Source: Amoeboaphelidium protococcarum X5 (lineage: Eukaryota; Fungi; Aphelidiomycota). From it: a DNA stretch of 64,000 nt. Location: positions 1 to 64,000 of the forward strand of contig JALDTO010000200.1 of the NCBI GenBank assembly GCA_023515725.1. Direction: 5' to 3'. Positions 1 to 64,000 of the stretch are shown here, piece after piece; position 1 is the first letter of the stretch, and every line of letters starts with the position of its first letter. The position numbers and the translations under genes were made by a program. The notes beneath the pieces were generated by a model. That model ran no database searches. It was not told the origin of the DNA and was given only the letters and a program-made list of their open reading frames with translations.

Positions 1-939
1 GCTTGCTGCTTTTAAAACTGCACACTCAAGGCAACTGCTCAATGTGATGAAATGAATGATGATTGCTGCAGAAATTTCACTATCATTCCATAGAGTGAGA
101 ATAAAATCTGCCGTGAATCCACTGGTGAATGTGATATCACAGAGTTTTGTAGTGGAGGTGCGTCATGCCCGTCAGATACTTATATATAAGATGGAACTAC
201 ATGTTCAAATGCAACTGGATTTAGTCTTTCTCAGTAATAGTCATACGATTTTGGTTCATTGGGATGTACTACAGGCATCTGCTCCAACAGAAAATCCCAG
301 TGCGTCCTTTTTGGTGGATCATCTATCACTGGCGAGTGCTTGAAATTCTCTGGCTAATGTGTTATGTACTGTGATGATGTGATTAGTTCTTGCATCAAGA
401 TTGCCAACTCCTTCCGCGAAGGTACACCTTGTGGTGATAACGGTGTATGTCAAGATGGTGTATGCAGCAATCCTGATTTCATTGGTAGAATTTTACAATG
501 GTACTTTGCCAATCAGAACGTGGCTATTGTCTTGCTAGCCATTGTTGTTATTGTTTTTATGGTGTTATTCGCTCAGTGTATGCGTAAAATCAAGGCTGAC
601 AAAAGGATTGACATCATCCAGTAGGCTAGATTGTAAGAGGAAGAGTTGGCGAGATTGGAGAAGATTGAACGTGAACAAAGGCGTAACGCTAAATAGTCTC
701 GCGTCAAGCAGTCCACCACAATGAATGATAACGATCGCAGAGTGTCAAAGGACGCGCAAATCGAGAAGAGCAATCGCTACTCTGCTCAATCTCAGCACTC
801 TCAATAGGCAGCATAGTTAAAGAGCCCTGGTGGGGCAAGTAATGACAGCAGAAGGCCAAGCGTTATCACTACAGGATAAGCTTCTGGCAAGAGTTTCGCG
901 CCATCCAGAAGAATTTCTGAAAATGATGATCAAGCTTGA
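1..939 (+). CDS. ADAM-family metalloprotease, 3' part (disintegrin, Cys-rich, TM, cytoplasmic tail); 5'-truncated by window
   Basis: Frame 1 open with TAR=Gln: CC..CTLKATAQCDEMNDDCCRNF..CRESTGECDITEFCSGGASCPSD (disintegrin pattern), Cys-rich GTPCGDNGVCQDGVC, TM NVAIVLLAIVVIVFMVLF; TGA at 937-939. Confidence 0.85.
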
Positions 940-1002
940 ATGAATGAATAAAAAAGTGTGAGTTAAGTTTAAACTAATCGTAATGCATATTAATAAGCAA
1001 TT

Positions 1003-1985
1003 TCAAATCTTGAATGATAACGTGAGCGATAAAGGACAATGATCACTGATGCCCCATAAATCATCCCGAATGACACACTTTGAGATCTCAGCCTGTCCCC
1101 CATTGATCAGAGTCCGCCCATCTTCAGCAGTGGACACTTGACTGATAGGAACGAGAAAGTAATCCAACCTCCAACCGATATTCTTTGCTTTCGCATTAAA
1201 TCTGTACGAATAATAAGAGTAAGACTTTTCTTCAGGATGCATCCATCTCCAGACATCAAGCCATCTACCATTCTTGTCTTCAAGCATATCAGTGAGACCA
1301 ATCACACCACGAAAGGAATCAATCTCCTACTGAGTATAGCCTGGAGTTTTATTCAAATTCTCCTTGGGACGAGCGAGGTCAATCTCTTGCATACAAACAT
1401 TCAAATCGCCAGCACATACAATAGCTTTATCCTGGTAAGTAGATATGACATAATCAAGATGCCTTCTGAAAGCGGGAAGCCACTCATTACACTTCCAATC
1501 GATGCGTTCAGCTTTTGCGACGCGTTTGGAACGTACGCGTTAACGATGACGAAACTCTCAAACACGGCAGTGAGAACGCGCGCTTCATTGTCAATTAATT
1601 TTGCTGGCTGGGGATCTGTCTTATCGTCTGTCGGCGGAACATGAAATCCTTCAATAACAGTCAATGGCTGCAATTTGGACCATATCGCTGTTCCCGAGTA
1701 TCCCTTCTTATCAGCCATGGAATGGTAGTATTGATGTTGATATATGGTATTGACGCGCTACTTGATATCTGCACCAGCCTTGCCACAAGCCGCCTCCAAA
1801 GACGTGCATTTTGTCTCTTGTAAACACATAATGTCTGGCATCTCCTGATCAACCACCTTTTCCAACAAGCCTTTCGCCAATGAACTCTTCAAAGATCCAA
1901 CATTGAAGCAAATAATCTTGACATCTTTCAGCTTTGACTATACCGCATCCACAATTGTTTCCAATTTTCGCTTATTAACAGTCAT
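1003..1985 (-). CDS. Exonuclease III/APE1-family AP endonuclease, with a 1-nt frameshift near 1505-1515
   Basis: Motifs PDIMCLQETK, KKGYSGTAIWSK, NAYVPNAS, CAGDLN, GWRLDYFLV, SDHCP. N- and C-terminal halves lie in different frames; span is 983 nt (not 3n). Confidence 0.9.
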
Positions 1986-2238
1986 TATTATGATCGATAA
2001 TCTTTTTGTGAAATATATGACAACGCGATGGACTGTCCACTAAAATTCACCTTCTCGAGTCTAAAGAGCCGAAACCAAGAGATACTCACCGGTCGCCGAA
2101 ATTTATTGACGCGCGTCGTTCTTTCCGTTCTGTTTTGGACTAGCATGTGCTCCTCCTCTCTTGCGACCTTTCCTTGTTTGGCTTTGGCTTAGTCGTCGTC
2201 TATTGCTGTTTAGAGGGTGGTGAGCTGTGAATGAAATT

Positions 2239-4518
2239 ATGACTGGATCCCCAGTGGCGTTTGTATCTAATAATGAGGCTGTGGCTATTAGTTAAGAGGT
2301 TGTTAGTCGTCTGAAGGTCGCATCTCTAAATTCCAACTCGTCGATGGATTAACTGCTAATTGAGAGAGCCAATGCTGGTTATTGTTTAAATCCTCACAGT
2401 AATATTGAAATTCTTTAATCTCGTGGTGGGCAGAGTGGTGGCTTAGTGTAAGTTTGGAATTGGATCAGGAATTGTCAATAGCTTGCTGTGTAATAGAAAT
2501 GCTAATTTGGATCTGGCATTATAGCCGTGTTGCCGTCACCTCTTTATCATATATCTTAGTCTCCGAAGCGTTAATAATAATAATAATTCAATGAGGAGTC
2601 TTTATAATAAAAGAAGAAGCATAATAGATCAAGTGGCGGTAATTTTAATGCAACTGAATCTTCCTCTGCTGGTAATAATAATAAGAAGTCTCAGCAGTAA
2701 TCTTCATAACATCAGCGATAGCACAGAGCATCCACTGCTGCAATGGCTTATACAGCTCAGATTAACAGTCAGCTGTCTTTTACGTAGATTACAAACTCTG
2801 CTATGCCAGACTCTATCATTATACCGTCGCAGTCTATATAAAGTTATCAGCAATCGTAATAATAGTAAAAATAGTAGTAGCAACATAGAATTCAAGGCCT
2901 GGGAATTACTGGTGGTAGTGAACAATAGTAGCATTAGTTAATAGAAGATCACAATTAGATTGTAGTTGTTGATGGTGATGGAGATAGTAGTAGAGCTGAT
3001 AGAGAACTAGCTTTATAACTTATAGGTTGGGATTATGGATTAGATGCGATAAATTAGATTAACCAAATGACTGCAAAAGGTTCTTAGGACTCTTGTCTTT
3101 AAGCTGCAGCTATTTGTTTTATCAATGGAGATATACCAGCTGCAATAGATTGTGTCAAAGCGATTAATGGTGAAAGTGGGGATTAAACAGCTATTCTCAT
3201 TGCATTCAGTGGTATTCAGTAGATGTAATTATTCTATTAGAATAATAATCATAAAGCTGGAGCTAGTTATTATCAGCATTAAGTCAAGGTTTTAGATTTA
3301 TTACGGAAATTGTCGGATTAATTATCATAGAAATGGATAAGATTCATATTGGAGCTGGTGGTTAATAATGGCGACTTGTTAAAAGTTTTGCTTAGTGTGG
3401 ATTTTAACAATAGTAGTTAGAGTGGATTGAGTATGACTGAAGTTTTACAGATTGGATTGATGGCACTTAACGATTCACAACTTGGTCTCTTGCTATAACA
3501 TTGTGTAGAAGTTTCTAAAGCTCATGGTCTAGCTGAAGGCCTTCTTGTGACTGGACTTGTCATAAGAGACGGTGTGGAGATTATTTAAAAGTTTCTTACT
3601 CAATCAGATGATTTGCAAAGTGCAGCTCTGTTACTGTCATTGTTTAATGAAGACACTTTCAGTGCTCGAGATTAAGGGACAGCAGAAGATGTTTAGATGG
3701 GGCTCCAGTTTCTATAGGAATGTATACAGAACTATCAACAGTTTTTGAATAGACTTGAAATGTTTAATCAAAGGTGCCGATTTGATCTTGAAAGGAAGCG
3801 ATAATACCGGCGATGGAGTCCTAATGGTGGCGGTTCAGATTCAACTCAATTACAATATGGCAAGAGTCCTGGTGCATTGTCGGTAGGGAATAAAGCTTCA
3901 CCTGAGATGACGGTGGAGAAGTAGGTGTAGGCGGCGTTTGAACGTTTAAATTCCATTTAGCCTTAGCTCTATTTGAAATGTCACTACTGTAACTAAAGCA
4001 TTACCTAAGAGTCGATTTTCGTACCCGGTATTGGTGTGGTGGGAAATAAAGAGCGAAGTGCTGCGACATCATTCTCAGGTGCAAATCTACCGCTGCATAA
4101 AAGCTTTAATGCTGTCGTAAATACTGGTGCGATGAGTCGTTTGTCATCTGCAGGTGTAGGCGGTGGCAGTGGAAGCGATTCTTTGTCTAATAGCTCACCT
4201 TGGTCGTTCTAGTATCAATAGCATAATATCAGCGGTCATCCTAATTTGAAGCCTAATGCTTGTCCCAACTGCAGAAAGTCTCTTCCGAAGTGTTCCATTT
4301 GTCTTCTACCAATGGGCCTGCCCTTAGATACGGTGCTCTCTGCAGAAGACGGTGTATCTGATGATCCGGTGCGATACTGGTTCTCATGGTGTCCCAAGTG
4401 TCGCCATGGTGGACATGCAGTTCATCTATCCCAATGGTTCAAGTAACATTCGGTATGCCCTGTAGGCGATTGTTAATGTCAATGTTTCATCGTTGGTAGA
4501 CAAGTTGAACCCTAATGA
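2239..4518 (+). CDS. SEA4: GATOR2/SEACAT subunit Sea4/MIOS-like protein (solenoid plus C-terminal Zn-finger/RING)
   Basis: C-terminal CPNCRKSLPKCSICLLPMG...[36 protein letters not shown]; N-terminal ERANAGY..LVQVWNWI segment; start and end in frame 1 with TAR=Gln. Confidence 0.8.
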
Positions 4519-4659
4519 TTGTCGATTGATCAGTATCATATTCTGTAATAAGTTATAAATAGACATTGATTTATAAACCCACCAACCATTCTTCTTTATC
4601 ATGTCAAGTATTCTCTAATCTATCACAATCAAATATCGTGGCCAGTTAATATAAAGGGA

Positions 4660-6285
4660 ATGAAGATTGATGTCAAGTCTATTGCCTGGTTGTTGTTGCT
4701 GTAACTGATTATCGTGCTGGAAGCCTAAAAGTATAGCTGTCCATCGGTAGAGACTGAAGTGGGTGATGGTGATTCTGCGGCTGATTGGAAAGTGAACTAA
4801 ATCACATAATTAGATTTGGTATTTATAGTCGATCTTGCCGGTGCTAGTGGTGAAAAGTATTTTAATTAAATCAAGTCTCATCTGCTATGGATGGCCAGAT
4901 TGCTTCTAAATCGCTAGTACAACGCTATTGACGCGCGTGTGGCGTTGGTGACAATTGGTGGAATGAATACGCTGAGGCTTGCATTTAGTTCATCATTGGA
5001 AGATGTCATATCAGTGTTGAATGTGCTTAGATTATAGCCGGTATTTCAAGAAAGTTCTCTGGAAAGTCTTCGTCAAGTATTATCCGTACATGAAGATGTC
5101 TTGCAGCAGAGTCTGGTCAAAAATTGTCCACTACATTAAGGTTCGGCCTGTTAGTTGCAGTGGCGCGCAGATGCCAAGAAGAAGGTGATTCTATTCACAT
5201 ATGGCGACTCTGATCTCCCTGGATGTGAGCAAAATATGTATCCTCGGTAGAAAGATGTCTCTTTCTGTGCCATCGCCAAGTAGAACGATCACTGCAAGGA
5301 CGGCTTTGCAATAGAGCCTGCGTTTATTCCATCTAGTCCGTACCAGTTGAAAAGATAAACCGGCGAGTAGATTATATACAGATAATGGGTGAGACTTGAC
5401 AATGTTGAGAAGTTTGCTCTGGTTAATGCATTCCAGGCCGAGCTTAATGGAACTGTGTAGATAGTGGTGCAGAGTAAGGCCCGATTGTTGATATTTGGAC
5501 GGTCAGATTTGACGCGTGACGATTCGTCATTTCTGGATGGTCCTGTTAGTTCTCTGGATTCCAAGAACCCATTATGGGTAGAGTAGAATTAATCGGCGGG
5601 TATGAATAAACGACCGGCTGACCCAAGAACAGTGGCCGCATTGTAGTTTGGTGAGCCTGCGTAGAATGTTTACTTCAACAAGTCTTACTGGATTGGATTT
5701 GATGTTGAGCAGACTGTGAAGAACTTGAATAGTTAAGGACTTGAGTTGTCACTTTAAAGCCAAGTACTCAAACACAATTTGGAATAGAATTAGGCGGGGC
5801 AGTTTCGATTGTTTGATATAAAGCTAATGTAATCATCTCAGGAAGCCAAATCGTGGCTATTTAGGTTGATTATAAATGATACTCTCCATGAGCTGACTGG
5901 ATGCGCAATCATACCTCCAAACTTTCTAATACCTGGTGTTGAGTCTAAGCCCACTCCTACGCCAACTCCTGGCGATAATGATGTCAGCAAGGATGACGAT
6001 CGAAATAAGTTTGTGGGGGGAATTGTTGGTGGAGTCATTGCTGGATGTGCAGCGATTTCAGCAGGTATTGCAATAGCACGTCGTAGAGCTACCGTCAGAC
6101 CCGAGAGTATGGTATTTGAAATGAATGGAAACATGGCTCCCGTGTAGGACAATCCCCTGTATGCCAACTAAAATCGTGTTTATCACAATGAACTTTATCA
6201 GGGTGGCGGGGCAGCTTCAAACTCTGATCTGCCATCATTGCGTAATGCTGGAGGCAGTCGCGAAAACTTACTTTTGAATGCTTGA
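4660..6285 (+). CDS. Type-I membrane protein: signal peptide, VWA-like domain, Gly-rich TM, integrin-beta/SibA-like dual NPxY tail
   Basis: MKIDVKSIAWLLLLQLIIVLEA signal; LDLVFIVD..ARVALVT..WRADAKKKVILFT VWA-like strands; PTPTPTP linker; TM FVGGIVGGVIAGCAAISAGIAIA; tail DNPLYANQNRVYHNELY. Confidence 0.75.
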
Positions 6286-6453
6286 TCTGATTTCTTTAAC
6301 AGGATTTGATGTTTGAATGATTTAGAATGATGTTGATTTAAAATACACAGGTTTTAGTAAGTCTGCTATGTAAAAGAAGATCCTCTGACAATGAAGCGAA
6401 TTGAAGCAAAGTAAAATTAAATGTTATGAGAGAGCGAATTGCTAATCAAATCA

Positions 6454-8307
6454 TCACAATATGTACGTCCATCTCTTCTCCGATAGTCCCTTTGCAGAAT
6501 CTTCCAGTACAACCTCTCTCCGTCTGCTACAATACTCAGTCTTGTCTACAATTTATTTTCTCAATTCAGCAAGACGATCACTTATGGTGGACTCGTCACC
6601 ACTAACCTAGATAGTATTGTTATTACCATTCGACTAACTACTTGTTGACTACGTAGATGAAGACTATACAGAACCAGGCAGAGGAAGCGGCTTCTCAATC
6701 AACTCATTCAAAGTCTCAACAGCCACCTCCAAGTCACGCTAATTATCTTCAAACAGATGAGCGGCATTGTTACGCGTTAGATAGAAAGCAAATGCATAAG
6801 TCCATTTCAAGGTTTATCTGCACTAGATAAGAACATCCAAAGCCTTCTTCATAAACTGCACATCAATCCATGAGAAATCAGATTTAAGCTGCATTTCCTC
6901 CATCTTGCGCTCAGTCTTGCGATAAAACTCTGTAGCCAACTTGCTACTCTGCGCATGATTAGCAAATCGATTAAAATAATGAAGATATCGCTCCAACTAC
7001 GCTCTGCTCTCACTCTATTTATCTCGAGCTTCCACCGACGCCTTCTCATCAAATCGATTACAATTATAAAAATTCTGCCCATGCTCAGCCCAAGGACCCA
7101 TACATACCCAGCAATACTCATATTTGCACGTCTTACAAGTCATATGATTACAACCACCATTCTTCTCAATCGTAGCATGACACTTGGGACACTCTTTTGT
7201 ATTAGCAGATAGCCAATTGGAAGTCTCAGAGTCATCCTGACACTTCTTCATCCACTTTTTCATAAAACTACATACAAGAGGCTAGTGGTTCTCACCGCTG
7301 CAATTGAAACAGAATTCATGATGAAGTGGACACTCAACAGCTGGCGGCATTTAATCTGCGGTAAGATGATGGCTACACTTCACAATGCCTTCACAATCAG
7401 GCTACGGGCACCATTTCAAATGCATAGAAGAGTCAACATAATTCTTCAACAGCAATTTCTGATACTGATGATAAGAATCCTTGTCAACAATGTGCTGTAT
7501 AGAATCGGGGTCGATTCGGAGTTTACAATCAGCTGGACATGTGATAGTGTTCAATTCATTATCACGAATTTTGCCCTCGACATAGAATCGATAATCTTCT
7601 TCACAAAACTAATGACCACAACTAGACAAGGATATAATCGACAAACCATCCAACTCTGACATAGATCTACAGCAAATCTCACACATGAAATCCTAATCCA
7701 ATTCAGCACAATTATTACTGATTCGCTACTTCTTACTACTTCCTATGGGAGAAGATGCAGCGGACCTGGAGCTAGACGTGATACAAAGTTGATTCTTGGC
7801 CGAGAGATTCATATTCTTCAATCCACACTATGCGATAACCTGCTCAGAATCTTCAACCCATCGCTCCAGCAGCTTCTCCTTATTCCAATTATAAATCTGC
7901 AACAATAGAGCACCGATCGATAAACTCGTACCACACAGCTCTGATACTTGAGAAATGTCCCGCTTCATTTAAGATTCCAGCTCATTAACTGTCAATGTAG
8001 AATATTCCACTTGATACACTTTAGGCCGATTAATCATGTCAGATATACCTTCATCTTCCAAAGGATCATAATCACCACCACTAAACTAGGAATCGAATCC
8101 ATACTCTGCATCATCTTCATCTTCATCATCATCATCATCATCATCGCCATAATCTTCAACATCATAATCCTCTTCTTCAATGTCTGAAGATGGATAATCG
8201 CCCATCTCCAGGTCAGCATTCGCATCATCATTATCAGTGTCTGTCATGACCACACTATCCTCAGCATCATCCATCATTTACTAAAACTCATTGGCATTCT
8301 TGAGCAT
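6454..8307 (-). CDS. Ariadne-type RBR E3 ubiquitin ligase (ARIH1/Hel1-like)
   Basis: Acidic N-terminus, RING1/[37 protein letters not shown] (RING2), Ariadne domain [12 protein letters not shown]. Confidence 0.93.
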
Positions 8308-9242
8308 GCTTGCGTCTTGCTAGAGATTATTGAACAATTATTATTTTTTCTACTAATTCATTTCACTTATCAATCAGATTTATTATTAAATTGTATAATT
8401 ATATCAGTCAGTCAGTCAGAGTAAAAGAATGGAGTTTCTTCTGCAGTACAGTAGTGAGAATAAGAAATGACACCTCAAAACAGAGAGTGAACACAACGTT
8501 GTCGTGAACAGGCTCGCCTTTCCGTTTCTCAGAGAAGATCGATCACAGTAAAGCAGTTTTAAAGTGAGAGAAGCCGAGAATGGCAAGTCTGTTTTGTTCG
8601 TCGTCATGATTCGTCAGATTTGCCTTTTGATTGATTCTGATTGACTGGCACAGAGTAAGTACATTAGAGCGATTCTCTTGCGGCTTTTGATTTGATGGAT
8701 GTGTCGTTATCTAATAGTACTTCAATTGATTTTGCGTAAAAGTATTCTTTGTAGTTAATTGCTATATGAAATTCAGATGGGTTTGAAGGGCTTATAGCAA
8801 GAGATTAAATTTTAGAACGTTCCTAGGCATTGTCATGTGTATCACTAAATGCTGTTAGATGACGCGTCTTTTCTTATTCTGTCTCGAAGATTTTCCGTTA
8901 ATTGTTTCAACTTGATGTCAAATATTGTTTTGACTTTTTTAGTATTATTTTATCCATTTTGTTAGTTATTCAGCACTAAATTAAAGTGTATTTTGATTAG
9001 ACGACTAGACGACTCTTCTATGGTCTCCATTAGTGCATGTATTAATTCGAATGGAAATCAAGAAGTCTATTTTTAGCCTTGTTGTCGCGAAGCTAGTTAC
9101 GCATACATTGTTAGGAGCCGTGCTATACTAAATTGTATGACTTGCCTCTTTAGCCTTCTTCTCACATACTTTTGACCGTCTACCTCGTATAAGTGCCTTA
9201 CATTGATTAATAGTATCTTAAAAGTGACCGAGATTTGATAAT

Positions 9243-12200
9243 ATGAAAAAGATTGAAAAGATAATTACAACGTTGCTGGTTGCTATTCACGCTGTAAGCT
9301 GCTTAACTCTGAATAATATTGGCTCATTTGCGGATGCGTCTGTGGCTATTGATGACTCTACCGGTGATTTCTACGTGGCATCTGTTATTTAGACTAGCAA
9401 TGCTTTACTTAATGGCAATTACACGTTAATGCAAGAGGCTGAGACTAAAACCACGTATGGTATCAATGCTTCTTTCCTATAAGTCCTTAATAAAGCATAT
9501 GGAATAGGTGATGTTGGAGTGTCTAGGCTGAAGTTTGATGAAAAAAATCAGGTATATAATCAGGCACAAGCTCAGTACTTTGGTACTGCTTAGGATGATA
9601 CAAAGCCGTAAATCTATGCTTACCGTGGTGTTGTGTACCTGACGTATGAAACGTCAGGTACGTTGGTTTCTCCTGATTCCTAATGTTCTCTGATTCTTAC
9701 AAGAAGATTAGTGATACGAATCTTTAATTGGAACACCGGCGAACAGTCAACAAACTGCCTGCCGTTGGCGAAAGTAACTTATGTCGCCAATTGGGATCCT
9801 TTTTAGTCTATGCTCGGCATTCTGTTGTATGAAAAAGATCAAAATATGATCCACTATAAACTTTATGGGAATTATGGCTTAAACAGCTAGACCTCTCGCG
9901 TGCTTGACCCTTCTAGTAAATCAACGTTTGATGTTTCTAATTGGAGAATGGTTCAGAGCATTTCCCATGCAGGAGACTTGGTCGCCGTAATCGGCTCTTC
10001 GTTGGGGGATACTGTTGTCTACATGCCCTATTCTGAGAAAAGTCTTGTTAATAGCCCTGTGTTATTCACTAGCTTTGGAGACAACTCTAAAGTTGAATCA
10101 TTATCTTTTGATTTCGGTCGACAAGCTGTCGTTGTGGCCGGTTTAGTTAAAGATTAACGCAAGGTCTTGATGTAGAGTTACCTTAGTGGAGAGGCGACTG
10201 TTATCTGGCAGTAGTCCTATTTACCGATGTATGGATCCTCTGCCATAAACTTAATGTTATTGGATGGATCTAAGTGTCTTGCAGTGCAGTCATCCCTTAT
10301 TAACTAAATGTCATAAACGTCTCTATATAATGTAACCTTCTACTCAGATGTGTTCTTAGTTAACGAGGAGGTGTCACTGGTTACGCAAGGATAATTCTCA
10401 CAGTTTATGGGTAAATTGAACATGAACCGTAAGATGGCTGCAGTTGGGTATACGAATTCTGGTTCGCCGTATGCGTCCCTTAAAATATTTAAGGTGCCTG
10501 ATCCTGTTGTGATTAGCATCGAAACTACCTTGACTTAGTCCACTGATACTCTATCTATTACAAGAGATCCCACTAGCGATGTTGTTCTAATCGCAACATC
10601 TACTACTTCTAGCTTTATAGTTACTACGACAACGTCATTATATGGTGTTCCTGGTGTGTAAAGCTCTTTACTTAGTAGCCAGAGTAGCACCTTATTATCG
10701 ACGTTGGCTTCGTCTTACGTGGTAACTAGTACAATTAGTAATAGCACTACTGTAAGCACGCAAGTGTTTAGCTTTACCGGCTCAGTTAGTAGCTCTACCG
10801 CACAAACTGTGACATCGTTAGACTCAAGTCTTGGTAGTTCTAGCACCTTCATTGTACTTTCAACCGAATTACAGCCTACCTTAGTGTCAGCGTCTACTAT
10901 GGTATCCTCGACGCTTTCAACCTCCGCAGAGTAGAGTTCAGCTTCTACGGACATTGTGACATCGGCGTCTGAGTTGTCTTCAAGTGCAATGGTGGACTAA
11001 TCAGTCACGACACTGATCGTTTCTTAAACTGAGTGGAGTCAGTCCTCCATTGATGTCACGTCGTAGGTAGTATCGAACAACGTTAGCACAACCTCACTTG
11101 CAAGTACAAGCTCTACAAAATTGCAGTTGGCATCAAGTGCATAAGCTAGCGTGACTGCAGCGCCTAAGCCTTCTACCAACGATCATGGGTAGATCACTTT
11201 TGGCGTTGGATCTCACGTTTAGATCAGTTAAAGCATTAGTTTTGAGGCTACAGTAACTTCCACAAATAATATCGGAAATCTTGGATCGCAGAATGCTGCT
11301 GGCAATATGACGCCAATATATTATGCAGCAGGTGCAGCTGGAGCTGTTGTAGTTGGTATGGTTGGTGCAGCAGCTTTCTTCTAACGTCGTAAACGTGCTC
11401 GCGCTTACAAGAAGCGCGTCGGGGCGATGAACACTGGTAATTACATGTCCACAACTTACACCGCAACTCAGATGGCTGGAGCCACCATCCCTTTCAACAA
11501 CACTACTGCAAGACCAGTCGGTGGTACGACAATGTTTGGCGGAAATACTACCATAAGAACTGTGGTATCAGATCAGAAAGAAATGTCCATCCCTGGCTTT
11601 CTGTTGATGCAACCAAATCTTGATTTCATCACTGATAAGGTGCTAGGTGAAGGTGGCTTTGCTACGGTGTACGCTGGTTAGTTACTTACTCCCGATGCAA
11701 TGAAGAGAGCTGGATCCAACAAAGTTGCTGTCAAAGTTATTAAGCCTCAGCCTAATGCTACCACGGAGATGATTGATGAAGATTAGCAGGCGTTTATTCA
11801 AGAAGTGTCACTGCTCAATTTTTTCAGTAGCAATAAGCTCTTCGTTAAACTGGTGGGCTTCTCATAGAATCCAAACACGATTGTGATGAAGTTTTACGAG
11901 TATGGCAGCGTCGAGGATGTGCTAAATGGAAAGTCCAAGAGCGGTTAGTGGTCTTTTGATCTCATGATTCCTCTATTCTGCGACATTGTTGAAGGCTTGT
12001 CTGAGATGCACAAGAATGGATTTGTTCACTCTGACATAAAACCTGCCAATATAATGCTTGGCCGCGAGTCTGAGAATGAAAGATTTCATGCAGTGATTTC
12101 TGATTTTGGTATTACTCAGATAGTGTCTAACAAGGCCCTGCTGGTATCTGCTTTCCACGTTTCCAAGCTGCAAGGAGCATCGGTCAATTATGCGGCTCCT

Positions 12201-12533
12201 GAACTACTGAGGAAGTTGACAAATTAGAGCAATTTGCTGGGCGAGGAAGCTTCTGCGCTAAACAAACTCAAGTTGGATGTATACGCTGTCTCCATAATGG
12301 GCTATGAGATAGTGACTCGCACTCCTGCTTGGGCTCCAAGACGTGACACAGAGGTTATTGAGGCTGCTCTCAGTGGCATCCGTCCTCAGTTCCCTAACCA
12401 GTTTATGAGTTTGAGGCATCAAGATTTGAGGTTGACTATAGTGTGCTCTCTGATCGAACGTGGATGGTCTTCCCTACCTCAGGATAGACCCTCTATGATG
12501 GAAATGCAGCGTGAATTGATGAATTTACAATGA
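9243..12533 (+). CDS. Receptor-like TKL-type protein kinase 1 (signal peptide, beta-rich ectodomain, S/T stalk, TM, kinase)
   Basis: Track ORFs at 9900, 10704, 11427, 11964 and 12234 share one frame; LGEGGFATVY, VAVK, HSDIKPAN, DFG, YAAPE; TM YYAAGAAGAVVVGMVGAAAFF. Confidence 0.9.
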
Positions 12534-12794
12534 TGAATATGAGTGAATTAAGACTGAATATATAATAAATTCATGAAAAAGCAATCGAGTAGTAATTCAA
12601 ATTTAGTCAACTGAAGTGAGTTTCAAGGTAAATTGAATCAAAGACACGCAGCTGCAGAGCAACCAGAGCTATTTTTAGGTCCATCATGGCATCGAATAAC
12701 TTCAAGAGCAGTTTTATTCTATCTGGAAACATGAAAGATTTTGCTTTAATTCATTATATATTAGAATTTTGTAATGTCTTCCTTCGTATACAAT

Positions 12795-15779
12795 ATGAAG
12801 TTCATCCTGCTATTGAACATAGCTATATTGTTTAGTTGCATTAATGCGTTAATTGCTGATGATTTCAGCGTGGCTGTGGACGATGCAACAGGTCGTATTT
12901 ACATTGCTCTCTGTGGCTCTGTGGAAAGTATAAATGTCGCGTTAAATAGCAATTTATATGATTACTCTGTAACTGGTCTTAACCTGTAATCTACGGATGT
13001 TACAAATCTGGCTTCTGGTGACATTGTATTGATTAAGCTATAAAAAGGTGCGGATGGCAACAGCTATAGCAAGGCTGGATAGAAAACAATTTCCGCGTCC
13101 AGTTTTGCTTACGATCTGCGAAGTCCTAAACTATAAATAGTCAATTCAAATGTATTTTTGATGTACATTGAACAGTAACTTTTGTAAAACGTCTTTATGT
13201 TGAAAAGGTATTCATCAAGTTCTTTTAGTGAGACATGGACGGGTAGCATGAATTCAGGATCGTTTACTAAGATGAACTTTGCGTTCGATAAGGCATCGCA
13301 ACTTTTGCTGTCTGTCATGTACAATGATGGATTCTAGATATTTTCTGCAGAACCATCATCTCTCTCTATCACTTTGCGCGCCAATAAACCAACAGGAGTT
13401 TTGCCTTACCTGGACTGGCGTTTCTGTAGTTTCCCCAAACAGTAACTGTCCGGCGCGTAGTACGCTTCTGTCGTTGAGATGGTGCCTTTGATTTCAACTA
13501 ATACGCCAAATCCTTAGTAGTTTAGATTGACGAGTATTACTGTCTCAGCTGGGGGCGATTACTCATACTCCTAAAAATCTCTGAATCCTGACACGACTTA
13601 GCGCGATGTTGTTTAGTTCACTTTAAATGATGTTGCGTCGGGTTCCTCTATAATTGGTGGTTTGTACACTGATCTAAACTATGGTAATGCGACTCCAACT
13701 GTAGTGTATGCCAATTTCAGCCATGGCATATATCGTGTACAGAGATTATCTGAGCTATCTAACTCATTTTTTATGATGCCATCTGAAGACGAGAATGCAT
13801 ACACTGTTTTGGGCGCTTCTGTATAGCCTGGCCAAGGTGATAAGATTGCTGTATATAACGCGTCCACTTATGAAATAATTAGCTTTGGATCTTATTACTT
13901 TCCGCAAAGCCCGTTTATTGGCGCTGCTAGTGTCCGCTAAAATGTCTAAATATTCATGTCTTTACCTGATGCAACATAGAGATCGGTATCAGTCAATGTA
14001 CTTCGAGTGTTGCCTAAAGTAGTCGCTTCTACCAGCACGACGCCTGCAACGGATACTTTGACTGTCTTGTCCACTTTGCCTTTATCATCGTAATTGATCT
14101 TCAGTAGTTTGACTACCGAGTAGTTGTCGTCGTCTACCTCAACTAGCGTTATCACTGATCAATTGGCATCGTCAAGCAATGCATTAATTAAATAATCATC
14201 CAGCAATGTGTAAATTACATCATATTCAAGCTATGCACAAACTACATCATCGTCATTTAGCGATCCAGTGGTGTCTAATTTGATGCTTAGTTCAGTTGCA
14301 AGCTCTCTGGTTTCCTAATCTTTGTCATCTGCTAGTGCGGCGCCTGTAAGTATAAGCTCTGTCAATTCCAATTACACATCAATTGCAAAACCTTTGTCTG
14401 TATCATCGTCTGCTTCCTAGGTAACTCACATTACAGGTTCTACTAGTCAAGTGCCATTCTCCTTCGAGTAAGGTATGAGTATTTCTAATCATGGAGTAAA
14501 AACATAACTTACTACCGTAATGACCACGTCTACACTGGGAGCTTCTATCAATACTCCGTAATTTTCTTTGTAGTCTTTAATTCAAGAATATTACGTGTAT
14601 GCGATTTTGGTTGGAGTTGCGCTCCTGATTATTGTCATCTCGTGCCTTGTAATCGCTTACCGTCTAAGACGCAAGAGGTACAGGATGAGAAAGTAATTGG
14701 TTATGTAGGCTGCTGCAGCTCGATCGTATGAGAATCAATAGATGTCTACGCTGATGATTCCTTAAGCCACCACGGTAACAGCAACGTCGATGACTTCTGC
14801 TATAACTGCCGTGTCTGATTAGTAGGAAATGTCCCTGCCTGGATACTTGATGCTTACATTGAACACTGATTTCACAATATCAGAAAAGTTGGGTGAAGGT
14901 GGATTCGCGACTGTTTACAAGGGACAGCTGTTGAATCTTATGTGCATTTAACGAGCCCAGGAGGACGTGTGTGCCATCAAGGTGTTCAAGCCTCAGCCAT
15001 TGTCGTCTCCAGAGGCGCAGATTGAGGAGTAATAACAGTTTGTGCAAGAAATCTCAATGCTTAATTTCTTTAGCAATAATAGGCTATTCGTCAAACTCGT
15101 AGGCTTTAGCACTCAACCGAACACTATTGTGATGAAGTTTTATCCGTTCGGGAACATCGAAGACGTGCTGACTGGCAGATCTGCGTATGCGCAATGGTCG
15201 TAAGAATTGATGTTCTCTCTGCTGGTTGATGTTATTGAAGGGCTCTCAGAAATGCATAGACAAGGATTTGTGCATTCCGACATTAAGCCGGCTAACATAA
15301 TGCTAGGCCGTGATAACTAGAATGCTCCATTTCATGCAGTCATTTCAGATTTTGGTATAGCTCAGATCGTTTCTAATAGAGCTCTTCTGGTGTCTGCTTT
15401 TCAGATATCCAAGTTTCAAGGATTGTCTGTAAATTACGCTGCACCAGAGCTGGTGGCTCGTATCATTAACCCACAACTTGCATTGGAAGAATTGCCGCCG
15501 CAAGTCAAGCTCTCGCTTGATGTGTACTCTGTCTCGATCATGGGATTTGAGATGATGTGTAAGCAGCCCGCTTGGAATGGCCGTGAACAGAATGCGGTAA
15601 TAGACATGATCATGAATGGTTCGAGGCCGTCTTGGCCACAGCAAATTAAAGATGATAAGTCTCCGTGCATGGTTGCTCTAAAGTCAACTATTGAGCTTGG
15701 CTGGGATGTGTCATCTTCGCGTAGGCCTCCTATATAAAATATGTTCTAACAACTATCATAGTTCAGAGTGACGTAATGA
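12795..15779 (+). CDS. Receptor-like TKL-type protein kinase 2, tandem paralog
   Basis: MKFILLLNIAILFSCINA signal; S/T stalk; TM YYVYAILVGVALLIIVISCLVIAY; LGEGGFATVY, HSDIKPAN, DFG, YAAPE. Alternative ATG at 12774. Confidence 0.9.
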
Positions 15780-16431
15780 ATGCAATTGATTTAAATAAAT
15801 GTCATGTCCCCACCATGAAACGGCGAAGACCTTTCACTTCGAAGTATAGTAGATTGTATAGAGTGCCTCTTGAACATTTCCTGATACGGTCGCGTAAGAT
15901 CTTAAGGTGACTCTTGATTAGGTGCAGAGTTGAGAGGTGACGTAATCGGGTGGCGCAGCAATTGCTGGCGTTATCAAGGCTTCAGAGTGCGTCATAGATC
16001 TTCTCTGGGGGCCGATTATTGCAAGTGAGACGTGCATTATCAGGTAGTGGTTTAGGGAATAGTGAATCAGTAGTAATAAAGTATAATCTAGTACAGAAAC
16101 AGTACCAGCAGTATCATTCCTGATACTCTAGGACAGACTATAAACACAATAGGAACAGACGGGAAGCTATATACAAAGACTAAGAGTCAAACAGAGACAC
16201 CAACAGAAGTACAGGAAGATAAAATATGTTAATAAGATAAATACTCTATTAACACGTTAAGTGGAAGAAATCAATGTTCATAAGTGGCGCGCAAATATAC
16301 TGCAGATACTTGCCTATTCGAGACGTCAATGATGAGAGAGGCGCGCACTTGAAACAATGTTGATCATCTAAGCCCCACAGAGTCAGTTGTTGATACTTGA
16401 TCGACGCGTGTGCTGAGTTTCCGCTGTGTCA

Positions 16432-16504
16432 TGCGTTATCGTCTAGTGGTTTAGGACCCGCGACTTTAACTCGCTTAACCTCGGTTCGAATCCGAGTAAC
16501 GCCT
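16432..16504 (+). tRNA. tRNA-Gln with anticodon UUA (decodes UAA)
   Basis: TGCGTTA-TC-GTCT AGTGGTTTA GGAC-C-CGCGA CT TTA AC TCGCT-TAAC-CTCGG TTCGAAT CCGAG-TAACGCC-T; anticodon at 16466-16468; T5 Pol III terminator follows. Confidence 0.93.
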
Positions 16505-16778
16505 ATTTTTGCTGCATCTATTTTATCTGTTGGTGCTACTATACTGCCTCAATAGATACTTTTTAAATGCCATTGAGTGAAAGTTTTATGGATGATACCG
16601 CGTATTGCTGTTTTAGTGGACGAAAGTTCTAGCGTGCTTGTGGATACTTAAACTGCAATGATGAATCACTTGCATAACGATTGTTAGTGTCACAATTCAA
16701 CCATTATGACAAGTATCACTTCTTTTCATTATCCAGAGCCCGCCGCTTAAATTTAACGCATAGTCTATTTTAATCAAA

Positions 16779-17318
16779 ATGGCCAAAGTCATTGGAAATG
16801 AGGCTGTTTAAAAGCTATTGAAAGGCAAAGTCATCCCTGATGTGATTAATCAAAAGTCGGATCTGTCTCCTCTTGGCGTCTTTTATAAACACACTAAAGT
16901 TGATTTTGGTATTGAACTCTCCATTCATGACACGCAATAAGATCCGTCTATTGATTTGCACGCACTAGGAGCGTCCACTGAACGGTACACGCTGATTATG
17001 GTTGATCCGGATGCTCCAGCACATGAGCATCCTACTTTTGCCCAATTCCGACATTGGTTAGTGATCAACATCACGGCTGGTCAAGTTGAAACAGGTCAAG
17101 AGATTACACCTTATATGGGCCCGGCTCCTCCAGCTAAAACTGGTTTACATCGCTACGTGTTTGTTTTGTATCAGTAGGATGATGAACTGATGGCAGACGA
17201 GGTGGAGGCCACCATTCGTGATCGTCCCAAATTTAATGCTGAACACTTTGCCAGCACTCATTCTCTAAACATGGTTGCTGCAAACTACTTTGTTGCTCAA
17301 AACTAGTCTGAAGAATGA
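16779..17318 (+). CDS. Phosphatidylethanolamine-binding protein (PEBP/RKIP/Tfs1 family)
   Basis: YTLIMVDPDAP, FRHWLVINI, YMGPAPPAKTGLHRYVFVLYQQ, AANYFVAQ. Confidence 0.93.
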
Positions 17319-17455
17319 TATGCCATCCTATATCTTTATTCATATGATTAACTATATGTAACAAATATTGTCGCTGAACTGTAAAATAAAGTACTTGTAA
17401 TAAAGTAGCAATTTCTACTCAAATCTGATATATATTCAACTTTGAAAGCACATAC

Positions 17456-19609
<2,154 letters not shown>

Positions 19610-20315
19610 ATCAAAAGAATGATTATATAGTAAAGTTGAATAAAGATTTAAAAGATTTAATTAATCAGAGAACGGGAAAAGAGCAGCAAAATGACGCTTT
19701 ACTAACTTTCAGTCAGTGATATCAGCGCAACAAACGAGGGAACCGACGCGTTCACTTGGCCAAATGTTCTTCATCACTACTTAAATGATGTCATTGGATG
19801 TATAGTTGATGCTGGAAAAATAAGTTAATGAATGATAAAAAATTTAATTCTTATGTCAGTAGAAAACTTTATATTGAAATATTTGATTTATGGTTGGTAT
19901 TACAAACCATACAATGAGACCGGCGATATCCTGCATTGTTTAATGAAGCAGCTTGCGGAACTCAAATCTTATCAGATCAAAGATTAAGTGTAATGTGTCG
20001 ATGATAAACCAAGGAAAACTAAATACAATTATCAAATTGATAAGCTTTTATGAGGCGCTTACACTGACTGACACGATGAATTCATTTGAAACTGGTCCAT
20101 CTGAAAAGGGAAATCTTATTGGTCAGGAGTTTGTCAATGAATCACGCAGATTTCCGAATCTGGATCGATGACTACACGGCCAAGTAAAAGTGAATAAGGG
20201 GCGCAGTGTTGAATAAAACCTCCTCATATTCTCTCTTGGACTATCTTTCTCTCTTTTGTCTTATCGTAAGCTTTTTATTAGTAAATATATAAATTTTGTA
20301 AAACGAATAATAAAT

Positions 20316-20741
20316 ATGAAGGTTATCTCCGCGTCTGTTATCCTATCTATCCTCGCCGTGTCCGCTAGTGCTGCCATCGTCCCTGATACTATTGAGCAGG
20401 TGAAGAACAGTACATCTTCTGCTGCCGATACTGTCGTCAATGGTGTGTAGACTGCTGCCGGTACCGTGGCTAATGGTACTACAGGTGCTTTTAACACTGT
20501 CGTCAGTGGATCTGAGGAAACTGTCAACAAGGTTGCCAATGGTACCACTAATCTGTTTAACGGAGCCAAGGATGGAGTTATTGGTACTTTCAATAACGCT
20601 GTGAACAAGTCTGGTGATGTCATTGACCAATTCAAAAACTAGACTGGCATCACATCTGACGCGTCTCCTTCAGTGTCCGCTGTCAACATGGCTTCTGTTG
20701 CTGTATCCTCTGCTGTTGCTTTCTTTGCTTACTTGCTGTGA
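20316..20741 (+). CDS. Small secreted, probably GPI-anchored protein with 11-residue amphipathic repeats
   Basis: Signal MKVISASVILSILAVSASA; repeats TVVNGVQTAAG/TVANGTTGAFN/TVVSGSEETVN/KVANGTTNLFN; hydrophobic C-end MASVAVSSAVAFFAYLL. Confidence 0.8.
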
Positions 20742-20937
20742 TCAAATACTCTCCAGTATATACTATAATGAAATGATTTTGAAAGTAGAAAAGCAGAACA
20801 ATAAAATTTTAATCATTTTGAAATATTAATTAGTTATTTTAACAGCTGCTTGATTAATCAACGGGTCCAGTGTCGCCACCGCACCTGGACAGCTCTTCTT
20901 AGAGTCTAAAAAGGTCATCTATTGGCACTCATATCAC

Positions 20938-21760
20938 CATCAAGTCTGCAGGCTTTAAAAGCGAGCACTGTGCCACATCAGCCAGAGAAGTAGTTAATCA
21001 ACAACTTGAGCTTTTTAGACACTGCCAACTACTTCTCTTGTCTGGCGAAAAGGATAATACATTTCATCAATCGGATTAGGATGAAGTATTTTAAACAGAA
21101 CATTCAAGTTTCTGATGATGAGATAAATCGCCGCGCCTCTTTCAGATCTCTTTGCAGATCCTCCATCTTGAGCACAAATGTGATAGATCTCACGCAATAC
21201 AGACTGCACTGATTTAATCTGTAGTACTTTTACAATGCGGCGTTAATCAAGATGTACCTATCATCTCTATAACGTACCTAAAGCCGTATTAAGAGAGGAT
21301 TTCTATTCTTAATGGTATCTTTAATCCCCGTTCCACAATTATAAACTGCGCCTTGATGACTGTGCATTTACCAAGACTATACTATTGTCTAATCTAACTA
21401 TTCTGGCAGTTCAGCCCATGTTTTTGCCTTTTCAAGTGAAGACCGACATCATTATCATTACCGCAAGTGCTTGTCCCCATTTTTGAGATCCTCCCAAACA
21501 CCACAGGTGTGTCTGGTTGTGCATCCTTCAACAATGTTACTTAATTAAGCCATTAAGCATCTAAACTTCCCAAAGCTTCAGGTTCAATGAGATACAGGAA
21601 CTCAGACGCAGTCACCAACCAGGCGACAACACGCAAGTGCAAAGTGCATGGTGGCACGCTTTAATTTACCATGGGTTGGACTTTCTGCACTGAGTCACAC
21701 TTCGTCGTATGAAACACTAAATGCTTTTAGTCGATACATTCAATATCTTTTACAAGCAAA
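20938..21760 (-). pseudogene. Degenerate coding remnant, possibly PCI-domain (Csn12/PCID2-like)
   Basis: Fragment VLREIYHICAQD..KRSERGAAIYLIIRNLNVLFKI resembles the Csn12/PCID2 N-terminal helices; every frame is broken by TGA. Boundaries approximate. Confidence 0.3.
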
Positions 21761-22072
21761 GTGTCATCCCAAGTATGGCCACATCATCACGATGTAGGGA
21801 CTCTATCACAGAGCGAGGACATCATCACAACAGGAGCATTGTCGCCAATGCGGAAATTCTCGATAAGAAGAAAGAAGAGTGGAAGGGAAATGAATTGAAC
21901 GAAGAGACTGTGGGAATGTGTGGAGGTGAACAAACAAACAAAGTAATAACAAACAAACCAACTCGGCAGCGACAACGACGCGTTGTGTGAACGTCTTACT
22001 GTGAGGTGAAATGGTATCGCATAGAAAACAAAAATCTTTATGATATGAATTTCATTTCTAATCCTAATTCCC

Positions 22073-23041
22073 TCATGCTTCCATATCATAATCATATTCA
22101 AAGTAGTCTGGGTCAAAGTGATTGATTCTCACATAACCATCTTCTCCACCACTGGCGAAGCTTTTCCCGTCAGGATTGAAGGCGAGCGTATTGACTGGAC
22201 CGAAATGACCCTTGACGCGTCCAATTTCTTCAGCAAATACTCTGTGGAAGAAACAAATCTCGAATCTACCAGCCTTGGCACTAGTGGTAGTCACATCTCT
22301 AGCCTCTTGACCACCGCCAAGTATCACTTGTTCATAGATTGGTGATAGACACGCACTGTTCAGAGGTCGATCGCTAGTGTAAGTCTTGACTATCTTGAAG
22401 TTGATCAGATCCACAATCTTACTAGTCTCATCCTTGGAACTGGTGATCAGATAAGTCTTATCTTTGTACAGCTGCATATCGGTAATCGGAGCACTGTGCA
22501 CTTTCAGCGACTTCACTTTCTCTCCACTCACAGGGTCATAGACAGATAGACTTCCATCTTGATGTGCCAGAATTATAGTTTTACGGAGAGGACCCCATCT
22601 GGCACTCTAGGCACGCGGACCTTCAATGACAATAGATTTTAGCGCTTCCTCCTGGCCAAACTCATAGATATTAAGAGTAGATGGATTCTGTAGCATTGAA
22701 TCAGTAAGAATCAAGAACATGGTGTCAGAGTATCCATCGAATTGCGCACACCTGACAGGACTGTTAAACTACCACTTTTATAAAACTTCTCCAGTCTCTA
22801 CGCGCCACATAATTGCAGTCTGATCAGCACTAGAAGTGAGTAATCTAGAAGAATCCTAGCTAATCGATAGCGACAACACGGCACCATTATGACCATCAAA
22901 AGTACCCAATTACTCCCCATTGTGAGCGTAATATACATTCGGCGACTTGTCCTTGGCAGCAGTAAATAAAAGATCGCCATCCTTGTTATACGCAATCTAA
23001 GTCAAAGGACGTGTATGTCCATGCAAAATAATTGGTCTCAT
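22073..23041 (-). CDS. TIF34: Translation initiation factor eIF3 subunit I
   Basis: MRPIILHGHTRPLTQ start; GGGQEARDVTTT; EEIGRVKGHFGPVNTLAFNPDGKSFASGGEDGYVR. Confidence 0.96.
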
Positions 23042-23260
23042 TTCTCTAAATATTTCGCTTCAGATGTTCTCCTTAGAATGCGATATTTAATTAACTAAGC
23101 TAATTAGAACAGCTACCTAGAATAAAGCAATGGAAAAGATGAGAAGAAATTGAGAAATTTAGAAAACTGAAAGCGACCGATGCGGAGCGCTTTCAACAGA
23201 GAAAATACTTCAAATCTGTGAAATCATCGCCTTAATTCGTTCGATTAAATATTTATAATC

Positions 23261-24262
23261 ATGGATGCAATTGTGGCCTTGTCTGATGACATTAATCAGC
23301 TGATTGATCTTATTCCAGCCAAGTTTTACATACAGGAGAATGAGCCTCAAGTGCCTAATAGCAAGTACATCTTCAACAAGAAGACTATCAAAGATAACAA
23401 TCAGACATTTGCGCAGATGAAAAAGTTGTAAAAATCTGCCAAATTGGATCCTGCCATAGATCACTCTACCACTGCCAAGAAAGTCGCGTAATCTGTTGAT
23501 GATAGTGGTAATAGTCATGCTGATGATAACAGTTTGTAGACAGAGAATGGCGTCAAATCCGTGTCTTCTTCGTCCTAAAATCCTTCAATGGAGTAGCTGC
23601 GAGCGCGTTTGAATTCAAGAATTGAAGAGTTGAGATCTTAGCGCAAAGCTGATGGTGATAGTAAGAGAAAAAGGCGCCAGAAGGAGAAGGATAAGAAGGA
23701 GCAATCCAGTAAGAAGCAAAAGTCTTCTGGTAACATGTAGAAAGGCGCACATGCAGCAGCTGTGGATACTACTGCTGCAACAGCGGGCAACTCTGCTAAG
23801 TAGACATCTCCGTCTGTAACAGTGTCCTCTTCGTCGGAAGTCGCGTTTAATAAAATTGAAATTGGTGATGGCACAGTGGTAAAGAGTGTTGACCGTATCG
23901 CAAAGGTGGGTAAGAAACAGAAAATCAATCCAAAGTAGGCGTTAGAGAAGGTGCAAGCGCAGGAGACCAAGATCAAAAAGCTTGAGGCAGTTGACGCGTA
24001 GAAGGCTTCTGAAGTCAAAGAGCAGTAGAAATGGAGCACCGTGTTAAAGAAGGCTGATGGATTAAAGGTACAAACTGACGCGAATCTTCTGAAGAAGTCC
24101 GCTAAGAAGCTCGAAAAGCAGAAGCAGAAAAGCAAAAAGGATTGGGATAAGCGGCTTAAGACTGTGAAGAAGGGTATTGATATGAAGGCAAAGAAGCGTC
24201 AAGAGAATTTGGACAACCGGAAGGCTTAGAAAAAGACCAAGTCGAAGAAAGGCCGTAAATGA
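23261..24262 (+). CDS. RRP14: Rrp14/SURF6 ribosome biogenesis protein
   Basis: N-terminal LIDLIPAKFY; C-terminal ADGLKVQTDANLLKKSAKKLEKQKQKSKKDWDKR..KKRQENL. Confidence 0.88.
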
Positions 24263-24614
24263 TATGGGTAAGCCTTCTATAAATTCATACTCTAAGTATT
24301 AAGAGACTTTTACACACTACTTTTTTACTACTTTATTTATTGTATAACGTTATAGAGTTTCTGAACCTTCCGTAGTTACAAGTGCTACGATTGGGCGTAC
24401 AAAGTGCAGCTTTGTGATCGATCTGTGGCCAAGCAAAATCAAACTACCCAATCAAAGGGCCTAAAACTATTGCCAATGACTGTTGTGCGATCTTTTGTAT
24501 TACTTCTAATAAAGCAATCAACTTCATGACAATGATGGATTGCCTTTACTTTGCTTATCGTTTATTAATTAATCTGCTGTTAAAATAGTAATAGGTTATA
24601 ATCAAATTGACAAT

Positions 24615-25094
24615 ATGAAATTGTAGTATACTTTGATTTTGATCACAATGTTGATCTAATACGCGCTAGCTGTTCCAACATTTCATCACATGAAGAAATT
24701 ACTGAAAGGTAAAGGTAAAGGCTGTGGCGACCATGACTCAATGGACTCTTCCGGCTCAGGAATGGGTGCATCAGGTATGGGTGGTAGTGGTGGCTCGATG
24801 GGTATGTCTGGCTCTTCTGGTGGTGGTGGAATGGGGTCAGGGGGGATGATGGACGCGAGTGCAGGAGCTAGTGCAGATGCAGGTGCTGGCGCGGGTGCAG
24901 GTGCTGCAGGTGGTGGTAAGGGCGGGGTTGATGGCGGTGCTCTATCTCAAGGAATATAGGGAATTGTTGGTTCGGCTTTATCCGGAGATTGGAGCGGTCT
25001 CGCATCTAATATTGGCTCTGTAGCTGACACTGGTACGAATACCGGACTTGGCTCGTCCATAGGTAATATGGTAGGAGGCTTTTTACGCCGTTGA
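24615..25094 (+). CDS. Secreted Gly-rich glycine-zipper peptide, paralog 1 (159 aa)
   Basis: Signal peptide, G/S/M-rich linker, conserved C-terminal GIQGIVGSALSGDWSGLASNIGSVADTGTNTGLGSSIGNMVGGFL. Confidence 0.8.
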
Positions 25095-25675
25095 ATAGTC
25101 CCTGGTATAAGCTGTCGAATTTTGATTGTTGTTTTGAATGTAATATCAACTCTGTAATACTGATCAGATCTTCATGTTGTCTTTCCAAATGGCTCCTCAA
25201 AAATGGCTTATACAACATTCTCAATCACTCACGAACCCTTAGTTGCTTTGACATTTGTCGTCTGAGATTTCCCTTCAGTATTACTGCAGATGAGTACTTA
25301 CAAATCTCACAGTTAATGCATACTTTATTGCGAAGTCGAACGCGGCACCGAATTTATGCATTCCAAACGCGAGATCTTGCGCAAAACAAGAGTCGCAATA
25401 TCTATTTGAAATAACCATGATCATTAGATTTATTGATCACTCATCATTATTGACGTCATATTCGACGTTGAACCATCTTGTGATCAATATATGAGAGTGA
25501 GGCTCTGTCTATACTGAAGTTATTGTAACCAGATCTGTCCAATCAATGGATTTGGTGCGACATGAGCTGCAATTTCACAGTGCTATTATCACAGAATCTT
25601 TCTAATTGTATCATTACTTTCTTCTAAATAAAAATAAAATATCCCAATTGATTAAATTATATTACATTCTAAATA

Positions 25676-26017
25676 ATGAGAGTCTTAAGCGTCGTTTTAA
25701 TATCGCTATTAATCGTATAATCTTTGGCGTTGCCATTCCTCGGGGGTCTACTCGGAGGCAAAGGTGGTGGTTCATTTAAAGGAGGTGGTCTTGGGGGCCT
25801 GTTAGGTGGTGGTGGTGGCGGCGGAGGTGGAGGTCTAGGTGCCGTTGACGGTGGCGCTCTCAGCTCTGGGATATAAAATATCGTCAGCTCTGCCATGTCT
25901 GGTAATTGGGGCGGTTTAGCCCAAGCAATAGGCTCGGTCGCTGACACTGGTACAAACTCAGGGATTGGATCTTCTGTCGGAGGTATAGTATCATCTTTCT
26001 TGGGTGGCGGTGCTTGA
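25676..26017 (+). CDS. Secreted Gly-rich glycine-zipper peptide, paralog 2 (113 aa)
   Basis: MRVLSVVLISLLIVQSLA-LPFLGGLLGG..GIQNIVSSAMSGNWGGLAQAIGSVADTGTNSGIGSSVGGIVSSFLGGGA; absent from the ORF track because of TAA codons. Confidence 0.82.
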
Positions 26018-26731
26018 ATATCCTTTAGCTGAATCCATATTATATCCCCCCGTTTGAGCATGTCCTGTTCGTCTGCCAGTGAATACACGCGATTGAAAGT
26101 GGGTTTGTATTACAGTAGCCAATAAAGTAGTGTTTCCTCTCTTGATGTTACGCCTTTTACGTTGCAACACTGTGTTTCAATGTTTTTTATCAATCATTTT
26201 AGCATCAAGCTTGTCAGTTAGATCTTCACTGTAAGTCCCTCGGTACTTTAGCCAAGTGCGCTGAATCTCTAAAAAAATTAACAGATTATCAAAGCAACAC
26301 TTACCGCGGTTTAGCTGATCATATCTTACACTAACCCGATACAATTTTACCTTGTGCTTGTTGAGTGTATTCAGATCATTGCAGTGGCGAAGTCTTAAGC
26401 ATTGGTACAATTATCGTTGTAACAGTGCGTAAAAACTGCACATGTCGTCTAGTTGATTTCAAACACCCAATTATCCACTCTTTGAATAGATACAAAACCA
26501 TTGCGTAACACGAGCAAACGTGACATGCCCTTTTGTGATGTCAAGGTTAGTTTTGTAACCGTCAGTGATCCGATCCCTCCTATCATTATGGCCGGTGTGA
26601 CTACACTGGACCATCACGCTGTCAATATTACTGAATCTTATTAGAATGACCAGTACCTTCATCATTATGTAAATACTTCTTTTCTATTACAATTTAAAAG
26701 AATATCGGTTCTTTGTTACTATACATGAATA

Positions 26732-26980
26732 ATGAGAGTCTTTAGCATTGTTTTAATATCAGTTTTAATCGTATAATCCCTGGCGTTACCATTCTTCGGT
26801 GGTTTAGGGGGTCTTTTAGGTGGTATCGGCTCTGGTGTAAAAAATATTGTAAGCTCTGCCAAGTCTCATAACGGGGCAGGATTGGCCCAGTCTATAGGCT
26901 CGATAGCTGATACTGGTACAGGTACAGGACTTGGCTCTTCAATTGGAAGCATCGTGGCATCTTTTTTAGGTGGTGGCTGA
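26732..26980 (+). CDS. Secreted Gly-rich glycine-zipper peptide, paralog 3 (82 aa)
   Basis: MRVFSIVLISVLIVQSLA-LPFFGGLGGLLGGIGSGVQNIVSSAKSHNGAGLAQSIGSIADTGTGTGLGSSIGSIVASFLGGG. Confidence 0.82.
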
Positions 26981-27095
26981 CTGTCTATGAATTCTTTAAT
27001 ATATTTATACATATCCTATGTAAAACTTTCTTATATTTTCTTTTCGAAACATCCCACAATATTACAATGTGCATTCAATTATACTTCCCATAAAA

Positions 27096-27815
27096 TCATA
27101 ATTCATCTGCAGTGACAGGATGCTTCAACGGTATCATTGACAGCTTCTGTGGATCGCGCCAAAGACTTTTCCTCATATCTACATAATGGAATATCGATTC
27201 ATCAATTATAACAACCATTTCTATAAGGTGATACATGATTGATAAAATAAAGTCTTACCAAACGCGTCTTCATCGCCACTAGCAGATGAGCCATTCGGAT
27301 CGATGCAACCAGAGTAGTACTGCAAAACGCGGCGATATACAACATAACCCATTGAGGTATACATTTGGACAGCCACTTTATTACTCACCCTTACGAATAG
27401 ATCCACAAAAAAACCATCATAAAACTCCTGGGATACGCATTCCAAGTGGCTCATCAAAGTCTTTGCAACTCCAGTCTTTCTATGCGAGTTCAGGGTAGTC
27501 AGCGCGGTGACATGTCCGTGCCAGTTAGCACCAGTACCTTCAGCCTTACCCAGCACATATCCAGTAATAACGGCAGACTGTCCGGGTGAGTTCTAGGACA
27601 TAACTGATGATGACGGTGAACACGTCTTATAATTGAAGGTCGGCCATCGCAATAAATAAGTCAAATAATACGACAAATTGTAAGTCTCTGTCAGTGGATC
27701 AAGATTTCTACATGGTAACTCCAATGGCATGATATAAAATACATATACGAATTGAAGCATACATTTTTGATATTCCGAACAGATCTGTAGCCTATAACTC
27801 TCTCAGACAGCTCAT
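27096..27815 (-). CDS. NAT3: NatB N-terminal acetyltransferase catalytic subunit (Nat3/NAA20), two introns
   Basis: NLDPLTETYN, GKAEG..WHGHVTAL, FVDLFVRVSNKVAVQMY, EDAFDMRKSL after removing GT-AG introns 27708-27762 and 27179-27258. Confidence 0.93.
27179..27258 (-). other. Spliceosomal intron 2 of NAT3 (80 nt)
   Basis: GTAAGA...TATGTAG; removal restores EDAFDMRKSL. Confidence 0.88.
27708..27762 (-). other. Spliceosomal intron 1 of NAT3 (55 nt)
   Basis: GTATGC...CATGTAG; removal restores ..ISKINLDPLTETY. Confidence 0.85.
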
Positions 27816-28491
27816 TTTAAAGTGAATGTTGGAAGCGATTAATATATTGATCTGACTATGTAAAAAAGAGAGGAAATGCAGGACGCAGCTAGCGAATGCA
27901 AAAGTTCAATACAAAAGATCTATTATACAAATTCATTCCAAGTCAATTATAGGAAGAAGGGCGGATATTCAAGGCATCCGCAAAGCGTTTATTCTTCACC
28001 ATGACGCGTTGAGATTCCAGCTATTAGTCCAAAGGATTCTATGTAGAGTCAGCTTGGACTAATTACCGCTTCAATTACACACGCAATTATTTCACCTATT
28101 CGTCAATTTATGCTTCATTCAATTTCCCCTCATCTTCCAATTACTCTCTTAATTCAACACATTTGAGCTCTATATTCCTCCTTCGCTCGTGCTCTAACAG
28201 GTCACTATTGGCGGTGTCGCGTTTAACAATTTAAGATTTCGAGTCTTGAGCATTTTAAATCGACTTGTGGTATGGAGAATGTCGAGGCTTCAAATTAGAC
28301 AGATTCTTCTAAACATGCCCACTAGTACCAGTACCTCTCGGTGTTGGCAGACCTATACCGTTATACATGACAGAATTGGTGATTATAATTACGATTCGAA
28401 TCAAATGAATAGAAAAGAAGAAAGAGCTGAACCTATTGGAGTATCAAGTCGCAGCAAGCGATAGTAGAGCATTCATAAGTTGCATTAAATT

Positions 28492-29721
28492 CATTATCCC
28501 TTCTAGCCAAATGACATCACAAACTCTCTGTTCATACCGCGATCTTCAATAAAGTAGACTTGGACTGCAACGAGAACTGTCATTCGCCAATGATCAGGCT
28601 TTCCACGCATGTATTTCAATGGAAAGAACACTCGGAAGAAGGGTAAAGTCCAGCTAGCTTAAGGCATTCTTCACACTTGGCTTCAAGTACTGCCACTGTG
28701 GCTTTTAGTACACATACTGGCGCTCCATGGCGTCCCAGCGCATTTTGTCCTCGAAATAAGTATCATTCAACTGGTTAACTCCATTTCCGGCGCGATAGTT
28801 GATTAGTTCATAGAAATGAGCTCGAGGATCTTCATGAGACAGGAGATTTTCAAATAGTTTATAACTAGAAGATTGTACTCTTTTTGGGTGATGCTGCCAA
28901 GTTGCAGCAACCACCTACTGCCATAATCAAAGCGGGACCATTGATATCCTTTAACGAGTGATCATTCTTCTTTTACACTAGGAACTAAGTAATCTTGAAG
29001 CGAGAAATAATCACACAATTTACGCAAATACTTCACGTCATTATCACTGCTATCAGCTTGATCTAACGCCATAGTGAACATCTCTAAGACGCCATATTTT
29101 ATTATTGCCTCACGTAACATGCCATACTTCTCGTAAAATAATACTTTGCGAGGTAAAGGCTTTCCGCTGCGCATAAGTTTACAAAACTGTTCAGCCACTG
29201 CAGACACCAACTACTTTGCGTGAAAGCCAAGAATCTCTTCTTCAGCCAGATCGGCATTCAACTCTTCTGGTATTCCCTCATCTGCATAGACAGTCATGCC
29301 ATCAATCTATATGGGCACGGGATCTAGATGAGGCATCAGGTCATAACCTCTCAAATGTGTAGAGGGTGCTAGTGACCAAATCTTGGCCTACCTGAACTGA
29401 GTCAAGTTATCAAAGCTCCAAATAGATTTATAGCGCATAATTCTTCGCCTTTTCGTCAGTCTCATGCAAACTATCATGGAAGAAGTATTCATAATCAGCA
29501 GTCAGCTTGAGATTGAGATATGCATGTCTAAATGTGCAATAAGCAGTCATCAGAGGTCCATAATACGCCAAATATGATCCTTTCACGAACGCCCTTTACT
29601 CTTGAATAAATTTCTGGTACTTTCTGTTGCACAGTGATAGCTAAATCAAATCTACTGAGCGCAGATATCGCGAAATAGTGTTCTCTGGGAGTATCTGCGC
29701 AAGTTCGGCAAAATCAACCAT
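28492..29721 (-). pseudogene. F-box-like protein gene with several frameshifts and in-frame TGA
   Basis: N-terminal LAQILPENTISRYLRSVDLIQLSLCNRKYQ resembles an F-box; frame breaks near 29410-29450, 28925-28965 and about 28600. Confidence 0.55.
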
Positions 29722-29858
29722 TCTTCGTCTTAGTGATTATAAAATACAGAATGTTGACTAAGGATATTGTGATAAGCAAACTCGAAAAAGGTGAGAGATG
29801 TCATTAACAGTAAACAACAAGCGTTCCGGTTGATGATCATGCAAAATTATACCTGCCG

Positions 29859-30668
29859 TCACAGACTCTCTTAAATAAAATCAACAGCTTCTTTAAGCGC
29901 GTCTTGTTATGCCTTTATGGCCTTCTAATTATGAGGATTAGCGCGAATTGCCCAGCCATGTTCTACTCCGTCGTATGTTGTAACACGACTATTATTCGGG
30001 CGCGTATCCAACATATCTTTGACCGATTGCATGTCGGATGAGCTCCACTAGAAATCCTTTGATGGAAACTATACTAGCAGCGGACTTTTTACCTATTCTA
30101 GATCCTGAGGATGATTCCATTTAGCTGGATGAGTGGACACAATACACTTTATAGTCTCAGACACCGGACCAACACTGGTGACGGCGTGAAGACCACCAAA
30201 ACAGAATCCCACCACAGCAATCTTTGTATAGCTCTTCTACTGCATAGCGCGAAGAAAGCTTTACACCACCGGAGTGACTTTTGCGGGTGAATGAGTAGAC
30301 ATCCAATAAACCAACTTTGGCAGCGAGAATGAGAGTCTGACTGCACGAATACATTGATTGAAGAATCCAGTTTACTCGTCCATCATACCTAACACGCTCA
30401 GCGGCATCGGGTCATTCAATACAATATCAGGCACGTATGCTGGAATGCTCAACTTATCAGCAAGAGTGTCGGCCACCAGCCTAACATTCACAAACTTTTG
30501 ACCAAACACATCTGTCAGAACTAACAGTGCCGTATCTCCAGCTTCAGAACCGCTGATGTAACAATCCATTTCATCAAGCTACGTATCAACGCCCTTTGGT
30601 TCGCCTTAGTGTATATACCCGCTGACACAACATTCATTCACTGAATTTTATTACCCGCTCTCTTCCAT
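29859..30668 (-). CDS. Dienelactone hydrolase family protein (Aim2-like)
   Basis: ECCVSGYIHQGEPKG, LTDVFG, nucleophile motif GFCFGG, catalytic His in YDGVEHGWAIR. Confidence 0.9.
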
Positions 30669-30739
30669 TTAAATTACGGTGTGAAAGCAAAAAGAGACGC
30701 TTATTTTAGGTGATAAAAATTGTGATGGAAATCAAAAAG

Positions 30740-30813
30740 AGGTGCTACTCGGATTTGAACCGAGATTGAGAGAGTCAGAGTCTCTATTCCTAACCGAATT
30801 AGAACATAGCACC
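30740..30813 (-). tRNA. tRNA-Gln(CUG), canonical
   Basis: GGTGCTA-TG-TTCT AATTCGGTTA GGAA-T-AGAGA CT CTG AC TCTCT-CAAT-CTCGG TTCAAAT CCGAG-TAGCACC-T; fully paired acceptor and anticodon stems; T5 terminator. Confidence 0.95.
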
Positions 30814-31430
30814 TTTTGAGGTATTTGGATGAAAGATTGAAGGTTGACAAATTATATTTCCACAGGGTAACAATAAAAGATCTCGTAAGAGTCCTTTGAT
30901 TCTTTGATTGACATCTAGTCAACTGGTTGAAGACGCGATTGAGCGCTTTGATCTTAGCATCATTTTCAATTCATGAATACGTACCTTATTACTTTTGCTA
31001 GAAATTATCTCATTAATTTTAAACAATTGTCATTTACAACGTGTACAGTATATCGCAATGGAAATAAATCAAGCAGAGTTGTGCTGGACTGAACAGAATG
31101 TGGTCTTCGCGTTTTGTAACTCGTTCTGAGCCTTCGATGGAATAAAAGAATGGACTATATATAGAGAGATGGCTATTGTATATGTATAATGATTCTTAAA
31201 GCGGCACTAAGCAATCATTGTATGTACACCTACGCCTTATGATAATCATTATCAATGTTAGCAAGAACTGCTGTAACGACGAGACATCTTGTATTTTATA
31301 ATCGATTGAAACAGTACCGCATTAGGATGGGGACCAAAATAGACTTATGTTCAACCGCTCAATGCCTAATAAATGCTTTTAATTTAAGTAGAATCAATGG
31401 CTGAAATTCTCATATATTTACTGGATAAAA

Positions 31431-31502
31431 TGCGTTATCGTCTAGTGGTAAGGACACGCGACTCTAACTCGCATAACCTCGGTTCGAATCCGAGTAACGC
31501 CT
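31431..31502 (+). tRNA. tRNA-Gln with anticodon CUA (decodes UAG)
   Basis: TGCGTTA-TC-GTCT AGTGGTAA GGAC-A-CGCGA CT CTA AC TCGCA-TAAC-CTCGG TTCGAAT CCGAG-TAACGCC-T; anticodon at 31464-31466; T-run terminator. Confidence 0.93.
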
Positions 31503-31943
31503 TTTTATTACTCTGGATGTTTAAAATCATTGCTTGGCTCTACTATTTTAGTGGCGAGATTCATAAATTCTAAATATATTGATGGGAGAACCGTTCAAAA
31601 TCTAAAGTCTACTTATTTCAAACAGATTTAGAAATGAAAGAAATGCACAAGTTGATAAGCTATCAGAACGCGTTAATTAGAATAATTTATAGAGTATCGA
31701 TCAGATCTACTGTGCTCTTAAAACATTATGCGCCAAAAGATTGTATCGACTACTGTCTACTCTTAAGTAGGTGAGATTTAATATTCACTTAGTTTCCCTC
31801 TGCTCGAATGGATTAGAACGGAGGTGAATGCGTTGTTGTTGTTGCCAAGAAAGATCAGAATTAGATCTTCACTTTTACTTTCTTTCAACCTGAAAGAGTT
31901 TAATAATTATCTCTTAGATTGAATATCAGTTAGACATACCAAG

Positions 31944-33794
31944 ATGATTGCGGATAATGATGCCATAGAGATGGACAAACTATTTGATATAGTGCGGCCA
32001 CTGATAGTCAAGTATATTGCAGAGTGTGCAAGTGTTGATTAACCGATCATCAATGATATAGCTCGCCATCCAACTTAGTTACAAACTCAGCTTCACGACT
32101 TACTTAATTTAATTGATGATTAATCTAACGATAATGAAAAGAATACGGAAAGTTTTTAGAAAGTTATCAAGTAGACTTTATAATTCTCTATACGTACGTG
32201 GTCGCCACGATTTATGGATAAACTATACGCAGGCGTGCGGCCAGTCAGTGTGATTGCTGAGATGATTATTGCTGTTCTGAACACTAATGTTCACGTCTAT
32301 CACACCAGTCCATTCTTTACCATGGTGGAGCTGAAAATGATATAGAAATTGGGATCGCTGATGGGTTACTAGGCTGGTGTATGTGGTGGCTTCTTCGTAC
32401 CAGGTGGATCTTATTCAAATCTTCACGCTCTCATTACTGCACGCAATTTCATGTTCCCTGAGTACGTGTCAACTAAGCACACATCATCTAAAAACGGCTC
32501 CAAGTACCACTTTGCCAATAGATGTGGTCCGCTGCAAGTTATCACCTCATCAAGTGCTCATTACTCTGTTAAACACGCCTGTCTAACTGCCGGATTGATG
32601 CCGCAGAATATCATTGGCATTGATTGTGATATCAATGGGTGTATTTTAGTGAAAGATTTACAAAGGTATCTCTAGTCGACTCTTGAAGATTCATAATCTC
32701 AGGTGAGACCATTCTTTCTCCATATCACAGCTGGAACTACTGTACTAGGCTCTTTTGACAATATTAAAGAGTGTGTCATTATTGCGCATAAGTACGGATT
32801 GTGGGTTCATTTGGATGCAAGTTGGGGTGGATCTTTGGGATTAAGTTCTAATGCAGAGTCACGCGTGTATTTAAATGAAAGTAATTTATGTGATTCCATT
32901 ACGTGGAATCCTCATAAGCTTATGGGTATCCCATTGCTGTGTAGTGCTTTATTGTTTAAAGTTGGAAGCAAGGCTTAGGCTAATTCTCTCAAGGTTGGAT
33001 ATCTTTTTCATAATGATGCTGATGGTGATAGTGATGATATGAATGGTCTTCTGTCTCCTTTATCGCCTAAATAAGAAAGTTCCGTATTACCAAGTGGAAT
33101 GTCATCCTGGGATATTGGACAGAATACTCTGGGATGTGGTAGGAGAGCTGATGCCTTCAAGCTATTTCTTACTTGGACTTATGAAGGCTAAAGTAGTTTC
33201 TCTCAAAGAGTCGATCTCGCTTTGGCCAATGCACAGTACTTGTATAATCAGCTTTAAAACAGCGATCGTGGTCGATTTATTGGTACATTTATTCCGTTTG
33301 TCTAGCCTCAATTCACAAATGTGACATTCTGGTGGGTACCAAACTATGACACTCTAATTAAGATTCTGCCAGAGAATGTACGCGATTAAGTGAGGAACTT
33401 TGGCGGTGATACTTATAAGTTAGTAAGTGCAGTAAAGAGTGCTGATTATGATTTGTATCGAAATATGCTGTCAGTGTTCACTAGAATGGTTCATTATCTT
33501 GTGCGTAAACGCGGAAAGTTCATGATTGATTACGCTCCATTCTCATATAAAGACGGCGAGTAGATAGTAGAAGTTCCGTAATTTTGGCGTGCCGTATTTA
33601 ATAATCCTTTGATGACTCGAGAATTGGTAGATCAGTTAATGACAGAGATTGATACTGCTGGATCGTCTATTGACTGGATTTCTGTTTTCAAGATGTAAAA
33701 GGGTCGTGCTAGTCAAATGTCCATCGCGTCCTTTGATGGTCAATCGTCTCATGATGGAGATGACCAAGTTCTAGTTCAAGTTGAAAGATAATGA
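31944..33794 (+). CDS. Group II PLP-dependent decarboxylase (glutamate/cysteine-sulfinate decarboxylase, GAD/CSAD-like)
   Basis: PRFMDKLYAG, FVPGGSYSN, AHYSVK, TAGTTVLGSFD, WVHLDASWGG, PLP Lys in TWNPHKLMG, CGRRADAFK. Confidence 0.92.
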
Positions 33795-34290
33795 TAAAAT
33801 GTAGAGTCTAGAATTCATGATTTTGTAATTTAACTGGGCTTGCAAGTCCATAAAGATTGCAAGTTCCTTTGCTATGGGATTTGCGAACCTAGCCTAAATC
33901 CCATCTCTTTGAACTTGCTTAATTTAAAATCTTTTAGATGGTCTGGAGATAGATGCCAAAATTTTAACATTCATCAACAATATAACATCACATTTCTTCC
34001 CTGCATCTGATGTAAGGGGATTACAGTTACCTTAATCAAGGAAGAGATCACTGTTCTATACCTGCCGGCTAACTTTTGGCCGTAATGATGTTCCAAATCT
34101 GATACCGCAACACTCGATGACTACGAAATTCAATCGGCGTTTGGTCGAATTGTGCAACTACGGCTCAGCACGTGCTACACATGTCAAAATTAATAAAACG
34201 TTCGAGCGGCATTTAATCCTGCGCCACATTAGTTTTTCCAGTTAAAACCGCTTCCGCTATAAAAAAATATTTATCGAACACTTTTCCAAG

Positions 34291-35202
34291 ATGTTTTATG
34301 TGCTTCTATTTTCATGGCTGGTCCTGTGGGCTAATTGCTTCTTCCCTGCAATACAGTCAATGCGCGTCGGAGCTTTCATGAAGTCTGATATTAATGCCGT
34401 CTTGCGTAGTGGTGATTTTGTCAATGACAAGCATGTCTTCAACCGTCTGATGCATGAGATGACTGGTGGTGATACAGCGGTAATTGAAGCTATCAAGTAG
34501 ATTGCCAAGAATACCATGGACGGTGTGTCCTTCTCCCTCTATCCCATCATTTAGCACGCAAAGTAAATGGCACCTAGAATGGTGGAGAAGTCTCTTCAAA
34601 TGGTTTCGCGCTTCACTCAGGGGGCGAAGTATGCTGACGCGTCACAGAAACTGGTCCAGTTTGTCACACAGGCTACTGGTAGTAGCAATGAAGCAGACCA
34701 AGTACTAGACATTCTGGACAGTGCTCAACGTGATCCACTCGAGAGTACCCATCGTCTTATCCGTTTAATGTCTGAAACCAACGGATTCGTGGCGGATTGT
34801 ATAGCGAAGAGTCGTAGCTTGCTCAATGACGTTTAAAGAGACAATGGACAGCCTGATGGGATAGCGCGCTATAAAAATTTGCATCGCTTCGAGCATCAAT
34901 TTAATCATCCTATTGACACGTACAGACATTTGGCTGTGGCCAGTGTTGTAATTGCCGCTTTATGGTTGGTTACTGTGATACTTCAGTGTTTGATTGCTAA
35001 CAATACGTTTTTCAGAAGGACTTTCGCCATCTATAGAGTTCTGGCTGTTACGTACTGCCTCAGTTATCTCTTTATTTTGTTAGCAATCACTGGCCATCTT
35101 CCTTGGTTCACTGCACCTTTTATAATAGCACCTGTCGTCATTATATATGGTGCATTGGAATGGATTTACTCGTTACAAAGAATCCCCGAAGGAGATGCTT
35201 GA
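34291..35202 (+). CDS. Hypothetical membrane protein (signal peptide, helical ectodomain, about 3 C-terminal TM segments)
   Basis: Three same-frame track ORFs join through TAR codons; hydrophobic N-terminus and three hydrophobic C-terminal segments; TGA at 35200-35202. Confidence 0.7.
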
Positions 35203-35479
35203 GATTTTAAGCTATGTGATGCTGCCATTTGAGTCTTGGCTGTGATGCAATGTTTAATGGCGCCTTAAATATATGATACTAAAATATGTTTTTGTTCTAG
35301 TAAGATTTATGCTTTTAAATGAAATAGATACTTATCAGATTACGTCAGTTATTCTTCTTGTGCTGAGTCATTGAGCGTTAAATCTCATGTGTCAACTCAC
35401 TTCTTCTTCTTCTGTTTCCGATCGCCGTTGTAGTAGGTACCGTAGAAAAGTTAATTCTTCAACTTTTTTAATATTAAAT

Positions 35480-37085
<1,606 letters not shown>

Positions 37086-37193
37086 CATCGATAGCTAAAA
37101 AAGGAATAAATAGGATTCCACTTTAATTTATTAATTTATAAATATTTTGCCTTCAATGAAGTCAGGAAGGCCGATAACGTGCCTAAGGACAAA

Positions 37194-37646
37194 TCAATCC
37201 AGATAATTGTAACTGCCATCGTAATCTTTTCCATCAGATTAAGATTTAGGGATAAAATTACTGAAAGATTCGTAATCCAAGCGCTCAGAATAAGGCTCCT
37301 CTGTTTGGGAAGATTGGGCAAAGTGGCCATGAGAGGATCTCAGACTACCGATATCATCGTAAAGCCCTTGGGAGAAACCAGTTTTCTTATCAAAGTCAAA
37401 ATCCATATCAGAGCCCTGATCGTATTTCGAATAAGTATCGCCAAAGCCGTTATCACCATCATATTTAGACATTGCGCTCACCTTTGAGACGGCAGGATAG
37501 CGCGCAGTGGGAGCGATGGCACCACTGCGATAAGCGCCAGCGGAGAAGCGAGAAGGGGCAGCAGCTTTTTAGCCGTATAGACCGTACATAGCATCAGCGG
37601 ATAGTGTATAGAGCGCCAAGACAACTAGGATAGATTTCATAATCAT
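37194..37646 (-). CDS. Small secreted hypothetical protein (Tyr/Asp/Gly/Ser-rich)
   Basis: MIMKSILVVLALYTLSADA signal; open frame to TGA at 37194-37196. Confidence 0.7.
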
Positions 37647-37862
37647 GATAGCAACGTTGATATTATTTAATTTTCGGAATATTTTCTTTCTGTGATATTG
37701 CAACGCAATAAAAATGGAATCTAAAATCAGAGTTTAAATCTTGATGTGATCAATACGAATCGCGTTAAAAGGGGCAGCTTTCCCACGCTTAGAGGGCCTA
37801 TTGCCAATATCAGCATCATCTTTATAAAAAAACAGCTATACACCGTATATCATAGAGACGAT

Positions 37863-38501
37863 ATGATTAGACTGGTACTGGTACTTTTAATCTCTTTGTA
37901 AATTGTCTTTACTGCTCCTGTCGAGACTAGTGATGCTGATGATCTGTCTGGTTTAATCAGATCTGATAATGCCGATCATGCTTTGCGTCAAGACGAGTAC
38001 GTCGAGAGCGAGCTGGATCAGTCTCTTGATGAACTGATCAGTAGTATTTAGGGAACAAGTGAAGAAACAGGAAAACTGCTCACCTTGATAAAGTTGTAAA
38101 AGTCGCTTCGGCAGTGTTCTGCAGTTGAAGATGGGCTGAGAAATTATCAAGTACCGCGCGATTTCTTTAATAAAGACGCTATCTCTGAGCAGTATCAATG
38201 CGATTACTCTATGGATCAATACTTGAAGCATTACAATGTTCTCACAGGATCTGAGCCAATTATTCGCTAGGTTTTCGATCCATTATACGCGTTAAAGCAA
38301 GTCCGCCGTGATATTGACGCGACATACGCGAAAATTCATCAACTTGCAGGTAGGACTTCTACTTTGTCCTCATACAGACAAGCTTTGAAAGCTACCAAGA
38401 ATGTTCGAGACCGTGTTAATTCAGCAAGAAGGTTGCCTCATAATGTCAATCATAGAGGTACTCACGCTGTGTCGCCGATGAACCGTTTGACTAGAATATG
38501 A
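37863..38501 (+). CDS. Secreted hypothetical protein (212 aa)
   Basis: MIRLVLVLLISLQIVFTA-PVE signal; open in table 6 to TGA at 38499-38501; missed by the ORF track. Confidence 0.7.
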
Positions 38502-38662
38502 TAAGCTTGTCATTTCATCATGAGAAATGCCCCGTTCAGCATATCGTACTTTCGCTTAATGCTTTTGTTTCTGTTTCCATCCAGGTACATTACCGCACTT
38601 GTTGATTTTCAGATAAGCCAAATCTCTGCTGGTAATATTTAAATTATTGTAAATTTTCTTAA

Positions 38663-39748
38663 ATGTCCTTAAGATTCAACTGGCCACAGTTTAATGAAGA
38701 GTTCTACGCATTTGCGAAGCTGCACATAGCGAAAGCATTGAATAATATCAAGAACGACGTTATATCCGATATAGAAGTTAATGATTTATTTATGGGCTCC
38801 CAGCCTCCACAAGCGGAGATTATAGAAATAAGTTCCTTGGAGTTACAGAGGATAAAGGGAATTTTAAAAGTATCATACAGCGGCGACGCATTTATCTAAA
38901 TTAAGGCTAAAGTTTAAATAAATCCTCTAAGTCGTCTGCACCATCAGCAATAACATTCTCTCCTTCGCACTGGCGCTAGAGCTGCGTATAAACCATTGGT
39001 ACTTCCTCTGGCTTTGACGATCTCCCAGTTGGAGTTGGATGCCATCATGTCAGTTGCGTATAGTAAGTAGAATGGGTTGACGGTTAATTTCAAGAATGAT
39101 CCATTGCAGGGACTGAAGATTACTAGTACTTTTGATGAATTGGGAGTCAATGAATTGATAACTAAAGAGATTACAGAGCGGATTAGAAGTACTTTATGTG
39201 ACGTGCTGCCAGTCGTTCTCCATCAGCTTAGCCTTGGCTGGAATAAGAATTACCCGACTAGTAGTGCATCTCAGTCTGACAGTGCCAAATAGAAATCTGA
39301 AGTTGCATCGCCATTATCATCGTCTCAATCTCCCCAGTTGTCCAGTATTAATGCTCTTCCTTTAAAAGAGAAAAAGTTAAGACATATTAGAAAAGATGGC
39401 AATGACTCGGCTAGTAACTATTCTGGATCTGTTCACTCGGCAATTGTGTTTGGTCTAGGTAGTGCAAAGAAGATGCTTCCATTACCGACCATCTCCAATC
39501 TGTAAACTCAAACTTAGACTGGAATTGCTTACGCCTCATCAGTGCCTAACCTCGCTAAAAAATCAACTGCAGTGTAGAATAATCATCATAGGAAGCCATC
39601 TTTGAGTATAAAGACAGATTTAGGGGCATTCAGTGTAGCTGGGATTGGGTTGGCTTCTGCGACACCTTCAGCATTGGCCAATGCGTCATCTAATGCGAAA
39701 ACGCGCATCTCGAGGATCATTACGCGTGATATGTCGCCTTTGGAGTGA
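38663..39748 (+). CDS. MDM34: ERMES subunit Mdm34 (SMP domain)
   Basis: MSLRFNW..KALN..IEVNDLFMGSQPP..KVSYSGDAFIQIKAKVQINPL..GLTVNFKNDPLQGLKITSTFD. Confidence 0.88.
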
Positions 39749-40081
39749 ATAATGAATGTTTAAGTTCTGGCTCTACATCCTCCTATCTTGTATATTGCTC
39801 CGTTTTAATAGATTTCTTCTCCTCTCTATATATACGCCTAACTCTCCTGCTATTGTTTTTTTTTTGATAAATTAAATGGATGCGAAAATCTTTACCGCAT
39901 GGTGTTGTGACAATTGACAATTTAGAACTGCTAAAGCTTCCGTGTACATTTCTTCTGAAGTTTATCTATCTCTTGGTTGGTTCAATCGCGTCAACAACAG
40001 CTTTGTTTCAACTTTCCTTTACTCATAGGATTGTGCAATATTCAACGAGTTTAAGAGAGATACTTGCATTCAGAACTCTCA

Positions 40082-41548
40082 ATGAACAAGTACCAAGTGG
40101 TCAAGGTATTAGGTGATGGCTCTTTTGGTCAAGTGCTACTTGCAAATATAAAGAACTCCAATGCCTACTCTATTGATACGCGTCAAGTGGCCATCAAGAA
40201 GATGAAGAGGACATTTAAAGACTGGGAAGAGTGCTTGCGTTTGCGTGAATTAAAGACATTGAAGAGGCTCAACCACATCAATATTATCAAGCTGAGAGAA
40301 GTTATCAAGGAGAAGAACTAGTTATACTTTGTGTTTGACTATATCCGTTGTGGCTCTTTATACGATCTGATTCTGAAACACGATCATTTGGATTGGAACT
40401 TCAGTTTGGTTTCTATTGTTTCTGGCAGCATATTGGATGGTTTGGGTTATATGCACGCGAATGGAATATTCCACCGTGACTTGAAGCCTGAAAATATATT
40501 GGTTGATATCTCTGGTAATCGACTTCATACAATGTAGGTAAAAATTGCTGATTTTGGTCTGGCTCGTTTCATTGGAGATTCGAGTCCACTTACATAGTAT
40601 ATCGCTACTCGATGGTATCGCGCACCCGAAATTATTTTGAAATTTCAACTATATGATCAGTCTATTGACATATGGGCTTTTGGCTGTATATTGTACGAAA
40701 TGGTGACTTTGTAGCCCTTGTTTGATGCTCAAACTGAGATTGACATGTTGCATTAGATATGCTTGAAACTTGGTGGTCCGAGTGCTTTATCAGAAATTGA
40801 CATTCAATTAAAAGAAGTCGCGCTTTTAACAATGCTTTAGAAAAAGTATCCTGTTAAAAAGCAATAAGCTGATTTTAGTCTGCAATCGCATTAGATTCAA
40901 TAATCTATTCCGCCATTCAAAGCTACTGCGTCGACAGAACTGACGCGTCCACCGTTCAGCGGATTTATTAATAGCTGCCTTTAGAGTTGCATCAAATGGT
41001 AGCCTTAGGAAAGATCATCTGCCTAATAATTGCTACGAATTCTTATGTTTAAGCCATTTATTTTTCACAAAAAGTAGCTCTCGGCCTCTAATGCGCATAT
41101 TCCCAAAGAACTGGCAAAAGTCTCTTGCAACAACCAACCGGTAACAAAGGTTCTGAGGGATGCCAATCCTAATCGTTCAGTGTGTGAAGTTCCGGAAAGT
41201 CCCATTTCTCTTATTGAACGTGATGCAAAAGCAATGGATGCAGAGAATATGGGCCAAATTGCTCCTAGAAGATTATTTGACAAAGACTAGTTGAGACAAT
41301 TGGCTTCAAAGCAACAGGCGAATACGTTTAATCAGGATTATCTACCGACAAACGCGTCTAACTCTAAGTTGCTTATACAAAGTCAAGCACCTTATATCAA
41401 TAGCATGCATGGCAATATGTTGAATGTAAAGAACTCTCGGGAAATTGGTCGATTACCTGCGCGAAGCACAGTAAGACAAACAGTTTATGATTCCTCCAAT
41501 GAAATCTATGCTTTGTTAAACCGTGGTAGATCATCTGTGAGACGTTGA
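40082..41548 (+). CDS. MAK/ICK/Ime2-family (RCK) CMGC kinase
   Basis: [46 protein letters not shown][tag=Q][11 protein letters not shown]. Confidence 0.92.
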
Positions 41549-42085
41549 ATGGAATTATGTCATAAGTTAACTCATTCTGGTTGTGTGTACACAATCTGCA
41601 GCTGTATGGCTCTGACCTTTCGTAAATCCATGGCTATTGTTTGCCTATGCAGCGCCACACGCCCCTTGAAGATCAGTGATATTGTTTACTCAGTATCGGA
41701 CATATCGAAGTGATAAAAGTATCAAATTATAGCTCTTGAGAAGATGAAAATAAGTATATTAACAAAAATATATAATTCACTTTTTGAGAAGTCATATTTT
41801 ACCATAATATGTAAGGTTCTAGGCCTCCCGTGTTGATCGACAACTTTATTAAGGGGCGGACGGTTCTTTAGCGCCCAAAAATCTGTCAAAAATTTGATAA
41901 GCCAGCTACAACATCTAGATTTTACACAACTGAGTCCACCATCATTCGACGTAGCTGAGCCTTATGAATTCATATAGCTTTACTGACGCCTTAAGCTCCA
42001 ATTCTGGATAGTGTAAGCACATTACGTTGCATAGTCGCGAAATCATCTTTATCAATAGCCTCCGTGTGTAGAAAGTAAAGATCCG

Positions 42086-43168
42086 ATGCCCTTCACAAGA
42101 ACTGAATCCCCTACAATGTACCTGCCTCAAGTTAATGATTCCATATTAGAGTAAGATAATTTCAATGTTCTGTCTTTTGATTTTGACACGCTGCTGAACA
42201 AGACTGGCTGGGACGAAGCTCCATCTCGAACTAGCTCCCCGAATTCCGTGTTGTTATCGCACCATCAACAATATCCAGGCTTTTATCTGGCTTCTGGTGG
42301 TGACAACACAAAGACTGATCTTTTGGGTAATAAAGGCTGCAGCTATGCCAATATCTCCTCTGATATGAGATCCAATACCATCTATCAAGTTAACCATCAC
42401 GCTGATATCTCCTCTGGTTAGCTCACCGTGGCCCCTGACAAAGTTAATTCAACGCTCTCCCTTCAAGGGGCGAATCCGTTTGGCAGTTTGATTAGAACGC
42501 GTTCTGGATAAAGCTACCATTCAAATGTCGCTGATACCAAATCCTATACTAATCATGGCACGCTGGCTGATGTAAATGCATTTTAGAATGACGATGATCG
42601 TGATGTCGATTTTTGCGAAGAGTAAATGAGTGACGATGCGATAGCCTTTAGGAATATTGATCAGTAAGAATGCAAGTAAAGCGTTAGAATACAAGCGGAA
42701 GACAGTTTTAATATTCGCACGGACCAGTTTGGATATCTTGTCGTGTCAAGCTCTCTGCGTCAAGCGGGCATGAAATTGAAGCACACTCTGACTAAAGGCT
42801 GCGATTTGCTGTCTGTTGAAGATGCTTTGAAGCGTTATCATCCAAAGCCATTAAGTTAGTTGTAGCCGTTTGCGGAAGAAGGAGAATAACCACTTGATTC
42901 TGTGAAAGTACCTAAGCCTCCGAATGCATTTATAATCTACCGCGGTTGTCGTCACAAGGAGCTGAAGCAGAGTTGTGTTCGTCAAGTCATCTCCAGAGTG
43001 GTGGCCAAGCTGTGGAAACTGGAGAGTAAGCAGGTGACTGAACACTATCAGAGTATTGCAAAGCTGCTGAGAGAGGAATATAAACGCTTCTACAGTGATC
43101 CAGAAAATTTACGTCGCGAATTCAATCCCCTACAAGGCAATGTTGGTGTTGTGAGAACTCCAAGATGA
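42086..43168 (+). CDS. HMG-box transcription factor (MATA-HMG/SOX-like), C-terminal HMG box
   Basis: KVPKPPNAFIIYR..ISRVVAKLWKLES..HYQSIAKLLREEYKRFY. Start uncertain (first ATG after an in-frame TGA near 41984). Confidence 0.78.
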
Positions 43169-43460
43169 TTAAATGCTGTGATGCGATAGAATTGATAGAA
43201 CAATCATTATACCCACAAGAATACCGACAAGATCAATAATTTAATAATGAAATGAATTCACGAAATCAATAGAAATAATGAATAGAAATGTGTAAAGTTT
43301 CCCTTTGTTTGAATGTGCTGGAAGTTAAACGCCCGTTTCCATCGTTTCAGTTACTGTAATAGGTTGATTGATTGATTAACAAGTCTATTGTTGCTGTTTT
43401 ACATTCGGAATCGATTCTACAACTAGATTCTCTAATACAAGTTTCTACCAAGATAAAGAA

Positions 43461-44585
43461 ATGGGTGCATGCTTCCTTGTTACTTTTTTGCTGTCGATGG
43501 TAATAAGCTGTAATGGGGCACCGAATGCCAAATCTATGAGTGAGTTCCCATTAAACAAGCGTACTGGTTACCCAGTGTGGATTTCCTCGACAATGTTTAA
43601 TGCTGAGCAGATGGATGGAATGAGCGTTACTGTAACTTTGTGCCTTGGAATGTGCTTTGCTGTACCAATAGTGGTGGCATTATGGAGATTTTCGTGGCTT
43701 ATGTACAACATTATAATGGCTAATCATCAAGTACAAATCAGATCTAACACGCCTAGTGCCAAAGAGTAGAGAGCATAGCGACATGGTGGAATAGTTGAGA
43801 CAATCGAAAAATCTTTTCCATTTCAAGGTGTGCTATTTGGTGGTGATCATAGTAAGACTGCAACGCAGAGAGGTGCCTCTGAATCTGATTTCCTCTCCAA
43901 GGATTATAATTTGGTTGCAGACTCTACGATATTTGATTGGAGATTTCTTAGTCTTTAGGCGGTACTTTTATCATACATCATAGTAACAGTTTGGGCATGT
44001 GTTGCATTTGGTTTGATTGGAGCTGGTAAACTCTGGTCTTGCGTAGGTGCTCTGCATAACGTGTGTGAGCTGATGCTCATCATGACACTGTAAGCAACTT
44101 CATTCACGAGATTCTCCATAAAAAAGGGCACTGTGATAGTGATGGTTTACTATACTTTGACAGAGTTCATTGTCATGCTACTGCCCGCTCCATTGGACGC
44201 CATCTACTTTAAGTGGTAAGGATTGATCCTGGATTTCACATGGTATTAACTGTTTAAATCAATGATGAGCTCTCAAGATCCCCTGATGATCAAGTAAAGA
44301 AAATGCTGTAGATCCGGGTGCTGGTAATTGCTGTCATAAGCAGGCTTTATACACGCGATTGGCAACATTCTATCTACTGTTGTACATCATCCATACGCGC
44401 TAGTTGCATTCCATCTCAGCTATTGTCTCTGCTTTACGCTACTTGCCTCATGGCTTGTTCTTCATACAATGCGCTCAGCGATTCCCTTTAAGCGTGACAA
44501 GACTCTTGTATGGAAAGTTGCAACCTCCACCATTGCTAGTACTCTTACTTTGGTCGCTGGTCTGATTACTCTTTAAATGTAATGA
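43461..44585 (+). CDS. Polytopic (about 7-8 TM) membrane protein with signal peptide and possible dibasic (KR) propeptide
   Basis: Open in table 6; several hydrophobic segments; polar TM motifs GALHNVCE, FKWQGLILDF, FIHAIGN. Confidence 0.72.
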
Positions 44586-44712
44586 TGATGTAGGACGTTG
44601 TACCACGAAATGCTGTAGTATAAGAAACCTTGTATGATAAGAACAAAATTGAAATAATAAAGAGATCAACAAATTGTGTAAAGACGTAAGTTTATTATCA
44701 TTAAGTATACAC

Positions 44713-45372
44713 TCATGCTTATACCTCACGCTCAACACGACGCTTCCAGCTGCTTAGTGGACCACGGTCGTTCAACATCTTGACGTAGGCACCATCAGGC
44801 TACAGCTTACCTTCCTGACGCTTAACAATGTACTCCTCACGATCCAGCGGAGTGAATCCCCACTTGCGCGAGATGATGATCTTTTATCTGCCAGGAAACT
44901 TGAATGTAGCTCTGCGCATAGCCTCAATAACAGTAGCCTTGTTGTTATCCTTAGTACGCACACTAAAGATAATCTGTCCAATGTCAACACGCGCCACCTT
45001 TCCGTACGGCTTACCGTAAGCACCACGCATACCAGTCTGCAATCTATCCGCACCTGCACAGGACAACATTTTGTTGATTCTCAGCACGTGGAATGGGTGC
45101 ACACGAATACGCATGTGGAAGGCGTCCTTACCAGACATTCTGGTAATGTATTTGTTACATGCGATACGTCCAGCTTCCAAAGCCTCGGAAGACAATTGCT
45201 CACGCTCATCAGACACCAAGTGGATAGTCAAAGGGAATTCATCGACAGATGCCTTCTTCTTTCCCAAGTCGTAAATACGCAACTTCGGGTCTGGCACACC
45301 GCGACAGAAGCGAGATTTTGGGTAAGGCTTATTCTTACAGTAACGATAACAACGTCCAGGACGGCGACCCAT
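44713..45372 (-). CDS. RPL10: 60S ribosomal protein L10 (uL16)
   Basis: [33 protein letters not shown][taa][11 protein letters not shown]; 219 aa in table 6. Confidence 0.98.
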
Positions 45373-46594
45373 TTTTAATCTAAATTTCGTTAGTCTTTCC
45401 GGTGTTAAAGATAGATAGGTGAATGAAATCAGTCAGCGACGGTCAATCAGAAGATTCAAAGCAGGAAAGATCGAAAGAGAAATTTTCGTCAACCGACCGA
45501 AGCGCGTCTCTGCTTACGTGATCAAAAGAAACGCGCTGACCAATCACCGACAGCAAGATGTTACTGTGGGCTTGTGTAAGGTATATATAGATTGGGTGAG
45601 TGATGGGTAGAAGTCTTTATCATTTAGTTGCTATAGAAAGTGGCCATTATAAGTGTTTAAAGTAAGTATTTAAAGAAAAAGAGAATCACATATTGTTCAT
45701 ATAACCCACGCGTACACTTGAACTTTGACCAGAGATCATCTATCAGATGAGAATAGGCGACAAAGATGAGGAACCACGATAATCCAACCACATTATATTG
45801 ATATAGCACGGAGGAGGCAGCCTTGCGTTTATTGTTTTGAGAGGTATACCAGGAGGAGAAGAGATAGTCGGAAAGACAACGGAGATAGACATCAGAGGGC
45901 CGTTAGAAGAGGAGACGTTCCAAGCAATGGTACCGAGTCAGAGCATGGTCATTTGAGCATAAAAGTTTAAGATCAACAGAACAAGCAATATAGCAAGATC
46001 CAAATGCAGAGTAATACATCTTGTCTGATTAAGTACCAGCGAACATTTCACATACACATATGAGATTATTAGAAACATTGTAAGGTTAGTACAAACTAAA
46101 TTACAGATAGCTCACCTTTAGCTGCGGGCCTTGTTACGTATCGAGGTAGCATTAAGCCTTCTTACATCATTACTTTACCACCGACGAGGAACATCAGAAT
46201 TAGGTTGTGAAAGTCTCACTCAATCCACCTTGTTTCAGCAGTAAAGCCTTGTTAATCAATCGACATTCAGGACAATATAAGCCAGCATCATCCTAAAGCA
46301 GTCAGTTATTGCAACATCAGGGCCGCAGCTAAAGTACCTACACTCTACAGATGACAGATCAGATACAAACATGACCATTGGTCTTTTTTTTGTGTTTTTC
46401 GATTTTATTGTATTTTTGTATTTTTTACTTATTAAACTACGTTGGTTGTATTATAGCTGTGGTTGTCGTCGTAGTAGTTGCTGTATCGCTCCCGTTAACA
46501 TTAGCAGCGGCCAACCAGATTACTTTCGTACCTACACAAACACATATAATGAACTATGAGACAATGTCAAAACACTCTATAAAACTTACTCTGA

Positions 46595-47620
46595 TCAGGC
46601 CAACTTCTAAAATTTCCCCCACAAGGCAGACCAACGCTGACTCGACTTACCAGCTCTGCAACGCCTAGAGAAGAAGCCCATCGTTGCATACTGCGTAGCT
46701 AACAAGAGGGGAACCTTGACTCTAGCTCGACGTGTAAATACTGTCTCACCATTTATCATCGGTATCTTCTTCCTTACTTTCCCACGAGCAAGCGCCTCCT
46801 TTGATACCCTTTCAGGCTTTGCATCACGGAGGATGTCAAAGTCTTCCAGGTTATCAGGTGTGACAGAATGCCATACTCGGGAAAAGAAGCGTCGACCCTC
46901 CTTCGTCATCAGCGTACTCTACCATTTTTCTGCTGCTTTCCTACGTATCATCTAATCCGTGTAGCCGTTGATTGAATAACCGGCCTCACCACGCTTCATG
47001 GCGTAATGAAACGCATCAGCCTAGTCGGATTCACCGATAGGCTCAAACAGTCTCACTCTCCTAAGCGCAGCGTAGCGGTATCCCTCCATAGATATACCCG
47101 GATTAGAACAAGGCACAGGAAGCCGACCAGTCTCAAACCATCGAGATTTAGGCTTCGTTAGTAAGATACCTGGCCGCAGAATAACGGTAGGAGCAGCTTC
47201 AGATTCAGGTCCAGAGGCACCAGCAGAGGACGAATCTTCTTCAGCAGCAGGCGTTACAGAGACAGTAGAGGACGAGTCAGCAGAGGTCTTACCAAGTGTA
47301 GCCACTTTCGCCCCAAAGTCTAGGCTGTTCGCTTCGCACACTCTCATGGACAGCACTCCCGTCACTGACACAAAGTTCAGCACATGTCTGGGAGGCGGAG
47401 AAGCATATGCTAAGCTACATAGACCACGCTACTTACTGCGTACTCGAGGGGTTCCGGGAATAGTGGATGTGGATGTGGAGGTTATAAGTGGAGGAGGTGG
47501 AGGTGGAGCCGTCCGGAACGCCCAGGAAGCAGCAGCACCGTAGCAGACTCTGGCCTAAGCGGCGGCGCCAAACAAATTCATTCTATCAAATGCTTTAATA
47601 GTGGTGGCGGTTGTAGTCAT
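46595..47620 (-). CDS. Orphan hypothetical protein (341 aa unspliced; possible intron 46532-46650 extending the CDS to about 46359)
   Basis: Track ORFs 47021-47383 and 46607-46909 share a frame and join through TAR; ATG at 47620; GTAAGT donor at 46650 and TGTAG acceptor at 46532. No recognisable domain. Confidence 0.5.
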
Positions 47621-48016
47621 ATCTGTATAACTAGTTTCCGTGCGCAAATCTCCAGCAATATACATTTTTTTCCATAAATGTGTAGAGCCAGGAGGATAAG
47701 AGTAAATGGGAGCTCAACTTTCCGCCTTGTGCATTGTTCGATTGTTTGTCTCCCTCTGTTTCAAAAATCTGAAACGCGCGTTCCTCCATTGCCATGGCTA
47801 TGACGTCACTATTAGTTCTGGACCTGTCTTTGATGTAAAGAAGCAGCTTTAGATAGAGTCGGTGATTTAAACATCTATGATCAAATGGGATGAGGAGACA
47901 ATTCAAGATAAAAATCAAGCAAGATCCAATCATTCAATCTATAGCAAGCTCAAGTTCAATATTCTTTTCATATTCATTTACACTTATCAGCTGCAGAACT
48001 TCGCGCCGTCTTCAGC

Positions 48017-49870
48017 TCAAATGCTAAACCACTTGGAGTTAATAAAGTTGGAGAGAGAAGCAATTTCATGAGATATTTGCTTCTACTTATCTCTTTTGCC
48101 ATGAGCAACATCTTCATATAGTCGCCATATCAGATCCACGATAGAGTGAGCAGGTAAAGAAGAGCTAGATTGATTAAGAGGATCATTCGTGATTGAGACT
48201 TTCTGCTGCATGACTAAAGCAAAAGGGTTCTGTAATCCCGCCGATGTTACACCTTGAGTCAATGCTACTCCTCCACCTAGACTTGAGTTGGACGTGTACG
48301 CAGAATCAGGCGAATCGTTCTTATCCTCCGCAATCTTCATACCATCTAGAATTTGTGCAAATGCTTGCTAGTCAACCTGACTGCCGCTATGAGCCGCCAC
48401 ATACGCGTCTCCACATACCAGAATATTCTTTATGGCCTCCAACACCTTCAATACAATTCGATCGTCATTACCCCCCGTGATTGAGTGCGATATCATTTAA
48501 GCTAATGGCGGCAACATACCCTCTTGGACAAGAAAGCTGATTTGACTGTACTCTTGATTTAAGCAGGCATTACACAACGCCCAACATGCTTCTCTCTTGA
48601 TTCTGTAGTCTGCATTACTCACAATATCTATGAGCTTACTGATTATGAGACCATTCTGCTCACTCATTACGGCGTTCACCTGAGATTCTGTGCCAGCTGT
48701 AATGTTAGATATAATGAGGCACGTCTCCTTCAGTACAGTATCATTCTTGGGATGTTGGAGCAAATGTAATAGCCTAGGTAGAACACCAGCATCTATTACT
48801 TGCTGAGTTTACACATCACTTCCACTAACTATATTAATGAGACACCTAAGAGCTGGTACTTGCACTTAACTGTTCGAATAGGTACACAGCTACCCAATCT
48901 TTCGACAAAGATTAACATCCACAATAACCTGCTCATAATCCTCATGAATACCTCTTAATGTTCGCGATAATGCCCAACAAGCATCCATTAATACTTCATC
49001 GTCACAATTAACAGTGTCGGGAGAGCAACACATGAGCACTTAGGACAGCACAGGGAGTGCATAATTAATCAATGTCCAATCCATAGTAGCCGTCCCATTT
49101 CCGCGGCAAAAGTTACTCAACACCCATATGCATATGCGAAGTGTATTCAAAGTATATTGTCTGTCTTTACGAGGACTGGTGGGATTCGGGAGTGGTTGAT
49201 CAATTTCAAATGCCGCAGACTTGGTCACAGTACTGAGACTATCAGGGGCCGTGGAAGGCGCAGCAGCAAGAAAACTGTTCATCTCTTCGACAATTAAATC
49301 TACGAGCGGTTACAGTGCACCAGCATCCAATACAGCGCTTCTCATCTCAATACTATCACCAGCAATATTGCCAAGACACCAGACACTCTGTTCGCGTATC
49401 CCTTTATGTGGACTCATCTGAACCAAGTTTACCAGTTTCGGTATAGTGCCACAATTCACCACAGCTCTAGTTTATCCATTATTACCCGCAGCAACATTAG
49501 TTAATATCCAGGCAGCCTCAAATTAAGTCTCGGGATCAGAGTCACATGATAGTAAATCAGACACAAGCGGAATAATGTTCACAGCAATAATCTTGTCAAG
49601 AAACGGCTAAATATCATCATGAGCCAACAACTTGCGCAGATAAATTAAATCTTGCTTCCTCTTTTCTTCACTACTATGTTACAATGATGTTTTAATCTTT
49701 TCCAATTACTCTATGGATAGATCACTCAACTACAGCCTCGCATCATCACCATCATCACCGTTAATGTCAGTTGCAACACCTCCTCCACTCTGTCTAACTC
49801 TGACATCACTCATCTTTCGACACAGGAAATCCAATTCATCTGCTTCCTTACTATGTTACTTCAATGACAT
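48017..49870 (-). CDS. Importin-alpha-like ARM-repeat protein (divergent)
   Basis: QFEAAWILTNVAAG, REQSVWCLGNIAGDS, WVLSNFCRG, PALRCLINIVSGSD, ISNITAGT, KREACWALCN. Confidence 0.9.
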
Positions 49871-50736
49871 TATTTCTTATGTTTATCAATCAATTAAAAT
49901 ACTATGATTAATATCAATCAAGGAAATGAGTTAAAACTGCAATGATAATCAGTCGCTGTAACAATGGGATTGAAAGGCGTTTGAAGAGAAACTCACTCAG
50001 TCGGGCGGGCGGGCGGTCTCTCCGGAAGAAACATCAAACGGCGGAAGGACGGGGGAGCGTCACCAACGCAATCAGTCAGAAATTCAATTTCTCTTGTTGC
50101 GCCACCTTTTTAACTAAATTTTATTGAAACAGCAATAATAATGGCTTAATTGAAGTGTTTTGTCGATAAAGATGGTGTTCCATAGATAATAGAGATTATT
50201 GAATATGCAATAAAGATTGGTCTTGTCAATTTTAATAGGCAGCACTACGTCATTTCAAGGCAAACCATATATAGCAATTCATATCAACTAAGAGGGCAAT
50301 TGCTATTTAAGAGAAAAAAGAGGAATGTCTACTTACGGAATAATTGACGTAGAGGCCATGAAAAGGGAAGCCCGACGATGCCTGTGAAGATCGGCTCGGG
50401 GTGGTGCAATGAAGATCGCCTTTCTGATTGGTCGACAGACGATGACAATTCGTCAAATCACACGCGGTCGTAATTAAACAATGGTCATTGGCCTTCCACC
50501 TGCTTCTGTTTTCCTCATTCACTTCATTTCTTGATTAGCATTTACTACAAACTAGTCAGATTGATATATATATACAGTGAGGTATGGTTGTATATATATT
50601 TATATTTATAATCTTATTATATATTTGCATCGTGAATTGTTATGTGTAGATTTGATAGTAGCATCGTGTCTCTAAGCAACACAATCTTTTTAATCTCTGA
50701 CGACATAATAATAGTATTAGTGGTGATATAATCAAA

Positions 50737-53700
50737 ATGAACAACAATAATAATAGTAATAACAGTGGTAATAGTAATGACACGAGTAATCGAAGAAATA
50801 GTGGAAGCGGTGGTAGTTATTATAGCGATGGACGTCAGTAGGCGTAACCATTAGGTGATCAGCCACTACAGATGAATCAAAGCCGAGGGCCTCAATTGCA
50901 AATCTTTTCCTCTTCATATCCATCTGGTCTATATGGCAATTAGTAATAATAGTAATCTTAGTAGCAATCTTAAATTCCATAATAGTATTAGGGAAGATCG
51001 TACAATCAGCAGTAGCAGTATTAGCAGCAACACGTTGGCGGGGGATAATAGTACAATCAATATCGTCCACCTTATCAACCACATGGTAAATAACAGTATC
51101 AGAGTGGTAATCGACCTCCGTAGCGTCCTTAGTACTAGCAGTAGCGTCGTAATCAGTAAGCATAGTTTGCTGCTCCTGGATTTTATGGTCAGAGTGGAAC
51201 ACAGCCGCAGTATTATTCACAAGGACAGCAGTAGTAGTAGTAATTTGGTGATCCCATGGTGCAGAATGCTGGTCAAATGTACTCGGGATCATTGGAATAG
51301 TAATTTAATCAGGCAATGTCATTTGATTAGTAGTAGCAATAGCATGCTATGAGCTCTTTGAACACTGGACGTCCTCAGTCTCATCGTCAGCCTGCTTTGT
51401 ATTAACCTCAGATGTAATAGCAGTATTAGTAGTAGTAGTAGCAGTAATAGATGCCTGGTTAGCGTCCTGCATTTAACAATCAACAAGGCCGTAATCGATT
51501 GGAAAATGTTCAGTTTTTGTGGAACTAGCCTTCTTAACCACAGCAACAGGATTTCCAATAGTTTCAGGATGATCCGGTATATGGTAGCGGTGACTTGGGA
51601 TCCTAATCCTAGCTGTAGCCTAATCCGCTATAGCAGCAGCAGTCGCGTAAAGGAAGTGACATGAGTGGTCTGAATAGTACCGCGTCTGCTTTTACGCCTC
51701 TGGGAACCTCGAGTTACACTTCCCTCAGCAATATTGATTCTGGTCCATCTGGGGCTCGTACAACAAGTGGTGTTACTCCAGATTTCTCTGCCGTGAGACA
51801 TGACTCTTAATATGGTGGGCCTGGAAGTGGAAGAATCAACTTGAGCACTATCCATCAGTAATAGGTGCAGTTTGGCAGTAATCCATCCATTACGCCTTCA
51901 TCATCTTTTGGTGTGCCTCAGCTGAATATTTCATCCACTTTCTCATCGTTGCCGTAATTGGAAAAGTAGCAGTAGGCACCGGTCGGTAAGTAGATTAGCA
52001 GTGATAAGTCATCGCAGTCCTAGGATTCTGATAGCCTTCATCCTACAAGACCTGGATTTGGTATGAAAGGCCGCAAAATCAAGACTAAAGTCAACTTCTT
52101 TGAGTTTATTACGATCCCTGGTGGTGACATTCATTAATATTGTTGCATCACTGAGCCGACTCTGCCACCTAATTTGAGTAGAAAAGTATTTGAGGCCACG
52201 ATCAGGATGATTTTCTAGACCAAGACTGCTGGTGGTGTTAAGTTGTCATCTGGATTGCAGGATGTGTTAAAGAATCTTATTTATGATGGCAGACAGACTG
52301 TGTACAGTTGCGCTGAAATTCAACTTGATGAACTGACTTCATTTTTGGGTTAAAGCGTGCAAAAGACTGATGGTAGCGTATCATTTGACATTTTTATGGT
52401 TGATGAGAATCCGATCAAGTTTGAGTCGGTATCATTTAGTGAAGACGCGTTTTAAGACACTTACCATCGAAAGATTACTATCACTTTGGAATCATAGGGG
52501 AAAATTGATATGACGGAGCTGTCCTCATTCGTTGATGGAGATACCAGCAAGAAAGCTATTGCATTGTCACCTTCATCTGAGAACTCTGATGGATCATCTT
52601 TGCCAGCTTTGCGAGCTTTGGACACTTTGATGAGATACAGGCCATCTATGCTTTTGACTTCAATTGGGCGCTCGTTCTTCTCTCGCAATGAAGTAAGACC
52701 GCTTGGTGACGGTACTGAATGCTGGCTTGGATATCACTAAGGCATTGTTGCTGGTAGAGGCAAGATGATGCTGAACATTGATATTAGTGCAACTGCATTC
52801 TATGAACCGGGTCCACTGTTGGGGTTTGTTGCCCGTCTTTTCGGTAAGAAGAATGTTGATGACTTTGCCAGGATGACTTTGAAACAGAGAGAGTTTGAGA
52901 AGGCGGATCGAATGGTACGTGGTATCAAGATTGCTGTCAATCATCGCGGTGAGATGAGAAGAAGATACAGAATCTAAGGCTTGACTAGAACTGCCGCTGA
53001 CTCGACATACTTTGACTTTGCAGAGAATGTGAGCCAAGATGGACAGGATAAAGATGGTGATACTACATCCAGATCGATATCTGTCGCGGAGTATTTTGCC
53101 TCTCAGTACTCTGTCAATCTCAAGTATCCTTAGTTGCCTTGTGTGCGCGTTGGAAATGGTGCAAATCATGTTTATCTGCCACTGGAGTGCTGTGATATTG
53201 TGCCAGGTTAGAGGTACATGCGCAAATTGAACGAGACTCAGACTGCATAGATGATCAAGTTGACGTGTCAGAATCCTGAGCGACGTGCCGTAAAGATTTC
53301 ACAATCTCTGGAGGAGATGGGAATATCAGAGTAAAGTGTTGGTGGTGGAGGTGCAACGACAAAGTATAAACCAGCATAATCAACCGCTGGCTAGAAGCTT
53401 CTCAATTCTGAAGATGCCAAATTCTTTTCCAAGTATGGAATAAAGTTGTCCAGTGAAATGATGACTGTGCCTGCGCGTGTCTTGGAACCTCCTACACTCT
53501 AGTATCATCCGACCAGTAGAGATCCGTTGATAACTCCGCGTGATGGCTCCTGGAACTTGCGTGATAAGAAGGTTGTTTAGCCTGCGACTCTGCACTCTTG
53601 GAGTATTGTCTGCTTTGGCACTCCTTCAGATATGCCACAGGGTAAGATTGACTTGTTTCTCCGCGAGATGATCACCACCTGCCGTGATACTGGTCTTATG

Positions 53701-55021
53701 ATTACTAATCCGAATCCACCTGCTCTCTATGGAGATCCACAAGGTAATATTGAGGCAACAATGTAGGCTGCTTGGAATGCTGCCGGAGAAGCTGTTCAGG
53801 CGTATCCCCAGCTCATTGTCTGTATTCTGCCCAACACTGGCGTCAATTTATACTCGGACATTAAACGCGTTGGCGACACTATTCTTGGTGTTCCCACTCA
53901 GTGCATTCAGGTGAAGCACACCTTATAGCCAAAGAAGCAGTACTGCGCCAATGTGTGTCTGAAAATTAATGCTAAGCTCGGTGGTGTCAACACTTTTATT
54001 GTCAAGAATCCAATGATTAAAGGCGACGAAGGTCTTCCTTGGGTGTCTGATGTGTCCACTATGATTGTCGGTGCTGATTTGACTCATCCGGCTCATGGCG
54101 AGAGTAAAACTAGTGGTAGTGTGTGCGCGCTTGTTGGCAGTCTTGATCGACTGGCTAGTAGGTATTCTGCTTCTGTAAGACTTTAGCCTGCTAGAAAGGA
54201 GATCATCTTGGATCTGGCCTCAATGATGTAGGAATTGTTGAAGGAGTTTTACCTGGAGAATGGCAGCATTGCCCCTCAGCGCATTTTATTCTATAGGGAT
54301 GGTGTTAGCGACAGTTAGGCTCATGAGGTGAACGCTCAAGGAGGTGCAGATGATCAGAGAGGCTTGTGAGGCACTGGAGCCAGGATACAAGCCTCAGATT
54401 ACGTACATTGTGGTTTAGAAGCGACACCATACGCGCGTATTCACCACAAATCCTAAAGATGCTGATAAGTCTGGTAATATTCCTGCAGGTACGGTGATTG
54501 ATTCTCACATCACTCATCCGAATGAATACGATTTCTACCTGTGCTCGCACGCTGGCCTTCAAGGTACATCTAGACCAACTCATTACCGTGTGCTGCATGA
54601 TGAAAATAAGTTTACTCCGGATTTGATCCATGAACTAACTTATCGCCTCAGTTATACTTACTGTCGCTGCACCCGCAGCGTGTCAGTAATACCTTGCGTA
54701 TATTACGCCGACCTGCTGGCTCAACGTGCCCGGTATCATATGCGTGGCCAGTAGAATCTGAGTAGTTAATAGTCTTTTGCACAAGGTGGACCAACTAATG
54801 GAAGTTCTCACAGTGGCGGTGATCAGTTGAATCTGCAATAGTAGTAATCGCTGAGAGAAAGATCTTCGTCAAGTTTGGAGAAGGTGCAAGATCCAGATGC
54901 TGCAAAATAGTAAAATCAACGCTCATCCTAGTCTGAAATGGATGCACATATGGCCAAGATTTTGTCCCACTCTCTCGTTCCTGTTAAACCAGAGCTGAGC
55001 AAAGTGATGTATTTCATGTGA
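50737..55021 (+). CDS. Argonaute (AGO clade) with long Q/G/Y-rich N-terminus; +1 frameshift near 54331-54341
   Basis: [85 protein letters not shown]-terminal MYFM. Confidence 0.93.
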
Positions 55022-56021
55022 AGGCAGAAAAGTGCTTTTGGTCAAAGGTGATGATGAATGTTTCGTGTCCCTGTAAAATGTTGTTAAAGAAGTGATTAAA
55101 TGGTCTTTTTGATTAGAATATATACTAAATTAGTTTAATTTAATATTTCATTGTCGAGGTGCTTGCTTTAAGCCATACAAACTCTTGATTAGTCTTCATC
55201 ATATATAAGGCAAAAGACTTTTTTCTCTACTCGGCTTGTACGTCTCTTCGATGATTAAACCACCCAAGTCATTGATCATAAAACAGTGTCGCGATGCATT
55301 TAAACAAAGCAATTGGGCCAGAGACAACTACCGCCATGTCAAATGGGAGCTTGCATTACGGAACAGTGGCTCGAGGCCGGATCTACCAACTTCTCGCGCC
55401 GCCCAGATCCTGAACGTGGGATTCGAGTCCCGCAAAACATTCGTTGCGCAGACGACCTTGTAAATTCCAGACCTTCTTTCAACTTCATTTTCGTAAGAAG
55501 CGATGCATCGGGACCTCAGGCCATAATTTGACGCGTAGGAGATTAGTACGCGCTCTCTCTAAAAAATCTGCGTACCAAAGCATCTTGTACCAACTACTCG
55601 ACATCTGTGCGAGAGTTTAACGTGACGAAAGCTTCTCTGTGCTTCTTGCGAATTACGATGTTCTGAGGATTGTGGTGAGTTCTGAATGAGAACAAATATG
55701 ATCAAAAGGGGGTTAAACTACTTCCCTATAAATCTGTCACATATCTTGTTGTACTAATTGTTTACATATACGATGTTGCAGTAAGTAAATGGAAAGAACA
55801 GACATTGTTACAGGCTTTTAACAAGCCACTTTCGCTAAATCCAACCTAAATCGCGATAATTAATTCAAGGGTTTTGGCAAACGGCGGTAAAGATGCTCTA
55901 AATATTACAGTCACATTATATAGTGTTGTCGTCATCATTATGTACACTGTACTGAAACTAGTAGAGATATAAATTATTTATCCGCTGTAGATGAACAATC
56001 TCAACTTACACGAATTACACT

Positions 56022-58841
56022 TCATAAAACATCGTACGTCGAGTATCCTTGATTGATGTTGAGAATATCGTCTTCATCTTCATATGACTACGCATTGCTG
56101 GGATTATCAAAAGACTCTTCCTGACTCCATTTAGACCGCAGATAATCTTCAGCATCCTTAATCTTGCGAAAGAAGCAGTCACTTCTCAATACATCTCCAA
56201 TTAAGCCGCAGACTATGAATTTTCGTTTTACATTCTCGCGCATCTTGACAAAGCACACGGCAATGTCGCGGTCAACAAACGATTAGACAATATGAGTCAG
56301 CGTGAGTAAAGCACTAGCATCTATATCGGGCATATTCTCGATATCAAATATGATAGCCTTGAGGTATTATGGCGACAATTATTAGGCAGCTTGGAGTTCA
56401 TCATCAATGTCTCGATCATTCTATACATGGTTATGCTCATCGAGATCAGCCGAATCTTTAGAAAATACACTATCCGTATCAACATCTTGATGAGACATGG
56501 ACTCGTACCGCGAACCATCCAGCGTGACGTTAATCAATTGATGCCTAGTCTTTCTACGCGATCTTCGCAGCGGGAAATTGGCACCCTCAGTTTGACTTTG
56601 AGCACTACCTTCAGAGCCATTCCTCCGTCTACCGCGAAGACTAAGAGACGAGTCTGAATGCTGCACCACAGACTGTAAACCTTGCCGCGTCTAATCTCGT
56701 TTAGATTCTTCACTCGGATGTGTATGTAACCATCCTCCGTACGCCTCTGCACGCCTCAATCTATCCATAAGTTGACCGGTATTTGCAAATGTCAGTCTCT
56801 CCTCTATCCGCACAATGAGGATATCTTCCAAATGCTGTTACGCTGCAGGTTATAACTGGTTTGCTCCACTACTACGGCCACCAATCAAAGAGCCAGTCAT
56901 TCCGAGACTTTAGCCTGCAGCCGAGTAAACCTCTTCCAGCGGTTTGTATTTAAACTTGCCAGCCTTATGCCTAGATGATGTCATGTCAGTATTCGGACTC
57001 ACGTTAGAGCTCACAGGCATAGAAGATTAAAATTTCTGCAATACGGGCGACGCCTATGAGCTAGGCATAGAATAATTTTGAGTTTGATGCTACGGCTGAC
57101 CATCTATAGGTAGTGGCGGTTAATACTGGGACAATTGATCATTATCACCATCAAATTAACCATCCAGAGAAGCAGCGGGAACTTTAACCAAGACTGACAT
57201 TTTAACACGGGTACTCTCTTTAACTACAAGTATTAAACTGACAGCAATACTACCCAAAATACCAGCCTCTACACCAACAAAGATAGTGGTAAGAGCACTG
57301 AGAATCATCATACCTATATCTGGCCACCACGCTCCAATCTTTATCCAGAACACGAGATCCTCAAACTCCAAGAGACCAGAGGCTGCATAACAGACGATGC
57401 TGCCCATGACACTTAGTGGAACATAATAGAACACGGGTAGTATAAACAATATAGTCAACATGACCAGCAATCCGCCAAGTATGGAATACAACTGCGTCTT
57501 TGCGTGAGCACTATCAGCCAAATGACTTCTGGCCATAGACGCATATGCCGGAAAAGCATTCAAGAGCGAGCCAATGATATTCATAACACCAAACGCAACC
57601 AGTTCCCTATTCGGAGACACTGTATAATGATACTTTTACGCAAACTGCTTACTCACCACCGTTGCTTCTACAAAGCCAAGTACGCTAATGAGTATAGCCG
57701 GAGTTAGGAGAGCCTTTACCCGATTCAACGTCAATTTCGGCCAAACTGATCCTTTAAAACCAGTCTATAAAGCACTATCGCCCAATATTGCAACATTAGA
57801 CACAATATCATGCAAGTGCAAGGAATACGTTATCAAAGATGTGACTAGTATAAGTATTAAAATCTCTGGTAATAAAACGATCCAGTTCTTCACCTTATTC
57901 CAAATAGCTGATAATTTTCGACCATGAATGATGTTACCCTATTGATCAAGCCTTTAATACTAATGGCGATTACTACTGAATATATCCCTCCAGCTTAAAA
58001 GCTCTTCATCTGAGCCAGGTTCCAACTAAACTGACTTACTATGTTACGCATACGATTTAAGTGTCTTGACACCAAACAAGAATCCTAATGATAATATAGA
58101 CATCAATATCGATCTCCAATTGGACTAGTGCAAGTGTCCCAGAATAAGAGAAAACTTCTGGAATGGACTTTCAGCTTCATCTCCATGTTAAGGATGTCCA
58201 TCAGGAAGCAGGGGCTAAGGTAGACCAAACAATACAGGCATCTACTCTATAAAGATGACCAGCGCAACTGCTGTAATAAAACCTCTGAGGAGAGATTATG
58301 AGAGCACAGAATCCAAAAATCCAAGTCTTGCTAAACCGAGAGCCAAAGTGAACACACCGACAAGTAACGCCAGTGTGGTGGCGATCTCAATCTACTGCTA
58401 CAAGATACCGGAATCAAGGCTATTACGACTAGCAGTGCCCATACTAAGTAACGAATAAGGAGAGGATAACGATTGAGATGTGTTCAGTGAGAGCGAGGAA
58501 TTCCCTACAGGTGGAACAGGTAACACGGTGTTGCTCTAGATTGCATTTCCAATCAATAAACAAATCAACGCCTCCGGTCCAACACTGAGTTGCCTGCTCA
58601 TACCAAATAACCCGTACACAAGCATGGCGATGAACGATGTATATAAACCGTATACTGCCGGTAGATGACACAGTGATAGACTATAAGATAGACTTTAAGG
58701 TATAATCAGCAGACTAACAGTGAGGCCAGCAAAGAAATCTCTACTCAGATTCTATCTCACATCATACTTGGGAAGCCAGCTAAATATGGGCACATAATAC
58801 TTGGCCCGTTTCTTTAATGTCTGTAAATCTAGATTTTACAT
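56022..58841 (-). CDS. SulP/SLC26 anion (sulfate) transporter with STAS domain
   Basis: YYVPIFSWLPKY, DFFAGLTVSLLIIPQSLSY, SVGPEA, SPNRELVAFG, STAS LTFANTGQL..FDIENMPDIDASA. Confidence 0.92.
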
Positions 58842-59632
58842 TATTTGGGTTCAGTGTAACGTGTATATATATATATATATATTCAGGTAAAGTATTTATT
58901 GTTCTAACGCTAGAAAAAAAGTTTAGAAGAAGAAGTTCACCCGCGAGAAACGATGATTCGATTAGAGCTATTCAAACGCGACATTAAATTCTCAGGTTGT
59001 ACTTATAATGAGTGCGTCAAAGTTAAAGTGGTATAAAATGTATTGGTTACTCAGGCCATTTCTAATATTGAATGAATAAATGAAGAATTTTTTCATTTTC
59101 GTATAGTTCAGTTTGGCATTTATGAGTGTTTGTTTGATCACGGAGAAAACTTTCCAAGAGAAGAAGCTCAGCTGATGGAAATCATGCAGAAAAGCTGTAG
59201 GATAATATGAAAACTCCTTTCAATGGCAAGCCTTGGCCGTATGTTGACCTACTTTATCTCGCGATTTCAGTCTAAATCAACATATGTATCGTAAATCTAG
59301 TCTGGAAATGATGATATACTTGTCGACCCAGAGTTTTACTTCGAGGGGCTATCGGTAATTTCTCGCTCGTCTCACCTCAACGTCATCATATCATTAATTC
59401 TCATATCGCGCACAGTCTATTATAAGAGCTGGCTATGTGAGTGCCTTGTGTAAAAGAATCGTACCATCAGGCCAAGATACGTCGCTGTCTCTGAAAGCAT
59501 CAGATACATTATACGCGTTTGAGAATCTAAAGGAAGGTATATCAGAAATGTAATGAATTAAAAAAGATATGAAATTGCATTTTTTTTATTGATTTCAATT
59601 ACCTCTTCTTCATAAAGTCGCTACCAGCAGTA

Positions 59633-59827
59633 TCAGTTTCTAGGATCTACTAATTCTGGATTGTTTTATTCGATGGCATAATCATCAGCGATAAACTTGA
59701 CGCCAGGCTTCTGAATAGAGCCGTCCTTGTTATAGACTGGAGTAATCGTCTCCTTCTGCTTAATATTCAGTTGTGGCAGAGCCATAACGCTAGCCAAGGC
59801 CACAGCAACAAAGAATAAGAATTTCAT
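59633..59827 (-). CDS. Small secreted peptide (64 aa)
   Basis: MKFLFFVAVALASVMA-LPQLNIKQKETITPVYNKDGSIQKPGVKF..; clear signal peptide, C-terminus uncertain. Confidence 0.6.
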
Positions 59828-59990
59828 TTTCAAGTAGTAGATTCGATAGATTTCACTTTAAATGCAAAGTGCAGATAATTTTATTGGTGAAAACAAGAAT
59901 TAGAAATAGACATGACATGATACGAAGAATCGGTATTGAATTGCGAAGATGCCCCTGATTCGGTAAAGGTCGCCGCAATTCATCTCCTAA

Positions 59991-60872
59991 AAAGTCAAAC
60001 ATAAGTCTGATAACTCAAAACTGAATGCGCTGGTTGCTGATGACTATAATTATGATAGCGGGCGCAAAGTCGGAGTAGGAATATCGTTTTTTGTAACAAT
60101 GCCAATGGGAATAACACTTTGTTACTCCAAGAACGCGTACGCAGTAACAAAGTGTTATTCATCGACCAAATAGTCTAAAACTAGTCTGATAACTTAAAAT
60201 GAAATTCGCTGGCCGCTGATGACTATAATTATGATAGCCAGCGCAAAGCCGGAGGAGGAATATCATTTTTTGTAACAATGCCAATGGGAATAACACTTTG
60301 TTACTCTCCATCGCGTGCCTAGTAACAAAGTGTTATTCATCGACCAAATAGTCTAAAACTAGTCTGATAACTCAAAACTGAATGCGCTGGTTGCTGATGA
60401 CTATAATTATGATAGCCAGTTCAAAGCCGGAGTAGTAATATCGTTTTTGTAACAATGCCAATGGGAATAACACTTTGTTACTCCAAGAACGCGTACGCAG
60501 TAACAAAGTGTTATTCATCGACCAAATAGTCTAAAACTAGTCTGATAACTTAAAATGAAATTCGCTGGTTGCTGATGACTATAATTAAGATAGCGGGCGC
60601 AAAGCCGGAGTAGGAATATCGTTTTTTGTAACATTGACAAGCGAATAACACTTTGTTACTCCTCCATCGCGTGCCTAGTAACAAAGTGTTATTCATCTCC
60701 CAAATAGTCAAACATAAGTCTGATAACTCAGAACTGAATGCGCTGGTTGCTGATGACTATAATTATGATAGCCAGCACAAAGCCGGAGTGAAAATACCGG
60801 TTTTTGTAACAATGCCAATGGGAATAACACTTTGTTACTCCTCCATCGCGTGCCCAGTAACAAAGTGTTATT
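59991..60872. repeat. Tandem array of five 178-179 bp units, each containing an 18-bp inverted repeat
   Basis: AGTCTGATAACT anchors at 60004, 60183, 60361, 60539 and 60717; each unit has GAATAACACTTTGTTACT-(15-16 nt)-AGTAACAAAGTGTTATT(C). Confidence 0.95.
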
Positions 60873-61420
60873 GTATCATATAACCCCTGGGATTGGTCAA
60901 TGGATCTACAAAAATGTAGCTAACGGTTACAATTGCCTATTCACAAACACAGTGAAAGAGATTGCCTTTTCAAAGCAATGGAATGTGAGTCACTGATTGT
61001 GAGAGAAACATTTCATTAAGGAGTTCATGATCACCAAGGGAGTCTAACTACTCTATAAATTTAATTGACTTTGCTGCGAATTAAAATTATAATGAACTCG
61101 GTGACATTCTATATATAGCTTGTGTGCCTTTGTGTAGTGTGTGACTTACTCTTTACAATTCCAACTGATATAACAACAATCTGATTACGGGGTGATCTAT
61201 AATCCTTGTGTAAGGGAGGCCAGTAGTGTTGTCTTTGGTAAACAATATGCGCAGCTTAACAAGGGCGTTTGATGCTCACAGTCTTTCGAGAAACTGCGCG
61301 CGTCGTTTCTCTCGACTTCTCTTTTGAACGAACGCGTTTCGCGCAGTCTAAAACTATTCTGTACCTGTAGCATTAATTACTACGGTATTTTTAAAGACTA
61401 CTTGTATTACGACATTAGAA

Positions 61421-64000
61421 ATGACTGCAGTTAAATTAGATTTGGCACAGTTCAAGTCTCGGTTTGAAAAATTGAGAGCTGGCGTTCTGAAGAGTGTTGG
61501 GCAATTGCTGGTCATCACGGGCAGTGACCAAGGTGATGATGCAGAGAATGTGTAAACGTATTAGAAATCTACCGCTTTATAAACGTGGCTTTTTGGCTAT
61601 GAACTTCCAGATGTATGTATGCTATTCACCTCTGAGAAGCTAGTGGTTTATTGCTCTTAGAAGAAGGCGCAGATTCTTTAGTAATTACAGAAACCGGACG
61701 GATTCGTAGTTGAGGCGTGTGTGCGCACTAAGGATGCTGAGTAGAATAAACAGGAGCTGGAGAAATTGATGGATTATCTTGAATCCAAGACTGAGGTTGG
61801 TGTATTTGTAAAAGATCGCCAGTCTCTGAGTGGAAAAGTAATTGCCGAGTTTAAAGAAGCGTCCTCTCACTTGAACTTGACTGAAATAGACGCCTCTGCC
61901 CAGACGGCGTCTTGTATGGCAATTAAAGATGGTGCCGAGGTTGAGTTGACACAACTGGCCTCTAAAGCGTCCGACCATCTTCTGAATAAGTATTTTGTTG
62001 ATGAAATGACTTCATACATTGATTCTGGCAGAAAGATTACTCATGAAAAGTTGGCAGAGAAGATTGAAGGTGGAATTGCTAATTAGAAGATTATCGATTA
62101 ATTACTGCTACCTCCCAACATGGAGACTGACATGTTGGATCTGTGTTATACTCCTATTATTTAGAGTAGAGCACCGTATGATTTTAAGCCATCTGCTCAG
62201 TCTAATGGTTAGAATCTGTCTCATACCGGCGTGATTACTGCTTCTCTGGGTGTGAGATACAAGAGTTACTGCTCTAATATTGCGCGTTCATTCTTGATTA
62301 ATCCCAGTAAAGACGTGGAGGAGAATTACAAGTTCCTGCTGCGCTTTAGATAGTTTGTACTTTTCACCTTGATCAAGTCTGGAATGAATATGAAATAGGC
62401 CTATGATCAAGCAGTTGAGTATATTGGTAGGGAGAAGCCGGAGCTGTAGGATCATTTTGTCAAGAATCTTGGCTTTGTCACTGGTATTGAATTTAGAGAA
62501 TCCTCCATGGTCATTGGGAATAAGAGTTCGGATAAAGTGTTCTAGAGTGGAATGACTGTGGTTCTGATATTGGGCTTCAGTGGCCTCAAGACTGTTGACG
62601 GTGGTAAAGAGTACGGCCTAGTGCTGAGTGACACTCTGTTAGTCGGCGAGGGGGTCAGTGGGGCTAAATGTCTTACTGGAAATGCTCCAGAGATGGCTGA
62701 TATTGTCTTCTATTTGAGTGAAGAGTAGTAATAGAAGCAGCAATCTATTGTGGAGAAGACTGTAATGACCAGGAATGCCAAGTCTGCCATACTTGATGTT
62801 AAATTGCGTAATGAAGCTAAAGATGATGTCAATTCCGAGTAGTTGAGAAGAAAGCATTAGAAGTAGCTATTGACACAGCGTGTTTAGGAAGGTATGAATA
62901 GATATGGTGATGTTGAAGGTGGTAACGCTGATGCACAGAGACAAGTGTTTCGCCGCTATGAGAGTTATAAGAAGGAATCTCAAGTACCAAAGGAAGTCCG
63001 CAATTGTAGAATCATCATCGATAAAAGAGCAGAGACTGTCATTTTGCCGATTATGGGATATGCTGTGCCATTCCACCTGAACACTCTGAAGAACTTGAGT
63101 AAGAATGAAGAGGGAGACTATTGCTACCTCAGATTCAATTTCAACACTCCGGGTTAGACGGTGAAGAAGGATGAGAATCTTCCGTATGATGATCCAAATG
63201 CCACATTTGTCCGCTCGTTCACGTTCAGATCTAATGAGATTGCCAGATTTAATGAGCTGTACAAGCAGATTACCGAGTGTAAGCGTGACTTGGCCAAGAG
63301 AGAGGCTGAGAGAAAGTAGCGTCAAGATTTGGTGGAGCAAGGAGAGCTGATTTCGAACAAGCGTCCATTGGCCATTCTGTAGGATGTTAATATTCGTCCC
63401 GCGCTGGAGGGAAAGAAGCTGCCTGGTGATCTAGCCATCCATTAGAATGGTGTCCGTTACTCCAATATTCGTGGTGACCAATAGCTGGACATTCTATTTA
63501 GCAATGTGAAGCATCTATTCTTCTAGCCTTGTGATAATGAGCTGTTTGTTATACTGCATTTCCATCTGAAAGACTTCATCATGGTGGGTAAGAAGAAGAC
63601 TAAAGATATATAGTTCATCAGGGAGGCGACGGATGCATCTTTTGATGAGACTGGCAATAGAAGACGCCGCAATTTTGGCGATGAAGATGAGTTGATGGCT
63701 GAGCAGGAGGAGCGTCGTCGTCGTCAGAAGTTGAATCGTGAATTCAAGGTGTTTGCAGAGAAGATTGGAGAGGTGAGTGGTGGCGAGGTGGAGGCTGATA
63801 TGCCTTTCAGAGAATTGGGTTTCAGCGGTGTACCAAGCCGTTCCAATGTTCTACTTCAACCGACGACAGAGTGTCTTATCCACTTGAGTGATCCCCCGTT
63901 TACTGTGATAACATTGAGTGAAGTTGAATTGGCGTACTTGGAACGCGTATAGTTCCATCTGAAGAACTTTGATATTGTCATGATCTTCAAGGATCTGACC
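61421..64000 (+). CDS. SPT16: FACT complex subunit Spt16, 3'-truncated by window
   Basis: [84 protein letters not shown]. Confidence 0.96.

What the first reader, a model, noticed from the sequence alone, without database searches (positions are those of the whole stretch)
4660..6285. Integrin-beta/SibA-like adhesion receptor in a fungus-related genome
Seen: signal peptide, VWA-like domain (LDLVFIVD..; WRADAKKKVILFT recalls the integrin beta-I GWR..LLVFST strand), a GxxxG-rich TM, and the tail NPLY-ANQNRVYH-NELY (6151-6198). The tail is only readable through TAG/TAA. Established: integrin-beta tails carry NPxY-x8-NxxY (talin and kindlin sites), Dictyostelium SibA combines VWA, Gly-rich TM and the same double motif, and fungi are regarded as lacking integrins. 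The MIDAS is degenerate (DLAGA rather than DxSxS), and no PSI/EGF stalk is visible. Inference: a compact talin-coupled receptor for amoeboid crawling, host attachment or phagocytosis.
Basis: partly seen in the sequence, partly recalled or inferred. Interest (0 to 1): 0.8.

Follow-up and report, generated by a model that had tools for sequence, protein, structure and literature searches.

The report
Integrin-like surface receptor in an aphelid
An algal parasite related to fungi encodes a small surface protein whose inner tail carries the double docking motif that integrins use to hold the cell skeleton through talin, but its outer adhesion domain has lost its metal-binding site, and it is an odd member of a small undescribed receptor family, not a true integrin.

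Summary
Window 4660-6285 (+) is one uninterrupted 541-codon gene with 26 in-frame TAA/TAG codons read as Gln, and TGA is the only stop. It encodes a signal peptide, a VWA-type head, a GxxxG transmembrane helix and a 68-residue tail with NPLY-x8-NELY.

A second copy on contig C158 is 88% identical. TM plus tail show 20 synonymous and 0 non-synonymous differences, so the tail is under very strong constraint.

It is not an integrin beta or a Sib by any family model tested: Integrin_beta, Integrin_b_cyt and vWA_SIBA-E give no hit, and no alpha subunit was found. It is the divergent fifth member of an aphelid family of VWA-TM-NPxY receptors. It aligns with the other members over 420 residues (E about 1e-19). 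Compared with them, it has lost three of five MIDAS ligands (DLAGA, Y181) and the mucin stalk, and it has gained a glycine-zipper TM.

The genome keeps full-length talin with an intact F3 pocket, and vinculin. No kindlin or PID-type PTB was found. Talin coupling is therefore plausible but untested.

The scan had already noted this family on other contigs of the same genome, and had noted the twin copy. I found no relatives outside Amoeboaphelidium protococcarum.

The parts
4660..6285 (+). Complete single-exon CDS, 541 aa plus TGA stop; TAA/TAG read as Gln
   Evidence: Identical to P0001. dN/dS is 0.18 against the twin copy.
4660..4725 (+). Probable signal peptide (aa 1-22, MKIDVKSIAWLLLLQLIIVLEA)
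   Evidence: Kyte-Doolittle hydropathy is above 1.6. It aligns with the paralogs' MKLLTSLAALLIAQTISA leader. No predictor was run.
4807..5934 (+). Family head (aa about 50-425): VWA-type domain with long insertions, ending at the conserved Cys415
   Evidence: Collinear with the paralog heads: BLASTP E=6e-19 to P0007 and 1e-18 to 1e-23 to the others. Pfam VWA scores 15.5 bits at aa 52-184, below the cut-off. The paralogs score above the VWA and VWA_2 cut-offs. The AF2 model of the paralog head aligns to VWA structures at Z 14.6-16.5 over residues 30-390.
4831..4845 (+). Degenerate MIDAS loop D58-L-A-G-A62 (family consensus D-A-S-G-S)
   Evidence: Family alignment. The twin copy has the same loop; strain protein P0006 has DLVGA.
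5200..5202 (+). Y181 in place of the MIDAS Asp of the beta4 'TD' motif (paralogs have T-D-E-D-S-D)
   Evidence: Alignments.
5947..5973 (+). Short Pro/Thr linker KPTPTPTPG, where the paralogs carry a 150-500-aa Ser/Thr-rich stalk
6010..6078 (+). Transmembrane helix aa 451-473 with GxxxG at 453, 454 and 458
   Evidence: The paralog TMs are Ala-rich and lack GxxxG.
6079..6282 (+). Cytoplasmic tail, aa 474-541: RRRATVR, NPLY, NELY, C-terminal ENLLLNA
   Evidence: 17 synonymous and 0 non-synonymous differences from the twin copy, dS 0.50. Identical in P0006. Aligns with the paralog tails, RR.RA..R ... NPLYA ... N.L[YF] ... EN[LI][LM].
6151..6198 (+). NPLY-ANQNRVYH-NELY double motif

Best explanation
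This is a functional type I membrane protein of Amoeboaphelidium protococcarum. It is the most divergent member of a five-gene family. Each gene is present as two diverged copies. The family plan is a VWA-type head, a stalk, one TM helix and a short tail with NPxY-x8-N(P)x[YF].

Shown:
- The gene is intact and under purifying selection.
- Its head is homologous over about 420 residues to paralogs that are bona fide VWA proteins with a canonical DxSxS...D MIDAS.
- In this member three MIDAS ligands are replaced (S60A, S62A, D181Y) and the mucin stalk is reduced to KPTPTPTPG.
- Its TM has become a glycine zipper.
- The cytoplasmic tail is invariant.

Inferred:
- The tail's membrane-proximal NPLY is read by the PTB-like F3 lobe of the organism's talin. 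This would link the receptor to actin and vinculin, as SibA does in Dictyostelium and integrin beta does in animals.
- The head binds its partner without a metal ion, as the VWF A1 and A3 domains do, and it sits close to the membrane.
- The GxxxG helix may pair it with another membrane protein.
- The likely cellular role is substrate or host-surface attachment of the amoeboid stage. It may act as a short-range or auxiliary receptor beside the long-stalked, MIDAS-bearing paralogs.
For: Real gene:
- The ORF equals annotated protein P0001.
- Against the twin copy C158:393176-394801, dN/dS is 0.18 overall and 0.15 in the VWA region.
- TM plus tail show 20 synonymous and 0 non-synonymous changes. 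The chance of zero at the ectodomain's dN is about 1e-7.

Family:
- The profile census finds exactly 10 loci, that is 5 genes in 2 copies each.
- The heads are collinear, with invariant IDA, QE.S.E..R..L, C.L.WR..A.K, DSD.P, QFG.P, SLQ, R.FDI and C...P blocks.
- The tails align.

VWA:
- Paralog P0007 scores VWA_2 50.1 bits and VWA 35.3 bits.
- PDB profile hits are collagen VI, ANTXR2 and a BatA-like protein.
- Fold search of the paralog model gives only VWA structures, Z up to 16.5.

Adaptor side:
- Talin is one ORF of about 2,600 codons. Its F3 piece matches talin-2 3g9w at E=4e-31 and keeps RWAA.
- Vinculin is full length.
- No PID-type PTB and no kindlin N-domain were found, so talin is the best available NPxY reader.
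- The same tail design sits on a PA14/Ig-type ectodomain at C214. This argues that the tail is a portable coupling module of adhesins.

Precedent: the SibA membrane-proximal NPXY is essential for talin A binding (PMC9197732), and SibA-talin carries force without integrins (PMC12686525).
Against: - No binding, localisation or expression data exist, and no RNA run was listed.
- The tail lacks the aromatic residue about 8 positions before the NPxY tyrosine that strengthens integrin-talin F3 binding (my own knowledge of beta3 W739). The nearest aromatic is F487, at -14.
- The second motif is NELY, not NPxY, and its usual reader, kindlin, was not found.
- NPxY is also a classic endocytic signal.
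- The dead MIDAS means that the family's presumed ligand-binding mode is lost here.
- The AF2 model of this protein itself failed (mean pLDDT 37.9). The fold evidence therefore comes through a paralog whose model is only moderately confident for aa 31-160.
- No orthologue outside the species was found.
Confidence: 0.55

Rival explanations
1. The NPxY/NxxY tail is a sorting signal. On this view the protein is a cargo or uptake receptor, or a protein that cycles between surface and endosomes. Its tail would be read by clathrin adaptors or sorting-nexin-type FERM proteins, not by talin.
For: NPxY is the LDL-receptor-type internalisation motif (established knowledge). The tail ends in a conserved acidic-dileucine-like ENLLL element that is shared as ENLMV/ENIMV with the paralogs. 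Three other FERM-domain gene pairs exist in the genome. SibA surface levels are themselves controlled by endocytic sorting (PMC3279395).
Against: No PID-type PTB adaptor was found. The exact x8 spacing of two motifs 22-25 residues after the TM is the integrin/Sib design and is kept on three different ectodomains. Sorting and talin binding are not exclusive, since integrin tails do both.
Confidence: 0.2
2. It is a non-adhesive regulatory or partner subunit. Having lost MIDAS and stalk, it would pair through its GxxxG helix with another membrane protein, for example a MIDAS-bearing paralog. It would then modulate or compete for the shared cytoplasmic adaptor instead of binding an external ligand itself.
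For: Three of five MIDAS ligands are lost but the head is still constrained (omega 0.15-0.22). It is the only family member with a glycine zipper. Its tail is even more conserved than its head.
Against: Purifying selection on the whole 400-residue head suggests that it still binds something. No evidence for heteromers exists. MIDAS-less VWA domains that bind ligands are well known (VWF A1 and A3, established knowledge).
Confidence: 0.15
3. It is a true, much reduced descendant of the ancestral integrin beta chain. In that case the fungal lineage did not lose integrin beta completely.
For: - The tail has NPLY-x8-NxxY at the integrin spacing.
- The family has E-x-x-F-[DE]-A after the GG turn and S-M-x-[DE] after DxSxS. 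From memory, these resemble the integrin beta-I MIDAS/ADMIDAS context.
- The best structural neighbours of the paralog model are integrin beta-I domains (Z 16.5, rmsd 3.1 A, 177 residues).
- Atlas feature search lists Integrin_beta and vWA_SIBA-E clusters at 0.87-0.89, which is a lead only.
Against: - PF00362, PF08725 and PF24909 give no hit in the genome or on P0001 and P0007.
- Sequence profiles hit collagen VI and ANTXR2 and never integrin beta, even at E<=10.
- Other VWA folds are within about 1-2 Z units of the integrin matches.
- There is no PSI, hybrid or EGF module and no alpha subunit.
Confidence: 0.08
4. It is a decaying paralog or a chance ORF.
For: The MIDAS is lost, the stalk is lost, and Pfam VWA scores only below the cut-off.
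Against: The gene has 1,626 nt without TGA. dN/dS is 0.18, with dS 0.35, between two intact copies. A third intact allele exists in another strain (P0006).
Confidence: 0.02

Closest known systems
Dictyostelium SibA-SibE (similar to integrin beta)
   Same: [quoted passage not shown] Both have a short tail with two NPXY-type motifs, of which the membrane-proximal one binds talin (PMC9197732). Both occur in an organism that has talin but no heterodimeric integrin (PMC12686525).
   Different: The Pfam model of the Sib VWA (PF24909) finds nothing in this genome. No repeat region is present. The MIDAS is dead here. The second motif is NELY. Kang et al. found no Sib outside Dictyostelia (bioRxiv 10.1101/2020.04.29.069435). 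Homology versus convergence is unresolved.
Metazoan/amorphean integrin beta chains
   Same: Both have a VWA-fold head, a GxxxG-type TM, a basic membrane-proximal stretch and NPxY-x8-NxxY near the C-terminus. Integrin beta-I domains are the top structural neighbours of the paralog model.
   Different: There is no Integrin_beta or Integrin_b_cyt match, no PSI/hybrid/EGF stalk, and no alpha partner or FG-GAP. There is no MIDAS. The protein is 541 aa, against about 800 aa for an integrin beta chain.
The aphelid's own VWA-stalk-TM-NPxY paralogs (C155, C205 x3, C233 x3; e.g. P0007 = MIR68_004457)
   Same: The heads are collinear and 24-27% identical over about 420 residues. The conserved Cys pattern is the same. 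The tail plan is the same: RR.RA..R, NPLYA, N.L[YF], EN[LI][LM].
   Different: The paralogs keep D-A-S-G-S...T-D, carry 150-500-residue Ser/Thr stalks and have Ala-rich TMs. Their second motif is NPL[YF].
Anthrax toxin receptors ANTXR1/2 (TEM8/CMG2)
   Same: These are the best or near-best PDB sequence matches of the family's VWA. They are also compact type I receptors with one VWA head and an actin-linked tail.
   Different: The similarity is weak (E 0.004-0.09) and covers only the first 85 residues. ANTXR has an intact MIDAS, an Ig-like domain and a long, unrelated tail.
Entamoeba Gal/GalNAc lectin and Acanthamoeba mannose-binding protein
   Same: Both are non-integrin adhesins of amoebae with integrin-like NPXY tails, proposed as alternative talin receptors (PMC12686525, discussion).

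Membership tests
Integrin beta | Beta-I domain recognised by Pfam Integrin_beta (PF00362) | tested here: not met
   There is no candidate in the six-frame genome search. It is not listed for P0001 or P0007 at E<=1. No integrin chain appears in PDB sequence or profile searches at E<=10.
Integrin beta | MIDAS DxSxS plus E and D ligands | tested here: not met
   The loop is D58-L-A-G-A62 and Y181 replaces the Asp. Only D58 and E131 remain.
Integrin beta | PSI, hybrid and Cys-rich EGF stalk | tested here: not met
   The only Pfam hit on P0001 is a weak VWA. The ectodomain has 7 Cys and a 9-residue P/T linker.
Integrin beta | Alpha-subunit partner in the genome | tested here: not met
   Integrin_A_Ig_1 and FG-GAP give no significant match. 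Absence is not proven.
Integrin beta | Cytoplasmic NPxY-x8-NxxY | tested here: met
   NPLY 498-501 and NELY 510-513. However, Pfam Integrin_b_cyt gives no hit.
Sib (Dictyostelium) | VWA recognised by Pfam vWA_SIBA-E (PF24909) | tested here: not met
   There is no match in the genome at E<=1. It is not listed for P0001 or P0007.
Sib (Dictyostelium) | Glycine-rich single TM | tested here: met
   GGIVGGVIAG, with GxxxG at 453, 454 and 458.
Sib (Dictyostelium) | Tail binds talin through the membrane-proximal NPXY | not testable with these tools
   The motif is present and talin F3 is conserved. Binding needs an experiment.
VWA superfamily | Sequence match to a VWA model | tested here: inconclusive
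   P0001 scores PF00092 at E=0.02, 15.5 bits, against a 23.8-bit cut-off. Collagen VI VWA matches at E=0.0098.
VWA superfamily | Homology to proteins that pass the VWA cut-offs, and VWA fold | tested here: met
   P0001 against P0007 gives E=6e-19 over aa 1-419. P0007 scores VWA_2 50.1 bits and VWA 35.3 bits. The P0007 model aligns at Z 14.6-16.5 to more than 50 VWA structures. The model is confident only for aa 31-160.
Aphelid VWA-TM-NPxY receptor family (undescribed) | Collinear head plus TM plus RR.RA..R/NPLYA/N.L[YF] tail | tested here: met
Aphelid VWA-TM-NPxY receptor family (undescribed) | Canonical MIDAS and Ser/Thr-rich stalk | tested here: not met
   Both are absent in this member and in its twin.

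The most novel reading that the evidence does not exclude
The aphelid VWA-TM-NPxY family, including this MIDAS-less member, may be a remote true homologue of integrin beta and Sib heads and tails. That would mean the lineage leading to fungi kept a stripped-down integrin-beta-type talin receptor instead of losing it. This gene could then be a metal-independent partner chain that pairs through its glycine zipper, giving an independently evolved two-chain receptor.
Probability: 0.12. Interest if true: 0.85.

Novelty: new variant of a known kind. Interest (0 to 1): 0.6.

Why it matters
Zoosporic fungi and their relatives keep talin, vinculin and other focal-adhesion scaffolds but have no integrin. 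What anchors talin to their membrane is an acknowledged open question (PMC5042518). Recent work shows that talin force coupling predates integrins and works through SibA in Dictyostelium, and it calls for more unicellular examples (PMC12686525). Sib proteins were reported as confined to dictyostelids (bioRxiv 10.1101/2020.04.29.069435).

An aphelid family with the same receptor logic gives concrete, testable candidates on the fungal side of the tree. This member is useful as a natural contrast. It has the same, extremely conserved tail, but no metal site, no stalk and a different TM helix. It can therefore separate what the tail does from what the head does.

Tried and rejected
1. Pfam on the ten stop-free pieces of the gene gave nothing useful.
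2. The word search with P0001 and with a profile (A1) returned only P0001 and the other-strain protein P0006. The third search, with a paralog piece, returned only P0007. The 'shared with chytrids and rumen fungi' statement of earlier notes could therefore not be checked.
3. AlphaFold of P0001 with a 14-row alignment failed (mean pLDDT 37.9), so it was not used for fold search.
4. Two metagenome scans (P0001, A5) found no relative.
5. No RNA run was listed.
6. The tail and the 'WRADAKKK' region gave no integrin hit against the PDB.
7. The reading 'chance ORF or pseudogene' was rejected on dN/dS.
8. The reading 'integrin beta orthologue' was rejected on the family models.

Method note: because in-frame TAA/TAG are sense codons here, tools were given only stop-free pieces or library proteins (P0001, P0006, P0007). 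Code-6 translations were made only inside scripts.

Full report
**What is in the sequence.** Window 4660-6285 (+) opens with ATG and runs 541 codons to the first in-frame TGA. The frame holds 13 TAA and 13 TAG codons. TGA-delimited ORFs tile the whole window, so this genome reads TAA and TAG as sense. Between the two genomic copies of the gene, 20 TAR codons are shared, 6 are exchanged with CAA or CAG, and the remaining 6 differ by a single base from another sense codon. This fits glutamine. The code-6 translation is identical to a protein in the public library, P0001. The gene is therefore a single exon as annotated. The nearest named proteins are hypothetical proteins of Amoeboaphelidium protococcarum: P0006 (MP228_012604) from another assembly, and P0007 (MIR68_004457) from the contig that is C155 of this assembly.

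**Anatomy**.
- aa 1-22: hydrophobic leader.
- aa about 50-425: head.
- aa 430-438: KPTPTPTPG linker.
- aa 451-473: TM helix FVGGIVGGVIAGCAAISAGIAIA, with three overlapping GxxxG.
- aa 474-541: tail, RRRATVRPESMVFEMNGNMAPVQD-NPLY-ANQNRVYH-NELY-...-ENLLLNA.

**Is it a real, working gene?** A second copy lies at G000:C158:393176-394801 (-). It is 89% identical in DNA, and the flanks are 86-87% identical. Talin, vinculin and every family member searched also come in such pairs, so the assembly holds two diverged haplotypes or subgenomes.
- Overall: dS 0.35, dN 0.061, omega 0.18.
- VWA region: omega 0.15.
- Rest of the head: omega 0.33.
- TM plus tail: 20 synonymous and 0 non-synonymous differences.
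- Tail alone: 17 synonymous and 0 non-synonymous, dS 0.50.

At the ectodomain's dN, about 16 replacements would be expected in TM plus tail, so the chance of seeing zero is about 1e-7. The other-strain protein P0006 is 94.5% identical to the twin copy and has the same TM and tail. The tail is therefore the most constrained part of the protein.

**What the head is.**
- Taken alone, the protein barely registers. Pfam VWA gives E=0.02 and 15.5 bits, below the cut-off, at aa 52-184. A collagen VI VWA domain in the PDB matches at E=0.0098.
- The six-frame search with PF00092 missed it but found VWA genes elsewhere in the genome.
- Several of those genes end in a TM and NPLY-x8-NPL[YF].
- Local phmmer and BLASTP show that the candidate is collinear with their first about 410 residues (E 1e-18 to 1e-23, 24-27% identity). 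The tool comparison with P0007 gives E=6e-19 over aa 1-419.
- P0007 passes VWA_2 (50.1 bits), VWA (35.3 bits) and VWA_4 (34.1 bits).
- A family profile finds exactly ten loci in the genome: this gene in two copies, C155 in two copies, and tandem triplets on C205 and C233.
- AlphaFold on the candidate failed (mean pLDDT 37.9).
- AlphaFold on the P0007 head gave a usable N-terminal half (pLDDT 63-85 for aa 31-160; mean 44).
- Foldseek and VIA-align then returned only VWA structures. Integrin beta3 beta-I scored Z 16.5 (rmsd 3.1 A, 177 residues). Pactolus, collagen VI, TFIIH p44, Rpn10, BatB, alphaM I-domain, CMG2 and LapA scored Z 14.6-16.4. The alignment spans model residues 30-390. ESM-Atlas neighbours are likewise VWA clusters.

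I conclude that the whole about 400-residue head is one VWA-type domain with long insertions. The ranking does not separate integrin beta-I from other VWA domains.

**What is special about this member.** The paralogs have D-A-S-G-S, a conserved Q-E after the GG turn, and T-D-E-D-S-D. The candidate has D58-L-A-G-A62, Q-E131 and T-Y181-G-D-S-D. Three of the five MIDAS ligands are gone. The same holds in the twin copy, and P0006 has DLVGA, yet the region stays under purifying selection. The paralogs carry 150-500 residues of Ser/Thr-rich stalk after the last conserved Cys, whereas the candidate has nine residues there. The paralog TMs are Ala-rich, and only this gene has the glycine zipper. The tails still align: RR.RA..R, an aromatic residue, NPLYA, x8, N.L[YF], and a terminal EN[LI][LM] element.

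**Is the motif more than chance, and who could read it?**
- A DNA pattern for NP.[YF]-x8-N..[YF] hits 33 places against 13 for the reversed control.
- Twelve of the hits sit 22-25 residues after a TM at a C-terminus. They are the ten family loci plus a pair at C214/C264, whose ectodomain has PA14-like and Big_9-like pieces. The tail design is therefore reused on another adhesin-type ectodomain.
- The genome has talin as one ORF of about 2,600 codons at C205:12777-20771, with a twin on C155. Talin_middle scores E=6e-36. The F3 piece matches talin-2 of the talin-integrin complex 3g9w at E=4e-31 and keeps the RWAA pocket residues.
- The genome also has full-length vinculin.
- Kindlin_2_N, PID, Integrin_beta, Integrin_b_cyt, Integrin_A_Ig_1, FG-GAP and vWA_SIBA-E gave no match. 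These are six-frame first-look searches, so absence is not proven.

**Comparison with known systems.** SibA is a type I protein with a VWA, a glycine-rich TM and two NPXY motifs. The membrane-proximal motif is essential for talin A binding (PMC9197732). SibA-talin transmits force without integrins (PMC12686525). Kang et al. saw no Sib outside Dictyostelia (bioRxiv 10.1101/2020.04.29.069435). Calkins and Youssef pointed out that basal fungi keep talin and vinculin without a known anchor (PMC5042518). My paper searches found no paper holding both Amoeboaphelidium and talin, and only one, from 2008, holding both aphelid and integrin. The candidate works like a Sib or integrin-beta-type receptor in its design, but it fails the membership tests for both families.

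**Caveats.**
- Talin binding is inferred.
- The tail has no aromatic residue about 8 positions before Y501. From my own knowledge, that residue matters for integrin-talin affinity.
- NPxY can also be a sorting signal.
- No expression data could be obtained.
- No relatives outside the species were found with the tools available.
- Earlier notes of this scan describe the paralog clusters and claim chytrid relatives. I confirmed the paralogs independently but could not test the chytrid claim.

**Verdict.** The gene is a new variant of a known kind, the Sib/integrin-beta-like talin-type adhesion receptor. It is notable as a MIDAS-less, stalk-less, glycine-zipper member with an invariant tail.

Noticed in passing
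G000:C214:68000-70000 (L063) and twin at C264:~1884135: An ORF of about 590 aa has PA14-like (E 5e-4) and bacterial-Ig (Big_9)-like pieces, a GxxxG TM and a tail NPLY-KPSSSESF-NPLY. This is the same tail design on a non-VWA ectodomain.
   Followed up: partly
G000:C205:12777-20771 (L068) and C155:~1063-1071 kb: Full-length talin sits in a single TGA-delimited ORF of 2,665 codons (about 2,600 aa of talin). Its F3 lobe is close to animal talin (RWAA kept) and it has a typical C-terminal dimerisation helix.
   Followed up: partly
whole genome G000: Every gene searched occurs as two copies about 86-89% identical in DNA on different contigs (this gene, talin, vinculin, the FERM genes). The assembly therefore contains two diverged haplotypes or subgenomes, with dS about 0.35.
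   Followed up: partly
window 6262-6282; L018:3256-3528; L018:6979-7248: A conserved C-terminal EN[LI][LM] element (ENLLLNA here, ENLMV or ENIMV in the tandem paralogs) ends the tails. It may be a sorting or PDZ-type signal and remains unexplained.
   Followed up: no
G000:C98:935243-937396 and C207:344939-347107: Two FERM_M matches lie about 1.8 kb apart in one locus, as expected for a MyTH4-FERM myosin. In Dictyostelium, myosin VII partners talin in adhesion. This was not verified here.
   Followed up: no
window 4384-4989 (-): A TGA-delimited ORF of 202 codons lies on the opposite strand and overlaps the start of the gene. It is most likely spurious, because with TGA as the only stop long open frames are common in this genome.
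   Followed up: no
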